Positions 1 to 64,000 of a DNA stretch of 64,000 nucleotides are shown in pieces. The notes beneath the pieces were generated by a model. That model was not told the origin of the DNA. It worked only from the letters and a program-made list of their open reading frames with translations, and searched no databases. Made by a program: the position numbers and the translations under genes. How positions within the stretch are numbered: the stretch's first letter is position 1; each line of letters opens with the position of its first letter. Source of the stretch: Candidatus Coprovivens sp. (lineage in GTDB: Bacteria > Bacillota_I > Bacilli_A > RF39 > UBA660); assembly GCA_051892935.1 (NCBI GenBank), contig JBJFGS010000025.1, positions 85,346 to 149,345 of the forward strand. The letters run 5' to 3'.

Positions 1-292
1 TAATCCAATTTTGTAACATTCCATAACTTAGTAAACTCATATCCAAAGCAACAGACCATACGGCCTCACCATTAATTAAAACTCTATCAATAGCTTCTTG
101 TTTTTCGAATCTTGTATGATTTTTATTTTTACCAGCTCTTAAAATATCTATTCCGTGTTTATCAATTAGTGCAATTAGATAATTTATTAGACATTTTCTA
201 ACTTTATACTTATTTGATAAACTGCATATGGACATTCCATTCTTTTTATCATTATACAAATTTATTTTATCTTCATAAGTTAATTTTGACAT
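1..292 (-). CDS. IS3-family transposase OrfA (partial, runs off the window)
   Basis: Hand translation from ATG 292: MSKLTYEDKINLYNDKKNGMSICSLSNKYKVRK...FEKQEAIDRVLINGEAVWSVALDMSLLSYGMLQNWI. This is the tandem-HTH pattern of IS150-group OrfA. Not in the ORF track. Confidence 0.8.
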   Translation of the reverse strand, partial: MSKLTYEDKINLYNDKKNGMSICSLSNKYKVRKCLINYLIALIDKHGIDILRAGKNKNHTRFEKQEAIDRVLINGEAVWSVALDMSLLSYGMLQNWI

Positions 293-338
293 ATAAAAAC
301 CTCGTTTCTATTTTGTCCAAGAAACGGGGTTCATATCA
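1..338 (-). mobile_element. Left end of an IS3-family (IS150/IS861-like) insertion sequence, truncated by the window edge
   Basis: Minus strand begins TGATATGAACCCCGTTTCTTGGACA (338-314), matching the TG..TG.ACCCC..TTGGACA pattern of IS150-group left inverted repeats. An inverted repeat (CCTCGTTTCT/AGAAACGGGG) overlaps the RBS, and an HTH-type OrfA follows directly. Confidence 0.8.
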
Positions 339-367
339 ATACTCAAATCTACTTTTTTATTTAATAA

Positions 368-1279
368 TTAAACTTTTTCTACTAATTTAATAGATTTATC
401 TACTAAGTAATTAATATTTTCATCTCTACATACTGTATCTTTTTTAGTATGAATTTTATCTATATATTCAAAATGCTTTCCTCTAATTACTGAACAAACA
501 CCTACACCATTAGTAAAATTAGCTTGATCAGATGGATAAATAGCTCCTTTAGTAATCATATCAGTAATAACATTATTATCACTAGTATAAACATCTTTTA
601 ACAAATCTACATTTTTAATAGCTTTTTTATTAAAAATAAACATAATTTTATCTCCATCAGAAACACAATCAAAATTAATTAGTAGCTTTTCTTTCATAAC
701 ATCCTTATGCTTAGAAGCAAAAGATGCAGAACCTATAAGTCCAGATTCTTCTAAATCAAACAAGATAAAAGCAACTTTATCTTTTAAATTATCAGGTATT
801 TTATTAATCATTTCTAGAATAGTTAATACACCAGATGTGTTATCATTAACAGTAGATTTATTTGCTGGACCAAACATTATTAAACAAACAAATAATATTA
901 TAATAAAATCATATATAAGTTCTAATAATAACTCATTAATTGGAAACAAAAATGAAATTCCAATAGTAATAAAAGCAGAAACAAATACAATTAAGAATAA
1001 TAATAAAATTTGATATAAAACATAAATAAAAATATTTGTAGGTGTAATAAAATTAGGAACAGGTAATACAGCACAAGTATCATAATGAGCCGTAAATAAA
1101 ACCTTAGCTTTACTAACATCACCAATAACTATATTTCTACTACCAAAATATCCTTTTTCAATTGATATGTCATATTTAGAATCTTTTAATTCCTCTTTAA
1201 CATAACTAATAAACTCATTTTTTTGTTTTTTATTTTTTCTAACCATATACTTATTTAAAATAGTATCTTTATACTTCAT
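368..1279 (-). CDS. M28-family membrane metallopeptidase
   Basis: Motifs TAHYDT, NDNTSGV, DLEESGLIGS, NFDCV and IHT; two TM helices. Start refined to ATG 1279 after a GGAGG RBS. Confidence 0.85.
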   Translation of the reverse strand: MKYKDTILNKYMVRKNKKQKNEFISYVKEELKDSKYDISIEKGYFGSRNIVIGDVSKAKVLFTAHYDTCAVLPVPNFITPTNIFIYVLYQILLLFLIVFVSAFITIGISFLFPINELLLELIYDFIIILFVCLIMFGPANKSTVNDNTSGVLTILEMINKIPDNLKDKVAFILFDLEESGLIGSASFASKHKDVMKEKLLINFDCVSDGDKIMFIFNKKAIKNVDLLKDVYTSDNNVITDMITKGAIYPSDQANFTNGVGVCSVIRGKHFEYIDKIHTKKDTVCRDENINYLVDKSIKLVEKV

Positions 1280-1314
1280 ATAAACTTCCTCCAAAAAAAG
1301 AGCAATCATTGCTC

Positions 1315-1485
1315 TTAATAATATATTAACATTCCAAAAATAGATATCAAAGAACCTAAAATCATAACAAGAGCCATAATCCAACCAACAATTTTCATTA
1401 CTAATTTTCTTTTTTGATTGGCAGTCATTTTTTTCTTTTTAGGTTTAATTTTTTCTTCGACTTCATCTTTAATTTTTTTTGCCAT
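1315..1485 (-). CDS. Small membrane protein (56 aa, DUF4044-like)
   Basis: GAGGTG RBS, then MAKKIKDEVEEKIKPKKKKMTANQKRKLVMKIVGWIMALVMILGSLISIFGMLIYY: basic N-terminus plus one TM helix. Below the ORF-track cutoff. Confidence 0.7.
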   Translation of the reverse strand: MAKKIKDEVEEKIKPKKKKMTANQKRKLVMKIVGWIMALVMILGSLISIFGMLIYY

Positions 1486-1560
1486 TTAAAATCACCTCTA
1501 ACTATATAAACTAAATATAATTTATCATATTTTTCACCTTAAGTAAATAAATTTAATCAG

Positions 1561-2136
1561 GTGAAAAATATGATAAGAATAATATCGAAGTATAAAAATA
1601 TCTATATATTTCTAATAACACTAGCTATAATCGGTGCAATAAGTGGTTATCTATATTATCAGATTCAACCAACTAAAACTAAAGAAGAAATAAAAACAAA
1701 CGTCAACATCAAAGAAAGCATAAATTCAAGAGTAAATAACTTATCTAAAAACTTAAAAAATAATATAAAAATATTCTTTTATTCACTATTAATAATACCT
1801 ATAATAATAAATATCTTTAATATATTTTATAAGCCTTTCGAAATAGGTTTTATTTTTAATTTATTATCAAAATATAATATTAAACTATCATTAATATATA
1901 CAAACATATACTTAAATATTCCTTTTATAATAAGTATCATCCTAACTAGAATAAGTATAACTTTCATATATAATATAATAAAATACATTATAATAAGAGA
2001 TAATAAATCAAAAGTATTAATAAAAAATACATTTAAAAAATACATTATAATAATAATTATTTCAATACTATACGATATATTAATTATCATCACTAGTCCT
2101 TATATAAACAGATATTTAATGACATTTATTAAATAA
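1561..2136 (+). CDS. Multi-pass membrane protein, SpoIIM-like (stage II sporulation protein M)
   Basis: About 190 aa with ~5 TM segments, an N-terminal TM followed by a soluble loop, and F..GF and Y..L.IP patterns; other sporulation genes occur in the window. Confidence 0.5.
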   Translation: MKNMIRIISKYKNIYIFLITLAIIGAISGYLYYQIQPTKTKEEIKTNVNIKESINSRVNNLSKNLKNNIKIFFYSLLIIPIIINIFNIFYKPFEIGFIFNLLSKYNIKLSLIYTNIYLNIPFIISIILTRISITFIYNIIKYIIIRDNKSKVLIKNTFKKYIIIIIISILYDILIIITSPYINRYLMTFIK

Positions 2137-2167
2137 TAATGTTATAATTAATAATAGAGGTGATGAT

Positions 2168-3835
2168 ATGGAAGCACTAGCTATCAGCGCAGCAAATTTA
2201 AATACCATAGAAGAAAACTTAGGAGCAGTTGCCAAAGAATTATCTGGAGTCATAAATAATGTTTCAACAGTAAATGATCAAGTAAATAAAGTAGAATCAA
2301 AAGTAGAAACACTTAATGACGAAGTAAAAAGCCTAGTTAAAGAAATAAGAGAAACTACTATAATAACAAACGCTCGTCAATCTATTATGTATAACAACTC
2401 AGAAATAGAAAAAAAATATGGATACTACGATAAAGTAAGAAGAACAACTGAATCCCTATTAGATGCTATTGAAAACTCATCAATAAGAAAAAATTCTCTT
2501 CAAGAACTAAATCAAGAAATTATTTTAAATAATCCAAATTACTGGTTATCTTCTGCTTTAGCTGCATTATCATCATGGTTATTAAACGATCGTACAAATA
2601 CCGAAAAAGAATTAAATAACGCATTAAAAAAAGATAATAAAAAAACAAGTCTTTTCTTCTGTTTGATAAATTTAAAATTACAAAGAACTCAAACATCTTT
2701 AAATTGGTTAAATAAATATCTATCTCTTCAAAATCCAACTAAATTAGATAAAGATTTTATAACTATCCTTGATTTAATTGCAACAGGTACTTTTGGTGAT
2801 GAAGCCAAAAATACAGTATTAAAAAAAATAAATTTCTGGTTTAATAGTCTTAACTCTGAAAAAGAAATACAAAACGAACAAAAAAGCATATGGAGCAATT
2901 TTTTAAAAACAAAACAAGATACCGATATAAGAATGCCAAATTTAGAAAACTATTCCCCAGATGTATTCAAACTAAAAAACAACTTAGCAATAACATCAAC
3001 TTATATAAATGTCCTTAATCATTTAGAAAACATTATAAAAAGCGACACATCAAATAAAGGAATAAACGAAATAATAAATAATTTAATATACGAATACGAA
3101 TCAAATGAACAAATATATCAAAAAGACAATTTAAAAAATAATCTTATTATAGAATGTAATGGTAATAGAGAAGAAGCCGAAAAACTATTTAAAAAACAAG
3201 AAAGTATTTATAACAATGAAACCAATCTTCTAACCCTTTTAAGCAACATTATAATATATAAAAATTCATACAGTATTAGTAATGAAACACAAAAAATAGC
3301 TTTATCACTAATGAAAGAATACATCCAAAACGCTATTGAAGAAATGAATGAAGAAATAAGTAAAGATAACATCAATATATCAATAGACAAATTTAAAACA
3401 ACAACCAAAGATGGAAGTAATTTAAAAGAAGCAAAACAAGACTTAGAAGCTTATCTAAGTACGATATTTAATGAAGAAGATAAAGATTTAATAATTACTC
3501 TTTTAATAATAAATATTCTAGGAATAATAGGAATATTCATAACTTTAAACAGCAAAATTCTTTGTACATTATTAATAATAATAATTCTATTAGGAAATTT
3601 CATTTTACTATTTAAATTAAATCAAAGAAATAGGCTAAGAACAAGAGAAAAAAATAAATTGAGAATCAATATAGGAAATATCCTTGAAAGAGTCTTAGCA
3701 GAAACAACAGATTACAACAACTTAATGTTAGAAGACAACGAACATTATATAGAATTAAAAACATATCTAAACAATCTAGAAGCTGAAAACTACACAAAAA
3801 GTAACGACGAAAGAAATATTAATATAGGAGAATAA
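2168..3835 (+). CDS. Coiled-coil/helical protein with two C-terminal TM helices; first gene of an AAA-ATPase module
   Basis: N-terminal heptad repeats, a block NYWLSSALAALSSW...KTSLFFCL...WLNKYL..Q.P..LD, and a TM hairpin near aa 440-483. Confidence 0.75.
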   Translation: MEALAISAANLNTIEENLGAVAKELSGVINNVSTVNDQVNKVESKVETLNDEVKSLVKEIRETTIITNARQSIMYNNSEIEKKYGYYDKVRRTTESLLDAIENSSIRKNSLQELNQEIILNNPNYWLSSALAALSSWLLNDRTNTEKELNNALKKDNKKTSLFFCLINLKLQRTQTSLNWLNKYLSLQNPTKLDKDFITILDLIATGTFGDEAKNTVLKKINFWFNSLNSEKEIQNEQKSIWSNFLKTKQDTDIRMPNLENYSPDVFKLKNNLAITSTYINVLNHLENIIKSDTSNKGINEIINNLIYEYESNEQIYQKDNLKNNLIIECNGNREEAEKLFKKQESIYNNETNLLTLLSNIIIYKNSYSISNETQKIALSLMKEYIQNAIEEMNEEISKDNINISIDKFKTTTKDGSNLKEAKQDLEAYLSTIFNEEDKDLIITLLIINILGIIGIFITLNSKILCTLLIIIILLGNFILLFKLNQRNRLRTREKNKLRINIGNILERVLAETTDYNNLMLEDNEHYIELKTYLNNLEAENYTKSNDERNINIGE

Positions 3836-3837
3836 CT

Positions 3838-4014
3838 ATGAACGAAGAACAATTTAAAAAACTAGATATAGGCAATGAAATAAAAATAAAACCAGCTATT
3901 ATTAATCTTCCAGAAAAAAAAGATAAAGATAATAAAAATGATGAAAAAATAATAGTCGAACTTCCAACATGGAACATAGAACCACCTATAGAAATAAAAA
4001 GAGGCGAACAATGA
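3838..4014 (+). CDS. 58-aa micro-protein with C-terminal LPTWNIEPP motif
   Basis: AGGAG RBS, ATG 3838: MNEEQFKKLDIGNEIKIKPAIINLPEKKDKDNKNDEKIIVELPTWNIEPPIEIKRGEQ. Its TGA overlaps the next ATG (ATGA, 4011-4014). Missed by the ORF track. Confidence 0.75.
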   Translation: MNEEQFKKLDIGNEIKIKPAIINLPEKKDKDNKNDEKIIVELPTWNIEPPIEIKRGEQ

Positions 4015-4445
4015 CATACGAAGAATGGTTAAATACAATTGAAGAATTAAAACACCCAAACCTAAGCATAGATAATCTAAATAAAATAAAAAACACCTCC
4101 TTAAATGAAAATATTAATCCTTTATTAATTCCTAAAATAGAAAATTTAGTTAAAGAAAGATTAAACAACAGCATAAATAAAATAATTTTAAATCTTAGTG
4201 AAATATTTAGCGATATAAACTACTTAGATCTAACACTACTAAATTTTAAAAAAGAAATAAACTATATATTAGAGATAATCTCTATAAAACAATTACCAGA
4301 AGAAAAACAAAAAGAATTAAAAGACATGATAAAAGCCGAAAGTAATAATGTAATAGAAATTCTAAATAAAGAAGCACAAAAGCTTGATTACACAGGTTCC
4401 TTATCATCAATAATAAATAACTATAGAATAAAATGGAGTGAATAA
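4011..4445 (+). CDS. Hypothetical all-helical protein (144 aa)
   Basis: Start refined to ATG 4011 (MTYEEWLNTIEEL), coupled to the upstream stop; overlaps the AAA gene start. Confidence 0.7.
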   Translation: MTYEEWLNTIEELKHPNLSIDNLNKIKNTSLNENINPLLIPKIENLVKERLNNSINKIILNLSEIFSDINYLDLTLLNFKKEINYILEIISIKQLPEEKQKELKDMIKAESNNVIEILNKEAQKLDYTGSLSSIINNYRIKWSE

Positions 4446-5943
4446 AATGAATTACAATGAAGCAAAAGAATACTTAAAAAGATATTTAAAAGCAAGAATA
4501 CCAGTTATTATAATTAATACAGCAGAAAAAAATCGTTCATTAAGATTAATTAAAGAAATTGCCAATGAAGCAAATATGAATTTTAATTTATATCAAATGT
4601 CTCAAGGAATATCTGATTTAAAAACAAATACAATAAAAAGCGAAGATAAAACAATAATGAGTGCCATTGATTACATTGTAAACGAAATAAGACACCAAGA
4701 AAATAGTAATTTTATCATAAGTGATATATCAGATATATACGAATCAACCACCATTTCAAGGTACCTTGTAGATGTAATAGAAAAAGCAGAAACCATGTCT
4801 GGAGTAATAGTTTTAGTTACAAACGAACCAATTTGGTCAAATATTCAAAGATTAGGAATAACAATCAAACTAAACTACCCTACAGAATCAGAATTAAAAG
4901 AAACAATAATGAACACTATTTCTCCTTATAAAAACCAAATTGAAATAGAATGGGATGAAATAGACTATGTAAATGCTGCAACATATCTTCAAGGATTAAG
5001 TGAAATGGAAGTAAAAAATATTATCTCATCATTAATTGTAAAAGGTTCAATAAAAAAAGAAGATTTAAAAGAACTAAAATATGCAAAACAAACTTTATTT
5101 AATGAAATAGCAGGGTTAGAAGCTATTGAAGTAGATGATGACTTTCAAATAGCTGGACTAGATAATTTAAAAGAATGGTTATATGAAAAGAAAACTTTAA
5201 TGGATCCAGCAAAAAAAGAAGAGCTATCAAAAAGAGGAATTGCTGCTCCTCGAGGAATTCTACTAACTGGAGTACCAGGTTGCGGAAAAAGTCTTTGTTC
5301 AAAAGCAACAGCAAGTATCTTTAATATTCCCTTATATAGACTTGATTTAGCAACTGTTCAAGGTCAATACGTTGGTCAATCAGAAAAACAACTCAAAGAA
5401 GCTCTAGATACAGCAGAATACGTTTCCCCTTGTGTTCTTTGGATTGATGAAATAGAAAAAGGATTAAACGATTCAAATTCTAGTGTTACATCAAAAATGA
5501 TTGGCCAATTCCTATTTTGGTTACAAGAATGTGAAAAGCCCGTATTCGTAATAGCATCAGCTAATAGCGTTGAATCACTACCACCAGAACTAATAAGAAA
5601 AGGACGTTTTGATGAAATATTCTTCGTTGATTTACCAAACGCATCCGAAAGAAAACAACTACTAAAATTATATTCAAATAAATATTTAAAAGTAGAAATA
5701 AGTGAAGAACTAAAAAACAAACTAGTCTCAATAACCGAAGGATTCGCAAGCGCTGATATTGAGGCAACAATTCGTAATATAGCATATAAATTAATTGCCA
5801 ATAAAGATATCGAATTAACAGAAAGACTTATAATAGAAGAATTATCAAAAGTAGTATCACTATCCAAAACAAATCCAGAAAAAATAGAAAAAATACGAAA
5901 ATGGGGACAAGAAAGAGCAACCAAAGCATCAAAAGATATATAG
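4438..5943 (+). CDS. AAA+ ATPase, Ycf46-like architecture (degenerate N-terminal AAA domain plus active C-terminal AAA domain)
   Basis: Walker A GVPGCGKS, pore loop GQYVGQSE, Walker B VLWIDEIEK, SRH ASAN..LPPELIRKGRFDE, C-terminal IRKWG.ERA..AS. Confidence 0.9.
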   Translation: MNKMNYNEAKEYLKRYLKARIPVIIINTAEKNRSLRLIKEIANEANMNFNLYQMSQGISDLKTNTIKSEDKTIMSAIDYIVNEIRHQENSNFIISDISDIYESTTISRYLVDVIEKAETMSGVIVLVTNEPIWSNIQRLGITIKLNYPTESELKETIMNTISPYKNQIEIEWDEIDYVNAATYLQGLSEMEVKNIISSLIVKGSIKKEDLKELKYAKQTLFNEIAGLEAIEVDDDFQIAGLDNLKEWLYEKKTLMDPAKKEELSKRGIAAPRGILLTGVPGCGKSLCSKATASIFNIPLYRLDLATVQGQYVGQSEKQLKEALDTAEYVSPCVLWIDEIEKGLNDSNSSVTSKMIGQFLFWLQECEKPVFVIASANSVESLPPELIRKGRFDEIFFVDLPNASERKQLLKLYSNKYLKVEISEELKNKLVSITEGFASADIEATIRNIAYKLIANKDIELTERLIIEELSKVVSLSKTNPEKIEKIRKWGQERATKASKDI

Positions 5944-5951
5944 GTGATAAA

Positions 5952-6779
5952 ATGAAAGAAAAAAAAGACATCAAATATCTTGTCAAAAGTAACAATTACA
6001 TAGGACTATTATTCTTCGCGCTAGTACTAGCATCACTATTATATATATTAAAAAAAGAAGAAACAACATTTCAAAACATCGAACCAACTATGAATGAAAT
6101 AACAAACTTACAAGAACAACCTAAAGAAATAACAGAGCCAACAAAAGAAATATCAGATCTCCAAAACTATCTAAATACCGGAGATCCAAACACATTTAAT
6201 ATATATCAATCACATTATATATTAAATGAAAAAATAACAAAAGATAACCTTAATAACGAAACTCTTCTATATATGGCATATAAATATATAGAAAAAACAA
6301 CCGACTTCACAAACTATATAAACTACCTGGGTTGTGATGAAGCTCAAATCATAGGACTAGATAATCAAATAACACAATGTGGTGGAACCAAAATAAATGC
6401 TACTACTTATACGATGAACAGATATATTACAAAAGAATTATTAAATAAAACAATCAAAAAAATATTTAACATAAATCTAACTCAATATACAAACTTTTAT
6501 ACAAGTGAAGATAATCTATGTTACTATTTAAAAGACGAATTTTTATGTGTTTCCCATCAAACAAATAAAATAACAAATTATGGCGAAAAAGAATTTCAAA
6601 AAGCATACAAATATAATAATAAAATAGAAATTATAGAAAAATATCATTTCATAAATAATGGAATATATTACAAAGGTTTTAATAGCCAAGAAATAGGTGA
6701 AGGATATTATAAAAGTACCTTCAATAAAATAAATGGTTCATATTACTGGGAAAGCACAGAGTATTACGAAATAAACTAG
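5952..6779 (+). CDS. Membrane-anchored extracellular protein
   Basis: AGGTGA RBS, ATG 5952; N-terminal TM helix; four Cys; resembles 32861..33637. Confidence 0.7.
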   Translation: MKEKKDIKYLVKSNNYIGLLFFALVLASLLYILKKEETTFQNIEPTMNEITNLQEQPKEITEPTKEISDLQNYLNTGDPNTFNIYQSHYILNEKITKDNLNNETLLYMAYKYIEKTTDFTNYINYLGCDEAQIIGLDNQITQCGGTKINATTYTMNRYITKELLNKTIKKIFNINLTQYTNFYTSEDNLCYYLKDEFLCVSHQTNKITNYGEKEFQKAYKYNNKIEIIEKYHFINNGIYYKGFNSQEIGEGYYKSTFNKINGSYYWESTEYYEIN

Positions 6780-6810
6780 TTATTTTAACTAGTTTTTTCT
6801 TGATATTTCC

Positions 6811-6839
6811 TTGACATATCAAGTGTCTAGCAATATAAT
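6811..6839 (+). promoter_or_regulatory. Consensus sigma-A promoter of the HTH gene
   Basis: TTGACA (6811-6816), 17 nt, TATAAT (6834-6839). The -35 sits within an inverted repeat CTTGATAT/ATATCAAG, a possible operator. Confidence 0.7.
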
Positions 6840-6875
6840 TAAGATGTAAAATATAAAAGAAAGGAATTGGTAAAA

Positions 6876-7643
6876 ATGCGTAAATTAAATGAATTATTTC
6901 AAGAATTAGGAATATCTAAAGTAAGATTAGCAAAATATTTAGGAGTTTCAAGACAAATGGTCTATAACTATCTAGAACTAAATGATATAAATAAATGGCC
7001 AAAAGAAAAAAAATTATTACTATTTAAATTATTAGATATAAATGATAGTAACGCAATAGAAGATATTCAAGTAACAACAGACTACTTAATGAATGTTGAA
7101 AGTAGATTAAATCAAGGAGTAAAAAGTACGGCTGAAATGGATAATGGTTTAAACTTCAAAGGTTTAAATAAAGAATCACAAGTACTCCTAAGCGATATAA
7201 CTTATCTTCTAAAAGAAAAATTAAGTGATGAGACAAAAGAAGAAAACTACTATGCTATTTTATATCTATATCATCTACTACAATCTTTAGATAATGTTCC
7301 AGAAATTAAATATATATTTGGTTATATGAGTAAAACAACAGGATTTACCAATCCAGAAGAATATAAATTTCAAGAAGATAAACAATTTATTTTTGAAGGT
7401 ATCCTATACTCAGCTTTAACATTATACAACAACGGAGGAGCATCTCGTTCTAAGTTAGCCGAATCACATAAACGTTTTGTACAAGAAATAGAACAAAAAA
7501 ATGAAGAAAAACTTTCTCGTACACAACAACTAAATACAATAAAAATTCAAGCACTTAAAGAACTAGGATTCACAGAAATAAACGAAAGCAATGCTGCCGA
7601 AGTATTTGAAAAAATAGCAGAAATTCAATCAAGAAAGGTTTAG
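6876..7643 (+). CDS. XRE-type HTH DNA-binding protein with long helical C-terminus
   Basis: LGISKVRLAKYLGVSRQMVYNY HTH; upstream TTGACA-N17-TATAAT promoter. Confidence 0.75.
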   Translation: MRKLNELFQELGISKVRLAKYLGVSRQMVYNYLELNDINKWPKEKKLLLFKLLDINDSNAIEDIQVTTDYLMNVESRLNQGVKSTAEMDNGLNFKGLNKESQVLLSDITYLLKEKLSDETKEENYYAILYLYHLLQSLDNVPEIKYIFGYMSKTTGFTNPEEYKFQEDKQFIFEGILYSALTLYNNGGASRSKLAESHKRFVQEIEQKNEEKLSRTQQLNTIKIQALKELGFTEINESNAAEVFEKIAEIQSRKV

Positions 7644-7676
7644 CAATAAACCTTTTTTATAATAAAAGGAGTATAT

Positions 7677-8258
7677 ATGAAAAAGAAAATAATAATATTA
7701 TCTAGCTTACTATTATTAATTAGTGGATGTAAAGAAAAAGAAATAGAATGTGAAGAGCAAAAAGAAGAAACACTAATAAAATATAATAATACAAAAATAA
7801 CCGAAAAAGATGCTCTAGAAGAAACAAAAGAATATATCTTTCCAGTTATATTTGAAAAAGTAATAGGAGATATTTTAACAGAAGAAATGAAGGATAAACT
7901 CGAAGATGGAAATAACTACGCAGAAGAAACAATAGAAGAACTAAAAACTTACTATGAAGATGAACTTGAAAAAGCAATAATATCCTATACATCATATAAA
8001 ACAATAGAAGAATATAAAAGATCAATTTTAATAAGTTATTTACAAGAAGAATATTTTAAAGAATATATTAGCAATAAAGAAAAAATAGATTACAACGAAA
8101 TTACCGATGATAATTTAACTAATTATTATAAAAAATATTATGTTGAGAGTATAAACGACTTATTAAAAAAATATAATGTAACATTCGAAAATAAAGATTA
8201 TAAAAAGATGTATGAAAAATATATAGAAGAAAAAGAAACTTACTATAATAATAACTAA
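7677..8258 (+). CDS. Lipoprotein, PrsA/SurA N-domain-like but lacking the parvulin domain
   Basis: Lipobox LLISGC; acidic helical body ending ..LLKKYNVTFENKDYK, like PrsA C-termini; no PPIase motif. Confidence 0.55.
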   Translation: MKKKIIILSSLLLLISGCKEKEIECEEQKEETLIKYNNTKITEKDALEETKEYIFPVIFEKVIGDILTEEMKDKLEDGNNYAEETIEELKTYYEDELEKAIISYTSYKTIEEYKRSILISYLQEEYFKEYISNKEKIDYNEITDDNLTNYYKKYYVESINDLLKKYNVTFENKDYKKMYEKYIEEKETYYNNN

Positions 8259-8278
8259 AGCACATTTTGTGCTTTTTT
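8257..8278 (+). terminator. Intrinsic terminator after the lipoprotein gene
   Basis: AAAGCAC-ATTTT-GTGCTTT followed by a T-tract. Confidence 0.7.
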
Positions 8279-8571
8279 AATAATTTAAAGTGTCCTATTA
8301 GCATAATAAGAATAGAGAAGGGGAAGATAAAGAAATTAAAGAAAACATTCTTAAAAATAGCTAAAAACGCCCAAAAATATATAACATAAATAAAATTAAT
8401 AAGTATGAAAAAATAATAATTAAAAAATAAAAAGATCAAACTCATAAACATAACATTTGTTCGCTAGCAAAAATTAAAAAACTCCCCCTATTCAAAAATG
8501 CAAAAATTAATAGGGGACTCGAATTAAAAAAATACAAATAAAACATTCAAAAAAAAGATACAATTATTCAA

Positions 8572-8876
8572 TGAGATAATGAAACTAATCATATAATTAA
8601 ATCTCGAATCCTAATTTGAAATAACCACAGTCCATAGATTGATAATTTATCAATTATTTAAATGTCGATTCCAATTTCATAATACAGATTACGAAATATT
8701 AATTCCACGAGATGATAAATTGTTCATCTTTTAAAATCTCGATGCCGATTTAAAACAATAAATAAGAAACGAGACGATGAAGTATTCATCAAAAGAAATC
8801 TCGATTCCTAATTTAAAAGTTTAAATAGAAATCAAGCTAAAGAACTAATAAGCTAACAGAAATTCGTTTCCAATAA
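8572..8876. repeat. Array of five degenerate ~62-74 bp units: CGAGAT-N22/23-ATCTCG followed by ATTCC(T)AATTT
   Basis: Units start at 8572, 8634, 8708, 8770 and 8833; right half-sites ATCTCG/ATGTCG/ATCTCG/ATCTCG/AATTCG at 8601, 8662, 8736, 8798 and 8861. Confidence 0.75.
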
Positions 8877-9074
8877 ATGCCAAACCAAAAACGAACAAAT
8901 GTATAACATATAAGAAAATAATAATTTTAAATTTTTTCTTAAATTAAAGATTAATTAAATAATAATTATATAATATATATTAATAAAATAAAACTAAAGA
9001 AAAATAACATAATAAAGAAATAAATTAACAAAATAATTTTCTATATATAAATGAATTTTTAAATTAAATATTTA

Positions 9075-9102
9075 ACTTCGTATAATATATATTATGTTAA
9101 CC
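9075..9102 (+). other. dif: dif site (XerC/XerD chromosome dimer resolution)
   Basis: ACTTCGTATAA-TATATA-TTATGTTAACC: 11-6-11 architecture close to B. subtilis dif (ACTTCCTAGAA TATATA TTATGTAAACT) and the E. coli XerD arm (TTATGTTAAAT). Intergenic, with xerD 1.7 kb away. Confidence 0.88.
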
Positions 9103-9185
9103 AATTAAATATTTTATAAAAAATAAATACTATTATTCATAATAATTATATTTATAAAGTTTAAAAAAGCTCATATTAAAAACTT

Positions 9186-9914
9186 CTATAAAGATATGAT
9201 AATTATTATAATTCCAAATATAATCCCCATAATAAGCCATTTATAACATTTATAAGAGATTCCTTCTTTTAAAATTTTTAAAACACTAAGACTAATCATA
9301 ATACCACCAGTAATTATTAGAATAATACTCATAATAAAATCATTAATAAAATTATTTAAAAAAATAATACTAAATAAAGCACCAAAAACTTCCCCCATAG
9401 AACTAATAATAGTCATAAAAAAAGCTTTCCCCCTACTTCCAGTACTATAATAAATAGGTAAACTAATACATATTCCTTCCGGAATATTATGAATCATAAT
9501 AATAAAACTCATCTTCAAACCTAAAGAAAGATTATTACTACTAGTTAAAGCACAAATAACTCCTTCAGGAACATTATGAACAAATAAACTAAGCATACTA
9601 AGAATACCTATCTTATATAAGCTACTCTCCCCTACAATATTTCTATCAATAACAAAAACAATTATATAACCAATCAATAATAAAATTAAACCATACACAA
9701 AAATACCAAATATACTAAAATCATTATTAACCAATAATAAACCATCAGGAATTAATTCTATAATAGAGATTAAAAACATAACTATAAAAGATAACCCCAT
9801 TGAAAAAGAGATTAACTTATTTTTATATTTTACATCAATAAATAATAGTATATTTCCTAATATAGTAGCAAATCCAGCTATAAAAGTTATAATTAAAGGA
9901 TAAATATTTTTCAT
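9186..9914 (-). CDS. ZIP-family (ZupT-like) metal transporter
   Basis: HNVPEG and HNIPEG signature motifs; about 8 TM segments. Confidence 0.9.
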   Translation of the reverse strand: MKNIYPLIITFIAGFATILGNILLFIDVKYKNKLISFSMGLSFIVMFLISIIELIPDGLLLVNNDFSIFGIFVYGLILLLIGYIIVFVIDRNIVGESSLYKIGILSMLSLFVHNVPEGVICALTSSNNLSLGLKMSFIIMIHNIPEGICISLPIYYSTGSRGKAFFMTIISSMGEVFGALFSIIFLNNFINDFIMSIILIITGGIMISLSVLKILKEGISYKCYKWLIMGIIFGIIIIIISL

Positions 9915-9997
9915 AGTAAATTATATTCAATAAATTACCAACTATTACCATAATATATTATTAAATATAGCTAATAATAGTATTAGGAGGTTAGATT

Positions 9998-10123
9998 ATG
10001 AGCAGAAAAGAAAATAATCAAAAATCTTCTAGTAGATGTAATAATAATGCTAGAAGCAAAGAAAGATCTAATGCTAGATCAAATGAACAAAAACAATCTG
10101 GATCAAAAAGCCAAAATAAGTAA
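9998..10123 (+). CDS. 41-aa hydrophilic basic peptide (small acid-soluble-protein-like)
   Basis: AGGAGG RBS, then MSRKENNQKSSSRCNNNARSKERSNARSNEQKQSGSKSQNK; followed by a terminator hairpin at 10131-10156. Confidence 0.6.
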   Translation: MSRKENNQKSSSRCNNNARSKERSNARSNEQKQSGSKSQNK

Positions 10124-10154
10124 TCAAAATAAAAAGAACTATTTTTTAGTTCTT

Positions 10155-10778
10155 TTATTTTTTTACCAAACAAGTAACTGCTTCTCTATCTTTTGTCTCA
10201 CTATTAACATAATAGCAAGTACATAAATTTTCCCTGCAGCTACCACAATCAACAGCAGTAGCACATTTCGTTAATCTAATTTTCTCGCTATTTTGAGGGC
10301 TAACTGAACCAGGGTTATTAACAACTTTTTCTAAACCTGCAACTTTAGTTGCTCCTTGCTTATTTAAATTAGTATATGAACTAGGAATAATTATAGTAAA
10401 GCCATCATCGCACTTAGTTTCATACAAATTAGTAAGTTTTTCGTTAAGTACTTTAAATTCAGCCAATTGAGCGATACATGAATTTAAATTTATATTATCA
10501 CAATAATATTTATTATCTAAGTAAGTAAACCAACTACCAACTATATCCAAACTATAATTCTGTATTTCTTTTCTTTTAGCATCTTCTTTTTTATATTCCT
10601 CAAGTAATTCTATTACAGGTTCTAGTTCACTTACACTTCCACTAACATAATACTTAGTCAAACTATTCGTAACAATCTCCGTATAATCTGAAGTTTTAAA
10701 ATCAATAATTTTTTTACCTCCAAAAATAATTCCTACAATCAATAATATTATTAGTATAATAGGTAAAGCCTTTTTCAT
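10155..10778 (-). CDS. Membrane-anchored protein with Cys-rich C-terminus
   Basis: N-terminal TM; C-terminal C..C..C..C.C...C cluster; coupled to the xerD stop. Confidence 0.65.
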   Translation of the reverse strand: MKKALPIILIILLIVGIIFGGKKIIDFKTSDYTEIVTNSLTKYYVSGSVSELEPVIELLEEYKKEDAKRKEIQNYSLDIVGSWFTYLDNKYYCDNINLNSCIAQLAEFKVLNEKLTNLYETKCDDGFTIIIPSSYTNLNKQGATKVAGLEKVVNNPGSVSPQNSEKIRLTKCATAVDCGSCRENLCTCYYVNSETKDREAVTCLVKK

Positions 10779-11677
10779 AAATCCTCCTTATAAATTTTAT
10801 TTCTTGGATGACATTGATAATCACTCTTTATTTTCTCATTTACTAAATGAGCATATATTTGTGTAGTAGATATATCTTCGTGTCCAAGTAATTCTTGTAT
10901 AATTCTCAAATCTGCCCCATTTTTTAATAAATGAGTAGCAAAAGAATGTCTAAGTACATGAGGAGATACATTTTTCTCTATTCCAGCTCTTTTACATTCT
11001 TTCTTTAATATTTTAAAAAATCCTTGCCTACTTATATTAGTCAAACTATTAGAAATAAACAAATAATCGGATACTTTATCTTTTAAAATAATATTTCTAT
11101 ATTCCGTAACATAAATAGTCAAATATTTTAAAGCTAAATCAGTAACAGGAACTATTCTTTCCTTTTTGCCTTTCCCCATAACTCTTATAAAACAATTTTG
11201 AACATCAACATCAATTAATTTTAAATTACACAATTCAGTTATTCTAAGCCCTGTTGCATAAAGTAATTCTAACATTGCTTTATTTCGATAGTCATAAGGG
11301 GTTAATAAGTTTATATTAAGTAACTTATTTACTTCATCTTCAGTTAAATAAGTTGGTAATTTCCTAGCATTCTTAGGACTAGAAATATTACTACAAGGAT
11401 TTTCCTTTATAATATTATCATTAACTAAAAAAGTATAAAAAGAATTAATAACTGTTGTATAATGAGAAATAGTTCTAGAATTCTTATCTTGTATTGTAGC
11501 AATATATTTTTTTAAATCATCATAAGTATTATTAACGACATTTCCTTTAAAGAAAATATCAAAGTCTTTAAGATCATTTAAATAACTCTTTAAAGTATTA
11601 TTAGATAACTTTCTTTCGAATTCTAAATACTTTAAATACTTATTAATATATTCACTAGGAACATATTCATCTTTCAT
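10775..11677 (-). CDS. xerD: Tyrosine recombinase XerD
   Basis: ELLYATGLRITEL, GKGKKERIVP, SPHVLRHSFATHLL, LLGHEDISTTQIYAH; 300 aa; adjacent to dif. Confidence 0.9.
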   Translation of the reverse strand: MKDEYVPSEYINKYLKYLEFERKLSNNTLKSYLNDLKDFDIFFKGNVVNNTYDDLKKYIATIQDKNSRTISHYTTVINSFYTFLVNDNIIKENPCSNISSPKNARKLPTYLTEDEVNKLLNINLLTPYDYRNKAMLELLYATGLRITELCNLKLIDVDVQNCFIRVMGKGKKERIVPVTDLALKYLTIYVTEYRNIILKDKVSDYLFISNSLTNISRQGFFKILKKECKRAGIEKNVSPHVLRHSFATHLLKNGADLRIIQELLGHEDISTTQIYAHLVNEKIKSDYQCHPRNKIYKEDL

Positions 11678-11756
11678 ATTACCACCCTACTATTAAAATT
11701 ATATAAAATTTCTCATAAAAAGTAAATTACTAAAAAAGATAATCTTTCGATTACCT

Positions 11757-12803
11757 TTAACAACCCCCAGCACCTACCCACATATCTTCAGAATAAGTAT
11801 TTATTATCTCTTCTTTTAATTTACCATTATTAATAGAAAGTTTAAATTCAGTAAAAATATCACAACTTCCAACAACATAATAAATATAATTATCTCCAAT
11901 ATCAAGATAAGAATCAGTATAAATCATATATGAAGTTTTAGTTTCACCAGTAACATCATCATCAATTGTAGTTTCAACCGCTTTAGTATAATTCATTTTT
12001 AAAGTATATTCTTTATCTACATATATACCTTGTAAACTAAAGTAAGAAAGTTGATTTATAATCTCCTTTAAAACAACTCCATCACTATTCAAAATATATG
12101 CAATATTTTCATAAGTGTTTCTATGATTAAAAATATTATTATCCGATATAATATCATTGTTATTTCCTAAAAATAACACTAAGTACTCATCTTTTTCATC
12201 TTCCGACTTAAATGTTTTAGAAACATATAAATTATCGTTAAAATAATTATCTATAACACTAGAATCAGTAAAAACAGAAACAATAGATATATCAATAGAT
12301 TTATTTCCAGCTAAAAATACTTCTCGTCTTAAAACATAATAATCTTTTGAATCATTATCATCAAAATCAGCTTCTACATATGATTCTTTATCCAAATAAT
12401 AATAAAATATTAATGGAACTTTATGTCCATTTAAAACAGCCTCTTTATTAACTTCTTTATAGAATGTATATTTATCATTTTTTACTGGAGGCAATAATTC
12501 TTTGTTTTCATCCAAATTATCTTTTAAATCAAGATTTTCTTTACTTTGATTATCTTTTTCTAAAGTGTTATCATTTTTTGCATGCATTAAATACAAATTC
12601 CATCCACCAAAACCAATAATACCTATCAATATCAGGAATAACAATACAATCAAAAAAACATTACTTTTCCTTTTTTTAGGCATGACATCTTTAGGGATAG
12701 TTACACCATTGTTTCCATTTTCTTCTAAAACTTCATTAGATCTACTAGGTCTAATAACATTATTATTCACTTCCAACACCTCACTACTATTAAATAATAA
12801 CAC
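11757..12803 (-). CDS. Membrane-anchored extracellular hypothetical protein
   Basis: KKRK followed by a TM helix, acidic beta-rich body, ends GAGGC. Likely start is GTG 12770. Confidence 0.65.
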   Translation of the reverse strand: MLLFNSSEVLEVNNNVIRPSRSNEVLEENGNNGVTIPKDVMPKKRKSNVFLIVLLFLILIGIIGFGGWNLYLMHAKNDNTLEKDNQSKENLDLKDNLDENKELLPPVKNDKYTFYKEVNKEAVLNGHKVPLIFYYYLDKESYVEADFDDNDSKDYYVLRREVFLAGNKSIDISIVSVFTDSSVIDNYFNDNLYVSKTFKSEDEKDEYLVLFLGNNNDIISDNNIFNHRNTYENIAYILNSDGVVLKEIINQLSYFSLQGIYVDKEYTLKMNYTKAVETTIDDDVTGETKTSYMIYTDSYLDIGDNYIYYVVGSCDIFTEFKLSINNGKLKEEIINTYSEDMWVGAGGC

Positions 12804-12866
12804 AAAATACCTAAAAAAAATAAAAAAATATCAAATTTTCTTATATTTTGTTATAATTAATTATAG

Positions 12867-14075
12867 GTGATCAATATGGAAGTACTTGCAGACAAACTAA
12901 GACCACAATGTATCAACGACATAATTGGTCAAAAACATCTTGTTGGTGAAAATAAAATAATCAGAAATTTAGTAGAAAATAATCACATTGTAAGTATGAT
13001 ATTATATGGAAAACCAGGTATAGGAAAAACTTCAATAGCTTGTGCCATTGCTCAAGAAATAAAAAAACCATACCGTATGTTAAATGCAACCATAAATAAC
13101 AAGCAAGACTTTGATATAGTAATTGAAGAAGCTAAAATGAACGGTGAAATGATTGTTATAATGGATGAAATACATCGTCTAAATAAAGACAAACAAGACT
13201 TATTACTTCCATATATTGAAAATGGTTTAATAATTCTTATAGGAATGACAACATCGAATCCATATCATAAAATAAATCCAGCAATTAGAAGTCGTTGTCA
13301 AATATTCGAATTAAAAGAACTTACAATAGAAGATATAAAAGAAGGACTAGACAGAGCATCAAAGCATTTAAAAGGTCTTATAATAGACGAAGATGCCAAA
13401 AATACAATTGCTCGTTTATCATCAGGTGATTTAAGGAACGCCATAAATTTACTGGAAGTATCATATTATGCTACTAAAGATAAACATATAACATTAGAAG
13501 TCGTTGAAAAAATAAATGCCAAAGCTGTCTTTTTTTCAGATGCTAATGAAGATGCCCACTACGATGTATTATCAGGACTTCAAAAATCAATAAGAGGATC
13601 AGATGTTGATGCATCACTACACTACTTAGCTAGATTAATTACCGAAGGAGATTTAGATAGTATATATAGAAGATTAAGCGTTATCGCTTATGAAGATATA
13701 GGGCTTGCAAATCCAGGAATAGGACCTAAAGTAATTGCAGCTATCGAAGCGGCAGAACTTGTTGGACTACCAGAAGCTAGAATACCATTAGGAACTATTG
13801 TTACAGAAATGGCCTTAAGCCCTAAAAGTAATAGCGCCCACATTGCCCTAGATGCTGCACTATCAGATATAGAATCAGGAACAACGGGAAACTTACCAGA
13901 ACACATAAAAACAAATTCGCCACTATATAAGTACCCTCACGACTATCCAAATGCTTGGGTAAATCAACAATATCTTCCAGATAACATAAAAAATAAAAAA
14001 TACTATAAACCTAAAAACAATAAATACGAATTAAATTTAAATAAAATACATTCAGAAATGAAAGGTGGAAAATAA
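12867..14075 (+). CDS. rarA: Replication-associated recombination protein RarA/MgsA
   Basis: LADKLRP, GKPGIGKT, DEIHRLNK, SGLQKSIRGSD, YEDIGLA, YKYPHDY. Confidence 0.95.
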   Translation: MINMEVLADKLRPQCINDIIGQKHLVGENKIIRNLVENNHIVSMILYGKPGIGKTSIACAIAQEIKKPYRMLNATINNKQDFDIVIEEAKMNGEMIVIMDEIHRLNKDKQDLLLPYIENGLIILIGMTTSNPYHKINPAIRSRCQIFELKELTIEDIKEGLDRASKHLKGLIIDEDAKNTIARLSSGDLRNAINLLEVSYYATKDKHITLEVVEKINAKAVFFSDANEDAHYDVLSGLQKSIRGSDVDASLHYLARLITEGDLDSIYRRLSVIAYEDIGLANPGIGPKVIAAIEAAELVGLPEARIPLGTIVTEMALSPKSNSAHIALDAALSDIESGTTGNLPEHIKTNSPLYKYPHDYPNAWVNQQYLPDNIKNKKYYKPKNNKYELNLNKIHSEMKGGK

Positions 14076-15057
14076 AATGAAAATAGCCCTAATAGGAACT
14101 GGAGTTTATGGACTTGCAATTGCCATGGCCATAAGTAAAAACCATAAAGATATAACAATGTGGACAGAATCAGATGAAAGATACGAAAAATACATAAAAG
14201 ATGGTAAAGTACTAAAAGACATAATACCTAACATAGAAGCACCCAAAAACATAAAACTTACCATATCATACGAAAAAGCCGTAAAAGATGCTGATATAGT
14301 ATTTATAACATCAACTGCAGCATTCGTAGGAAGCATATGCAAAAATATCAATCCATTTATTACTAAAAAAACTGTTGTATGTATCGCTTCAAAAGGAATA
14401 GAAAACACATCGTGTGCCTTCTTAAGTGATATCGCCTACGAAAACTTAAAAACAAAACATATAGCGATAATTTCAGGCCCCTCATTTGCAATTGATATGG
14501 CCTCAAACAACCCAGTTGGATTATCACTAGCATCTCATAGTAGAAAAGCAACAAAACTAATAAAAAATGCTTTAGAAAACGATACATTAAAACTAAGACC
14601 AACTAATGATCTTATAGGTGTCCAAATATGTGGCTCAGTAAAAAATATTATAGCAGTAGCAGCTGGAATGTTAGATGGAATGAATTATCCAGAATCTACT
14701 CAAAGTTTTTTAATAACTGAAGCTTTAAATGATATAAAAAATCTAATAGGAGCCTTAGGAGGAAATCCCAGAACCATTACATCATTTGCTGGTGTTGGAG
14801 ACTTACTACTAACATGTACATCAACCAAAAGTAGAAACTTCTCCTTCGGAAGAATAATTGGTCAAGGTGCAACCAAAGAAGAAAAAGAAGAACATCTAAA
14901 AAATAACACAGTCGAAGGATACTACACATTAAAAAGCATTTACAAACTAATTAAAAATAAAAAAATAAAAATGCCTATAATAGATTTAATTTACAAAATA
15001 GTAATGAATGATGAAGATCCACAATTACTTATTTCATTCTTAGTAAACAAAAAATAA
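14065..15057 (+). CDS. gpsA: NAD(P)H-dependent glycerol-3-phosphate dehydrogenase
   Basis: IGTGVYG, SKGIE, SGPSFA, KNIIA, GVGDLLLTC..SRN, VEG. Confidence 0.93.
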   Translation: MENKMKIALIGTGVYGLAIAMAISKNHKDITMWTESDERYEKYIKDGKVLKDIIPNIEAPKNIKLTISYEKAVKDADIVFITSTAAFVGSICKNINPFITKKTVVCIASKGIENTSCAFLSDIAYENLKTKHIAIISGPSFAIDMASNNPVGLSLASHSRKATKLIKNALENDTLKLRPTNDLIGVQICGSVKNIIAVAAGMLDGMNYPESTQSFLITEALNDIKNLIGALGGNPRTITSFAGVGDLLLTCTSTKSRNFSFGRIIGQGATKEEKEEHLKNNTVEGYYTLKSIYKLIKNKKIKMPIIDLIYKIVMNDEDPQLLISFLVNKK

Positions 15058-15096
15058 AGTATAAATTCATACTTTATTTTTTTATAAAAAAGACTA

Positions 15097-15312
15097 CTAT
15101 TCAGTAGTCTTATCCTCATCATGTTCATCTTCATATAAATCTAAATAATCATTTATAGTTTCTTTAATCTTATTAGCTTCCTCTTCATCCTTAGCATTAG
15201 ATAGTAAAAAATCTAAATAAGTCGTTTTTTCACAAAAAGTTAAATCAGGATTAGTAAGAGTACTATCTTTCATAACTTCAGAAACATTTTCTAATTCTTC
15301 ATTTTCATTCAT
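15097..15312 (-). CDS. Small acidic hypothetical protein
   Basis: GGAAGTGG RBS, ATG 15312; overlaps the tcdA stop. Confidence 0.55.
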   Translation of the reverse strand: MNENEELENVSEVMKDSTLTNPDLTFCEKTTYLDFLLSNAKDEEEANKIKETINDYLDLYEDEHDEDKTTE

Positions 15313-16000
15313 GATAACCACTTCCATTATTAATTATATCATTAAAAACATAACTTGCGATACAAAAACCAGCAGCATTAGGCACAAAACTTACAGAACC
15401 AGGAGTTCTAGACTGAATCTTCCTAGGTAATTCTTGAGAACACAAAACAGGTAATTTATACTTAATGCCATTATCTCTCATCATCTTACGAATAACTTTA
15501 GCAACAGGATCATTCTGCGTTTTCCATATATTAGTAATCTCTAATTTAGTAGGATCAACTCTATTACCAGTACCCATACTACTAATAATTCTTATATTAT
15601 ATTGTAAAGCTTTCTTTATTAATAATAACTTTGTTGACATAGTATCACAACAATCAATAATATAATCAAACTTAGAATAATCTAAAACGTCAATATTAGC
15701 TTCATTTAAAAACATTTCATAAGAATCAACACTTATATCATGATTAATCAATTTAGCTCTTAAAGAAGCTTCATTTACTTTAGAACAACCTATATTATTA
15801 ATATTACACAATAATTGTCTATTTAAATTAGATTTACTAAATACATCACCATCTACTATAGTTAATCTCTTAATCCCCATTCTAACTAAAGCTTCAAAAC
15901 AAGCCCCACCTACTCCACCAACACCAACAATTAAAATATTACTATTACAAAAAGCATTCAGCTCATCATCACTAAAAAGTAATTTACAACGTTCCAACAT
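15305..16000 (-). CDS. tcdA: tRNA threonylcarbamoyladenosine dehydratase (ThiF family, YrvM-like)
   Basis: GVGGVG, SNLNRQ, IIDCCD, SSMGTG..DP, GSVSFVP; position between 6S RNA and rarA as in B. subtilis. Confidence 0.88.
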   Translation of the reverse strand: MLERCKLLFSDDELNAFCNSNILIVGVGGVGGACFEALVRMGIKRLTIVDGDVFSKSNLNRQLLCNINNIGCSKVNEASLRAKLINHDISVDSYEMFLNEANIDVLDYSKFDYIIDCCDTMSTKLLLIKKALQYNIRIISSMGTGNRVDPTKLEITNIWKTQNDPVAKVIRKMMRDNGIKYKLPVLCSQELPRKIQSRTPGSVSFVPNAAGFCIASYVFNDIINNGSGYHE

Positions 16001-16043
16001 AAAATCACCCAATAAAGTATATCATATTTTAAAACACAAAAAA

Positions 16044-16214
16044 ACTCAAGGGATACCTACCTGTGATAAAAAACCTGCACTAAACAGGTGGGCATCACAT
16101 GAACTGCTTTAGGATCCCTACACTTAAAAAGCAAGGTCTTCAACACCACAGTCAATTAGATTCCCAATAAATCACTTACTCGGTTTTTATGAAAAGTAAG
16201 CACTTACCTTGAGT
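16044..16214 (-). ncRNA. ssrS: 6S RNA
   Basis: Terminal pairing ACTCAAGG/CCTTGAGT; internal GGGA, GTTC and CCCACCTG..GCAGGTT elements of Firmicute 6S; ~170 nt; extended -10 TGTTATACT just upstream; sits upstream of tcdA like bsrA. Confidence 0.85.
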
Positions 16215-16273
16215 AATTAAAGTATAACATAAAAAAAGGAATAATACTAGTACTATTCACTTCCTTTACACAT

Positions 16274-18280
16274 TTACCCAACAGGTGGAATAAAATTAGG
16301 TTTAATTGTTCCATTATTACTAACTTGACCATTTGAAGAAACATTCGGCATCATCATATCTGGTTTAGAATTATCATAAAAATTAGTAATAACTTGAGAT
16401 TGAACTTCGTTAGTAGGCTGAGAAACAACATTACCTGTATCATTAGCAGATTTTGCATTTACCTGAGAAACAGCTACACCTCCACCACTCTGTTGATTAC
16501 CAGAATTATTAGAATTAGCAGCCGTTCCATGAACTTTCCAACAATTATTAACATCACATGAATTAGAATTAGGTGCAGGGTTAGGCATTTCCATTTTTAT
16601 AACCATTGGTAGCTTAAATGCTCCACCAAATCCAACACAATTACCTGGCTGTAAAATTTTCTGCTTTTCAATAACATCAGCAGAAATATTAGGTAACATC
16701 GTTCTAATATATTCAATATCCTTAGGATGTGTCATTTTAAATATTAAGAAATTACTACATTGAGCAATAACTGTTTCTGATATTTCTACAGGTCTTTGCG
16801 AAATTATATTAAGTAAAACTCCATACTTACGACCTTCTTTAGCAATTCTATCAAATATATTATATCCAATTAAGAAAACATCTGCATCCTTTTGAACATA
16901 TCTATGAGCTTCTTCCAAAAACAAATGAAACGGAATTTGTGCTCTTTGTTTTCTAGTCTTACAAAAATCAAAGAATATTCTAGCAATAATTTTAACAATA
17001 ATCTTCGCTTGAGTATCATCAATATCTTCCAAATTAATATTAATAACTTGTGCTTTCTTATTACCAACAGCAACTAACGAAGCAATATATGTTTCATAAG
17101 AAATATAAGTATCACATTTATATATATTAGCAATTTTACTATTTATCAAAGAATTTAATCTAACTTTTAATAACATAGAATCATCATATAATTGTTCATT
17201 ACTTTGGAAACCTTCACTTATTAAAGTAAACTCTAAAGCCGCAGCAAAATCTCTCATTGAATAAAAAGCATTAACTGGTTCTTCAGTCATTTCCAAATCT
17301 TCATCAATATGTTTTAAAATATAATCAGTAATTAAAACAGATTCTCCAAAATTACCATTACTATCTATTTCAAAACACTCAGATAACGTTCTAGTATAAC
17401 CCAATCCTTGAATAACACTATCAAAATTAAAATCGTTAGTATGGCATACTTCTAATACCTTAAATATTTCATTTTTCTTATTAGCAGTAATTTGATTACT
17501 ATATAAAATAGCAATTAATGCTTTCGCTATTAAATGATCTTTATATCTATTAGCTACTTCATCATCTTTACTAAATATTCTAGTTAACTTTAAAGACCTT
17601 TCTATGATAGGAATTTGACTATGTTTATCTGCTTGTAACATAATAGTTAAATCATCCATGTTTAATAAATGAAAAGGAATCTTTAATTCGTAATCAGATT
17701 CTTCTTGAATATTAGTTGTAATAAATTTATAACTATAATTAGGATTAATCTTACCTAAATCTCTAAAAGCAGTCTTATATTCACCATAAGCATCAAAAAT
17801 GAAAATATTAGCATTATAAGAAACTAAATTAGGATTAGAAAAGATATTTTGAACTAATCTTGCAACCCCACATGACTTACCTGAACCAGTATTTCCAAAT
17901 ACTGCCATATGATTAGCAAATAGATTATTAATATCAGCAAAAACATCATAATCAGTATAAATAGAGCTTCTTCCTAATTTAAATGTTGTCTCATCATAAA
18001 CCCCAACAATAGCACTAAGTTCTTGATCATTAATAGTTCTTATTTTACTAGATAAAACAGGCTTTCTAATAACACCTGATACATATCTCCCATTCATAAA
18101 TTCCCCAAGAAATCTTATTTTAATTATTTCATCAGTAACTTCTTCTACTTCACCCAAAATAGCTTGATTTGGAGCTTCAAAAACTACATGGACATTCATT
18201 AAATCTCCCATTTCTTCAGCTTTAGCTATAGTAGTAACGTGAGCTACGTTTCCAGAAATAAATTTAATATTACCAAACAT
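16274..18280 (-). CDS. HerA/DUF87-family ATPase with low-complexity C-terminal tail
   Basis: N-terminal HAS-barrel-like region, GNTGSGKS, FLEEAHRY, IAKEGRKYG, SQRP. Start refined to ATG 18280. Confidence 0.88.
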   Translation of the reverse strand: MFGNIKFISGNVAHVTTIAKAEEMGDLMNVHVVFEAPNQAILGEVEEVTDEIIKIRFLGEFMNGRYVSGVIRKPVLSSKIRTINDQELSAIVGVYDETTFKLGRSSIYTDYDVFADINNLFANHMAVFGNTGSGKSCGVARLVQNIFSNPNLVSYNANIFIFDAYGEYKTAFRDLGKINPNYSYKFITTNIQEESDYELKIPFHLLNMDDLTIMLQADKHSQIPIIERSLKLTRIFSKDDEVANRYKDHLIAKALIAILYSNQITANKKNEIFKVLEVCHTNDFNFDSVIQGLGYTRTLSECFEIDSNGNFGESVLITDYILKHIDEDLEMTEEPVNAFYSMRDFAAALEFTLISEGFQSNEQLYDDSMLLKVRLNSLINSKIANIYKCDTYISYETYIASLVAVGNKKAQVININLEDIDDTQAKIIVKIIARIFFDFCKTRKQRAQIPFHLFLEEAHRYVQKDADVFLIGYNIFDRIAKEGRKYGVLLNIISQRPVEISETVIAQCSNFLIFKMTHPKDIEYIRTMLPNISADVIEKQKILQPGNCVGFGGAFKLPMVIKMEMPNPAPNSNSCDVNNCWKVHGTAANSNNSGNQQSGGGVAVSQVNAKSANDTGNVVSQPTNEVQSQVITNFYDNSKPDMMMPNVSSNGQVSNNGTIKPNFIPPVG

Positions 18281-18359
18281 AACCAACACCTCTTTTATTA
18301 TATACAACTATATCTTAACACAAAACAAAAATAAATTAAATAAAAAAGAACTATTTTTC

Positions 18360-20189
18360 CTAGTTCTTTAATTTAACTTTATCATTCTGTATAATAGAAT
18401 TTCTAAATATAGAATTCCTTATTTTATTAATATATTGACCATATAAATCAGGATTGAATTCCTTAATAACATTTACAGCTCTATCAAACCTCAAACTATT
18501 AATGCCACTAACATTTAAATAATGAGTTTTACTTATGTAATCACCATTTATAAACTCTCTTATTATAAAAGAATGATGTTTTAACATTAATTCATCAACA
18601 TACTGACGTCTAATTAATATACTACACGCTAACTCATCATATAATTTCTTTTGAACTAATAACACATCACTTTTCAAAGAAGGATACAAAATATTTAAAG
18701 AAGCACACATATATTTAAAATCATCTAAACTAAAATTCTCTTCCTGATACATTAGTAAAGAACCATTATCAGAAATAACATTAATCATTTCCTTTATATG
18801 TATTAACCCATAAGAAGCAAAATATTGATTAAATACACCATCTAAATAGTTTTTCCATTCTTTTATAGAAATGTATTTATAACCAACCATTTTTCTAATA
18901 AATTCCAAATATGCTTTATGAATAATATCTCTATTATGAATATCTGCATATATATCTTTTTTCCATTCAAGTAAAATTAAATCAAAAGTATTCTTCTTTA
19001 CTTCATCACTATCAAAGAATATATTTCTACCAAAATACTTTTTATCCCTAGAATAAAACCACTTAACAACATCATAAAAAGTATCTTGATATTCTTCACT
19101 AACATTTAAATAAATAAAATAATTTATAGTTACAGAAATAGGTCTTTTCAACTCTTCAAGTAAATAATCATAATTACTTAATACATACTCTTTCTTTCGA
19201 TTATAATTATCAAAAGAAAGAGCAAATTCATTTACTTCTCCTTTCCATTCTTCTCCCTTTATACTTAAACTTTTAGATTTACCTAAATATTCACGAAAAC
19301 AATCAAAATTACAAAAAGAATCTCTATCATTATTTAAAATAATATATAATAATTCCCTGTTCAATAAAGAATATTTAGAATAATAAAAAGAACTAAAATT
19401 ACTGCCAACAGTACTATTATAAAACTCTATAAACTCATCTAAAGTAAAATATAAATGACTACTAGTATATTCTTTATAAGTAAGTAAAACACTCTTTCTT
19501 AAAACATCTCTATCAAAACTATTATCAATAATTAACATTATATTTTTAAATAATAAAGATAAATTTGATACATCAAATAATCTAATATTTTCATAATCCT
19601 TAATAAAGAAAGAAATATCATCGAAAGTAATACCAAGTAATCTAAAATTATTAAGTAAAAACTTAATATCATAACAGCACATAAAAGAAACAGCTTTTTT
19701 CTTTCTTAAAACATTCTCCTTCTCATTATAAATATCTAAAAAACAATTATATAAATCATATATAGTTAAACATTTATTTAAAGCACTATAAGAAATAATA
19801 TCATCATTAATAACATTTTCTATTAAAGAAGAAGAAAAAAGCTTTAAAACGCCTTTAAATACATCAATATTACTAGATTGTAATAAATAATAAATAATAA
19901 TATTTCTAACATCAAAATCTAAACAAACTTCATCCATTTCATAAAGTATCAATTCTCTACTACAAGTAAAATCAAGTAATTCAAAATCATCCATAAAATG
20001 ATCAGAATAACAAAGTAATAAATCATTAATATCATCACTAGAAAAACTATCTTTACTCAATATATTCCTAAGTAATACTACTTCATCACTCTCTCCATAT
20101 AAAAAATAAAGATTACTAAAAGCTCTTTTCTTCAACAATATAATCTTTTTAAAAACATATTCACTTAAAAAAGACTTTATATCATTCAT
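18360..20189 (-). CDS. Hypothetical helical protein, paralogue of the adjacent gene
   Basis: Shares DDINDLLLCYSDH, GITFDDI, YLLEELK.PI and YFGRN with 20270..22519. Confidence 0.75.
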   Translation of the reverse strand: MNDIKSFLSEYVFKKIILLKKRAFSNLYFLYGESDEVVLLRNILSKDSFSSDDINDLLLCYSDHFMDDFELLDFTCSRELILYEMDEVCLDFDVRNIIIYYLLQSSNIDVFKGVLKLFSSSLIENVINDDIISYSALNKCLTIYDLYNCFLDIYNEKENVLRKKKAVSFMCCYDIKFLLNNFRLLGITFDDISFFIKDYENIRLFDVSNLSLLFKNIMLIIDNSFDRDVLRKSVLLTYKEYTSSHLYFTLDEFIEFYNSTVGSNFSSFYYSKYSLLNRELLYIILNNDRDSFCNFDCFREYLGKSKSLSIKGEEWKGEVNEFALSFDNYNRKKEYVLSNYDYLLEELKRPISVTINYFIYLNVSEEYQDTFYDVVKWFYSRDKKYFGRNIFFDSDEVKKNTFDLILLEWKKDIYADIHNRDIIHKAYLEFIRKMVGYKYISIKEWKNYLDGVFNQYFASYGLIHIKEMINVISDNGSLLMYQEENFSLDDFKYMCASLNILYPSLKSDVLLVQKKLYDELACSILIRRQYVDELMLKHHSFIIREFINGDYISKTHYLNVSGINSLRFDRAVNVIKEFNPDLYGQYINKIRNSIFRNSIIQNDKVKLKN

Positions 20190-20269
20190 ATATCTCCTCC
20201 TAAAGTCAAATTAATATAACAAAAAAGTATATTAAAGTAAATAAAAAGAATTAGAAAAATCTAATTCTT

Positions 20270-22519
20270 TTACTTTTTACCAACATGTTTAACACCATCT
20301 AATTCATCTAAATATTCTTTAGTAATCTCTCCCTTTAAAACTTTATTCAAAGCTCCTTTATACAAAGAATAATAATTAGATAATCCTTTAATCCTTAAAA
20401 ACCTTAAAGCAAGCTCTTTTTCTTCAAGACTAACTTCATGCATAATATCATCAATTTTAATAATAAGTCTTTCATTAAATATCTCTTGATTAGTAACTAG
20501 TCTACTAGATTTAACCATTTTTTCAAAACTTCTAAATTGTCTAATATTAATACTATTCAACTTTTTAGAATTAACTACTAAAACAGTAAATTTATCAAAA
20601 GGCAAATTAGTTAACAAACAATAATCTAAAAAAGTAAAAGGTCTAACTATACCATTATCATTTACACCTTCAACTAAAGCTTTTAAAACATAATCAACCA
20701 TTTTCATAAGTACAGCATATCTTTGAGATTTTAACATATCAAACTTATTAATAAACTGAATGTATAAATTATAATCATTCTCCATAACATTATTCAAAAT
20801 CTTATCAAATTGAGTTTCACTAAGTCCTTCTTCTTCCAAAAAAGCTTCTTTACTTTTGTAATCCTTATTTAAAAATCTTTCTAAAAGGATAGAACACTTT
20901 CTTGCTTCTTCCATTTTTTTATCAAGGTTTCTCAAATCTAAAACTCTATTCTTATCATTTGTATATACATCATATAAAATAACTAATTTATTTTCCAATT
21001 CAGGATGTTTACTCTTAAACGCATCAAAACAAAGATCGAAATCATCAACTAAACCAATTTCTTCAGCTTTTAAATATATATTATCCACTTGATTGACTAA
21101 TGACAAAAGTATCATCATTCTATCATAACCAATTCTATAATAGTAATCCTTTTCCAATAGTTTCATTTGATTATTCCAAGAACTTTTAGAAATATATCTT
21201 TTACCTAAAAATTTACATACAATATCATAGTATTCTTTATATATAGCATTACGATTAACAAAATCTAAAGTAATCTTTTCTCTACAATTATCCAAAATAT
21301 CTTTATAAGTATTTTGTTGTTCTTCGACACTAGATTTTAAAACATTTCTTCCGAAGTATTCATAATCATTCTCACAAATCCAAGAAACTATTTCTTTAAA
21401 AAAAACAATATCTTCAACATTAACATTTAATAAAACAAAATAATCAAAAGTAAATCTAATAGGTTTCTTTAATTCTTCTAATAAATATGAATATTCTTTT
21501 AGAACTCTTTCTTTATTATGATAGTTTTTAACATCTAATTTACACCAATAATCGATAAATGATTTATACCTATTAGTATCGCTTAAAAAAGAACTATGTT
21601 TACTAAAAATATCGTATATACCAGAAGAGCCTTGAACCATAAATCTAAAACTAATGCTTTTCATTATTGTATAAAACAAATCTACTGACAATAAAACAGG
21701 ACCATCACTATTTATATAAAAAGAACTAAAATCATCTTTAAAAGTATCATTATAATAAGAAATAAAATCTTCATCTAAGAAATTAATATGTAATTTAGAA
21801 TACTTATCGTATTCACTAATTACTTTATTATATAATTTTTCATCACCCAAAGTTCTATGTTTAATACTAAATTGATTATTAAGTATTCTCCGACATTCTT
21901 TTTCATTTAATGATATATTCTTTTGATCAGCCAAAGAAAAAAAGTCATCAATATCATCAAAAGTAATACCTATTTTTTTAAATTTATCTGAAAAGAAAGA
22001 GTAATCAATTAATCCCATTAAAGCAATAACTTTCATCTTTTTTTCTTCTATATTAGAAATATTACATATATCATTAACTAAAATATATAAGTCATATAAA
22101 GACTCACCAATATGCAAATCAACAACACTCTCAATAGAATCACTTCTTTTAAAGAAACAATCATAAGGAATACATTGTAAAACCCTTAAATTAAAGTCAA
22201 AATCCTTTATACTTAATAAATAATATAAAATTAAATTAGTAATATTAAAAGTAGTCCCAAATTGTTCAAAATCATAGTATAATTCCTTATTATTTAATAC
22301 TAATTCCAATATTTCTTCATTACTTAATAAATGATCAGAATAACAAAGTAATAAATCATTAATATCATCTAATGAATAAACACTCTTACCTATTATATCT
22401 TTATAAGTATTATAATCCTCATTACTATCAAAATAATAATATTTTTTCAAATCTTTCTGAGTAGCAATTTTAGCACAAAAAGAAATACGCAAACGTTGTA
22501 TGATTTCTTCAAAATCCAT
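20270..22519 (-). CDS. Hypothetical helical protein, paralogue of 18360..20189 with a C-terminal extension
   Basis: Same shared blocks; start refined to ATG 22519 after AGGTGA. Confidence 0.75.
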   Translation of the reverse strand: MDFEEIIQRLRISFCAKIATQKDLKKYYYFDSNEDYNTYKDIIGKSVYSLDDINDLLLCYSDHLLSNEEILELVLNNKELYYDFEQFGTTFNITNLILYYLLSIKDFDFNLRVLQCIPYDCFFKRSDSIESVVDLHIGESLYDLYILVNDICNISNIEEKKMKVIALMGLIDYSFFSDKFKKIGITFDDIDDFFSLADQKNISLNEKECRRILNNQFSIKHRTLGDEKLYNKVISEYDKYSKLHINFLDEDFISYYNDTFKDDFSSFYINSDGPVLLSVDLFYTIMKSISFRFMVQGSSGIYDIFSKHSSFLSDTNRYKSFIDYWCKLDVKNYHNKERVLKEYSYLLEELKKPIRFTFDYFVLLNVNVEDIVFFKEIVSWICENDYEYFGRNVLKSSVEEQQNTYKDILDNCREKITLDFVNRNAIYKEYYDIVCKFLGKRYISKSSWNNQMKLLEKDYYYRIGYDRMMILLSLVNQVDNIYLKAEEIGLVDDFDLCFDAFKSKHPELENKLVILYDVYTNDKNRVLDLRNLDKKMEEARKCSILLERFLNKDYKSKEAFLEEEGLSETQFDKILNNVMENDYNLYIQFINKFDMLKSQRYAVLMKMVDYVLKALVEGVNDNGIVRPFTFLDYCLLTNLPFDKFTVLVVNSKKLNSINIRQFRSFEKMVKSSRLVTNQEIFNERLIIKIDDIMHEVSLEEKELALRFLRIKGLSNYYSLYKGALNKVLKGEITKEYLDELDGVKHVGKK

Positions 22520-22592
22520 AAAATCATCACCTATCATTGTATAAATGATAACATAACAAAACATTCCGTGCAAATTAAAAAAGATTTATATT

Positions 22593-23396
22593 TTAAATCT
22601 TTTTTAAATTTTTACTATTAATAAAATTTAAATGTTTCAAATAATGAAATTTACTTCTATAGATAATGCCAGTATCAGAATCCTTAATAGCACCAAAATC
22701 ATCAATATATTCATCATCACTCTTAGTTACTAAAGTAGGATCAAAAACTTTTATTTTTTCTTCTTGAATATCTAATCCCCAATTTTCAAAAGTTATATTA
22801 GCAAGTTGTTGTTCCAAAGGAACATAATTAGGATTATCAACTATTTTATAGCACCCATTACTCATATAAATAGATTCCATATCAACAATAGCATATTTAC
22901 TTGGAACATCTTGCATAACAAATCTATCTGCTATACTAATAAGTTCACTTTGTGCAGAGAGCCCCTTACCTTTTACAGATATATTAATACATCCTTCATG
23001 ATAATGATAACAAGAATACTCTCTTTTAATTTGTTCAAGTATTTCTTTATTTTCATCAGATAAGCAATCAATCTCTAATTCAATCCAAGCATCCTTATCT
23101 ATACTATCACTACACATAAAAGTATAAATATTCTTACTCCATAATATTTGGCAAGCTGGAACACATTCTTCAATTATCCATCTACGAGGTTCTACCTCTA
23201 CCATTTCTTGTGAAACTCGTGGAGCACCTTCATATTGTTTATTATTAGCAAGCTTTTTCCCACTAATAACAGCTGCTGTATCATTTAATTTAGAAGATAA
23301 CCTTCTATACAATATAGAAACCTTTAACTTAGCTTTATCAAGTATAGTTGCTTTTCTCCCTAATCTTTCATCTAATAACATTTCATCTAAATTCAT
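22593..23396 (-). CDS. Hypothetical protein
   Basis: 267-aa ORF with RBS and extended -10; block ECVPACQILWSKNIYTFMCSD. Confidence 0.7.
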   Translation of the reverse strand: MNLDEMLLDERLGRKATILDKAKLKVSILYRRLSSKLNDTAAVISGKKLANNKQYEGAPRVSQEMVEVEPRRWIIEECVPACQILWSKNIYTFMCSDSIDKDAWIELEIDCLSDENKEILEQIKREYSCYHYHEGCINISVKGKGLSAQSELISIADRFVMQDVPSKYAIVDMESIYMSNGCYKIVDNPNYVPLEQQLANITFENWGLDIQEEKIKVFDPTLVTKSDDEYIDDFGAIKDSDTGIIYRSKFHYLKHLNFINSKNLKKI

Positions 23397-23464
23397 TTCA
23401 AAATCCCCTTACATCTATAATTATAACCCCAAAATAAAAAAACAGGCAAATTTACATCCTGTTT

Positions 23465-24916
23465 TCATCTTTTATTTAATTCATCAGTTATTATTTCTTT
23501 CGTCATAACTGGATTAGCTTTACCTCTCGTATTTTTCATAACTTGACCAACAAAGTAATCAAATAAATTTGTCTTACCAGCTTTATACTGTTCGATTTGC
23601 GTACTACTATTATCCATTATTTCACAAATAATACGAGTAAGTTCATCTTTATCACTAATTTGCGCATTCTCTTTACTAATAAAGTTTTTAGGTTCTTTAT
23701 TATTTTCAATAGCTTTAAAGAAAACTTCTTTAGCTTGCTTACTAGATAAAATACCAGTTGCTAAAGCATCTGTAATTTGTTTTAACATTGAAGGAGTAAT
23801 ATAAAACTCCGAAATACTTTTATCTTCTTTATTTAATTCACCAACTATATTAACAGTAACCCAGTTAGAAGCGACTTTAGCATCAATTCCTAATTCAACA
23901 CATTCTTCATAATAATCAGAAATTGCTTTTTCTTTAACCAATACACCTGCATCATAAGAAGATAATCCAAATTTATCAATATATTTTTTCTTTCTATCCA
24001 TAGCAAGTTCAGGTATAGAATTTCTAATTTCTTCTAACCATTCTTTACTAATCTTGTATTTAGGAATATTAGGTTCAACAAAATATTTATAATCAATTGC
24101 ATCTGCTTTACTTCTCATATGAATAGTAGACTGACTCTCCTCATCCCAACGTCTAGTTTCTTGTTCAATAACACCGCCATTTTCTAGTAATTCAGTTTGT
24201 CTTTCTATTTCATAATTAATTGAATCTCTAACACCACCAAAAGAGTTTACGTTCTTAATTTCAACTTTAGTTCCCCAATTATTAGGATCAGACTCATCTA
24301 AAGATGCATCCATTAACGAAACGTTAACATCACACCTAATTTGACCTTTCTTAGTATCAGCCTCAGATACACCAGCATATTGATAAACACTTCTCATATG
24401 CTCTAAAAACGCAACAGCTTCACTTGCACTATGAAAATCAGGTTCAGTAACTAATTCCATCAAAGGAACACCTGCTCTATTATAATCAATATTACTAGTT
24501 GAATAAAAATGATCTAAAGAAGCAGCATCTTCTTCTAAATGGAAATTATTAACTCTTACCTTTTTTATTTCATCACCACATTCAAATTCAACCTCACCAT
24601 AAATACCAGCAGGAATTGGTTTAGTTTCTTGAGTAATTTGAAAACCCTTTGGTAAATCAGGATAATAATAATTTTTTCTTTCAAAATAGAAAAACTCAGG
24701 TTGACTACATTTCAAAATCATACTAATCATTAAAGCTTTTTTTACAGCTTCTTTATTTACAACAGGTAATATACCAGGAAAAGCCATATCTACAGCAGAT
24801 ATATTACAGTTAGGAGTAGACTCATACGAGTTACGAGAACTACTAAATACTTTAGAATTAGTTTCACTCATCTCACAATGCATTTCTAATCCTATTTTAG
24901 CTAAATACTTAGTCAT
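23465..24916 (-). CDS. gatB: Asp/Glu-tRNA amidotransferase subunit B
   Basis: IGLEMHCE, RKNYYYPDLPKGFQITQ, DYNRAGVPLMELVTEP, RCDVNVS. Confidence 0.97.
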   Translation of the reverse strand: MTKYLAKIGLEMHCEMSETNSKVFSSSRNSYESTPNCNISAVDMAFPGILPVVNKEAVKKALMISMILKCSQPEFFYFERKNYYYPDLPKGFQITQETKPIPAGIYGEVEFECGDEIKKVRVNNFHLEEDAASLDHFYSTSNIDYNRAGVPLMELVTEPDFHSASEAVAFLEHMRSVYQYAGVSEADTKKGQIRCDVNVSLMDASLDESDPNNWGTKVEIKNVNSFGGVRDSINYEIERQTELLENGGVIEQETRRWDEESQSTIHMRSKADAIDYKYFVEPNIPKYKISKEWLEEIRNSIPELAMDRKKKYIDKFGLSSYDAGVLVKEKAISDYYEECVELGIDAKVASNWVTVNIVGELNKEDKSISEFYITPSMLKQITDALATGILSSKQAKEVFFKAIENNKEPKNFISKENAQISDKDELTRIICEIMDNSSTQIEQYKAGKTNLFDYFVGQVMKNTRGKANPVMTKEIITDELNKR

Positions 24917-26382
24917 TATTTTACCTCCTTAACTACTTGGCCTTTATAATCCATTGCACTTTCAAGTGCATAAGCAATATTCAAAACTTTTTCATCTTCA
25001 TAACAATTACCAGTTATATTAATACCTACAGGTAAGTTAGAAACAAAACCATTAGGTATAGTTATAGAAGGAAAACCGCCAAAATTACCTACCTGTAAAT
25101 GTTCATCTAAAGACATTGTATTTATATCTTGTTTTAAATCTAATTCAGTAAACTTCTTAGCAGGTCCTACACCAACAGGACATAAAACTGCATCATATTT
25201 CTTATATAAATTTTTCCAAGTATCAACAATCATTCTTCGAGCTCTTTGAGCATTTTTAAAGTATCTTTCTTGGTTTTCTTTTTGTAATACATAAGAACCA
25301 ATTACAAATCTTCTTTTTATTAATGGCGAAAAACCTTTAGTTCTATGATCTTTAATCATATCAATGTAATTATCTCCTTCACCTCTAGGTCCAAAGATAA
25401 TACCTGTTAAGTTACTCATATTACTAGTAGCTTCAGCACTATGAATAACTCTATATACACTAAAAACTGCGTTAAGTAGTTTTCTATCTACCGAAACTTC
25501 ATCTACTTCCATACCAATATTTCTCGCAAGTTCAATAGTTTTCTTAAAATTTTCTAAATGTTCTTTAAGTTCATGTGAAGCATTAGGATAGTTTTCTATA
25601 TCACATATTTCTTTTACATAACATAACTTCATACCTTTAACATCACCAGTACAAGATCCAAGTAAATCCATCTTACTAGAATCCCAAGAAGTCATATCAT
25701 TAGGATCAATTCCTTTCATAGTATTAACTACTATTGCAGCATCTCTAACAGAACGAGTTAAAACACCACAATGATCTAAACTAGAAGCAAAAGGAAATAA
25801 CCCATATCTTGAAATCATTCCGTATGTAGGTTTATATCCAACAATACCACAATAAGCAGCTGGTTTACGAATAGAATCTCCAGTATCAGAACCTAATGCA
25901 TAAGGATATACTCCAGCTGCAACAGCAGCAGCTGATCCAGAAGAAGATCCAGCACAAATACGAGTTCTATCCCAAGGATTTAATTGAACACCAGTATGAC
26001 CAGTAGTACCAGTTCCACCCATACCAAATTCATCCATTGCTGTTTTATTTACTTTAATAGCTCCCGCTTTATTTAAATTAACAATAGCAGTAGCATCAAA
26101 AAAAGGTACATAATCTTTTAAAGTATTAGAACTTCCTGTTGAAAGAATACCCTTAGTAGAATAATTATCTTTAACACCATAAGGAATTCCAGATAGTAAA
26201 TTATCAGTTACTTCACATCCTTTAGCATCATCCAAAATAGTAACGAAAGCATTACATTTATCTTGAATTTCATGACTACGTTCTAAAGATTCTTTAACTA
26301 ACTCATCACTAGTTACATCACCTTTAACTAACATTTCATGTAATTCTTCAATTGATTTATCCATATATTTCATCATCTTCAC
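24916..26382 (-). CDS. gatA: Amidotransferase subunit A
   Basis: Amidase signature GSSSGSAAAVA, GSDTGDSIRKPA. Likely start 26373. Confidence 0.96.
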   Translation of the reverse strand: MKMMKYMDKSIEELHEMLVKGDVTSDELVKESLERSHEIQDKCNAFVTILDDAKGCEVTDNLLSGIPYGVKDNYSTKGILSTGSSNTLKDYVPFFDATAIVNLNKAGAIKVNKTAMDEFGMGGTGTTGHTGVQLNPWDRTRICAGSSSGSAAAVAAGVYPYALGSDTGDSIRKPAAYCGIVGYKPTYGMISRYGLFPFASSLDHCGVLTRSVRDAAIVVNTMKGIDPNDMTSWDSSKMDLLGSCTGDVKGMKLCYVKEICDIENYPNASHELKEHLENFKKTIELARNIGMEVDEVSVDRKLLNAVFSVYRVIHSAEATSNMSNLTGIIFGPRGEGDNYIDMIKDHRTKGFSPLIKRRFVIGSYVLQKENQERYFKNAQRARRMIVDTWKNLYKKYDAVLCPVGVGPAKKFTELDLKQDINTMSLDEHLQVGNFGGFPSITIPNGFVSNLPVGINITGNCYEDEKVLNIAYALESAMDYKGQVVKEVK

Positions 26383-26384
26383 CT

Positions 26385-26684
26385 CTATCCTACTACCTTA
26401 GGTACAACTATTTCTCTATCTTCAGTATCATCACTATTAGCAAGCAAATCTTCAATTGGTACAGAATCAACTGCAACATCTTCTCTTAATTCATAAACGA
26501 AATCATCTAAACAATGTGTCATAGGTTCGGCATCCTTAATACCATCTATTTCATTAATTAAATCAATATTAGCATCAATAGCTTCAAATTCATCTAATAC
26601 CATAGCATTTTCTTCTGAACTAAGACCAATCAAAAGTTTATCTGCTAAGTCATCAACTAATTCTTTTGTAAATACTTTACTCAT
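26385..26684 (-). CDS. gatC: Amidotransferase subunit C
   Basis: 99 aa with EPM..LRED..VPKV; upstream of gatA. Confidence 0.92.
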   Translation of the reverse strand: MSKVFTKELVDDLADKLLIGLSSEENAMVLDEFEAIDANIDLINEIDGIKDAEPMTHCLDDFVYELREDVAVDSVPIEDLLANSDDTEDREIVVPKVVG

Positions 26685-28440
26685 CTTTTTTCACCTCTAT
26701 TTTAATTCCTAACTCTTTAAGTTGTTCCCTAGTTAATTCGCTTGGACTTCCCATCATTTGATCAGCTCCAGAAGCACTAGGTGGAAACGCTTGAACTTCT
26801 CTTAAATTAGGTTCATCTTTAATTAACATAAGTATTCTATCAATTCCAGGAGCCATTCCTCCATGTGGAGGGCATCCATACTTAAACGCTGTAAATATAG
26901 ATTTAAATCTTGTTTCAATTTCATCCCTAGTATAGCCAACTACTTCAAAACCTTTAGCTAAACTTTCTAAATCATGATTTCTAATAGCTCCAGAAGCCAT
27001 CTCATTACCATTACAAACAAAATCATATTGATAAGCTAAAATGTCACCAACATCTTCATATTTATCATAATCAGATATTCCACCATGAGGTAAACTAAAT
27101 GGATTATGACAGAATTCATATTTTTTCTTTTCATCATCCCATTCAAACATTGGGAAATCATTTACAATACATAATTCTAATTTATTAGTATCAATTAATT
27201 CTAATTTTCTACCTAATTCAGTTCTAATTAAACCAGCAAATTTTTGTGCTTGTTTAACTCTCTTATTAGCAATAAAAAACATTACAGAATTAGTTTTCAT
27301 ATTAAACTTTTTAATTAAATTATCTCTTTCTTCATTACTTAAGAATTTATCAATAGGTCCTTTAAATGTTCCATCTTCCATTAAAGTAAGATATCCAATA
27401 CCAGGCATACCAATAGATGATGCAAAATCAACAACTTCATTAAACCAAGAATTTGGTTTATCTCCAATATCATCTACTACAATAACTTTTATAGTACTTT
27501 TCTTAAAAGGGCCAAAAGTAATATCTTTAAGTACTTCAGTAGCATCTTTTATAATAAGTGGATTTCTTAAATCAGGTTTATCTGTTCCATACATATCCAT
27601 CGCATCTTTATAAGCAATCCTCCTAAAAGGTTTAGGACTTACCTTTTTATTAGTAAAAGTAGTAAATACATCATAAAAAATATCTTCTCCAACTTCTAAA
27701 ACTTCATCTTCAGTAACAAAAGACATTTCTAAATCTAATTGATAAAATTCTAAAGTTCTATCAGCTCTTGCATCTTCATCTCTAAAACAAGGAGCAATTT
27801 GAAAATACTTTTCAACACCACCAACCATTAATAACTCTTTATATATTTGAGGAGCTTGTGGCAAAGCATAAAACTTTCCTTTAAAGTTTCTTGAAGGAAC
27901 AACAAAATCTCTTGCTCCTTCAGGACTAGAAGCTGTAAGAATAGGTGTTTGAACTTCCATAAAACCATTATCATACATTTTATTTCTTAAAAAATGTAAA
28001 ACATCACTTCTTAGCTTAAAATTATCTTTAACTTTATTATTTCTCATATCAAGATATCTATATTTTAACCTTATATCTTCGCTAGCTTCTTTAGAAGAAA
28101 CAATTTGAAAAGGAAGTTCATGTAATGAAGATCCCAACACTTCCAAAGTATCTACTAACAACTCAACTTCACCAGTTTTTAGATTATTATTTATAGTATC
28201 CTCGCTTCTCTTTCTAATAATCCCAGACAATTTAACTACTGATTCTTTAGCAAGACCAACAAATAATGAATCATCATTTGATACCGCTTGTAGTTTTTCA
28301 GTATTATCTCTTAAATCTAAAAACAATACTCCACCATGATCTCTTATATTTTCAATCCATCCACTAACTACTACAGTTTTTCCTACTAATGTAGAATCTA
28401 TATCACAACAATGATGTGTTCTAAAAATATTTTGCTTCAT
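26677..28440 (-). CDS. aspS: Aspartyl-tRNA synthetase (probably non-discriminating)
   Basis: RDHGG, PEGARDF, ALPQAPQ, CFRDED, PPHGGMAPGIDR. Confidence 0.96.
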   Translation of the reverse strand: MKQNIFRTHHCCDIDSTLVGKTVVVSGWIENIRDHGGVLFLDLRDNTEKLQAVSNDDSLFVGLAKESVVKLSGIIRKRSEDTINNNLKTGEVELLVDTLEVLGSSLHELPFQIVSSKEASEDIRLKYRYLDMRNNKVKDNFKLRSDVLHFLRNKMYDNGFMEVQTPILTASSPEGARDFVVPSRNFKGKFYALPQAPQIYKELLMVGGVEKYFQIAPCFRDEDARADRTLEFYQLDLEMSFVTEDEVLEVGEDIFYDVFTTFTNKKVSPKPFRRIAYKDAMDMYGTDKPDLRNPLIIKDATEVLKDITFGPFKKSTIKVIVVDDIGDKPNSWFNEVVDFASSIGMPGIGYLTLMEDGTFKGPIDKFLSNEERDNLIKKFNMKTNSVMFFIANKRVKQAQKFAGLIRTELGRKLELIDTNKLELCIVNDFPMFEWDDEKKKYEFCHNPFSLPHGGISDYDKYEDVGDILAYQYDFVCNGNEMASGAIRNHDLESLAKGFEVVGYTRDEIETRFKSIFTAFKYGCPPHGGMAPGIDRILMLIKDEPNLREVQAFPPSASGADQMMGSPSELTREQLKELGIKIEVKKDE

Positions 28441-28477
28441 ATCAATCTACTTCCTTTCTTTCTTATTTTTATTTATA

Positions 28478-29845
28478 TTAATATTCGCAATTTCCTGGAG
28501 TTCTTGGATAAGGAATAACATCTCTTATATTTTCAACACCAGTTAGATATATAAGTAATCTTTCAAATCCCATTCCAAACCCAGAATGAATACATCCTCC
28601 AAATTTTCTTAAATTTAGGTACCAATCCATACCATCAGTTGCCATACCTAATTCATTCATTCTATTAACTAATTTATCATAATTTTCTTCTCTTTGTGAA
28701 CCGCCCATTAATTCACCAGCACCAGGTACTTCTAAATCAACAGCAGCTACTGTTTTACCATCATCATTTTGTTTCATATAGAATGCCTTAATATCTTTAG
28801 GCCAATTTTTTATAAATACCGGTCCATTAAAATACTCAGTAATATATTTTTCGTGTTCCTTAGCAATATCTTCCCCATATTCAGGTTCAAATTCCCATTT
28901 AACATCAGCTTCTTTAAGAATCTTAATTACTTCATCATGATCAATTCTTACAAATGAACTATTTACTAAATTAGTTAATTTTTCTTTCAATCCCTTTTCA
29001 ACAAATTGATCAAAGAAATCTATTTCCAAGGAAGCATTATCAAGTACATATTGAACAACATACTTAAGCATATCCTCCATAACATCCATATCACCATTTA
29101 AATCAGTAAATGCCATTTCAGGCTCAATCATCCAAAATTCATTTGCATGCGTTTTAGTATTAGAATTTTCAGCTCTAAAAGTCGGACCAAATGTATAAGT
29201 CTTTTTATAAGCTAAAGCAAATGTTTCAGCTTCAAGTTGACCACTAACAGTTAAATTAGCCATCTTACCAAAGAAATCCTTTGAATAATCAGGTTTACCA
29301 TTAACTCTTTCTAAATCCAAAGTAGTAACTTGAAACATTTCTCCTGCTCCTTCACAATCACTAGCAGTAATAAGAGGTGCATGAAAATACACATAATTTC
29401 TTTCTTGAAAATATTTATGTATAGCATAAGCAGCAATACTTCTAACTCTAAATACTGCTTGAAAAAGATTAGTTCTAGGTCTTAAATAAGCTTGTTCTCT
29501 TAAAAATTCTCTAGTATGTCTCTTAGGTTGAATAGGATAATCAGCAGGACAATCTCCTAACAAAGTTACAACACTAGCTTTTAATTCAACATCTTGATTA
29601 CCAGAACTTTCAACTAATATCCCTTTAACTTCAATAGCACAACCTACTAACATTTTTTGTATATCTAAAAAATTATCAAGTCCATTATCATAAACAACTT
29701 GTAAATGTTGTTGTGTAGTACCATCACTAAAATCAATAAAACCAAATTCCTTTTGCTTACGATGATTTCTTATCCATCCCTGAATAATAACTTCATCTCC
29801 AATATGAGCATTATTAAATAAATCTTTTAAATCCATAATATTCAT
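28478..29845 (-). CDS. asnS: Asparaginyl-tRNA synthetase
   Basis: DCEGAGEMF, LTVSGQL, GPTFRAENS, EFWMIEPE, GFGMGFER. Confidence 0.97.
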   Translation of the reverse strand: MNIMDLKDLFNNAHIGDEVIIQGWIRNHRKQKEFGFIDFSDGTTQQHLQVVYDNGLDNFLDIQKMLVGCAIEVKGILVESSGNQDVELKASVVTLLGDCPADYPIQPKRHTREFLREQAYLRPRTNLFQAVFRVRSIAAYAIHKYFQERNYVYFHAPLITASDCEGAGEMFQVTTLDLERVNGKPDYSKDFFGKMANLTVSGQLEAETFALAYKKTYTFGPTFRAENSNTKTHANEFWMIEPEMAFTDLNGDMDVMEDMLKYVVQYVLDNASLEIDFFDQFVEKGLKEKLTNLVNSSFVRIDHDEVIKILKEADVKWEFEPEYGEDIAKEHEKYITEYFNGPVFIKNWPKDIKAFYMKQNDDGKTVAAVDLEVPGAGELMGGSQREENYDKLVNRMNELGMATDGMDWYLNLRKFGGCIHSGFGMGFERLLIYLTGVENIRDVIPYPRTPGNCEY

Positions 29846-29847
29846 CC

Positions 29848-31116
29848 CTATCTACAATTTATATCTAAATAATCATCAATCTCTGCTTCTTTAACCATTG
29901 TTACTTCCTTAGTATGATTATCTTTAACTTGAATTTCTCCACCTACTAAATCTTCACTATTAAGTATTACTAAAAATTTTGCATTTAATCTATCTGCCTG
30001 TTTAAATTGACCTTTTAAAGCTCTTCCCATATATTCAGTTTCAACACGTAATCCTTGTAATCTTAAATCTTGCGTTAAAGCCATCGCATACTCTTTTTCA
30101 GTATCATTTACATATAAAATAAATGCATCTAACTCATTATTAATAGGTACTTCAATATTTTCTTTATCCAAAGCCATAACAAGCCTACCCAGTCCACAAG
30201 CAAATCCAATACCAGGTGTAGATGGACCTCCTAAATTACTAACCAAAGTATCATATCTACCACCACCAGCTAAGACATTATTAGAACCAAAATCCTTAAC
30301 TGTAGCTTCAATTTCAAATACAGTATGACAATAATAATCTAATCCTCTAACTATTTTAGGATCAACTTCATAATCAATATCTAAAACATCTAAATAATTT
30401 TGAACATCCATAAATCTATTTTTAGATTCTTCATTTAAGTAATCTAACATTACTGGAGCATTCTTAATTATGTCATTTTCAGCATCAAATTTACAATCTA
30501 AGATACGTAATGGATTCTTTTTTAATCTCTCATTACAATCAGGACACAATTCACTTATATGAGGCTCAAAATAATCAATTAAAGCGTTTCTATAATTATC
30601 TCTAGATAGAGTATCACCTAAACTATTAATTTTAACTTTTATACCTTTTAACCCCAATAATTTAAAAATATTAACAGCAACAGAAATAACTTCTGCATCA
30701 ATAGCGGGATCATCACTACCAAGAACCTCAACCCCAAACTGCGTAAGTTCTCTATCTCTTCCAGATTGTGGTCTCTCATATCGATACATTGTTCCATTAT
30801 AGTATAGTTTTACAGGTTGTATAGTATCTCCATACATTTTATTTTCAATAAAACTTCTAACAACACCAGCTGTTCCTTCTGGTCTTAAAGTCATATTTCT
30901 ATCCCCACGATCAACAAAATCATAAGTTTCTTTAGACACTATATCTGTTGTATCTCCAACACCTCTATGAAACAATTCCGTACTTTCAAAAATAGGTGTT
31001 CTAATCATTCCATAATTATATCTTTCCATTACTTCATCAACAACACGACTAACATATTGCCATTTTTTCATTTGTTCACCATACAAATCATAAGTTCCCT
31101 TAGGTTTAGTTATCAT
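29848..31116 (-). CDS. hisS: Histidyl-tRNA synthetase
   Basis: KPKGTYD, LRPEGTA, RYERPQ, RGLDYY, GGRYD. Start refined to ATG 31116 after GGAGG. Confidence 0.97.
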   Translation of the reverse strand: MITKPKGTYDLYGEQMKKWQYVSRVVDEVMERYNYGMIRTPIFESTELFHRGVGDTTDIVSKETYDFVDRGDRNMTLRPEGTAGVVRSFIENKMYGDTIQPVKLYYNGTMYRYERPQSGRDRELTQFGVEVLGSDDPAIDAEVISVAVNIFKLLGLKGIKVKINSLGDTLSRDNYRNALIDYFEPHISELCPDCNERLKKNPLRILDCKFDAENDIIKNAPVMLDYLNEESKNRFMDVQNYLDVLDIDYEVDPKIVRGLDYYCHTVFEIEATVKDFGSNNVLAGGGRYDTLVSNLGGPSTPGIGFACGLGRLVMALDKENIEVPINNELDAFILYVNDTEKEYAMALTQDLRLQGLRVETEYMGRALKGQFKQADRLNAKFLVILNSEDLVGGEIQVKDNHTKEVTMVKEAEIDDYLDINCR

Positions 31117-31134
31117 TATATCTCCTCCATAAAT

Positions 31135-31345
31135 AAAAAAGGTACCTAAATAACGTAAGGACGAAAAATTCCGCGGTGCCACCTTACTTTACTTAGGTAC
31201 TCTCATATTTTTATTTTATCGCTCTTAATGCGTTCTTAATATCAGAAAGTTGTTTTTCATATATAATCCAATAAGGCATTTCCACCATATAGCCCTCTCT
31301 TTTATTTTCAATATATACTACTCGTCTTTCAATAAGAAAAGTCTA
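31135..31345 (-). promoter_or_regulatory. T-box riboswitch leader of hisS-asnS-aspS-gatCAB
   Basis: Minus strand carries AGTA, AGAGAG, GGTGGAA stem I motifs, T-box AAGGTGGCACCGCG (31184-31171), and a following U-tract terminator. Promoter TTGACT-N17-TAAAAT at 31379-31351. Confidence 0.9.
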
Positions 31346-31464
31346 AAAGTATTTTACTATCAAAATAATAATTAGTCAATAAATAGATTTAATTTATTCA
31401 TATGACTAGCTATAATATTAACACTTTTTAGTAATATTAACAAAAAAAGCAAGAAAACTTGCTT

Positions 31465-32781
31465 TTAATCATTAGCATCCCATATATTAGTATTTACAGC
31501 TTTAGTATCATAATCATACTTCAATTCTCTTCCCTTATATATTCTTAATAATAAAACTCCTTTATTCTCAGCATATAATTGAAAAGCAGGATGAGAAAAA
31601 TCATCATAATGCATTTCTGAAAAATATAGTTTAATTTTATATCTCTCTGTTTTACCATAATCCATAAAGTGTAAAACACTATCTTCACTAGTTAAATACA
31701 TCACAAAAGTATCTCTAGCCAAAACTTCTGTTACTTTTTCAATATTTAAAAACTCATTACCATCAATTCTAAATATTCTATAATCTACAAAAGTATCATC
31801 ACCAATTGTCCTATCTCGTCCAGTCTTAAAATAATAAGTATGATTATTGTTTTTCCATACATCGTAAATAGGATCTACACTTTCAGCCGAAACAGTAGAC
31901 TTTTTATATAAATCATATATAAACCATATACCATCTTTACACAAAATATAGTAATCAGTATCTTCATCATAACTAATAGAATCATAAACATAATCTAATT
32001 CTTTAATTATTTCACCATCTTTATCTATCTTAATTAATCCCCACTTACCAGTATCCATACTTTTTACTATATATCGATTATTTTCACCATAACCAATATC
32101 ATAATCTTCATCCAAAGTACTCATTTTAACATCAGCAAATTTAGCAATAATTTCTGGCTTATGTTCATCATCTTCTAAAAATCTATACAAATAAATAATT
32201 CTAGAATAATTTAAATCACCATATTCAGATTCTTGTTTTAATGAATCATCCACAAAGGCAAAAGTCTCATAAATCATCCCCAAAGTATAAGGATCATGTT
32301 TCGTCAAAGCATCTTTATTAGTTGTATTATACTGATCATATCCACCAAAAGCTTTATTACATCCTAAAACAGTATTTATACATTTATAAGTTCCTAATAG
32401 TTCACCTTTTCTACTATAATAATAAAGTAATCCTTTATATTTATCATATCTCTTTATATTTTCAGGAACTTCATAATCAGTATCTACAACAGGCAAATCA
32501 GGTAAAGCCTCAGGATTTTTAAGTCCAATCCAAAAAGGAACCATTTCTTTCTTTGTTATAGAAACTCTGTTATAAGCCCTATAAACATATCCAAAAGAAA
32601 TATATTCATTAACAACACCATCATCATACTTTCTTTCAATATGTAAAGCCAATATAGGTGTCTTACCTTCAGTATATCTAACATAATTTATAATAAACAA
32701 TATTCCCCATAAAATCAAAACGATTAACACAATTAATTCTATTTTTTTCTCTTTAGACATCTTCTTTGGCGTTTGATACAT
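31465..32781 (-). CDS. Membrane-anchored beta-rich protein (WG-repeat-like)
   Basis: N-terminal TM; KWGLI and YDSI repeat-like segments. Confidence 0.65.
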   Translation of the reverse strand: MYQTPKKMSKEKKIELIVLIVLILWGILFIINYVRYTEGKTPILALHIERKYDDGVVNEYISFGYVYRAYNRVSITKKEMVPFWIGLKNPEALPDLPVVDTDYEVPENIKRYDKYKGLLYYYSRKGELLGTYKCINTVLGCNKAFGGYDQYNTTNKDALTKHDPYTLGMIYETFAFVDDSLKQESEYGDLNYSRIIYLYRFLEDDEHKPEIIAKFADVKMSTLDEDYDIGYGENNRYIVKSMDTGKWGLIKIDKDGEIIKELDYVYDSISYDEDTDYYILCKDGIWFIYDLYKKSTVSAESVDPIYDVWKNNNHTYYFKTGRDRTIGDDTFVDYRIFRIDGNEFLNIEKVTEVLARDTFVMYLTSEDSVLHFMDYGKTERYKIKLYFSEMHYDDFSHPAFQLYAENKGVLLLRIYKGRELKYDYDTKAVNTNIWDAND

Positions 32782-32860
32782 TTTATACCACCTCTATTAT
32801 ATATAATATCACATTTTATAATATTAAAAAATAACAAATAATTAAAAAGGATAAACGCAT

Positions 32861-33637
32861 CTATCCTTCATTAACTATTGAACTACTAATTAAATAAAAA
32901 GATTCATCTTCTTTTAAGAAAATATGTTCATATAAAACACCATCCTGTTTAATAGTTTTATCAGATAAAGAAGGTTTTTCTTTTCCTTTATAATTACTAC
33001 AAAATTCTTCTCCAAAATAATTAATACATCTATTAATATCACGCAAATCAATTTGTAAATAATACTCTCGAATAGCTATTTGATTATTAGATTTATAAGC
33101 ACTATCATAACTAGAATATCCAAATACAGTATTAGTATAATCATCAATTAAACAGTAGTATCTTTTACCATCATTTTTACAATCATATCCATGATAATTA
33201 AAATCATCAAAATTTATTTCATTGTCAGAAATAAAATATTTCTTTTGATAATTACTAAAAACACTATTATCAATAATTCTAATTTTACAATCAGTACTAC
33301 TAGTGAATTTAATTGTTTTAGTAACTTGACAAACTATCTTTTCATGTTCATAAATTTTTTCATTATAATCATTTTTAGTAAGATTATCTATAACAAAATG
33401 AACAATCTCCTCACTAGTCAAATCTTCACTAAGAAATTCTGCTTTTCTTAAATCAGTTTTATCTTTTATTCTGTCATAAAGAACTACTGCCGTAGGATCT
33501 TTTTCATCTAACTTAGTGGTAGTTAACAATTCATATCCATATTTAGCATTTCCAACAACCAAAAAAGTAATTGTTAATACAACAAGAACTACTAAAACAA
33601 CGACAAAAGTTTTAACTACATCTTTCATAAGTACCAC
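32861..33637 (-). CDS. Membrane-anchored extracellular protein, paralogous to 5952..6779
   Basis: TM anchor, paired Cys, SAYKSNNQIAIREYY, Y..IF.KE..SFY C-terminus. Confidence 0.65.
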   Translation of the reverse strand: MVLMKDVVKTFVVVLVVLVVLTITFLVVGNAKYGYELLTTTKLDEKDPTAVVLYDRIKDKTDLRKAEFLSEDLTSEEIVHFVIDNLTKNDYNEKIYEHEKIVCQVTKTIKFTSSTDCKIRIIDNSVFSNYQKKYFISDNEINFDDFNYHGYDCKNDGKRYYCLIDDYTNTVFGYSSYDSAYKSNNQIAIREYYLQIDLRDINRCINYFGEEFCSNYKGKEKPSLSDKTIKQDGVLYEHIFLKEDESFYLISSSIVNEG

Positions 33638-33638
33638 C

Positions 33639-34082
33639 TTATTTAATATCAGTATCTATAATTATTGTTGTAGGGCCATCATTAATAATTTCTACCTTCA
33701 TATCAGCTCCAAAAATACCGCCCTTAGTAGGAACAATCTCATTAAGCAATTCATTAAACTTTTCATACATAGGTTTAGCCTTTTCTCCTCCTAAAGCTCT
33801 AATATAAGAAGGACGATTACCCTTTCTCGTATCACCATATAAAGTAAATTGTGAAATAGATAAAATTTCTCCTTTTTCATCGATAACACTTCTATTCATA
33901 ACATCATTCTCATCTTCAAAGACTCTTAGATTTGTTATCTTCCTAACACAATACTTTATATCTTCCAAAGTATCAGTATCAGTAAACCCAACTAAAACAT
34001 TTAATCCTCTTCCAATCTCATTTACTAAAGCTCCATTAACCACTACTTTTGATCTATTTACTTTTTGAACAACACATCTCAT
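33639..34082 (-). CDS. dtd: D-aminoacyl-tRNA deacylase
   Basis: SQFTLYG, KGNRPSY, FGADM, NDGP; follows relA. Confidence 0.96.
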   Translation of the reverse strand: MRCVVQKVNRSKVVVNGALVNEIGRGLNVLVGFTDTDTLEDIKYCVRKITNLRVFEDENDVMNRSVIDEKGEILSISQFTLYGDTRKGNRPSYIRALGGEKAKPMYEKFNELLNEIVPTKGGIFGADMKVEIINDGPTTIIIDTDIK

Positions 34083-36256
34083 AATTTACTTTTCCTTTCA
34101 ACTTCAATTAAGAAAGGCAATGACTTCAAATCACTAATAAAGTTTTCCAATTGTGTAGAACTAGTCGTTTTAATTGTAAGTGCAAAAGTAGTACTATCTA
34201 ATTCTTCTATAGTTTTAACAGATTCAATATAAACATCTTTTTGAGAAGCTTTTGTAATAATATCAAGTAACTGATTTTTACCTCTAACAACCTTAATAGT
34301 TATATCTGTAAGATAAGAAGAATCACTATTCATATTCCATTCAACATCAATTAATCTCGTACTATTCTTTATATTTGGACAATCCTTTTTGTGGACAGCT
34401 ATACCTTCTCCTTTAGTAATATAACCAATAATAGGATCACCCTTAACAGGTTTACAACAAGTTGCTATTGTAACTAAAATATCATCAGTACCAGCAACAA
34501 TTATATCACCTTTTGAAGCCTTATTACTTATACTACCTCTATTATTAACTTTACTTAGATAGATATCCATAACATCTTTTTTATCTTCAAATAATAAATC
34601 AATAATATAACCAGCTGTATATCTTAAAGATCCAATAGATAAATATAAATCATCTAAATCATTTGTATGAGTGTCCCTAAACACTTTATTTAGATTATCA
34701 TCAGTCAATACATCAGAAAAAGATAATTTTCTTCTTCTAATTTCTTTTTCCAACATTTCCTTACCACTATTAATATAATTAGTTCTATCTTGTTTACTAA
34801 AATATGATTTGATTTTACTTTTAGCCTGGCTCGTTTTAACAAAATTCAACCAATCTTTATTTGGATTAGCTTCTTTTCCAGTGTTAATTTTTACAATATC
34901 TCCATCTTGCAATTCATAATCTAAAGGAACAATTTGATCATTGACAATAGCTCCTATAGTTCTATCGCCAACACCACTATGAATACGATATGCAAAATCT
35001 ATAGGAGTTGCACCTTTAGGTAATTCTAAAACATCTCCTTTTGGAGTATAACAATAAATTAAATCAGTAAGTAATTCATTATTTAAATTATTAGCAAACT
35101 CAACATCACTTTCTACACCATTATTAGCTTCAATAATATTTCTAAACATTTCAAGTTTATGTTCCATCATACTCTGTACTTTAACAGAACCTTTTTCTTT
35201 ATAAGACCAATGCGAAGCAATACCTTTTTCTGCAATTTCATCCATTTCATAGGTTCTTACTTGTACTTCAAAAAGTTGCCCTTCTACACCAAAAACAGTC
35301 GTATGCAAACTCTGATACATGTTTTCTTTGGGATTAGCAACATAATCCTTAAATCTTCTAGGCATAGGTCTAAATTTACTATGTATCAACCCTATAGTTA
35401 AATAACACTCTTGTACAGTGTCAACAAATACTCTTAAAGCTAAAATATCATAAATATCACTAAACCTCTTACCATTATCCATTTTATTATAAAGACTGTG
35501 AACAGATTTAACTCTGCCCTTTATTTTAAAAGGAATACCATTTTCTGTAAGAATATCAGAAATACTTTGTTTCATCTCTAGTAAATACTCATTTAATTGT
35601 TCTCTAGAAGCATCAAGTTTTTCCAAAATATCGTTATATACATCCGGTTTAGTATATCGTAGGCATAAATCCTCTAATTCACTCTTAATACTATTAATAC
35701 CTAATCTATGAGCAATCGGAATTAAAACAGCAGTCGTTTCATTAGCTTTTTGCTTCTGCTCATCAACAGTTAAAGCATCAAGAGTTCTCATATTATGTAA
35801 TCTATCAGCTAATTTTATAAATAAAACTCTAACATCTTCAGAAAGTCCAATTAATACTTTTCTTAAATAAGCAGCAGAAGAATCTTTATCATCAGATAAT
35901 TCTAGTCTATTAATTTTACTCAAACTATTTACAATAGTAGCAATTTCTTCACCAAAATCCTCTCTTATTTCATCTAAAGTCGCATCTGTATGATTTATCG
36001 TTTCATGTAAAAGAGCCGAAGCAAGAGTAATATAATCAACATTTAAATCACATAAAATATTAGCAACTTCTAAAGGATGTGTTATATAATCATCACCATT
36101 ACGTCTTTTTTTACCCGCATGTTTAGCTAAAGCAAAACTATAAGCATTATTAATTACATCCAACTCATCTTGTTTTTTTACTATTTTTTTAATTTTTTCA
36201 TATAATTCATCATAAGTAACAGGTTTTTCATTATTTTGTGTCATCACCAAAGTCAT
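34079..36256 (-). CDS. relA: Bifunctional (p)ppGpp synthetase/hydrolase Rel
   Basis: HPLEVA, KLADRLHNMRT, YQSLHT, TGS (TPKG..DFAY.IH), CC and ACT domains. Confidence 0.96.
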   Translation of the reverse strand: MTLVMTQNNEKPVTYDELYEKIKKIVKKQDELDVINNAYSFALAKHAGKKRRNGDDYITHPLEVANILCDLNVDYITLASALLHETINHTDATLDEIREDFGEEIATIVNSLSKINRLELSDDKDSSAAYLRKVLIGLSEDVRVLFIKLADRLHNMRTLDALTVDEQKQKANETTAVLIPIAHRLGINSIKSELEDLCLRYTKPDVYNDILEKLDASREQLNEYLLEMKQSISDILTENGIPFKIKGRVKSVHSLYNKMDNGKRFSDIYDILALRVFVDTVQECYLTIGLIHSKFRPMPRRFKDYVANPKENMYQSLHTTVFGVEGQLFEVQVRTYEMDEIAEKGIASHWSYKEKGSVKVQSMMEHKLEMFRNIIEANNGVESDVEFANNLNNELLTDLIYCYTPKGDVLELPKGATPIDFAYRIHSGVGDRTIGAIVNDQIVPLDYELQDGDIVKINTGKEANPNKDWLNFVKTSQAKSKIKSYFSKQDRTNYINSGKEMLEKEIRRRKLSFSDVLTDDNLNKVFRDTHTNDLDDLYLSIGSLRYTAGYIIDLLFEDKKDVMDIYLSKVNNRGSISNKASKGDIIVAGTDDILVTIATCCKPVKGDPIIGYITKGEGIAVHKKDCPNIKNSTRLIDVEWNMNSDSSYLTDITIKVVRGKNQLLDIITKASQKDVYIESVKTIEELDSTTFALTIKTTSSTQLENFISDLKSLPFLIEVERKSKL

Positions 36257-36270
36257 CTCCTATCATCACA

Positions 36271-36612
36271 TTATGATTTCAACTTAGGTAAGATAATATC
36301 ACCATCACCAAGTTGTCCATCATTTTTTGCATCTATATTCATATATTTATTATGATAATAACTAACTATTAAATTATTATCAGTATGTAAAATATCATCA
36401 ACCATATCACATAATTCTAAACCAATAGATAAAGACCACTTATTAAATCGTAAATAATCCCAAATATCTTTTTCTGAAATATTTTTAAACCCAGCTTGTC
36501 TTAACAATCTTTTCTTACTTCTTAAAGCCGGTTTAATTCTATCGTAAAGTTCTTCTTGTGAATTCATAATAATTTCTTCCATATTAATCACCTTAACATA
36601 ATACTTCAACAC
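36271..36612 (-). CDS. ComN/YrzD-like post-transcriptional regulator
   Basis: PALRSKK..L...GF..ISEKDIWDYL...KW...L..MVDDIL; divergent from spoVB as in B. subtilis. Likely start 36582. Confidence 0.75.
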   Translation of the reverse strand: MLKYYVKVINMEEIIMNSQEELYDRIKPALRSKKRLLRQAGFKNISEKDIWDYLRFNKWSLSIGLELCDMVDDILHTDNNLIVSYYHNKYMNIDAKNDGQLGDGDIILPKLKS

Positions 36613-36657
36613 TTACATTATATAACAAAAAGAAAAACTTATAAAGGAGAAAAGCCT

Positions 36658-37941
36658 ACGAAAAATAAATTTATAAAATCAACTATTATTCTCCTTATAG
36701 GAGGATGTCTTACTAAAATACTTGGTTTAATAATAAAAATAATATATACAAGAAATATCGGATTAGAAGGCGTTACAATCAATTCATTAATAGCACCAAC
36801 ATACTCTCTTCTAATAACATTAGCAAACTTTAATATGATAGTATCAATAAGTAAAAGAATAAGTTCAAATATATCTTCTAAAAAAGTACTAATAAATTCA
36901 TGTTATATAATGTTTATTTTAGACTTAATACTTATAATAATAATGTTTCTATCTTCAAAATATATTAGTATTAATCTTCTAAAAAACCCTAGTACTTATT
37001 ATCCACTTCTAGCTTGTTCTCTAACACTACCCTTTATATCTATAGGATACATTATTAAAGGATATTTCTATGGTAAACAAAATATGACACCACATATGAT
37101 AAGTAACGTTTTAGAACAATTATTTCGTCTTATAATAATATCTACCTTTATTCCAAAAATAACTAAATATGGAAGTATATTAACAATTACTATATATATA
37201 TTATTTAATATAATAAGTGAATCAGTATCTATCATAATATTTTTATTCTTTCTTCCTAAAAACATAAAAATTAAAAAAGAAGATTTGCAATTCAATTATA
37301 ATGAAATAAAAGAAATATTAGGAATATCTATTCCCTCAATAGCAGGTCGTCTACTAGGTAATTTAGGCTTCTTTCTAGAACCAATAGTACTAACAAATAT
37401 ATTATCATATAAAGGTTTATCTATTAACTACATAACAACAGAATATGCAATATATAATACATATACCATATCAACACTTTTATTCCCATCATTTTTTATA
37501 ACAGCAATATCAAATTCTCTTCTACCAGAAGTATCAAATTATTATAGCAAAAACAAAATAAGCATAGTAAAAAAAAGAATTAAACAATCATTAATAATAT
37601 CACTTATAATAGGTTTACTTTGTACTATAACAATAACCATTTTAAAAGAACCTCTACTAAAAATATTATATAATACCAAAGAAGGAATAGAATACATAAA
37701 TATCCTAGCCCCATTCTTCATTCTCTTTTACCTAGAATCACCATTAGTTAGCGCTTTAACAGGTATAAACAAAATAAAACATTGCACTATAATAAGTACA
37801 ACTGGTATCATAATAAAACTCTTAGCAATAATAATTCTAGGATTACTAAACTTTAAAATATATTCACTTATAATAGCAGAAATAATAAATATAATATATG
37901 TTACTACATTAAACTATATAACCTTAAAAAAAGCACTATAA
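36658..37941 (+). CDS. spoVB: SpoVB-like MOP-family flippase; the expected start codon reads ACG
   Basis: AAGGAG RBS then ACG-AAA-AAT-AAA-TTT (KNKFIKSTIILLIGGCLTKILG), in frame with the 36835 ORF; GYFYG, SNVLEQ and SLLPEVS motifs; synteny with comN and yrbG. Confidence 0.75.
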   Translation, partial: TKNKFIKSTIILLIGGCLTKILGLIIKIIYTRNIGLEGVTINSLIAPTYSLLITLANFNMIVSISKRISSNISSKKVLINSCYIMFILDLILIIIMFLSSKYISINLLKNPSTYYPLLACSLTLPFISIGYIIKGYFYGKQNMTPHMISNVLEQLFRLIIISTFIPKITKYGSILTITIYILFNIISESVSIIIFLFFLPKNIKIKKEDLQFNYNEIKEILGISIPSIAGRLLGNLGFFLEPIVLTNILSYKGLSINYITTEYAIYNTYTISTLLFPSFFITAISNSLLPEVSNYYSKNKISIVKKRIKQSLIISLIIGLLCTITITILKEPLLKILYNTKEGIEYINILAPFFILFYLESPLVSALTGINKIKHCTIISTTGIIIKLLAIIILGLLNFKIYSLIIAEIINIIYVTTLNYITLKKAL

Positions 37942-37950
37942 GTGCTTTTT
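37927..37950. terminator. Bidirectional terminator between spoVB and the DUF421 gene
   Basis: AAAAAGCACT-ATA-AGTGCTTTTT between convergent genes. Confidence 0.75.
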
Positions 37951-38581
37951 AAGACTTCCTAATAATATAAATATGATTATTTTTAAAAAGAGCATAAAAT
38001 ATATTATCCAAAGAAATATTATTCCTTATAAGCACATCCTCTAACCACTTATAAGATTTATTAATATATTTTAATGTATCTTTTTGTACTACACCTTCAA
38101 CAATAATAGGTAAAGGTAAATTACTTTTAAGTTTAAATGGTTTATATTTAAAAATAGATAATTCCCCATTAGTTTCTAGTAAAGCATATTCAACTTCTTC
38201 AATAGAAGAAATACCCTTTTTTCTTAATTCCAATAACAAATCATCAATAGAATATCTTTGACTCACTAAATTCTTATATACAATCTTACCATCATTAATT
38301 ATAACAGTCGGCTTCCCACCAAAAACTTTATTAACTATTCTTAATTTAACGCTTAAATATCCTAAAACAATCTCTAATACAACTAAAACTGCAATCGGTG
38401 CAATAGCAAGCCAAATACTTTGATTAGTTTTTTCAATACTTAAAGCAACCAATTCAGCTATCAAAATAGACACAATAAGATCTATTATTCCCAATTGGCC
38501 AACTTCTCTCTTACCCATAATTCTATAAGCAAATACAATAAAAAAATAAAAAAACACAGTTCTAAAAATAGTATCAAACAT
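37949..38581 (-). CDS. DUF421 (YetF/YrbG) membrane protein
   Basis: RIMGKREVGQL, GKPTVII.DG, LR.KG, LETNGELS. Confidence 0.9.
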   Translation of the reverse strand: MFDTIFRTVFFYFFIVFAYRIMGKREVGQLGIIDLIVSILIAELVALSIEKTNQSIWLAIAPIAVLVVLEIVLGYLSVKLRIVNKVFGGKPTVIINDGKIVYKNLVSQRYSIDDLLLELRKKGISSIEEVEYALLETNGELSIFKYKPFKLKSNLPLPIIVEGVVQKDTLKYINKSYKWLEDVLIRNNISLDNIFYALFKNNHIYIIRKS

Positions 38582-38648
38582 AAAATCACCTAATAATATT
38601 ATGGTACTAAATAATTATTTTTAAACATAATATTAATTAGGTGATTAA

Positions 38649-39014
38649 ATGAATATAATAAAACAATATTCTTATATACTAAAATTTATTATTTTTATAC
38701 TATTAGCAACAACAACTCTAACTATAATAAATTTAATTTATCCTTTAAATAAAACTACTAATCAAATAGTAAGTCTAATTATAATAACAATCTACTCATT
38801 AATAATAGGAATAAAAAAAGGAATAAAATGTGAAGAAAAAGCATATATAGAAGGTCTTAAACTAGGAACAATTAATATAATAGTATTATATATATTAAGT
38901 ATAATTACCTTAGACTTTAGAATTACTATAAAAAGAACAATATATTACTTAATAATTATCGGAATAACAACATTAGGAAGTATTATTGGAATAAATAAAA
39001 AAAATACTAGATAA
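38649..39014 (+). CDS. Four-TM membrane protein (YrzE/TIGR04086-like)
   Basis: G.K...KAYIEGLKLG and LGSIIGIN; position beside yrbG and tgt. Confidence 0.7.
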   Translation: MNIIKQYSYILKFIIFILLATTTLTIINLIYPLNKTTNQIVSLIIITIYSLIIGIKKGIKCEEKAYIEGLKLGTINIIVLYILSIITLDFRITIKRTIYYLIIIGITTLGSIIGINKKNTR

Positions 39015-39039
39015 AAAGACACAAAAGTGTCTTTTTAAA

Positions 39040-40152
39040 TCAAACTTTATTCCCATTTTCATCAAAAGCATAAATATAATTAACGTTATTATAAATAAAC
39101 ATATTATTGCCTGTAATTTCTAATACCTGGTCGTTATTAAAAACGATCTTATCATATCCTACATCGAATTTATACAAAACATCATTATAAATGATAGTAC
39201 CATCTCTTTTAATAATCAACTCATTAACTAAGATATCATCATTCTCACCTTTATACGAACCAGTATAAGTACCAAAAGATATCCTGCGCCCTTTTACAGC
39301 AATAGCATCAACATTTTGATATTTATCTTCATCCCCAGATGAAACATACTCTTTAGAAGAATTTTCGCTCTTTAGTTTATCAATCGCAGTATTAATATCT
39401 TTTTCATAAGTGGTATATCTTCCTATAATAGTCTTCATATCAACTTCAAAATTACTAGTATTAACTTGATAGAAAACTAATTTATATTTACCATCTACAT
39501 AAGCTTTATTATATTCCTCTAATAATCTATCAGTAGTAACTTTAATATCAGAATCAAAAGCTTTACCATTAATAACCTTATCTAAACTAGTATAAGCTCC
39601 ATAATCACCATTAGAAGAAATAAAAATATACCAACCAACACTTTTATCAACTACAGAATATAACATATGTAAAGAATATAAATGATAATACTTAGTACTA
39701 AAGACTTCTTTATCAGAAATATAAAAAATTTTCAAAGTATCATTATTACTCTTATCTTGGTATTTAACCAACATTTCAGGTGTTCCATTAAAATCTAAAT
39801 CAACTAAAGAAATATCATATTGTATATAATCAGACATCTCTTTTTGAATAAAAAGAGCATAAGAATCTCCCCAAGTAGTACCAGTTTCAAAAGATAAAGT
39901 ACCATCTTCATTAATTAAAGAACCCCCATTATTATATTTCTTTTGCATAGAAACAAATAAAACAATAATTATACATAGAACTAATACTCCAAAAAACATA
40001 ATAATAGTCTTTTTACTCTTATTAGGATTTTTTAAATTATTAACAAATACTTTTGCTTTATTAGCAATACTTTTATCATTTAGAATAGGTTCCAAAAGTT
40101 CTACACTATTACTACTTTGAGTATCTTTTTGATTATTAACATCACCATTCAT
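39040..40152 (-). CDS. Membrane-anchored extracellular hypothetical protein
   Basis: TM helix at about aa 50-67; FG-GAP-like VDLDFNGTPEM motif. Confidence 0.65.
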   Translation of the reverse strand: MNGDVNNQKDTQSSNSVELLEPILNDKSIANKAKVFVNNLKNPNKSKKTIIMFFGVLVLCIIIVLFVSMQKKYNNGGSLINEDGTLSFETGTTWGDSYALFIQKEMSDYIQYDISLVDLDFNGTPEMLVKYQDKSNNDTLKIFYISDKEVFSTKYYHLYSLHMLYSVVDKSVGWYIFISSNGDYGAYTSLDKVINGKAFDSDIKVTTDRLLEEYNKAYVDGKYKLVFYQVNTSNFEVDMKTIIGRYTTYEKDINTAIDKLKSENSSKEYVSSGDEDKYQNVDAIAVKGRRISFGTYTGSYKGENDDILVNELIIKRDGTIIYNDVLYKFDVGYDKIVFNNDQVLEITGNNMFIYNNVNYIYAFDENGNKV

Positions 40153-40213
40153 ACTATCACTATCCTCCTATTATATAATATCACATAATAATAAAATTTA
40201 AACAAAAAAGATA

Positions 40214-41401
<1,188 letters not shown>

Positions 41402-41484
41402 TTATAACATAAATAATATTATATTAAAACTTGCTTTTTTATAAAAAAGAATTATAATAATCCTCGCAAAAAGGGGAAATTAAA

Positions 41485-42411
41485 ATGATATCAAATGAAA
41501 TAAGTGCCGACGGAATAAAACAAAAACTATATCAAAAAGCAAGAAGTTTCAAAAATTTCGAAAATTTAAATGAAGATGATTTAGTTAGAATATCTAAAAA
41601 AGTATATTATAAACAAGAAAGCAATCAAGAACCAACACTATTAAATCTCGTTTCAAATAAATTATCAAAATATTTAAATACATTAAGATATTTAACAAAT
41701 CCACAAATTCACATAGAATTACCAAATTACGATGAAAGAATAATATATTTAATAATGAGTTCTGACCCAGACTTAGTAATATATAAAGAATTTTTAAAAA
41801 GAAATATAACAACTATTAAAGAAATAAATAGCGAGCAAGATATCCGTAAAAAAGAAGAATTAATTGAAAAACGCAGTATTGAAATAATGGAATATCAAGC
41901 AAAAGTAAGAAGTTTAATAGGTTTTTATGATAGTCAACTATTAAAATTTGAAGAAATATATTTTAAGAAATTTACAAGTAAATATGAATTAATTACTGAT
42001 GTAAGACAAGACTACACAACAAAACTACTAGCTATCGTACCTTTATTCAAAAATCTATCTCCATTAAGTCAAAAAAGATATAAAGAATTACAAGAAAAAG
42101 CAACAATATGGCTTAATGAAACACACGCAATAAATAATTTACACACAGTTGCATATAGTTGCAATATCCAAAAAGAAACTATAGGTTTAAATAGTATATT
42201 AGAACAATTAGTATTTTTCATACTAGTTGCCGATCCTAATTTAAAATGTCTTCAAATATACGAAGAAGAATCAAAAATGAGCGAAGTACAAAGAAGAATA
42301 GAAGAAGAATTTGGTTATTATAACATTAACTTAATATTATTAGAAAAAATATACCATCAAGCTTTTTGTCCTGATAAAGAATTAAGTCCATGGACATTAA
42401 AAAAACAATAG
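41485..42411 (+). CDS. Hypothetical protein with internal duplication
   Basis: Two copies of I/L...DP(D/N)L and G(F/Y)Y(D/N)..L...E.IY. Confidence 0.7.
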   Translation: MISNEISADGIKQKLYQKARSFKNFENLNEDDLVRISKKVYYKQESNQEPTLLNLVSNKLSKYLNTLRYLTNPQIHIELPNYDERIIYLIMSSDPDLVIYKEFLKRNITTIKEINSEQDIRKKEELIEKRSIEIMEYQAKVRSLIGFYDSQLLKFEEIYFKKFTSKYELITDVRQDYTTKLLAIVPLFKNLSPLSQKRYKELQEKATIWLNETHAINNLHTVAYSCNIQKETIGLNSILEQLVFFILVADPNLKCLQIYEEESKMSEVQRRIEEEFGYYNINLILLEKIYHQAFCPDKELSPWTLKKQ

Positions 42412-42430
42412 AAACAAATTTCTATTGTTT

Positions 42431-44267
42431 TTATTTAGCTAATTTTTTAACACTATTTTTATTCTTTAATCCTAAAAACAATTTTTTACCAACAAATTTA
42501 ACAGCTACAATAATATATGCACATGATAATAATAAATCAACACAGTTTAAGACTTTAGCAACCGGTAAATCAGGATAATTACTTAAATCAATTTCAATAG
42601 TACCAGCAACATACTCAGAATCCACCTTATCAATAAAATCATCACCAAATACAGAATAATCATATAAAAAACTTACATCGCAATGTTTCATATCATTACT
42701 AGCTCCCGTATCAGTACATACATTAGTAACTTGTTTCATTACAGGAGTATATCCATCTTCTAAAGAAGATTCAACTTCCACAATTTCATCTAAAGTAACA
42801 TCATCATAACTCAATTTTTCATTAGTAGAATATTGTGGACCACCAGACTTCCATACATACCAATTAGTATCATTTAAATCAATATGTTCTCCATTCTTAT
42901 TCAAAGAATCATTAATCAAACTTAAAGTATGACCATTTCCATAAATTCCTATTTTAGAAAAACCATTTCCCAAACATTTTTGTTCGAATACTTCCATTAA
43001 TCTATAATAATCATTACCACTAAAATACTCTTCAAAATCTAAAAATACAGAAATATTCTCCCTATTAAGTTCAATTCCATTATTTTCCATTTCCTTATTT
43101 AAAACAGAAAAATATTCATCTAATCTTTCTTCATAGACAGATACTTTCATATCTGAAGAAACACAAAAATATAAACCTAAACTTATATCATTATTCACAA
43201 CATTAATTATCTGATTAGTACATTCTTCTATATATGAACCACTATTATCAATATAATTACGAGGATCTCTAGCTACTTCAACTATAACATAATCAGAAGT
43301 TTCCTTAACTCTATTCCAATCTATATTAACTTGATAATTACTTATGTCAATTCCTCTTGCAACAGCATAGCTATAAGTAACATTATTACTTACTGTATCA
43401 ACTGTCTTATACAAATTAGGAATTAATATTACATCCCCAACATTTAACTCACTTTTGTCATTATTATAAAAAATCAAATCATTTTCACTAAGACCAAATT
43501 GTAAAGCTAAAGAATGATAAGTATCTCCAAGTTGAACTCTATAAGAAGAACTATATACTAATTTGTGAGATGAATTTAAACCCTTTTTTAATATTATATT
43601 TGATAAATCTTCCTTAGCTGTAATACTACCTTGTAAATCTTTATGAATAGTATAAGTACCATCAAATTTAATTTGACTACTATCTTGAACTAAAAAACAA
43701 TCATAATTACTTAAGTCATATATGAAACGATTACAATCCACTAAATTTGAATCTTTACCATACATTCCTAAATACATATCACTTCTCTCAGCTTTACTAA
43801 CAAAAGCTTCTATAATTTCTTTCCTTTGAGCATTATTAAGATTTTTATTTTCCATAACACCATCAATATTACAATAAACAGGTAAATCAATCTTATAATC
43901 TTTAACAATTGCTTGTAAATAATCAACATCTTTATATATTTGAGCTAAATCGTAAGCTTTAGTATCTAATATTAAACCGACACTAATATCTAATTCATCA
44001 CACTTTTCTAGTTTAGCTTTTACAGCACTAATATTCATTAAAATCACTTGTACTAACATGTAACACAACAAAATTATTAGTATGAACTACAGTATTATAT
44101 TTTATCCCAATATTTTCATATCCAACAGTATTCTCATTCGATTTATCACTAGATTCTTATACTATATTAGTTTTTATTAAAGCCCCAGTTTTTAAAAAAG
44201 CTGCTGGTGTCCCTAACAAAAATAGTATTTTTTCCAAAATGCTAAAAAACTTTTTACTCTTTTTCAT
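42431..44267 (-). pseudogene. GH25-like muramidase / LysM / GH25 protein with a disrupted 5' end
   Basis: LysM (YRVQLGDT..SLA..FG), GH25 (GIDISNYQ.NIDW, FLDFEE), C-terminal TM. The RBS and ATG at 44267 lead into an in-frame TAA at 44159-44157 and then a frameshift near 44040. Confidence 0.65.
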
Positions 44268-44347
44268 AAATACTCCCCTTTTTATATCTTTTATAATAAA
44301 AAATGAAAAAATTATGCAACAAAAAATGCCATATAAAAAACGACACT

Positions 44348-45418
44348 TTACATTTTTTTGTCGTTTTTTAAATCATTAGTAATAAACATTGCATCTCCAA
44401 AACTAAAAAATCTATATTTTTCTAAAACAGCAATTCTATAAGCGTTTAATATATTTTCTCTACTAGATAATGCAGAAACTAACATAACCAAAGTACTTTT
44501 AGGTAAATGAAAATTAGTTATTAAACAATCGATAGCTTTAAATTCATAACCAGGATATATAAATATATCAGTATTACCAGAACAAGCTTTAAAAACACCA
44601 TTATTATTAGTAGCAATTGTTTCTAAAGTTCTAGTACTTGTAGTACCAACAGCAATTATACGCCTTCCATCTTTTTTTGCATCATTTAAAATACTAGCAG
44701 TTGTATCATTCATAACATAATACTCACTATGCATATGATGATCTAATATATTAGAAACTTCAACAGGCCTAAAAGTCCCCAATCCAACATGCAAAGTTAC
44801 ATATGTAATAATAACACCTTTATCTTCTATTTTCTTTAATAATTGAGGAGTAAAATGTAGACCAGCAGTTGGAGCAGCAGCACTACCAATATTTTTTGCA
44901 TATACAGTTTGATATCTACTATTCTCTTCAAGTTTTTCATGTATATAAGGTGGCAAAGGCATACTTCCAAGTCTATCCAATATTTCCATTAAAATCCCCT
45001 CATATAATAACTGAACATGAACCAAACCTTCTGTAAACTTTTCTACTACTTTAGCTTTTAATTCCCCATTACCAAAAGAAATAATAGTCCCTATCTTCAA
45101 TCTTTTAGCAGGCTTAGATAAACATTCCCATTTATTAGAACCCAAATCCTTAAGTAACAAAAGTTCTATAACAGCACCAGTTTCTTCCTTAATGCCAATC
45201 AATCTTGCAGGAATAACCTTAGTATCATTAAGAACTAAAACATCACCTTTATGTAAATAATCAATAATGTTAGTAAAATGCTCGTGTTTTAATTCTCCAG
45301 TAACTTTGTCCATAACCAATAATCTTGAAGAATCTCTCACTTTTAAAGGAGTTTGTGCAATTAATTCATTAGGCAATTCATAATCAAAATCATTTACATT
45401 CATCTTAATACACCCCAA
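44348..45418 (-). CDS. queA: SAM:tRNA ribosyltransferase-isomerase
   Basis: [45 protein letters not shown]. Likely start 45403. Confidence 0.97.
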
Positions 45419-45483
45419 TCAATACCATTAAATTATAAATACTTTTTTAAAAAAAGTCTACACAAAAAAAGAATGACTAAAAA

Positions 45484-46395
45484 TCATTCTATTGATAGTT
45501 TAAATTTATTAAGTAAAGGTGTTAAAAAACTAATAACAAGTATTCCAAAATAAACACCAATATTAAATCTAACTAAATTAATCATTACTGCAGCAACGAT
45601 TCCTACTAAAATAGCATAAATAATCCTACCACTTCTAACAACCGGAGTTGCAGTCGATAAAGAAGCAACAAAAACTGCAATAAACACAAATCCGCTATTA
45701 AAAGTATTAACTAGTAATTCATTAAATGTTACAACCTTACCAAAATATAAAAGTACACTCACTAAAGCATAGCTTACTAAACAAATAATAGGAATATCCT
45801 TCTTATAATAAGAATTAAATAATAATATGATATAACCAACTATGGCAAGCAAAGTTGATGTAACCCCTATCTCACCAACACCCATACCTAAGAATAATTT
45901 AGCTGGGTCACTTTCAACAACTTTCAAAGTAACTTCATGATAATTCATATTACTATATAAACTCATTAAACTTAAAACTAAAAACAATATACATTTATAT
46001 AAAGCAACCCTATTAACACATACTTTTTGATCAAGAAACTTCATAACAACATCTAAAACTACTATTAAAGGAATAGTAATATATAGTTTATTAGCAGGTC
46101 CTGTAACCAAATAACACAATGTATTAATATAAGGAATAATTGAATTAATAATATTATTATTATCTTCATCTTTTTTTATACATAAATAATAATATGTCTC
46201 AAATACATAACTAAGTATTACAATTATAATAGGAATAATTAAATATTGTAGTGATAAAAACAAACTTAACTCCCCAGACTTATAAACCATTAGCCCATTT
46301 TTATAAAAAGAAAATATTATAATAGGAAGTATACTAACTAAGTATAACATATTAATACCAAATATCTTATTTTTCTTTACAAACCCTTTTTTCAT
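45484..46395 (-). CDS. RnfD/NqrB-like membrane protein (divergent)
   Basis: LFLG.G.GEIG.TS, ATP...SGRIIY, TPLL; coupled to an RnfC-like gene. Confidence 0.7.
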   Translation of the reverse strand: MKKGFVKKNKIFGINMLYLVSILPIIIFSFYKNGLMVYKSGELSLFLSLQYLIIPIIIVILSYVFETYYYLCIKKDEDNNNIINSIIPYINTLCYLVTGPANKLYITIPLIVVLDVVMKFLDQKVCVNRVALYKCILFLVLSLMSLYSNMNYHEVTLKVVESDPAKLFLGMGVGEIGVTSTLLAIVGYIILLFNSYYKKDIPIICLVSYALVSVLLYFGKVVTFNELLVNTFNSGFVFIAVFVASLSTATPVVRSGRIIYAILVGIVAAVMINLVRFNIGVYFGILVISFLTPLLNKFKLSIE

Positions 46396-47537
46396 ACTTC
46401 TTCTTTCTCCCTACTAATTAAATTTCTATTTGCCGGACAAACAAAATTACATAATCCACACCTAATACAAGTAGAATCTAATTTCTTATTTAGAGGATTA
46501 AGTCCCATAGGACAAACATCAACACACTTACCACATTTAATACACTTAGATGGAACAGAATCATCTTTTTCAAATATAAATACTGTTTTAACATTATCAG
46601 TAACAGTAAGAGCCTCTATATTAGAACACTTAACTTTTCTCATAAAATTATTTAAATAAATATCTTTATTATCAATAATCGGATTGATTGTATCTAATAT
46701 AACTTCTTTTAAATTAGCACCATACTTTGTATTAATAACATAAGCTTTTGTAGGATCATCTAACATAACAGTAATATATCTTTGACTAACAGGTAACCTA
46801 TCCTTTAAAGCGACAAATATTTTATATAAAGACAAAGTATCCAAAAATAATATTTCTTCTAATTTATATTCATTAAAATACTTTTTAGCAATAACACCAT
46901 TAGTATTATAAGGAAAAACTTCATTAATTACTATAAAATTAATATTAGGGTAACTACTAATCAAAGTTTTAACAGCATAAACATTATTATCATCATATTT
47001 ATTTAATAAAAGATAAGCATCTAAGTTAAATCTTCTAGATAATAAATTAATTGTTTCTAATAAGTTTTTAACATTATCTTGAAATAAGTAATTATTATTA
47101 AATTGATAAGGCTCAATATCCATTCCATTAACAACTAAAACCTTACTATTAGCTTTTAACTTATTTACTATTAATCTATTTTCAAAAGAAATTCCTAATT
47201 CCTGACATACACTAATTATTTCATCTTTCTTAATATCTTCAATTATCGATACTGAAGCTTCGCTATTTAATGTTGAATCATTTTTATCATTAGTAATAAC
47301 TAATGAATCTTGTTTTCTTTCAATAGTACCAGAAACAGTTGCATAAGTTTTAATACCAGTAGGAGATTCAACTAACAATTGATTAATATAAACATAATCA
47401 TTAGTATCAACATATATAGAATCTCCTTCTCTAAAAAAGACTTCAACAGTATTTGGAATAAAATATTCTTTCTTTTCAATATCTATTTTCTTTTCATCAT
47501 TATTAAACTTATAAGTCAGTTTCAAATAAAACACCAC
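46392..47537 (-). CDS. RnfC-like ferredoxin-domain protein (divergent)
   Basis: ATVSGTI, VVNGMDIEPY, two CxxCxxCxxxCP clusters. Confidence 0.72.
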   Translation of the reverse strand: MVFYLKLTYKFNNDEKKIDIEKKEYFIPNTVEVFFREGDSIYVDTNDYVYINQLLVESPTGIKTYATVSGTIERKQDSLVITNDKNDSTLNSEASVSIIEDIKKDEIISVCQELGISFENRLIVNKLKANSKVLVVNGMDIEPYQFNNNYLFQDNVKNLLETINLLSRRFNLDAYLLLNKYDDNNVYAVKTLISSYPNINFIVINEVFPYNTNGVIAKKYFNEYKLEEILFLDTLSLYKIFVALKDRLPVSQRYITVMLDDPTKAYVINTKYGANLKEVILDTINPIIDNKDIYLNNFMRKVKCSNIEALTVTDNVKTVFIFEKDDSVPSKCIKCGKCVDVCPMGLNPLNKKLDSTCIRCGLCNFVCPANRNLISREKEEV

Positions 47538-47541
47538 ATTT

Positions 47542-49317
47542 CTATTCTTTATTATATTTACTATCCAAGTATTCTTTTAATTCGATAGCTACATTAGTTG
47601 GTAATATTTCCTCTACTTCTTGAAGTGTTGCTTCTCTCATTTTCGCTATACTACCAAATTTTTTTATTAATTGTTTCTTTCTAACAGGCCCAATCCCTTC
47701 AATATCATCTAAAACACTACTTATACTGCCTTTACTTCTAAGTGTTCTATGATAATTTATAGTGAATCTATGTACTTCATCTTGCATTCTTGTCAAATAA
47801 TGAAATACGTTACTCATTCTATCTATATTAATAACACTTAAATCAGAAGAAATCAAGTCATTAGTTCTATGTTTATCATTCTTTTTTAAACCAACAACCA
47901 TTATATTAAGATGTAAAAGTTCTAATATTTCTTTTGCAGCTCTAATTTGATTCTCTCCTCCATCTACAATAATCAACTCTGGAAGACTTGTTTTATCAAC
48001 TAAAGCTCTCTGATACCTTCTATATAATATTTCCTTCATCGTATTATAATCATCATTTACATCAACTGAAACTTTATATTTACGATATTCATTTTTAGCA
48101 GGCTTACCATCAATAAATACTACCATACCAGAAACAGCAAAACTACCAAAAAGATTTGAATTATCAAAAACATCAATTCTATAAATAGAATCCAAACCTA
48201 ATATCTTAGCTAATTCATCATTAGCTTTACTAGTCATAACTTCATCTTTTTTTATTTCTTCAAATCTATTATTCAAATTAAGCTTAGCATTATCAAAAGC
48301 CATCTCTAATAAATCTTTTTTAACACCTTTCTGCGGAATAATAAAGTTAGTATTAACTACAGATTTTAAATTTTCTATATTTAATGAATCAGGAATTAAA
48401 ATTTCTTTTGGGATCTCATTTCTACTATAAAATTTAGCAATATAATACTCAATATCATCATTAATATCTAAATTAATTGGAAATATTTCATTCTTATGAT
48501 TTAATAACTTACCATTTCTAATAAATAATATTTCAATAGATAAATAACCATTATCAACAAAATAAGAAATAACATCTCTATTAACAAAATCATGCAATTC
48601 GACTTTTTGTTTATCTAAAACAATATCAATATACTCTAATTCTTTCTTTAAATCCAAAGCCATTTCAAAGTTTAAATTTTCACTATACTTAGTAATTTTA
48701 TCCATAATCTTATTTCTAAGTATTTCATCATTACCTCTTAAAAAAGATAGTATTTCATTTTCCATATCAACTATTTTATCTTTATCTATTTTATTACTAC
48801 AATAACCTAAACATTCACCAATATGATAATATAAACATACTTCTTTAGGATTACCTTCGCACTTTTTTAGAGGATATAATCTATTAAGCAAGTTTACTAT
48901 TCTTCTAGCAGCATAAGCATTAGGATATGGACCAAATAGTTTTTTTCCATCTTTCTTCCTAATATTTAGATATCTTGATACTTTAAGTTTAGGATATGGA
49001 TCACTAATATACTCAATATAAGGATAACTCTTATCATCAGTAAGCATAATATTATACTTAGGATTAAATTCCTTAATTAAATTAATTTCTATTATAAATG
49101 CTTCAAGTTCAGAAGAAGCTACAATATATTGAAAGTCCTCAATTAAACTAACCATTTTCGCCGTTTTACCAGTATGAACCCTATTAAAATAAGAAGAAAG
49201 TCTTTTATTCAAATCTTTAGCTTTTCCAACATAAATAATATTCCCATTCTTATCTTTCATTTGATAAGAACCAGGTTTATGAGGTACTAAAGCTAATTTA
49301 TCTTTAAATTTCATCAT
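47542..49317 (-). CDS. uvrC: Excinuclease ABC subunit C
   Basis: GIY-YIG (PGSYQM..IIYVGKAK), FDNS, DGG, QDEVHRF, HhH. Confidence 0.97.
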   Translation of the reverse strand: MMKFKDKLALVPHKPGSYQMKDKNGNIIYVGKAKDLNKRLSSYFNRVHTGKTAKMVSLIEDFQYIVASSELEAFIIEINLIKEFNPKYNIMLTDDKSYPYIEYISDPYPKLKVSRYLNIRKKDGKKLFGPYPNAYAARRIVNLLNRLYPLKKCEGNPKEVCLYYHIGECLGYCSNKIDKDKIVDMENEILSFLRGNDEILRNKIMDKITKYSENLNFEMALDLKKELEYIDIVLDKQKVELHDFVNRDVISYFVDNGYLSIEILFIRNGKLLNHKNEIFPINLDINDDIEYYIAKFYSRNEIPKEILIPDSLNIENLKSVVNTNFIIPQKGVKKDLLEMAFDNAKLNLNNRFEEIKKDEVMTSKANDELAKILGLDSIYRIDVFDNSNLFGSFAVSGMVVFIDGKPAKNEYRKYKVSVDVNDDYNTMKEILYRRYQRALVDKTSLPELIIVDGGENQIRAAKEILELLHLNIMVVGLKKNDKHRTNDLISSDLSVINIDRMSNVFHYLTRMQDEVHRFTINYHRTLRSKGSISSVLDDIEGIGPVRKKQLIKKFGSIAKMREATLQEVEEILPTNVAIELKEYLDSKYNKE

Positions 49318-49777
49318 CTACCTCCTTATTTAACAAATAATTATAAAGAGCTAAACACCCTTCATTAATTTCATTATAAGCAGTATCAAAATCTCCACTA
49401 TACCACGGATCATCTATATCTTTATTACTACCAGTAAATTCCAATAATAAATGAATTTTATTATCAACATCAGGTCCAACTATTTGTATAACATCTCTTT
49501 TATTTCTCTGTTCCATTACAATAATATAATTATATAAATTATAATCTTCTCTTTTTATTTGAGTAGCCTTATGACTTTCACAAGTAACTCCCTCACTAAC
49601 AAGTTTTTGTCTTGCTTGAGGATACATTTCATGACCAAGTTCTTCTATACTAGTAGCTCTTGATGCACAAGTAAACATATAACGTTTACTATTCTTATAT
49701 ATAAGATCTTTAAAAATCATTTCAGCCATAGGACTTCTACAAATATTTCCATAGCATACAAACAGAATGTTATACAT
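49304..49777 (-). CDS. Low-molecular-weight protein tyrosine phosphatase
   Basis: VCYGNICRSPMAE and DPWY. Confidence 0.93.
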   Translation of the reverse strand: MYNILFVCYGNICRSPMAEMIFKDLIYKNSKRYMFTCASRATSIEELGHEMYPQARQKLVSEGVTCESHKATQIKREDYNLYNYIIVMEQRNKRDVIQIVGPDVDNKIHLLLEFTGSNKDIDDPWYSGDFDTAYNEINEGCLALYNYLLNKEVDDEI

Positions 49778-49828
49778 ACTATCACCTTACAATATTATAA
49801 CATAAAGAATAATTATTATTTCATATAT

Positions 49829-50044
49829 CTATCTTTTTTTGGCTTTTTTCTTTTCATCAGAAGTGGTATAAGAAGTTACGTTACTATGAACCATTTCTGC
49901 AAAAAGAGAGTTTGATATTACTTCATTCATATCTTCACCATCCAAAAGCGAATCAACAAATTGTAATTCATCATTTTCATCATACCTTTTAACAATTTTC
50001 AATCCTTCTTTTAAAGAAATCAACTTTTCTTTTTCATTACTCAT
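49829..50044 (-). CDS. 71-aa hypothetical protein coupled to the giant gene
   Basis: ATGA overlap with the 2331-aa gene stop; GGAGG RBS. Confidence 0.65.
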   Translation of the reverse strand: MSNEKEKLISLKEGLKIVKRYDENDELQFVDSLLDGEDMNEVISNSLFAEMVHSNVTSYTTSDEKKKAKKR

Positions 50045-53000
50045 AATGTAACTCCTCCACTCTTTTTAAGATTCTCTAATTCTAAAACATACTCTTCCAT
50101 CTTAATAATAGCATCATTTCTTCTTTTCAAAATCAACTCTAATACTTGATCAGCTTTATCTTTACCTAAAGAAACGGCATATTTTCTAAATAAATCCTTA
50201 TAATCATCATCACTTAAAAGTTTAACTTTATTTATTGTATCAGTAATAACAGATAAATCAAGATCTATTTCTCCGTTCCTATACCTAGTAAATAATATTT
50301 GATAAATAGGAATACGATGATTACCATTAGGAGTAAAAGAATAATCTGCATTCAATGTTCTATCATCACTTATAAACCTAAACGATTGTTCTTTGTCAAT
50401 TCCTCTCAAATTATTTGAACTATCTATAATAAAATTTCCAACATAACAATCAAAATTACATAGTAAAAAGTCAATAACATATTCTCTTAGCAAAGCAGAA
50501 GAATAACAATAATCTAACTCTCCACCTTTATTAACCCAATCCTTAAGTACATCAGAATTATCCTCACTTATCTCCACTAATTCTTGTTTAGAAAATCTCA
50601 ATTTACCCCCAATACTCTCAACTCTTACTGAAGTACCAGGAGATAAAAATTCTTGTAATTTAGAAGCCGCTTCTTGAATATCAGCTCTAAAAGGTTGTAA
50701 AGCATAGTTATTTTTATCTACTGCTGGTTTTAGTAAGAAACTATCATCATCAATATCATATCTATACATAATTCCAGACTCTCCCAAATTAGCAGTTTCA
50801 AGAGCTACAATTTCTTCTTTAGACATTCCTCTTAAAACAGTTAAAGTTTTTCTAAAAAGACCAATACGAGTCAATTCTTTTTTACAGTCAGGTAAATCAA
50901 CTATTATTTGACAAACAATGCTTTCCATCTCGTATAAAGATTTACACAAATAATCAAAAGATATTTCACTATTACGATACTTATCATTCAAAATAGTTAA
51001 ACAATAATCTACTTTTTCTTTTATACTAACATTTGGATTATTCTCTTGTATCCCATCAAAGAATATAGAATACATCAACGAATAATTAGGACTAATTTTA
51101 AAATCAGCTTTAGCTTTCTTTAAATCTTCCACTTTCTTAGTATCATAAGCATAAACATCAAATTTAATAATTGGAACATCAACTCCAAGAAAATCACTAA
51201 AATACTTAGCAGCCCTAATTGTAGCCTCATTTGGTACATCACCAACACAAGCCAAAGCACAAGGAAGCATACCTTCTCTAAAACCAGCTACTTCATTATA
51301 AGAACAATGCTTATAACAACTACACTGATTAAGAGCATTCAAATTTGTAAAAGCATTAATATTAGCAGTTGGTTCAATCTTATAACCACCATGCTCAACA
51401 AATAAATCTCTACCATTCATAAAAAGCATAAAACTCTTAGGTAAACTATTAAACAAATAAACAACACCATTATTATCTCTATTATTTATAAACCAAAATC
51501 CTTTATCGGAAATACTAGATGTAGATAATGTCGAAGCTCCTTCTAACTTAGTCCATAAAGAAGGATCATTAATTAACATCTCCTTAAAACCAGACATATT
51601 AGTATCATAAGAATAAATCCTATGGACTAAAAAATTAAACTTTTCAGAATTCATTTCAATAATAGTAACACCATAAGGATTATTAGGATCACCCTTATCA
51701 ATACGTTTACTTTTCAAATCCTCAATATTAGTAAGTCTTCCATTAAATTGATAATTATGTAACAATCTAATCTTAGCAATAATATTTCTCACTTCATCAC
51801 AATAATCTAAAACTCCTGCATTGTCATTTATAAGTTTAGTCATTAAATCTTTTAATTCATTGATATTTTGAGATTCTATAATTCTACTCATTAATGTAAT
51901 AATAGCTACATCTTTCTTATTGTAAAAACATTCTTTAAATATTTGATTAGCTCTTTCCAAACCATAACATTCTATAATATCTTCTCGTAAAGTTTTTAGA
52001 TTTAAATAATTATTTAATTGGAAATTATTAAAATCTTTTGCTAAAGAAGCGATATCAGCATATCCAAATAAAGTAGCTAAAACATTCTTAATTTCAGCAA
52101 TATTATTCGAATTTAATTTAATCATCCAAAAATCTTGTGTTTTCTTTTCATATTGTTTAAGTTCATCATATGTTTTAATATCATACAAATTATTGCCTAT
52201 AATAACTTTTCTAAGATTAGAAATATCAATTTCACTTAATTCATAATTTGAATTACAAATATCAATTATTAACTCTTTATACTTATCAAAATTCCTAAAA
52301 GCATAATGAACTCTTTTATCATCATTATCAAACAAATTATAACGACAAACAATATCATAATAACTACTAAGTAAATTAGCATTATTAGCTTTTATTTCTT
52401 TAGATATCACTGAAACAGCAGGTGTATTATATTTAATAACATCAAGTACAAATTCAAGACCAAATAACGGATAAATATATTTAACAACATCATAATTAAA
52501 AACAGGATTCTTTTCTAAAGTATTTAATTTACCATTAGATTTTAAAATAAATAAAGCATTCTTAAAAACAATTTGTAAATCACTATCAAATATTTCAAGA
52601 TCAATAAATGGTAAAACTGTTACAATCTTTCTGAAAGTAAAACCATTTTCATTAGTCAAATCACTATCGTAAGAATTAATAGCATTTGCAAAAACACTTC
52701 TAATAACATTATCATTTTTATCTATTAATCTAAAATCCTTCAAATTACTAAGTAAAAAATCAGCAACGAAAAAACAATTATTCTTATTATTAATATCAAA
52801 ATTTGAAAAATGAATAATCTTCAAAACTTTAGAAACCGATAATAAATGTCTATCAATAGTCGAAAAATCATCTATATAAGCAAAAGTACGTTCATTCAAA
52901 AATTCCAGAGGAAGTTGAAATAAAATTGAAGGAGCAGTTTTTAAAGCAGCCACAACCATTTCCTCATCTATTTCAATTAAAGAAGAAATTCTAGTTAAAT

Positions 53001-56000
53001 AATAACCATTAATAGACAAAGCCTTTAAAACTAATTCCCTATATCTTTCCATAGTATTAGGAAATAGAAATATTAAATCAGAATTATAATCAAGAACAGT
53101 AAAACATAAATCAAAATCTTTCTTTAAAAAATCAGGTAAATAATTATAAACACAACCATTTTTATATTCAACCAGCTTTAAAGCAGTCTCTTTATCATTT
53201 ATCAAATTAGGTATAAAAGTAAATACAATAGGATATTCTAACAAATGATCTTTTGCATACCTAACAATAATATCTAAAGAATGATTCGCATATGCAAAAG
53301 TACTTTCATCAAGTTTCATAGCATAATCAAGAATATCAATATCATCTTTAAAAGTATCACTTAAGTAAAAATAAACGCTTGAAGCGGAATCCTTTTTCAT
53401 TAGTTTAAATATAATTTCTTTATTATTTAAAATAGAAGGAACATACTTATATAAAGAAGGATAATCATCTATAATATTTGTAACACTATTAATAATATCT
53501 TGATCATTACAATCAACATATTTAATATAAAACAAAGGATCATCTAAAAAATACTTCTTAGCCATATCATATTTTTTTTGAATAAATATTTCCAAATCAG
53601 TAAAATTATTAGCAAACCACTCTACTACATATTTTTTATCAGAACAAGAATTAAGTATATCATCTATAATCGTTAAAGATTCTTTTTCTTTAGGTAATTC
53701 ATTCAACCTCAATAAAACAGTAAAGTTTTCTTTACTTGAATAGTCAAAATTATAATACAACGAAGCATCAATTCCAAAAGAATTAAGAAATTCCTTAAAA
53801 GGTCCATCAATATACCAATTATTTCTAAAAAAAATTGTAAAATCATAAATAAAATCATATTTATTCTCACTATAAATTTCAGAAAGTATATCCTTAAGTA
53901 ATAAATATAAAGAATCATCAACTTCATTAATTAAATCTTTTCCTATCTGTAATAAAGATTGTATTCCTAGATTTTTAAGTATTTCCCTATCAACCTCAAC
54001 GCCATTTTTTAAAGCAACTGAAACAGTATGTGAAGAAGATTTAAAAGAAAAATTATACCCACTCTTAAAAGCTAATAAAACATAATCATCATCTACATAG
54101 CCATGATAATAATCTAAAACACTAGGATAAAAAGAAACAATTTCCTTTACCACTTCAGAATTTAAATATCGAGCATCAATATAACTAAGTATTAAAGGAT
54201 TTTCCTTTATAAGTTCAACAACTGAATTAGAACTCATATCATAATAAAATAACTTACTACATAATTCAGGTTGTTCTCTAGCAATAATCTTTAATAAATT
54301 AATATCTCTTCTCTGTTCAACATTTAACAATTTTATAATATCAGGATTTTTTCTAACAAACGAAGCCAAAGAATGATAATTATTTACAATATCAGAAAAA
54401 AAGATAATATATCTAGAGTCAGAATCAATTCTACTTCGTAAATACATTAACTCATCATCTGAAAAACTGATTTTCTTAATAAAAGAATTAAAATATTTAT
54501 TAGTAAGAATCTGTTCTTCAGGAAAATAGCCACCTAATAAAGCTTTTTTCAAAACATCTTCTTCAATTCTGTCATAATAATATGATATAAAATCATAAAA
54601 TCCCATTATAACCATTTTTCTTATAAGAAAAATTTTAGTATCAGTATTTATAGAATAAGAATTAATAATTTCACGTATCTTATCAACACTTAAATATTTT
54701 AACAATTTAGTAAGTAAAACTTTATTATTTATAGTACTAGAAGACAAATCAACATAATTAAAAAGAACATATTCATTTTCATCAATTTCATCAAGAAGTA
54801 CTTTATCACTAACACCAATAATCTTTTGCATTTTTACAATACTATTCTTATTAAAACCAGTTCTATACATTTTTAAAATAATACTAGAACTATCATAAAT
54901 ATAAAGACTAGAATTACTCTCAGATAATTTTACAAATAGATTAACAAGTTCTTGTTCATATTCAATTTTAATAAATCTACTAATAACTAAAGCATTCATA
55001 ACAGGATGCTTTTTAAACATTTCAAAATTATATCCTGATTCAAATAAAAAATCGATATCTTCATCAGAAAAATTATTAATTACATCAAGTATTTCAAATC
55101 TATTATTTAAAATGTATTTTCTCATCAATAATGAATTAAAAATCGCCGAAGAACATAAATCCTTTGAATCAGGTAAATAACCATTCAATAAACTATAATA
55201 TAAATCAACTGCTTCCTTACAATCATTCCCATAAAAATGCAAATACTTAATTCCTCTATCATCACCTTTTTTTAAAAGAAATACAACTGAATCAAGAGAT
55301 AAATCTGTAAAATCATTAATATATGGAAGAATATCATCAAAAGAAATACCGCTTAAAATAGCTTTTTCAATAACAGAACGAGTAGGATTATTCTTTAATA
55401 AATCCATCAAATAACTAGAATCATACTCAATAAATTTTTCTTTTAATATTGGAATATTCTGAACAACTAATGGCAAAGAAATATATTTTTCATATGAAAT
55501 ATCTTTTAAACCTATTTTTTCTAAATCAAAATCACTTAAATACAAATTTTCAGTAGCTAATACATCGTAATGGCCTTCATTAACAAACTTATATATAATA
55601 TCTTTAGACAAATCACATTTACCATATTTAGAAATAGCTTCTTCATACATACTATATGTAATATAATCCAAATAACTATTAACTAAATTTTTATCGTTTG
55701 AATAAAGTAAAGGCAAATACATTCCCTTTTGTACAAACGCCTCAATGAAAACATTTTTATTAGTATTACGAGAAAGATTAATAGCAAAATCATCCACTGT
55801 AAGACCATTATCAATAAGTTCTAAAGCAACAGGTAAAGAAATAGAAAAGCTACTATAAGAACGATATTTATCCCAATCACGAGAAACAACACAATATAAA
55901 AAATTAATTTCCTCAGAATTCCTATAATCATCTTTTAACTGATATATACCACTTTTAACAAGTTCTAAAACATAATTAAAACAATTAATATCAGTCAATA

Positions 56001-57036
56001 CCGAAGTCAAACCACCTATTAATGAATAATCATTATTTACTACAAAATATCTAGCAAGAGGAAAAGAATCTAAAATATTAGTAAAAGAGTTAATTCTTTC
56101 TAAAGAAATATTATTATTTTGAATAAAGTTTATAACATCCTCATTAACAGCTTCTTTAGAAGCATACATTAAAGCATCAATTTTACCATCCTGTAAAAGA
56201 TTTAATAATAAAGGAGAACTTTTTTTATAAGACCCATCATATAAAGAATAATCATAAAAAGAAAAGTCAGAATAATTAACTAAATCAGCAGAAGGATTAG
56301 AAGCTAAAACTAAAGCTTTACTACCTCCTATATCAATAAATCTTTTTACAATATTTTCATCATTCAAAATTGAAATATCATGATCATTCATATACATAGT
56401 AATTATATATTCAAAAAAAGCCTTAAAATCAAAATCACATTTAGATAATTCAATTAATAAATTAGAAAAATCAGCTTTAAAATTATTAGAATATCTAAAA
56501 TATTTTCCCAAATATTTATAATTGTTATTGGAAATCATTAAAGCTGCAAGCTTAGGACTAATACTATAAGAATGTTCAACTAACAAATCGACTTTATCAG
56601 GATAAAGAATATATATATCATATTGAAAACTACCTAAAATCTCAAATTTTTTCAAAATATCATCTATAGAAACACCATTATTCAAATAATAATTTAAGTC
56701 ATTTAAATCAAAAATAGCTCCATGAACATCAGTATATTCCTTATCACGATAAAAGTAATCTAATAAAGAATAATAAAACTCATCCGAAATGAAAAGTTTA
56801 GAATAAAATAAGTTATCAAGCCCATTATCAAAATCTAATTCACTAATAAATTCTTCATCACCAATATATTTATCAACAAATAAGAAATAATCATTATGAA
56901 TTTTATCTCTAAGAGTATTCAATATATAATCAATATCTCTTTCTAAATAATCAGTATCAATATTATATTTTTTAAATATTTCAAGCAAGGAATCTTCCTC
57001 TAACAATTTCAAAAATTTAATAACATCTTCGTGCAT
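50041..57036 (-). CDS. Giant (2331 aa) helical-repeat protein with DUF4116-like repeats, a putative ART-like domain and a C-terminal PI3/4-kinase/HipA-like domain
   Basis: Repeats such as DKETALKLVEYKNGCVYNYLPDFLKKD; FLVHR..STLSTSSIS..YNEV; LGESG..FLLKP..EAAS..DFLLCNFDCYVGNF..IDKEQSF. Confidence 0.7.
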   Translation of the reverse strand: MHEDVIKFLKLLEEDSLLEIFKKYNIDTDYLERDIDYILNTLRDKIHNDYFLFVDKYIGDEEFISELDFDNGLDNLFYSKLFISDEFYYSLLDYFYRDKEYTDVHGAIFDLNDLNYYLNNGVSIDDILKKFEILGSFQYDIYILYPDKVDLLVEHSYSISPKLAALMISNNNYKYLGKYFRYSNNFKADFSNLLIELSKCDFDFKAFFEYIITMYMNDHDISILNDENIVKRFIDIGGSKALVLASNPSADLVNYSDFSFYDYSLYDGSYKKSSPLLLNLLQDGKIDALMYASKEAVNEDVINFIQNNNISLERINSFTNILDSFPLARYFVVNNDYSLIGGLTSVLTDINCFNYVLELVKSGIYQLKDDYRNSEEINFLYCVVSRDWDKYRSYSSFSISLPVALELIDNGLTVDDFAINLSRNTNKNVFIEAFVQKGMYLPLLYSNDKNLVNSYLDYITYSMYEEAISKYGKCDLSKDIIYKFVNEGHYDVLATENLYLSDFDLEKIGLKDISYEKYISLPLVVQNIPILKEKFIEYDSSYLMDLLKNNPTRSVIEKAILSGISFDDILPYINDFTDLSLDSVVFLLKKGDDRGIKYLHFYGNDCKEAVDLYYSLLNGYLPDSKDLCSSAIFNSLLMRKYILNNRFEILDVINNFSDEDIDFLFESGYNFEMFKKHPVMNALVISRFIKIEYEQELVNLFVKLSESNSSLYIYDSSSIILKMYRTGFNKNSIVKMQKIIGVSDKVLLDEIDENEYVLFNYVDLSSSTINNKVLLTKLLKYLSVDKIREIINSYSINTDTKIFLIRKMVIMGFYDFISYYYDRIEEDVLKKALLGGYFPEEQILTNKYFNSFIKKISFSDDELMYLRSRIDSDSRYIIFFSDIVNNYHSLASFVRKNPDIIKLLNVEQRRDINLLKIIAREQPELCSKLFYYDMSSNSVVELIKENPLILSYIDARYLNSEVVKEIVSFYPSVLDYYHGYVDDDYVLLAFKSGYNFSFKSSSHTVSVALKNGVEVDREILKNLGIQSLLQIGKDLINEVDDSLYLLLKDILSEIYSENKYDFIYDFTIFFRNNWYIDGPFKEFLNSFGIDASLYYNFDYSSKENFTVLLRLNELPKEKESLTIIDDILNSCSDKKYVVEWFANNFTDLEIFIQKKYDMAKKYFLDDPLFYIKYVDCNDQDIINSVTNIIDDYPSLYKYVPSILNNKEIIFKLMKKDSASSVYFYLSDTFKDDIDILDYAMKLDESTFAYANHSLDIIVRYAKDHLLEYPIVFTFIPNLINDKETALKLVEYKNGCVYNYLPDFLKKDFDLCFTVLDYNSDLIFLFPNTMERYRELVLKALSINGYYLTRISSLIEIDEEMVVAALKTAPSILFQLPLEFLNERTFAYIDDFSTIDRHLLSVSKVLKIIHFSNFDINNKNNCFFVADFLLSNLKDFRLIDKNDNVIRSVFANAINSYDSDLTNENGFTFRKIVTVLPFIDLEIFDSDLQIVFKNALFILKSNGKLNTLEKNPVFNYDVVKYIYPLFGLEFVLDVIKYNTPAVSVISKEIKANNANLLSSYYDIVCRYNLFDNDDKRVHYAFRNFDKYKELIIDICNSNYELSEIDISNLRKVIIGNNLYDIKTYDELKQYEKKTQDFWMIKLNSNNIAEIKNVLATLFGYADIASLAKDFNNFQLNNYLNLKTLREDIIECYGLERANQIFKECFYNKKDVAIITLMSRIIESQNINELKDLMTKLINDNAGVLDYCDEVRNIIAKIRLLHNYQFNGRLTNIEDLKSKRIDKGDPNNPYGVTIIEMNSEKFNFLVHRIYSYDTNMSGFKEMLINDPSLWTKLEGASTLSTSSISDKGFWFINNRDNNGVVYLFNSLPKSFMLFMNGRDLFVEHGGYKIEPTANINAFTNLNALNQCSCYKHCSYNEVAGFREGMLPCALACVGDVPNEATIRAAKYFSDFLGVDVPIIKFDVYAYDTKKVEDLKKAKADFKISPNYSLMYSIFFDGIQENNPNVSIKEKVDYCLTILNDKYRNSEISFDYLCKSLYEMESIVCQIIVDLPDCKKELTRIGLFRKTLTVLRGMSKEEIVALETANLGESGIMYRYDIDDDSFLLKPAVDKNNYALQPFRADIQEAASKLQEFLSPGTSVRVESIGGKLRFSKQELVEISEDNSDVLKDWVNKGGELDYCYSSALLREYVIDFLLCNFDCYVGNFIIDSSNNLRGIDKEQSFRFISDDRTLNADYSFTPNGNHRIPIYQILFTRYRNGEIDLDLSVITDTINKVKLLSDDDYKDLFRKYAVSLGKDKADQVLELILKRRNDAIIKMEEYVLELENLKKSGGVTL

Positions 57037-57124
57037 AATTAAACACCTATTTTCTTATATAATTATAGCACAAGTAAAATGATAAAAAAAACAATATATG
57101 TTATAATTAAAACGAGGTGACAAC

Positions 57125-57478
57125 ATGAAACTTTTAAAAGAATCAACAATCGAAATAAAAAAATCCAAATTCATTGGATTATGTTACGAAATAACATCAG
57201 TTGAAGAAGCAAAAGAAATAATAGAAAATTTAAAAAGAGAACATAAAAAAGCACGTCATATCCCATACGCCTATAAAATCAATAATACTGCTAAAAAGAC
57301 AGATGATAAAGAACCAACAAATACTGCAGGTTTACCAATATATAATATTTTAGAAAGAAAGAATCTTAATAATCATTTAATAGCTGTAATAAGATATTTC
57401 GGTGGAATAAAACTAGGTGCCGGAGGATTATTAAGAGCATATAGTGAAGCTGCAAACGAAGCAACTAAAAATTTATAA
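57125..57478 (+). CDS. YigZ/IMPACT-family protein (N-terminal domain only)
   Basis: IKKSKFIG, ARH.PYAY, DDKEP..TAG, RYFGGIKLGAGGL.RAY. Confidence 0.9.
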   Translation: MKLLKESTIEIKKSKFIGLCYEITSVEEAKEIIENLKREHKKARHIPYAYKINNTAKKTDDKEPTNTAGLPIYNILERKNLNNHLIAVIRYFGGIKLGAGGLLRAYSEAANEATKNL

Positions 57479-57525
57479 AATAAAACAAAAGAAAAATACT
57501 ATATCAATAATCGATATAGTATTTT

Positions 57526-58050
57526 TCATACCATTACGTCCCTTATGTCCTTTCTCGGTCTAGCCTTTGGGAACTGATCTGGTAGACCCACACCTACGCA
57601 TGAAACAGTTTCATAAGGGACATTAAGAACCTCTTTAATTTCATTATTGATAAGGTTAGTATTACCTATCCAGATAGTACCAAATCCCATATCCGTATAC
57701 GCAAGAATCATATTTTCAATACAAGCACCAATAGAAATAATATCCATATCACGATTCTCAACCACTTCGTTATCGATAAAAACCATAATTAAATGGGGAA
57801 CGTTCCGAATAATACCCGCGGTATGAGGACCGGTATGCCCGGGAATATTTCTAGTCTTGTTTTCTAATAAATCGGCAATAGAACTTTTCTCCGATGCACT
57901 CAGTATTTTAAACTTCCAAGGTTGTCTATTGTGGGCACTTGGAGCTTTTATACCAGCAAGAATACCTTTCATCAAGGCTTCTTCATCTAATATGATACTC
58001 TTATATTTGCGTATACTCCTGCGAGATTCAATCACATCACTGAGTAACAT
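57526..58050 (-). CDS. Nitroreductase family protein
   Basis: RRSIRKY, APSAHNRQPW, NMILA...G.GTIW, RPRK. Confidence 0.92.
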   Translation of the reverse strand: MLLSDVIESRRSIRKYKSIILDEEALMKGILAGIKAPSAHNRQPWKFKILSASEKSSIADLLENKTRNIPGHTGPHTAGIIRNVPHLIMVFIDNEVVENRDMDIISIGACIENMILAYTDMGFGTIWIGNTNLINNEIKEVLNVPYETVSCVGVGLPDQFPKARPRKDIRDVMV

Positions 58051-58215
58051 ATCCTATCACCTACATTTATTATAACATAACAAAATAATATTGCAATACT
58101 TTTTTTGAAAAAATAAAATATTAATAAAAAAACTCATATAAGAGTACTAAAATTTGACATACCTACTCTATAATATTAAAATATGTAATATTAGAAAAAG
58201 GGGGTAATTTTTATT

Positions 58216-59433
58216 ATGGCAAAAACTATAAGAATCGCTGGAAAAAATTTTAACGCAAATTTCTTTTATACTTACATGAGAAAAAACTTTGGTGAATCAT
58301 TTGCACACAGTAGTCTTTCATTTGAAAAAGAATTCGAAGAAAGTAAAAAACTAGCTCAAAGGCTAAGTGAATTCATGTCTCAAAGTAATTGTGCTTATGC
58401 TACTAAATTAGAAAATGGTTCTAAAGAAGATTTAGAATTATTAAAAACAAGATACAGTGAAATAGCTACAGTATTAGAAAAAATATATTCTGTACCAAAA
58501 GAAAGATATATCCTAGACGAAGATGAAGAAGATTATTCACTATGTATCGATGATTTCATACCATATTTTAAAGGAGCTGTAAGACCTTATCGTAATAAAT
58601 ACGAAATAGAACAAGCTCGCCTAGCAGGCAAATTAACTGATGCTCCATACGAAAATGAATCTCTAATCGATAAAGTAAAAGAATTAGCAGACCTAGTAAG
58701 TTTAAAAGTTGCTGCTGATAAAAAAGCATATAATTTAAAAAAAGGAAATAACGAAGCATATGCTTACGCTTTAGGTTTAAAATCAATAGGTATTCCGGAA
58801 ATAATTGAAATAAATGCAAAAGTAAATAAAAATTCAGGAATTCATACTGGATTCAAAACAACAGACAACGACATAATAAACGCTCCATTCAAGACATGTC
58901 CTAAAGAATTAGTTCCAATAAAAATGCAAGAGCTACTTCATAATTATAATTATGTTTGGGCGCAAGGCATCCCTCCATTTACTGAAGGTGTCGATGACGA
59001 AAAACAAAAAATTGCTCATTTAAGAGCTGTTTGTGATAGAGAAGCAAAATTCCATATTGCATTCGAAAGAATACATCCATTTGAAGATGGTAATGGTCGT
59101 ACAGGAAGAATAATTCTAAACGCTCATTTAGTCGCAAACGAACTAGCTCCTGTTTTAATTACTCCAGAAATGCGTGAATTCTATATAGAATGTATAGATA
59201 CAGACAACTATCAAGCTTTAAGTCAGCATATAATGTCAATATCAAGTGTATGCTTAACAGAAATGGTTTCACAATATCGTAGAACAAAAGGTATAGATCC
59301 AGATGAATTAAGAATTTCCGATGTTCAACAAAAAGGTCATCATACAGCAGTCAAAGTATACATACCTGAAACACAACAAGAAAAAACTGCTCAAGGCGAC
59401 GAGGATGTTAAAATATATCGAATAAAAAGATAA
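58216..59433 (+). CDS. Fic-domain protein (AMPylase motif intact)
   Basis: FERIHPFEDGNGRTGR. Confidence 0.92.
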   Translation: MAKTIRIAGKNFNANFFYTYMRKNFGESFAHSSLSFEKEFEESKKLAQRLSEFMSQSNCAYATKLENGSKEDLELLKTRYSEIATVLEKIYSVPKERYILDEDEEDYSLCIDDFIPYFKGAVRPYRNKYEIEQARLAGKLTDAPYENESLIDKVKELADLVSLKVAADKKAYNLKKGNNEAYAYALGLKSIGIPEIIEINAKVNKNSGIHTGFKTTDNDIINAPFKTCPKELVPIKMQELLHNYNYVWAQGIPPFTEGVDDEKQKIAHLRAVCDREAKFHIAFERIHPFEDGNGRTGRIILNAHLVANELAPVLITPEMREFYIECIDTDNYQALSQHIMSISSVCLTEMVSQYRRTKGIDPDELRISDVQQKGHHTAVKVYIPETQQEKTAQGDEDVKIYRIKR

Positions 59434-59460
59434 AAGTGTTAGAAAATCTAACACTTTTTT
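59432..59460. terminator. Bidirectional terminator between the Fic gene and trxA
   Basis: AAAAGTGTTAGA-AAA-TCTAACACTTTT. Confidence 0.75.
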
Positions 59461-59752
59461 ATTTAACCAATTCATTTAATTGGTCTAAACTTCTATAACC
59501 AACATCTTGAACAACTTTATTACCATCTTTAAAAACAATCAATGTTGGAACACTCATAATATCAAAACTAGAAGTTAGTTCACTAAATTGATCAATATCA
59601 ACCTGTAGTACTTGATTATCTTTACTAAATTCTTCTAAAACTGGTTCAAGCATTCTACAAGGTCCACACCAAGTTGCAGAAAAATCAACTAACCAAGTCC
59701 CTTCCTCTATAATTTTATAAAAATCATCATCATTCGTTAGTTTCTTCAACAT
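59459..59752 (-). CDS. trxA: Thioredoxin
   Basis: DFSATWCGPCRM and SVPT; start refined to 59752. Confidence 0.93.
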   Translation of the reverse strand: MLKKLTNDDDFYKIIEEGTWLVDFSATWCGPCRMLEPVLEEFSKDNQVLQVDIDQFSELTSSFDIMSVPTLIVFKDGNKVVQDVGYRSLDQLNELVK

Positions 59753-60482
59753 TCGAATCCCCTCCTGTATTATCATCTATTTTAATTTTGCCTTTATCTA
59801 TTAGTATATTCAAATTTTCTTCAGAAATAACATTATACTTTAATAAAATATCAAAAGCTTCTTTATTAAATTGTTCTTTATCTTTAGTATATTCATAATC
59901 TTTAGCTAAAGAAGTAATCTCATCTAACGATTCTAAAGAAGAACCAAAAGTATTTTTTAAAATTGGAATATCAACAATATAATCAGCCAAACTAGGTTGC
60001 ATTTCATAACCCATAATGTTAGTACCAATTTTAAATATTGCAATAATAAAGTATAATATTACTATCCCTTGAATAAAACCAAGCAACGCACCTAATATCT
60101 TATTGGGAATACCAATAAAAAATATTAATGATAAGATTCTATCAACTATTTTAGTAAGTAAACATACAATTTTAAACAAAATAAATAAAACTACAAAAAC
60201 TATCACAAAAGCAATAACTTCGTAAAGAATAATATTTAAAGCAGTTACCCCTTTAAATATTCCATCAAATTTAAAAAATGGAAAATGAGTATATAAAAAA
60301 ACAGCTAAAGGATCTTTTAATAAATAAGAACCAATTATTATTAAAATCGAACCAACTAATATAATACCTTTTTCCAAAAATCCTTTTTTATATCCATTAA
60401 TAACTTCAAATACCATAAAAAGAAAAATAATTATAGCAATTATCAAAGCTATAGGATTAGTTAAATTTAATGAATCAATCAT
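59730..60482 (-). CDS. CvpA (colicin V production) family membrane protein
   Basis: GYKKGF and NKILGALLG; divergent from rnhC as in Bacillus. Confidence 0.82.
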   Translation of the reverse strand: MIDSLNLTNPIALIIAIIIFLFMVFEVINGYKKGFLEKGIILVGSILIIIGSYLLKDPLAVFLYTHFPFFKFDGIFKGVTALNIILYEVIAFVIVFVVLFILFKIVCLLTKIVDRILSLIFFIGIPNKILGALLGFIQGIVILYFIIAIFKIGTNIMGYEMQPSLADYIVDIPILKNTFGSSLESLDEITSLAKDYEYTKDKEQFNKEAFDILLKYNVISEENLNILIDKGKIKIDDNTGGDSNVEETNE

Positions 60483-60537
60483 TTTATCACTCTCCTATTT
60501 AATTATACTATGTAAAAGATGAAATTAAAATAAAAAT

Positions 60538-61530
60538 ATGATAATATTATCTCGAGGTGAAAACATGAAAAGCGGATTTAAACCATTAACAATTGTATTT
60601 AAAGTAAGTGATAATATAAAAGAAATGATGATTAAACACTACGAAGATATGAAGTGTGAAAAAACTCCTCCATATGCTATTTTTCAAGTAAAAGACTTTG
60701 ACTGTGTAACTACACTATACGAATCAGGAAAAGTAATGTTTCAAGGAATAGGAGCCGACATTGAAGCATCTTATTGGACAGAACAAGAAAGAATTCTAAA
60801 TGGAAAGATAATAGATACATCATCAAAAGAAAAAAAAGAAAAAGAAAAAGAAGAAAAAAAAGTATTTATAAATGAATCATCTGTTGGATCAGATGAAGTT
60901 GGAACAGGAGATTATTTTGGGCCATTAGTAGTAACAGCATCATTTGTATCTAAGGAAAATATTGTATGGATGCAAGAATTAGGAGTTCGTGATTCCAAAA
61001 AGCTAACAGATGATAAAATAATCAAAATAGCCCCAGAATTAATAAAAAAAATACCCCATACAACAATTATTTTAAGTAACAAAGAATATAATCAATATCA
61101 CACTACCGATTTTAACATGAACAAAGTTAAAGCAATTCTTCATAATAAATGCTTACTATCTGTAATAAAAAAAGATAATATAAAATATTCCAAAATTATA
61201 GTAGATCAATTTGAACCAGAAAAAGCCTACTACAATCACATATCAAAAGTCCCCGAAAAAGTAACAAATATTACTTTTATGACTAAAGCTGAAGATCAAT
61301 GTATGTCAGTAGCAGCATCATCTATAATAAGTAGATACATTTTCTTAAAAGAAATAAAAAAATTATCAGAAAAATATAATATAGAAATCCCATTAGGAGC
61401 ATCAAACTTAGTAGATGAAGTAGGAGCTACCCTAGTAGCAAAATATGGCAAAGACATTTTAAAAGATATTGCTAAATTAAGTTTCAAAAATACAGATAAA
61501 ATATACGAAATAGCAAAAACGAGAAAATAA
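60538..61530 (+). CDS. rnhC: Ribonuclease HIII
   Basis: TBP-like N-domain (YESGKVMFQG), GSDEVGTGDYFGP, DSKKL, DQF, VAASSIISR. Likely start 60565. Confidence 0.95.
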   Translation: MIILSRGENMKSGFKPLTIVFKVSDNIKEMMIKHYEDMKCEKTPPYAIFQVKDFDCVTTLYESGKVMFQGIGADIEASYWTEQERILNGKIIDTSSKEKKEKEKEEKKVFINESSVGSDEVGTGDYFGPLVVTASFVSKENIVWMQELGVRDSKKLTDDKIIKIAPELIKKIPHTTIILSNKEYNQYHTTDFNMNKVKAILHNKCLLSVIKKDNIKYSKIIVDQFEPEKAYYNHISKVPEKVTNITFMTKAEDQCMSVAASSIISRYIFLKEIKKLSEKYNIEIPLGASNLVDEVGATLVAKYGKDILKDIAKLSFKNTDKIYEIAKTRK

Positions 61531-61542
61531 TTCTCGTTTTTA

Positions 61543-62532
61543 TTACATACAAATTTTCATAATAAACATTTCTAAAGCTAATTTATTACTAATTCTGCCT
61601 CTTTTTATCTTATAATCTAAATCAGATAATAAAAGTAAATAATCCTCTAATTGCTTTTCCGAAAAAGAATAACAATTATTAATAAGTTTATCCATCTGAA
61701 AATCAAATCTAATACCCAAAGTATTCATCATATCCTTTTTGCTCTTAGACATCAACATTTTTTTTACTAATAGCATATTTCTTATTTCTTTAGCTAACAT
61801 ACTAAGTAACATAATTGGTTCTACTCTTTGAATCATCAAATCATCAAATATTTTAAAACTTTCCTTAATATCACGACTTATAATAGTATCAATAAATTTA
61901 AAATTATTATCTTCTATATTTTTACTAACAATATTAACTACATCATCATATTTAACTATACAACCTTTTCCATAATAGAGTTTAATTTTATCTACTTCAT
62001 TCATTGCTAAATCATAATTATTTAAAGCATTATTAACAATATAATAACCAGTATTACTATCAATTTTGTATCCATCTTCTTTTAAAGCATTTTCAATTCT
62101 AGAATATATTTCTTTTGGTTTCAAATCATCTATTTGAATAAATCTATATCTATCTTTAATTATTTTACATATTTTCTTCTTAGTATCAGCCTTACCATTT
62201 AAACAAAATATTAAAATCGTATTATTATTAGGTTCTTCTAAATATTTAAGTAGTTTTTCATCTTTCTTAGAAACAATATCTTCTTCACCATTATTATCAT
62301 CTTCTTTATTTTTTCTTTTAGAAGCAGCAAATATAGAAGCATTTTTTACTACCATATATTTCTTTTCATCAAATAATGAAAAATAAGCAGCTTCTTCCAA
62401 TACTTCATCAAGCTCAACAGAATTCAAATCAAAACTAGTATATTTATTATTTAAAACTACTTTTTTTATTTCTTCTTCCATCATACGATAACTATTGCTA
62501 CAAATAAGATATACATTATTCATAAAAACCAC
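61543..62532 (-). CDS. holA: DNA polymerase III delta subunit
   Basis: SLFDEKK, LLKYLEEP, NEVDKIKLY, DYKIKRG...LALE.F. Confidence 0.9.
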   Translation of the reverse strand: MVFMNNVYLICSNSYRMMEEEIKKVVLNNKYTSFDLNSVELDEVLEEAAYFSLFDEKKYMVVKNASIFAASKRKNKEDDNNGEEDIVSKKDEKLLKYLEEPNNNTILIFCLNGKADTKKKICKIIKDRYRFIQIDDLKPKEIYSRIENALKEDGYKIDSNTGYYIVNNALNNYDLAMNEVDKIKLYYGKGCIVKYDDVVNIVSKNIEDNNFKFIDTIISRDIKESFKIFDDLMIQRVEPIMLLSMLAKEIRNMLLVKKMLMSKSKKDMMNTLGIRFDFQMDKLINNCYSFSEKQLEDYLLLLSDLDYKIKRGRISNKLALEMFIMKICM

Positions 62533-62680
62533 CTTGATATATATTATAGCAAAAAAATACCATCAAACAAAGAAAGAAGAATATTCTTCTTCCAATTTAT
62601 CTAAACATCATATGATGGAACTACTATATTCTATGTTACAATACCAACATATGTGTCTTAAATTAAAATATTACAAAAAA

Positions 62681-63304
62681 CTAATTTTTTATTAATTTTT
62701 TATTATTTGTATATTTTAAATCTTGATAATCCCCCGTTTTTGAATATACCTTATATCCATGATTCTGACGCCATTTTTTTCTTTCTTCTTTAGGCATTAT
62801 CATTACTTCTTCTGCCACATCCATATGAAGTATACCATCTAGGTGATCAAGTTCATGTGATAAAACTGTAGAAGGAAAGCCTTCAAAACTTTCTATACGT
62901 TTAACACCATCAACATCATAATATTCTAAATCAATTTTATATGGTCTAAGCACCCTACCACAGTTATCTAAACAACTAGCACACGCTTCCCAATATTCAG
63001 TTAAACCTTCTCTATTTATAACAACAGGATTAATCAATACTTTAGCCTCATTATATTGTTCTTCTTCTGAAGAAGTTGAATTAGTTTGCATTTTATTAAT
63101 AATCTCTAAGTTAGTATTTTTTAAATATATAATTCTTTTAGGAATACCAAGTTGAACAGCAGCCATAGCCATTACACTATGTTCTTTACAAAAAGTATCT
63201 AATACATTAATGTTACTTAGTAATTCCTTATCATTTGTAATATCAACTTCACTTGAAACTTGTCTCAAAAATTCCAAATTGTCATCTATAGTAATTGATT
63301 TCAT
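62681..63304 (-). CDS. def: Peptide deformylase (divergent motifs)
   Basis: AMAAVQLG, LINP, EACAS, HELDHLDGIL. Confidence 0.88.
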   Translation of the reverse strand: MKSITIDDNLEFLRQVSSEVDITNDKELLSNINVLDTFCKEHSVMAMAAVQLGIPKRIIYLKNTNLEIINKMQTNSTSSEEEQYNEAKVLINPVVINREGLTEYWEACASCLDNCGRVLRPYKIDLEYYDVDGVKRIESFEGFPSTVLSHELDHLDGILHMDVAEEVMIMPKEERKKWRQNHGYKVYSKTGDYQDLKYTNNKKLIKN

Positions 63305-63409
63305 TTAATCACTCCCTATAAAACATTATATCACGTATAATGTTGAACATAAAGATTTCAATTTTCAAAATTTGATTTCTTTTTGTTTTTTGTTATTATA
63401 ACAAACATC

Positions 63410-63572
63410 GGTAAAGACGGATTATATCAGGCACTTCGAGTGCGTTTTTATGAATGTCTTCCATATAATTATTTATTAATTCGGTTGTAGATAATGGAAA
63501 CTAACAAAATTGTTAGAGTTCGGATGATTAAGCGTGTAGGAATATAGGTAATTCAATATGGTGTTAACCGAA
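63410..63572 (+). ncRNA. Putative IS110 bridge RNA
   Basis: Stem AAGAC(63414-18)/GTCTT(63456-60) encloses an internal loop capped by GCAC-TTCGA-GTGC; loop strand ATTATATCA equals the host flank at 63325-63333. A second domain is closed by TTCGGTT/AACCGAA. RNA boundaries are approximate. Confidence 0.72.
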
Positions 63573-63594
63573 ATTTTAACGAAAGGAGAAATTT

Positions 63595-64000
63595 ATGAAA
63601 CATATTTTAAGTTTTGATATTGCTAAAGGAAAAAGTGTTTATTGTTTGATTGATGAACTAAAAAATATTATTATTGAACCTACTTTAATTGAACACAACA
63701 AAATTGAATTTGATAATTTATTTAATCTAGTCAAAGATTATCTTAACTTAATCGTTGTGATGGAATCTACTTCTATTTATCATTTACCTGTAGAAAATTA
63801 TTTTAGATCTAAAGCTATTGATACCATTATTATGAATCCTAAACTTGTTAAACAATTTAAAGACACTTTAAATAAATCTAAAACAGATAAATTAGATTGT
63901 TTTAAAATTGCTAGATGTTATTTAGGTACTATTGATAATTTCTATTATAAAAACGATGAGTATTTTATGTATAACCCACTTGCTAGACAATATTGGTCAT
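63595..64000 (+). CDS. IS110-family recombinase/transposase (partial)
   Basis: GAAAGGAG RBS; MKHILSFDIAKGKS..VVMESTSIYH..MNP..KSKTDKLDCFKIA contains the RuvC-like D-E-D-D residues. Not in the ORF track because it runs off the edge. Confidence 0.9.
   Translation, partial: MKHILSFDIAKGKSVYCLIDELKNIIIEPTLIEHNKIEFDNLFNLVKDYLNLIVVMESTSIYHLPVENYFRSKAIDTIIMNPKLVKQFKDTLNKSKTDKLDCFKIARCYLGTIDNFYYKNDEYFMYNPLARQYWS

Follow-up and report, generated by a model that had tools for sequence, protein, structure and literature searches.

The element in the def promoter

Does an insertion sequence found in a bacterial promoter carry an RNA guide set to that promoter, or has it merely landed there? The question is raised by the right-hand end of the window analysed here, a stretch of 64,000 nucleotides from Candidatus Coprovivens sp., where an IS110-family element stands in front of def, the gene for peptide deformylase. 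The def gene lies on the minus strand (62681..63304) as a 207-aa ORF matching Pfam PF01327 (E 5e-29). Its Shine-Dalgarno sequence, GGGAGTG on the minus strand (63310..63316), precedes the ATG at 63304 by 5 nt, and the host extended -10 element TGATATAAT occupies 63325..63333 on the same strand, where it is host DNA in alleles that lack the element. Read from the sequence, the order of the promoter is TGATATAAT, 7 nt, AGGGAGTG and ATG. On the plus strand the same nine positions consist of the left target (LT) ATTATAT (63325-31) followed by the core CA (63332-33). A preliminary description of this DNA had placed the element within the def promoter with the -10 element left intact, and this agrees with the sequence: the element starts directly upstream of the TG, and TGATATAAT stays in place.

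The window holds the left 666 nt of the element (63334..63999, plus strand), this copy being cut by the contig end; the element is about 1.54 kb long, and its full-length relatives measure 1533-1549 bp. The reading frame that remains open at the contig end (63595..63999, plus strand) encodes the N-terminal 135 aa of an IS110 transposase of the DEDD (RuvC-like) type (PF01548, E 4.7e-16). This fragment is 81% identical to a full-length homologue of 395 aa in another genome (G031), in which both PF01548 (E 5.2e-26) and PF02371 (E 5.9e-17), the domains DEDD_Tnp_IS110 and Transposase_20, were detected. Sequence matches to recombinases in the PDB were obtained for ISCro4 (E 7.9e-8) and IS621 (E 4.5e-6). 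When the ISCro4 alignment was inspected for the catalytic residues D, E, D, D and Ser, it paired MESTS with MEATS, KTDKID with KTDAVD and SGAS with SGSS; the first Asp, in SFDIAKG, lies outside the aligned stretch and was located by eye. Judged by its domains, left end, guides and core, the element would belong to the IS621-type bridge-RNA elements of the IS110 family.

Empty alleles and the boundary of the element

Three left ends were found in the host genome (G000; contigs C25, C18 and C39). The three copies are alike from the 9-mer ATTATATCA rightwards and diverge immediately to the left of it. Since all three share the 9-mer, the repeat boundary looks, from this one genome, as if it were at 63325. 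Empty def-promoter alleles in Logan metagenome contigs of runs X1 and X2 read ATTATAT-CA-TATATTTTTATTAC; because the empty allele reads ATTATAT-CA-TATAT, the boundary of the element is fixed and a single CA was present before insertion. The core CA is thus found at each of the two junctions, and a single time in the empty allele. At the empty site of two runs that are more diverged, X3 and X4, the sequence is ATTATAC-CA-TATAC. The right end of the def-locus copy lies outside the window, at the end of contig C50 of G000, where the element is followed by CA-TATATTTTTATTACA, a right flank in agreement with the empty allele. The preliminary description had anticipated an empty allele with this boundary and a CA core, both of which were recovered, and a continuation as TAAAA, in place of which the sequence is TATAT; this right target was read from the empty allele together with the matching flank at the C50 end.

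Two right ends were found in G000 (C15 and C50) and no third. Contigs under about 1.5 kb are missing from this assembly, so that the interior of the element is unassembled, and the loops of the C18 and C39 copies are unreadable because their contigs stop after 92 and 53 nt. No terminal inverted repeats were seen by eye in the end sequences. An empty site was not obtained from species-level relatives, and within the genus the identity between def proteins does not exceed 60%. One gene precedes def at 13 of 18 loci in relatives; its orthologue in G000 is located mid-contig in C36, not at a contig end.

The left end folds as two loops with guide strands

The positions previously assigned in the left end are correct throughout, namely those of ATTATATCA at 63325-33 and 63421-29, of the stem, of the hairpin, of TTTTATG and of TATAAT. 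The last of these (63336..63341, plus strand) is, by sequence only, the -10 half of a putative circle-junction promoter. The right end contains the -35 sequence TTGACA 13 nt from its end, which together with the 2-nt CA core and a further 2 nt gives a spacer of 17 nt to TATAAT, and circularization would in this way rebuild a promoter across the RE-LE junction. The non-coding left end continues with a 5' stem-loop (63345..63388, plus strand; RNAalifold helices at columns 14-24/49-60 and 28-32/41-45), which is followed by a T-run and with it looks like a terminator. At 63372..63399 of the plus strand there is an internal promoter-like site consisting of TTGATT, 16 nt and TATTAT with a TG before it (internal TGTTATTAT). 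The element TGnTAT(T/G/C)AT was present in all 26 aligned rows when the alignment was read by eye, and the site could transcribe both loops and the transposase gene from an integrated copy.

The target-binding loop (63414..63460, plus strand) was delimited by alignment, pair counts and guide covariation. It is closed by a stem of AAGAC (63414-18) with GTCTT (63456-60) and contains, in order, the left target guide (LTG) ATTATATCA at 63421-29, a hairpin at 63431-43 in which GCAC (63431-34) pairs with GTGC (63440-43), and the right target guide (RTG) TTTTATG at 63446-52, the TG of which pairs with the core. The donor-binding loop follows (63460..63562, plus strand), with a long stem formed by 63460-76 and 63544-62. 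Its LDG TAGATAAT (63488-95) is identical to the final 8 nt of the right end, and its RDG ATTAAGCGTG (63527-36) contains CGTG, the reverse complement of the core together with the initial 2 nt of the insertion sequence. Pairing of the LDG with the CA core is absent, GG standing in place of CA.

An RNAalifold analysis of 26 elements yielded, besides the 5' stem-loop, two further stem-loops that both contain an internal loop. The left-end helices comprise 47 pairs, and 97.7% of cells were paired, compared with 35-49% when the partner was slid by 1-3 columns; doubly changed cells numbered 34 as against 11.4 ± 2.6 in shuffles. These pair counts leave out the inner hairpin of the donor loop, where the alignment is gapped. 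Compensatory change in the target-loop hairpin was seen in 14 of the 26 sequences. The fold of the single left-end sequence was better than that of shuffles (z = -2.7); it was rejected as a model of the loops, which it does not display. Because it pairs the guide strands with each other, the alignment was used for structure. An Rfam scan of 62000-64000 with E up to 10 returned only a chance match to a plastid 3'UTR family.

Guide strands covary with the flanks

At the def locus the LTG matches the left target plus core at 9 of 9 positions. Taken alone, a single match of this kind between guide and flank is weak evidence: the 9-mer ATTATATCA occurs 217 times on both strands of the 1.8-Mb genome (about 0.06 per kb per strand) and four times on the plus strand of the window. 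Among homologues (23 pairs), the LTG and the LT agreed in 18 to 23 cases at each position, with covariation at positions 2 and 7; at position 2 the pair was G/G 4 times and T/T 17 times. For the right side, 78 of 110 RTG-RT comparisons in 22 homologues were matches, compared with 53.3 ± 5.5 after permutation, and none of 20,000 permutations was as high. Positions RT3-6 considered separately gave 51 of 88 matches versus 34.1 ± 5.2 permuted (p = 0.0006). Across the homologues, RTG and RT thus covary significantly, RT3-6 included. At the def site the prediction for the right target held in part: the core CA and RT1, RT2 and RT4 match the RTG, and RT3 and RT5 do not. Under the IS621 rule of a 4-nt RTG, the def site matches at 11 of 11 positions; the other right flank in G000, TATAG, matches the RTG at 3 of 5. 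Covariation of RD with RDG, read from the alignment, extended to 26 of 26 elements, the combinations being CACG/CGTG, CATG/CATG and CATA/TATG. The preliminary description had expected the match between guide and flank to covary in homologues, as it does for LTG-LT, RTG-RT and RD-RDG, and had taken the loop at 63414-63460 for the target-binding loop of an IS621-type bridge RNA, like which it behaves in guide/flank covariation and in its paired helices. The match of loop and flank goes beyond chance, since guides and flanks covary, the helices are kept and the 9-mer is host DNA in the empty allele.

The LTG is nearly fixed, with 4 variants in 26 elements and a mean pairwise identity of 0.91; the RTG is hypervariable (15 variants, mean pairwise identity 0.51), and the mean pairwise identity of the whole left end is 0.83. 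The LTG persists in elements with as little as 36% transposase identity, and homologues with 32% identity or less have other guides and other flanks. In one retargeted relative (L093) both guide strands and both flanks had changed together. The same guide/flank pattern was recognized by eye in 13 distant elements. Covariation at the handshake positions, as in IS621, was not seen by eye except in L038. Within G031, one otherwise identical element has T or C at position 7 in different copies.

Insertions adjoin extended -10 elements

Reverse-complemented, the LT plus core reads TGnTATAAT, in accordance with the target first proposed from the def locus. Among 42 distinct left junctions, with transposases of 36-100% identity, the exact motif adjoined the element at 33 (24/29 and 9/13 in the two junction sets), and an ORF on the opposite strand started within 47 nt at 34 (26/29 and 8/13). 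The set of 29 junctions omits the rows whose flank is shorter than 40 nt (L038, L039, L045 and L048, with the LTs ATTATAA, ATTATAA, ATTATAT and AGTATAA, respectively), and L029, L042, L043 and L051 have no left flank. The nine junctions lacking an exact TGnTATAAT include four that read TGnTATACT and have a covarying guide; the others are L052, offset by an extra CA, L046, L092 and L117, which are poor or partial, and the retargeted L093. The homologous sites were taken from metagenome-assembled genomes, in which misjoining of repeats is possible; some pairs of left and right flanks may derive from different copies.

TGnTATAAT occurs 602 times in G000. Outside ORFs, which cover 89% of the genome, lie 346 of these copies (57%), compared with 12-19% for five control words of like composition, and 285 are found no more than 100 nt upstream of an ORF start. 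The bases preceding TG in the motif copies are T (0.70) and A (0.58), giving a TRTG-like TA; TRTG is known as the '-16 region' of promoters. The promoter recognized here would be an extended -10 promoter of the housekeeping sigma factor, with the name sigma-A presumed from the affiliation of the hosts with the class Bacilli. The share in promoter position is higher for insertions (34/42) than for the motif itself in G000 (285/602; binomial p = 8e-6), a baseline taken from one genome only, and this indicates that selection after insertion also shapes the pattern. Within the window, the near-cognate sites reported at 15333, 41401 and 49794 are present as written, and each has CAT, the reverse complement of a start codon, in the 35 nt to its left.

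Alternative explanations

Could the 9-nt identity of loop and flank be due to chance in AT-rich DNA, the hairpins belonging to no guide RNA? The 217 genomic occurrences of the 9-mer and the failure of any Rfam family to match the region speak for this, but it is contradicted by the way in which LTG, RTG and RDG covary with the DNA that each of them matches (23 pairs, 22 pairs and 26/26) and by the compensatory stem changes; the joint change of guide strands and flanks in L093 and the recurrence of the pattern, by eye, in 13 distant elements also argue against it, and we consider a chance match scarcely credible. It is just as implausible that ATTATATCA is the terminal sequence of the element and that the loop is donor-binding rather than target-binding. 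The 9-mer is indeed common to all three G000 copies, yet it is present once in def promoter alleles free of the insertion sequence and differs at position 7 between copies of the otherwise identical G031 element; moreover, a separate loop matches the true ends, and its RDG covaries in 26 of 26 cases with the bases right after CA. The empty alleles, the G031 copies and the RDG thus contradict the donor-loop reading. The LTG might also be conserved as an outward TGnTATAAT promoter of the element itself on the minus strand, with the match to the host promoter a by-product. The element does carry TGATATAAT on that strand (63429-63421), and the host copy follows 96 nt downstream. However, guide and flanks match, with covariation at positions 2 and 7, so that the LTG sequence acts in target choice whatever else it does, and an origin of its conservation in promoter function is very improbable.

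A further explanation accepts the guide as real and holds that an AT-rich 9-11-mer is common in a genome of 26% G+C, the promoter position of the insertions resulting mainly from selection against in-gene insertions. Some filtering after insertion is needed, since 256 of the 602 TGnTATAAT copies are inside ORFs, yet an ORF start is nearby at all but about 8 of the 42 junctions (binomial p = 8e-6), and the loose matches at RT3-6 would permit many sites. Against selection as the main cause, the motif is itself linked to promoters, as its 57% share outside ORFs against 12-19% for the control words demonstrates. The LTG is near constant from 100% to 36% transposase identity with an adjoining RTG free to change, as expected from selection for this particular target. 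The preferred starts of the RTG, TA, CA, AA and TT, correspond to TATG, TGTG, TTTG and AATG; no other words are as common as these four before the -10 of host promoters. We regard this explanation as unlikely. We favour, with high confidence, the view that this is an IS621-type bridge-RNA IS110 element whose LTG, being with the core complementary in reverse to TGnTATAAT, is aimed at the extended -10 of host housekeeping promoters.

Comparison with known systems

Elements of the IS110 family with a conserved position relative to host genes include IS900, IS901 and IS902 of Mycobacterium avium, which are inserted in one orientation between the ribosome-binding site and the start codon. Their signal is translational, whereas that of the element described here is the -10, and the host group differs. 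Integron attC sites are a further known target of bridge-RNA/seekRNA elements.

The bridge RNA of IS621 from E. coli was described by Durrant et al. 2024 (PMC11208160) and Hiraizumi et al. 2024 (PMC11208158), including the rule of a 4-nt RTG and that of the circle-junction promoter (PMC11208160), as well as covariation of the handshake guides. Going by the available text of these papers, the two elements share a DEDD/Tnp recombinase, a left-end non-coding RNA with a 5' stem-loop and two internal loops, an LTG equal to LT plus core, an RTG complementary to core plus RT, an LDG of 8 nt, a discontinuous-looking RDG, a 2-nt core at both junctions and a sigma70-type promoter rebuilt across the RE-LE junction, here deduced from sequence alone. 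They differ in the core, which is CA here and CT in IS621, and the recombinases are distantly related (phmmer E 4.5e-6). The RTG here appears to read about 6 bases past the core, compared with 2 in IS621, and the LDG here is without a core match. The target is a host core promoter element here and a REP repeat in IS621.

Natural targets of bridge-RNA/seekRNA elements given in the parts of the literature consulted are REP sequences, transposon inverted repeats and an IS3 transposase gene. ISPpu9 and ISPpu10 of Pseudomonas putida (PMC12288879, 10.64898/2026.03.19.712850), also of the IS110 family, resemble the present element in having one conserved, repeated intergenic target; theirs is REP or another conserved intergenic repeat as far as these sources go, and ours is a promoter motif. 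The IS1111 group and ISEc21, with seekRNA (10.1101/2024.04.26.591405), likewise have RNA-guided DEDD transposases with conserved functional targets, which for ISEc21 are conserved codons of IS3-family transposase genes (10.1101/2024.04.26.591405); unlike in our element, the guide RNA of the IS1111 group is encoded downstream of the transposase gene. IS4321/IS5075 target the inverted repeats of the Tn21 family (cited in PMC11208160). A promoter element is not named as a target in the available portions of the IS1111/ISEc21 seekRNA source (10.1101/2024.04.26.591405), nor in those of PMC11208160, PMC11208158, 10.64898/2026.08.14.744561 and 10.64898/2026.08.31.748434. In the literature as far as accessible we found no prior description of a promoter element as a natural IS110 target; the supplementary target tables (Supplementary Data 2, PMC11208160) may list the motif.

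Proposed mechanism and implications

In the mechanism that we propose, two internal loops would be formed by an RNA encoded in the non-coding left end. The target loop has on its 5' strand (LTG) the top-strand sequence of the host site plus the CA core, and its 3' strand (RTG, ..TTTTATG) is the complement of the core and of bases on the right of it; the first RTG bases past the core, YA in most elements, would contribute the TRTG '-16' motif. The RNA is presumably made and used by the recombinase, and insertion would occur in a single orientation at the point where the promoter spacer meets the TG, with the transposase gene reading away from the host gene and the CA core left at both junctions. 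The TGnTATAAT retained in this process would keep the host gene expressed. If the targeted promoters have a weak -35, such sites would be tolerated as 'safe harbours'. Variation of the RTG would bias the choice among promoters, with the LTG nearly fixed across a deep clade.

We lean, by somewhat more than an even chance, towards a wider reading in which a deep IS110 clade of low-G+C gut Bacilli has one half of its guide, the LTG, hard-wired to an extended -10 that the host would be unable to mutate away, and a fast-evolving RTG half that picks among promoters, with the retained TGnTATAAT being self-sufficient and promoters being rewired under RNA guidance. On this reading all DNA upstream of the TG would be swapped on insertion, and the element, which has a second leftward TGnTATAAT (its own LTG) and a putative internal promoter, might also send transcription into the adjacent gene. 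The guide here appears to be set to a core part of the host's own gene-expression machinery, and the safe-harbour logic would be that of a target which stands upstream of hundreds of genes, is constrained by the host and is intact after insertion. The division of labour between a fixed and a hypervariable half bears on the guide length that insertion needs; how much of the guide is required is a point raised, in its available text, by the 'half-match' preprint. For annotation, breaks at promoters in draft assemblies of these genomes may mark copies of the element. Such elements would also offer a natural test system for regulation reshaped by an RNA-guided insertion sequence that swaps the DNA upstream of the -10. 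If the wider reading is true, the element would gain hundreds of tolerated sites per genome, genes would be uncoupled from their upstream regulatory DNA, and the element would act as an RNA-guided rewirer of promoters.

Boundaries of the element and its target site

The gene for peptide deformylase (def; 207 aa, 62681-63304, minus strand; PF01327, E 5e-29) is followed to the right by the left end of an IS110-family element, whose transposase ORF, carrying a DEDD_Tnp_IS110 domain (E 4.7e-16), starts at 63595 on the plus strand and is open at the window end. That end coincides with the end of contig C25 in the 53-contig draft genome (G000), and since the ORF runs past it, the window contains just the left 666 nt of the element. 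The preliminary description had reported an identity between a host flank and a strand of the internal loop, and both copies of ATTATATCA were read in the sequence, at 63325-33 and 63421-29, as were the stem AAGAC (63414-18)/GTCTT (63456-60), the GCAC/GTGC hairpin, the right strand TTTTATG (63446-52) and the left-end -10 box TATAAT (63336-41). Two further contigs of G000, C18 and C39, also terminate inside this repeat, and the three copies are similar rightwards from ATTATATCA and unrelated leftwards. Because all three include ATTATATCA, one genome cannot tell a conserved target from an element end. The question is decided by four observations, one of them in a full-length, 79% identical relative from a different genus (G031), with a 395-aa transposase containing PF01548 and PF02371. 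Its copies are flanked by ATTATAT-CA and ATTATAC-CA, and immediately past CA they show no differences in the compared stretch; the element starts at 63334. The right end of this relative is homologous to sequence common to the ends of G000 contigs C15 and C50 (..TTGACAAAACTTAGATAAT-CA-..), and the right flank at the C50 end reads CA-TATATTTTTATTACA.., which identifies C50 as the other side of the window copy. Full-length relatives measure 1533-1549 bp from core to core. The loops were read for the window copy, those of the other two G000 copies being unassembled.

The empty def-promoter allele anticipated in the preliminary description was found in two public metagenome runs from pig gut or gut (X1 and X2), whose Logan contigs continue ..ATTATAT-CA-TATATTTTTATTACACCTC without the element and share ~98% identity with the def 5' region (11 differences in 481 bases for X1). 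Two more diverged runs (X3 and X4) read ..ATTATAC-CA-TATAC... The host site is ATTATAT-CA-TATAT, with a CA core that is single in the empty site and present at both junctions when occupied. CA-TAAAA(A), the right target predicted from the window copy's right guide, was not borne out: the real one is CA-TATAT, which agrees with the guide at the core and at right-target positions RT1, RT2 and RT4, as does the second right flank in G000 (CA-TATAG). The right target guide of IS621 is 4 nt long, core plus 2 (PMC11208160). With a 4-nt guide of this type the window site is a full match (11/11), and with the longer guide suggested by homologues it is a partial one.

Predicted bridge RNA and covariation of its guides with DNA

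The left ends of 26 elements were aligned (mean column identity 84%), and their consensus fold contains two stem-loops with internal loops, a shorter one at 63414-63460 and a longer one at 63460-63562, along with a 5' stem-loop and an outer stem that pairs 63408-12 with 63567-71. In the 47 retained pairs 97.7% of cells were paired, compared with 35-49% when the 3' partner was slid by 1-3 columns, and both sides had changed in 34 cells versus 11.4 ± 2.6 in shuffles. The hairpin capping the first loop showed a compensatory change in 14 of 26 sequences. The layout of 5' stem-loop, target-binding loop and donor-binding loop is that reported for the IS621 bridge RNA.

At the window locus the left target guide matched the left target at 9/9 positions. 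The guide/target covariation across homologues that the preliminary description had called for was seen for the left target, right target and right donor guides. In 23 homologous pairs the left guide matched its target, position by position, in 21, 21, 21, 23, 23, 21 and 18 cases; G at guide position 2 (AGTATAACA) was accompanied by G in the flank in 4 of 5 cases, and T at position 7 by T in 5 of 5. The right target guide matched RT1-5 at 78/110 positions (22 pairs) versus 53.3 ± 5.5 with flanks permuted, a value reached in 0 of 20,000 permutations; RT1-2 matched at 38/44, and RT3-6 alone at 51/88 versus 34.1 ± 5.2 (p = 0.0006). For the right donor guide, the element bases after the core (CG, TG, TA) corresponded to loop sequences CGTG, CATG and TATG in all 26 sequences. 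The left donor guide TAGATAAT (63488-95) equals the final 8 nt of the right end, and its continuation into the core was not found, the next two bases being GG rather than CA. In L093, a 39% identical element (G184, contig C8), the target strands had changed to AAATTACA and CAAATTG and the flanks had changed alongside to AAATTA-CA and CA-ATTT, a joint change that looks like a natural shift of target from the -10 motif to another sequence. Since the guide strands vary together with their DNA partners, including those of the retargeted L093, a chance match of the 9-mer is ruled out, and so is the reading of the 9-mer as part of the element.

The target matches an extended -10 promoter element

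Read on the opposite strand, the left target and core give TGnTATAAT. We collected 29 distinct left junctions from close relatives and G000, leaving out four with less than 40 nt of flank, and the flank expected from the preliminary description recurred: exact TGnTATAAT adjoined 24 of them. TGnTATACT was present at three, all in elements with guide AGTATAACA; one (L052) read ATTATAT-CA-CA, with an extra core dinucleotide, and one (L046) was a poor match. At 26 of the 29 junctions a long ORF read away from the element, its first start codon at a distance of 13-47 nt from the T of TG. Distant relatives, which share 36-43% transposase identity and come from several families of the class, contributed 13 junctions. 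Exact TGnTATAAT adjoined nine of these, and at eight of the nine an ORF began 19-39 nt away. Guides and flanks were both different in elements of 32% identity or less, and the flank of one of them, TTTGTAT-CA-AACCT (L101), agrees with its own loop. One copy (L092, G111 contig C1) lies, at a poor guide match, within what seems to be another IS110 transposase ORF (..IFMESTST), possibly as a nested or off-target insertion.

The draft of G000 contains 602 copies of TGnTATAAT. Of these, 346 fall outside ORFs (counting those of 100 aa or more), even though ORFs of that length take up 89% of the genome, and for 285 a same-strand ORF starts no more than 100 nt downstream; for five control words of similar composition, 12-19% of copies were outside ORFs. 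The two bases preceding TG in promoter-positioned copies were T (0.70) and A (0.58), the words before the -10 in 306 such copies being TATG (118), TTTG (50), AATG (41) and TGTG (39), and the -35 region carried a weak T-rich signal. The commonest right-guide starts, TA, CA, AA and TT, are the complements of TATG, TGTG, TTTG and AATG. For the 14-mer given by both window guides, the draft contains 9 perfect sites and another 67 with one mismatch. All three near-cognate sites named in the preliminary description are present, each with CAT inside 35 nt leftward. A DNA polymerase III delta-like ORF (61543-62532, minus strand) begins with GTG 11 nt downstream of ATTATAGCA at 62543-62551 (TGCTATAAT on the minus strand), a site that belongs to 12 further ATTATANCA words on the plus strand of the window outside the element.

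In relatives within the genus, TGnTATAAT stands just upstream of the ribosome-binding site of def in 9 of 18 loci. The gene just upstream of def in 13 of the 18 has its G000 orthologue in the middle of contig C36 (G000:C36:74300-76330) with no def after it, so that either def was relocated in G000 or def synteny is not conserved.

Targeting and selection

The share of junctions at promoter positions (34/42) exceeded that of motif copies (285/602; binomial p = 8e-6 against a baseline of one genome), which implies that insertions inside genes have been lost or that the right guide adds preference. The promoter pattern reflects both targeting and selection. In the 26 left ends the left target guide had 4 variants (mean pairwise identity 0.91) and the six non-core positions of the right target guide had 15 (0.51), with 0.83 for the whole left-end alignment. 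The left guide remains ATTATA(A/T)CA down to 36% protein identity. Across these alignments the guide shows the apparent mark of selection for a -10 target.

Proposed mechanism and the host gene

By analogy with IS621, the circular form would bring TTGACA of the right end next to TATAAT of the left end with a 17-nt spacer, as the sequences here allow, and this junction promoter would transcribe the bridge RNA. The first loop of the RNA would bind the host site and the second the right end-left end junction, and the recombinase would exchange strands at the core. After insertion the host gene would retain TGnTATAAT, with all DNA upstream of TG swapped for the left end. The neighbouring gene is probably still expressed, because the -35 is weak in the TGnTATAAT promoters of G000. 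def is generally essential, and at a cut-off of E 1e-20 G000 yielded a single match; the copy in front of def would fit retained expression.

With a T-run behind it, the 5' stem-loop of the left end resembles a terminator, and a promoter-like site (TTGATT, 16 nt, TG-T-TATTAT; 63372-63399) lies just after or overlaps it (63345-63399 in all). This internal site is conserved across the 26-element alignment, as read by eye, and could supply RNA and transposase from an integrated copy. Two more leftward TGnTATAAT words occur in element DNA, one in the left target guide (63421-63429, minus strand) and one in TGTTATAAT (63403-63395, minus strand), both at most 105 nt upstream of the retained host -10; the TG of the latter is absent in some homologues.

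Other repeats in the genome

At least 16 contig ends of G000 enter a repeat with terminal inverted repeats CAGAGTGT[A/C/T]GACAAA (contigs C10, C17, C20, C31, C33, C24, C5, C2, C14, C43, C42, C41 and C47). In every case it starts directly behind a hairpin and T-run, and it may be an element inserting just behind terminators. A third repeat was observed at six contig ends (C16, C2, C22, C20, C4 and C29), with TATAAAT.G.A...TAAGTGTCCG common to its two ends. Contig C6 encodes a second IS110-family transposase (L001; 447-aa open frame, PF01548 E 8.7e-23), and this element had no nucleotide similarity to that of the window.

Comparison with known systems

The transposase domains, a two-loop RNA, four guide-DNA relations, the core at both junctions and a junction promoter were all found at the sequence level, and from them the element is predicted to work like IS621. 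It differs in its core (CA versus CT), apparently in a longer right guide, and in its recombinase, which is very distant from those in the PDB for IS621 (E 4.5e-6) and ISCro4 (E 7.9e-8). The main difference is the natural target, here an extended -10 element. The available text of the reports on IS621 (PMC11208160) and ISPpu9/ISPpu10 (PMC12288879, 10.64898/2026.03.19.712850) names REP or other intergenic repeats, and other natural targets reported there and elsewhere are transposon inverted repeats (PMC11208160) and an IS3 transposase gene (10.1101/2024.04.26.591405). A search of the full texts of main articles turned up no IS110 or bridge-RNA element reported to target the -10 promoter element. 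IS900-type elements insert between the ribosome-binding site and the start codon, and would be the nearest analogy. The match between guide and promoter motif is real and extends well beyond the def locus; on the sequence evidence, we describe the element as a bridge-RNA insertion sequence, its RNA predicted, with a fixed guide half that appears set to the extended -10 element of the host.
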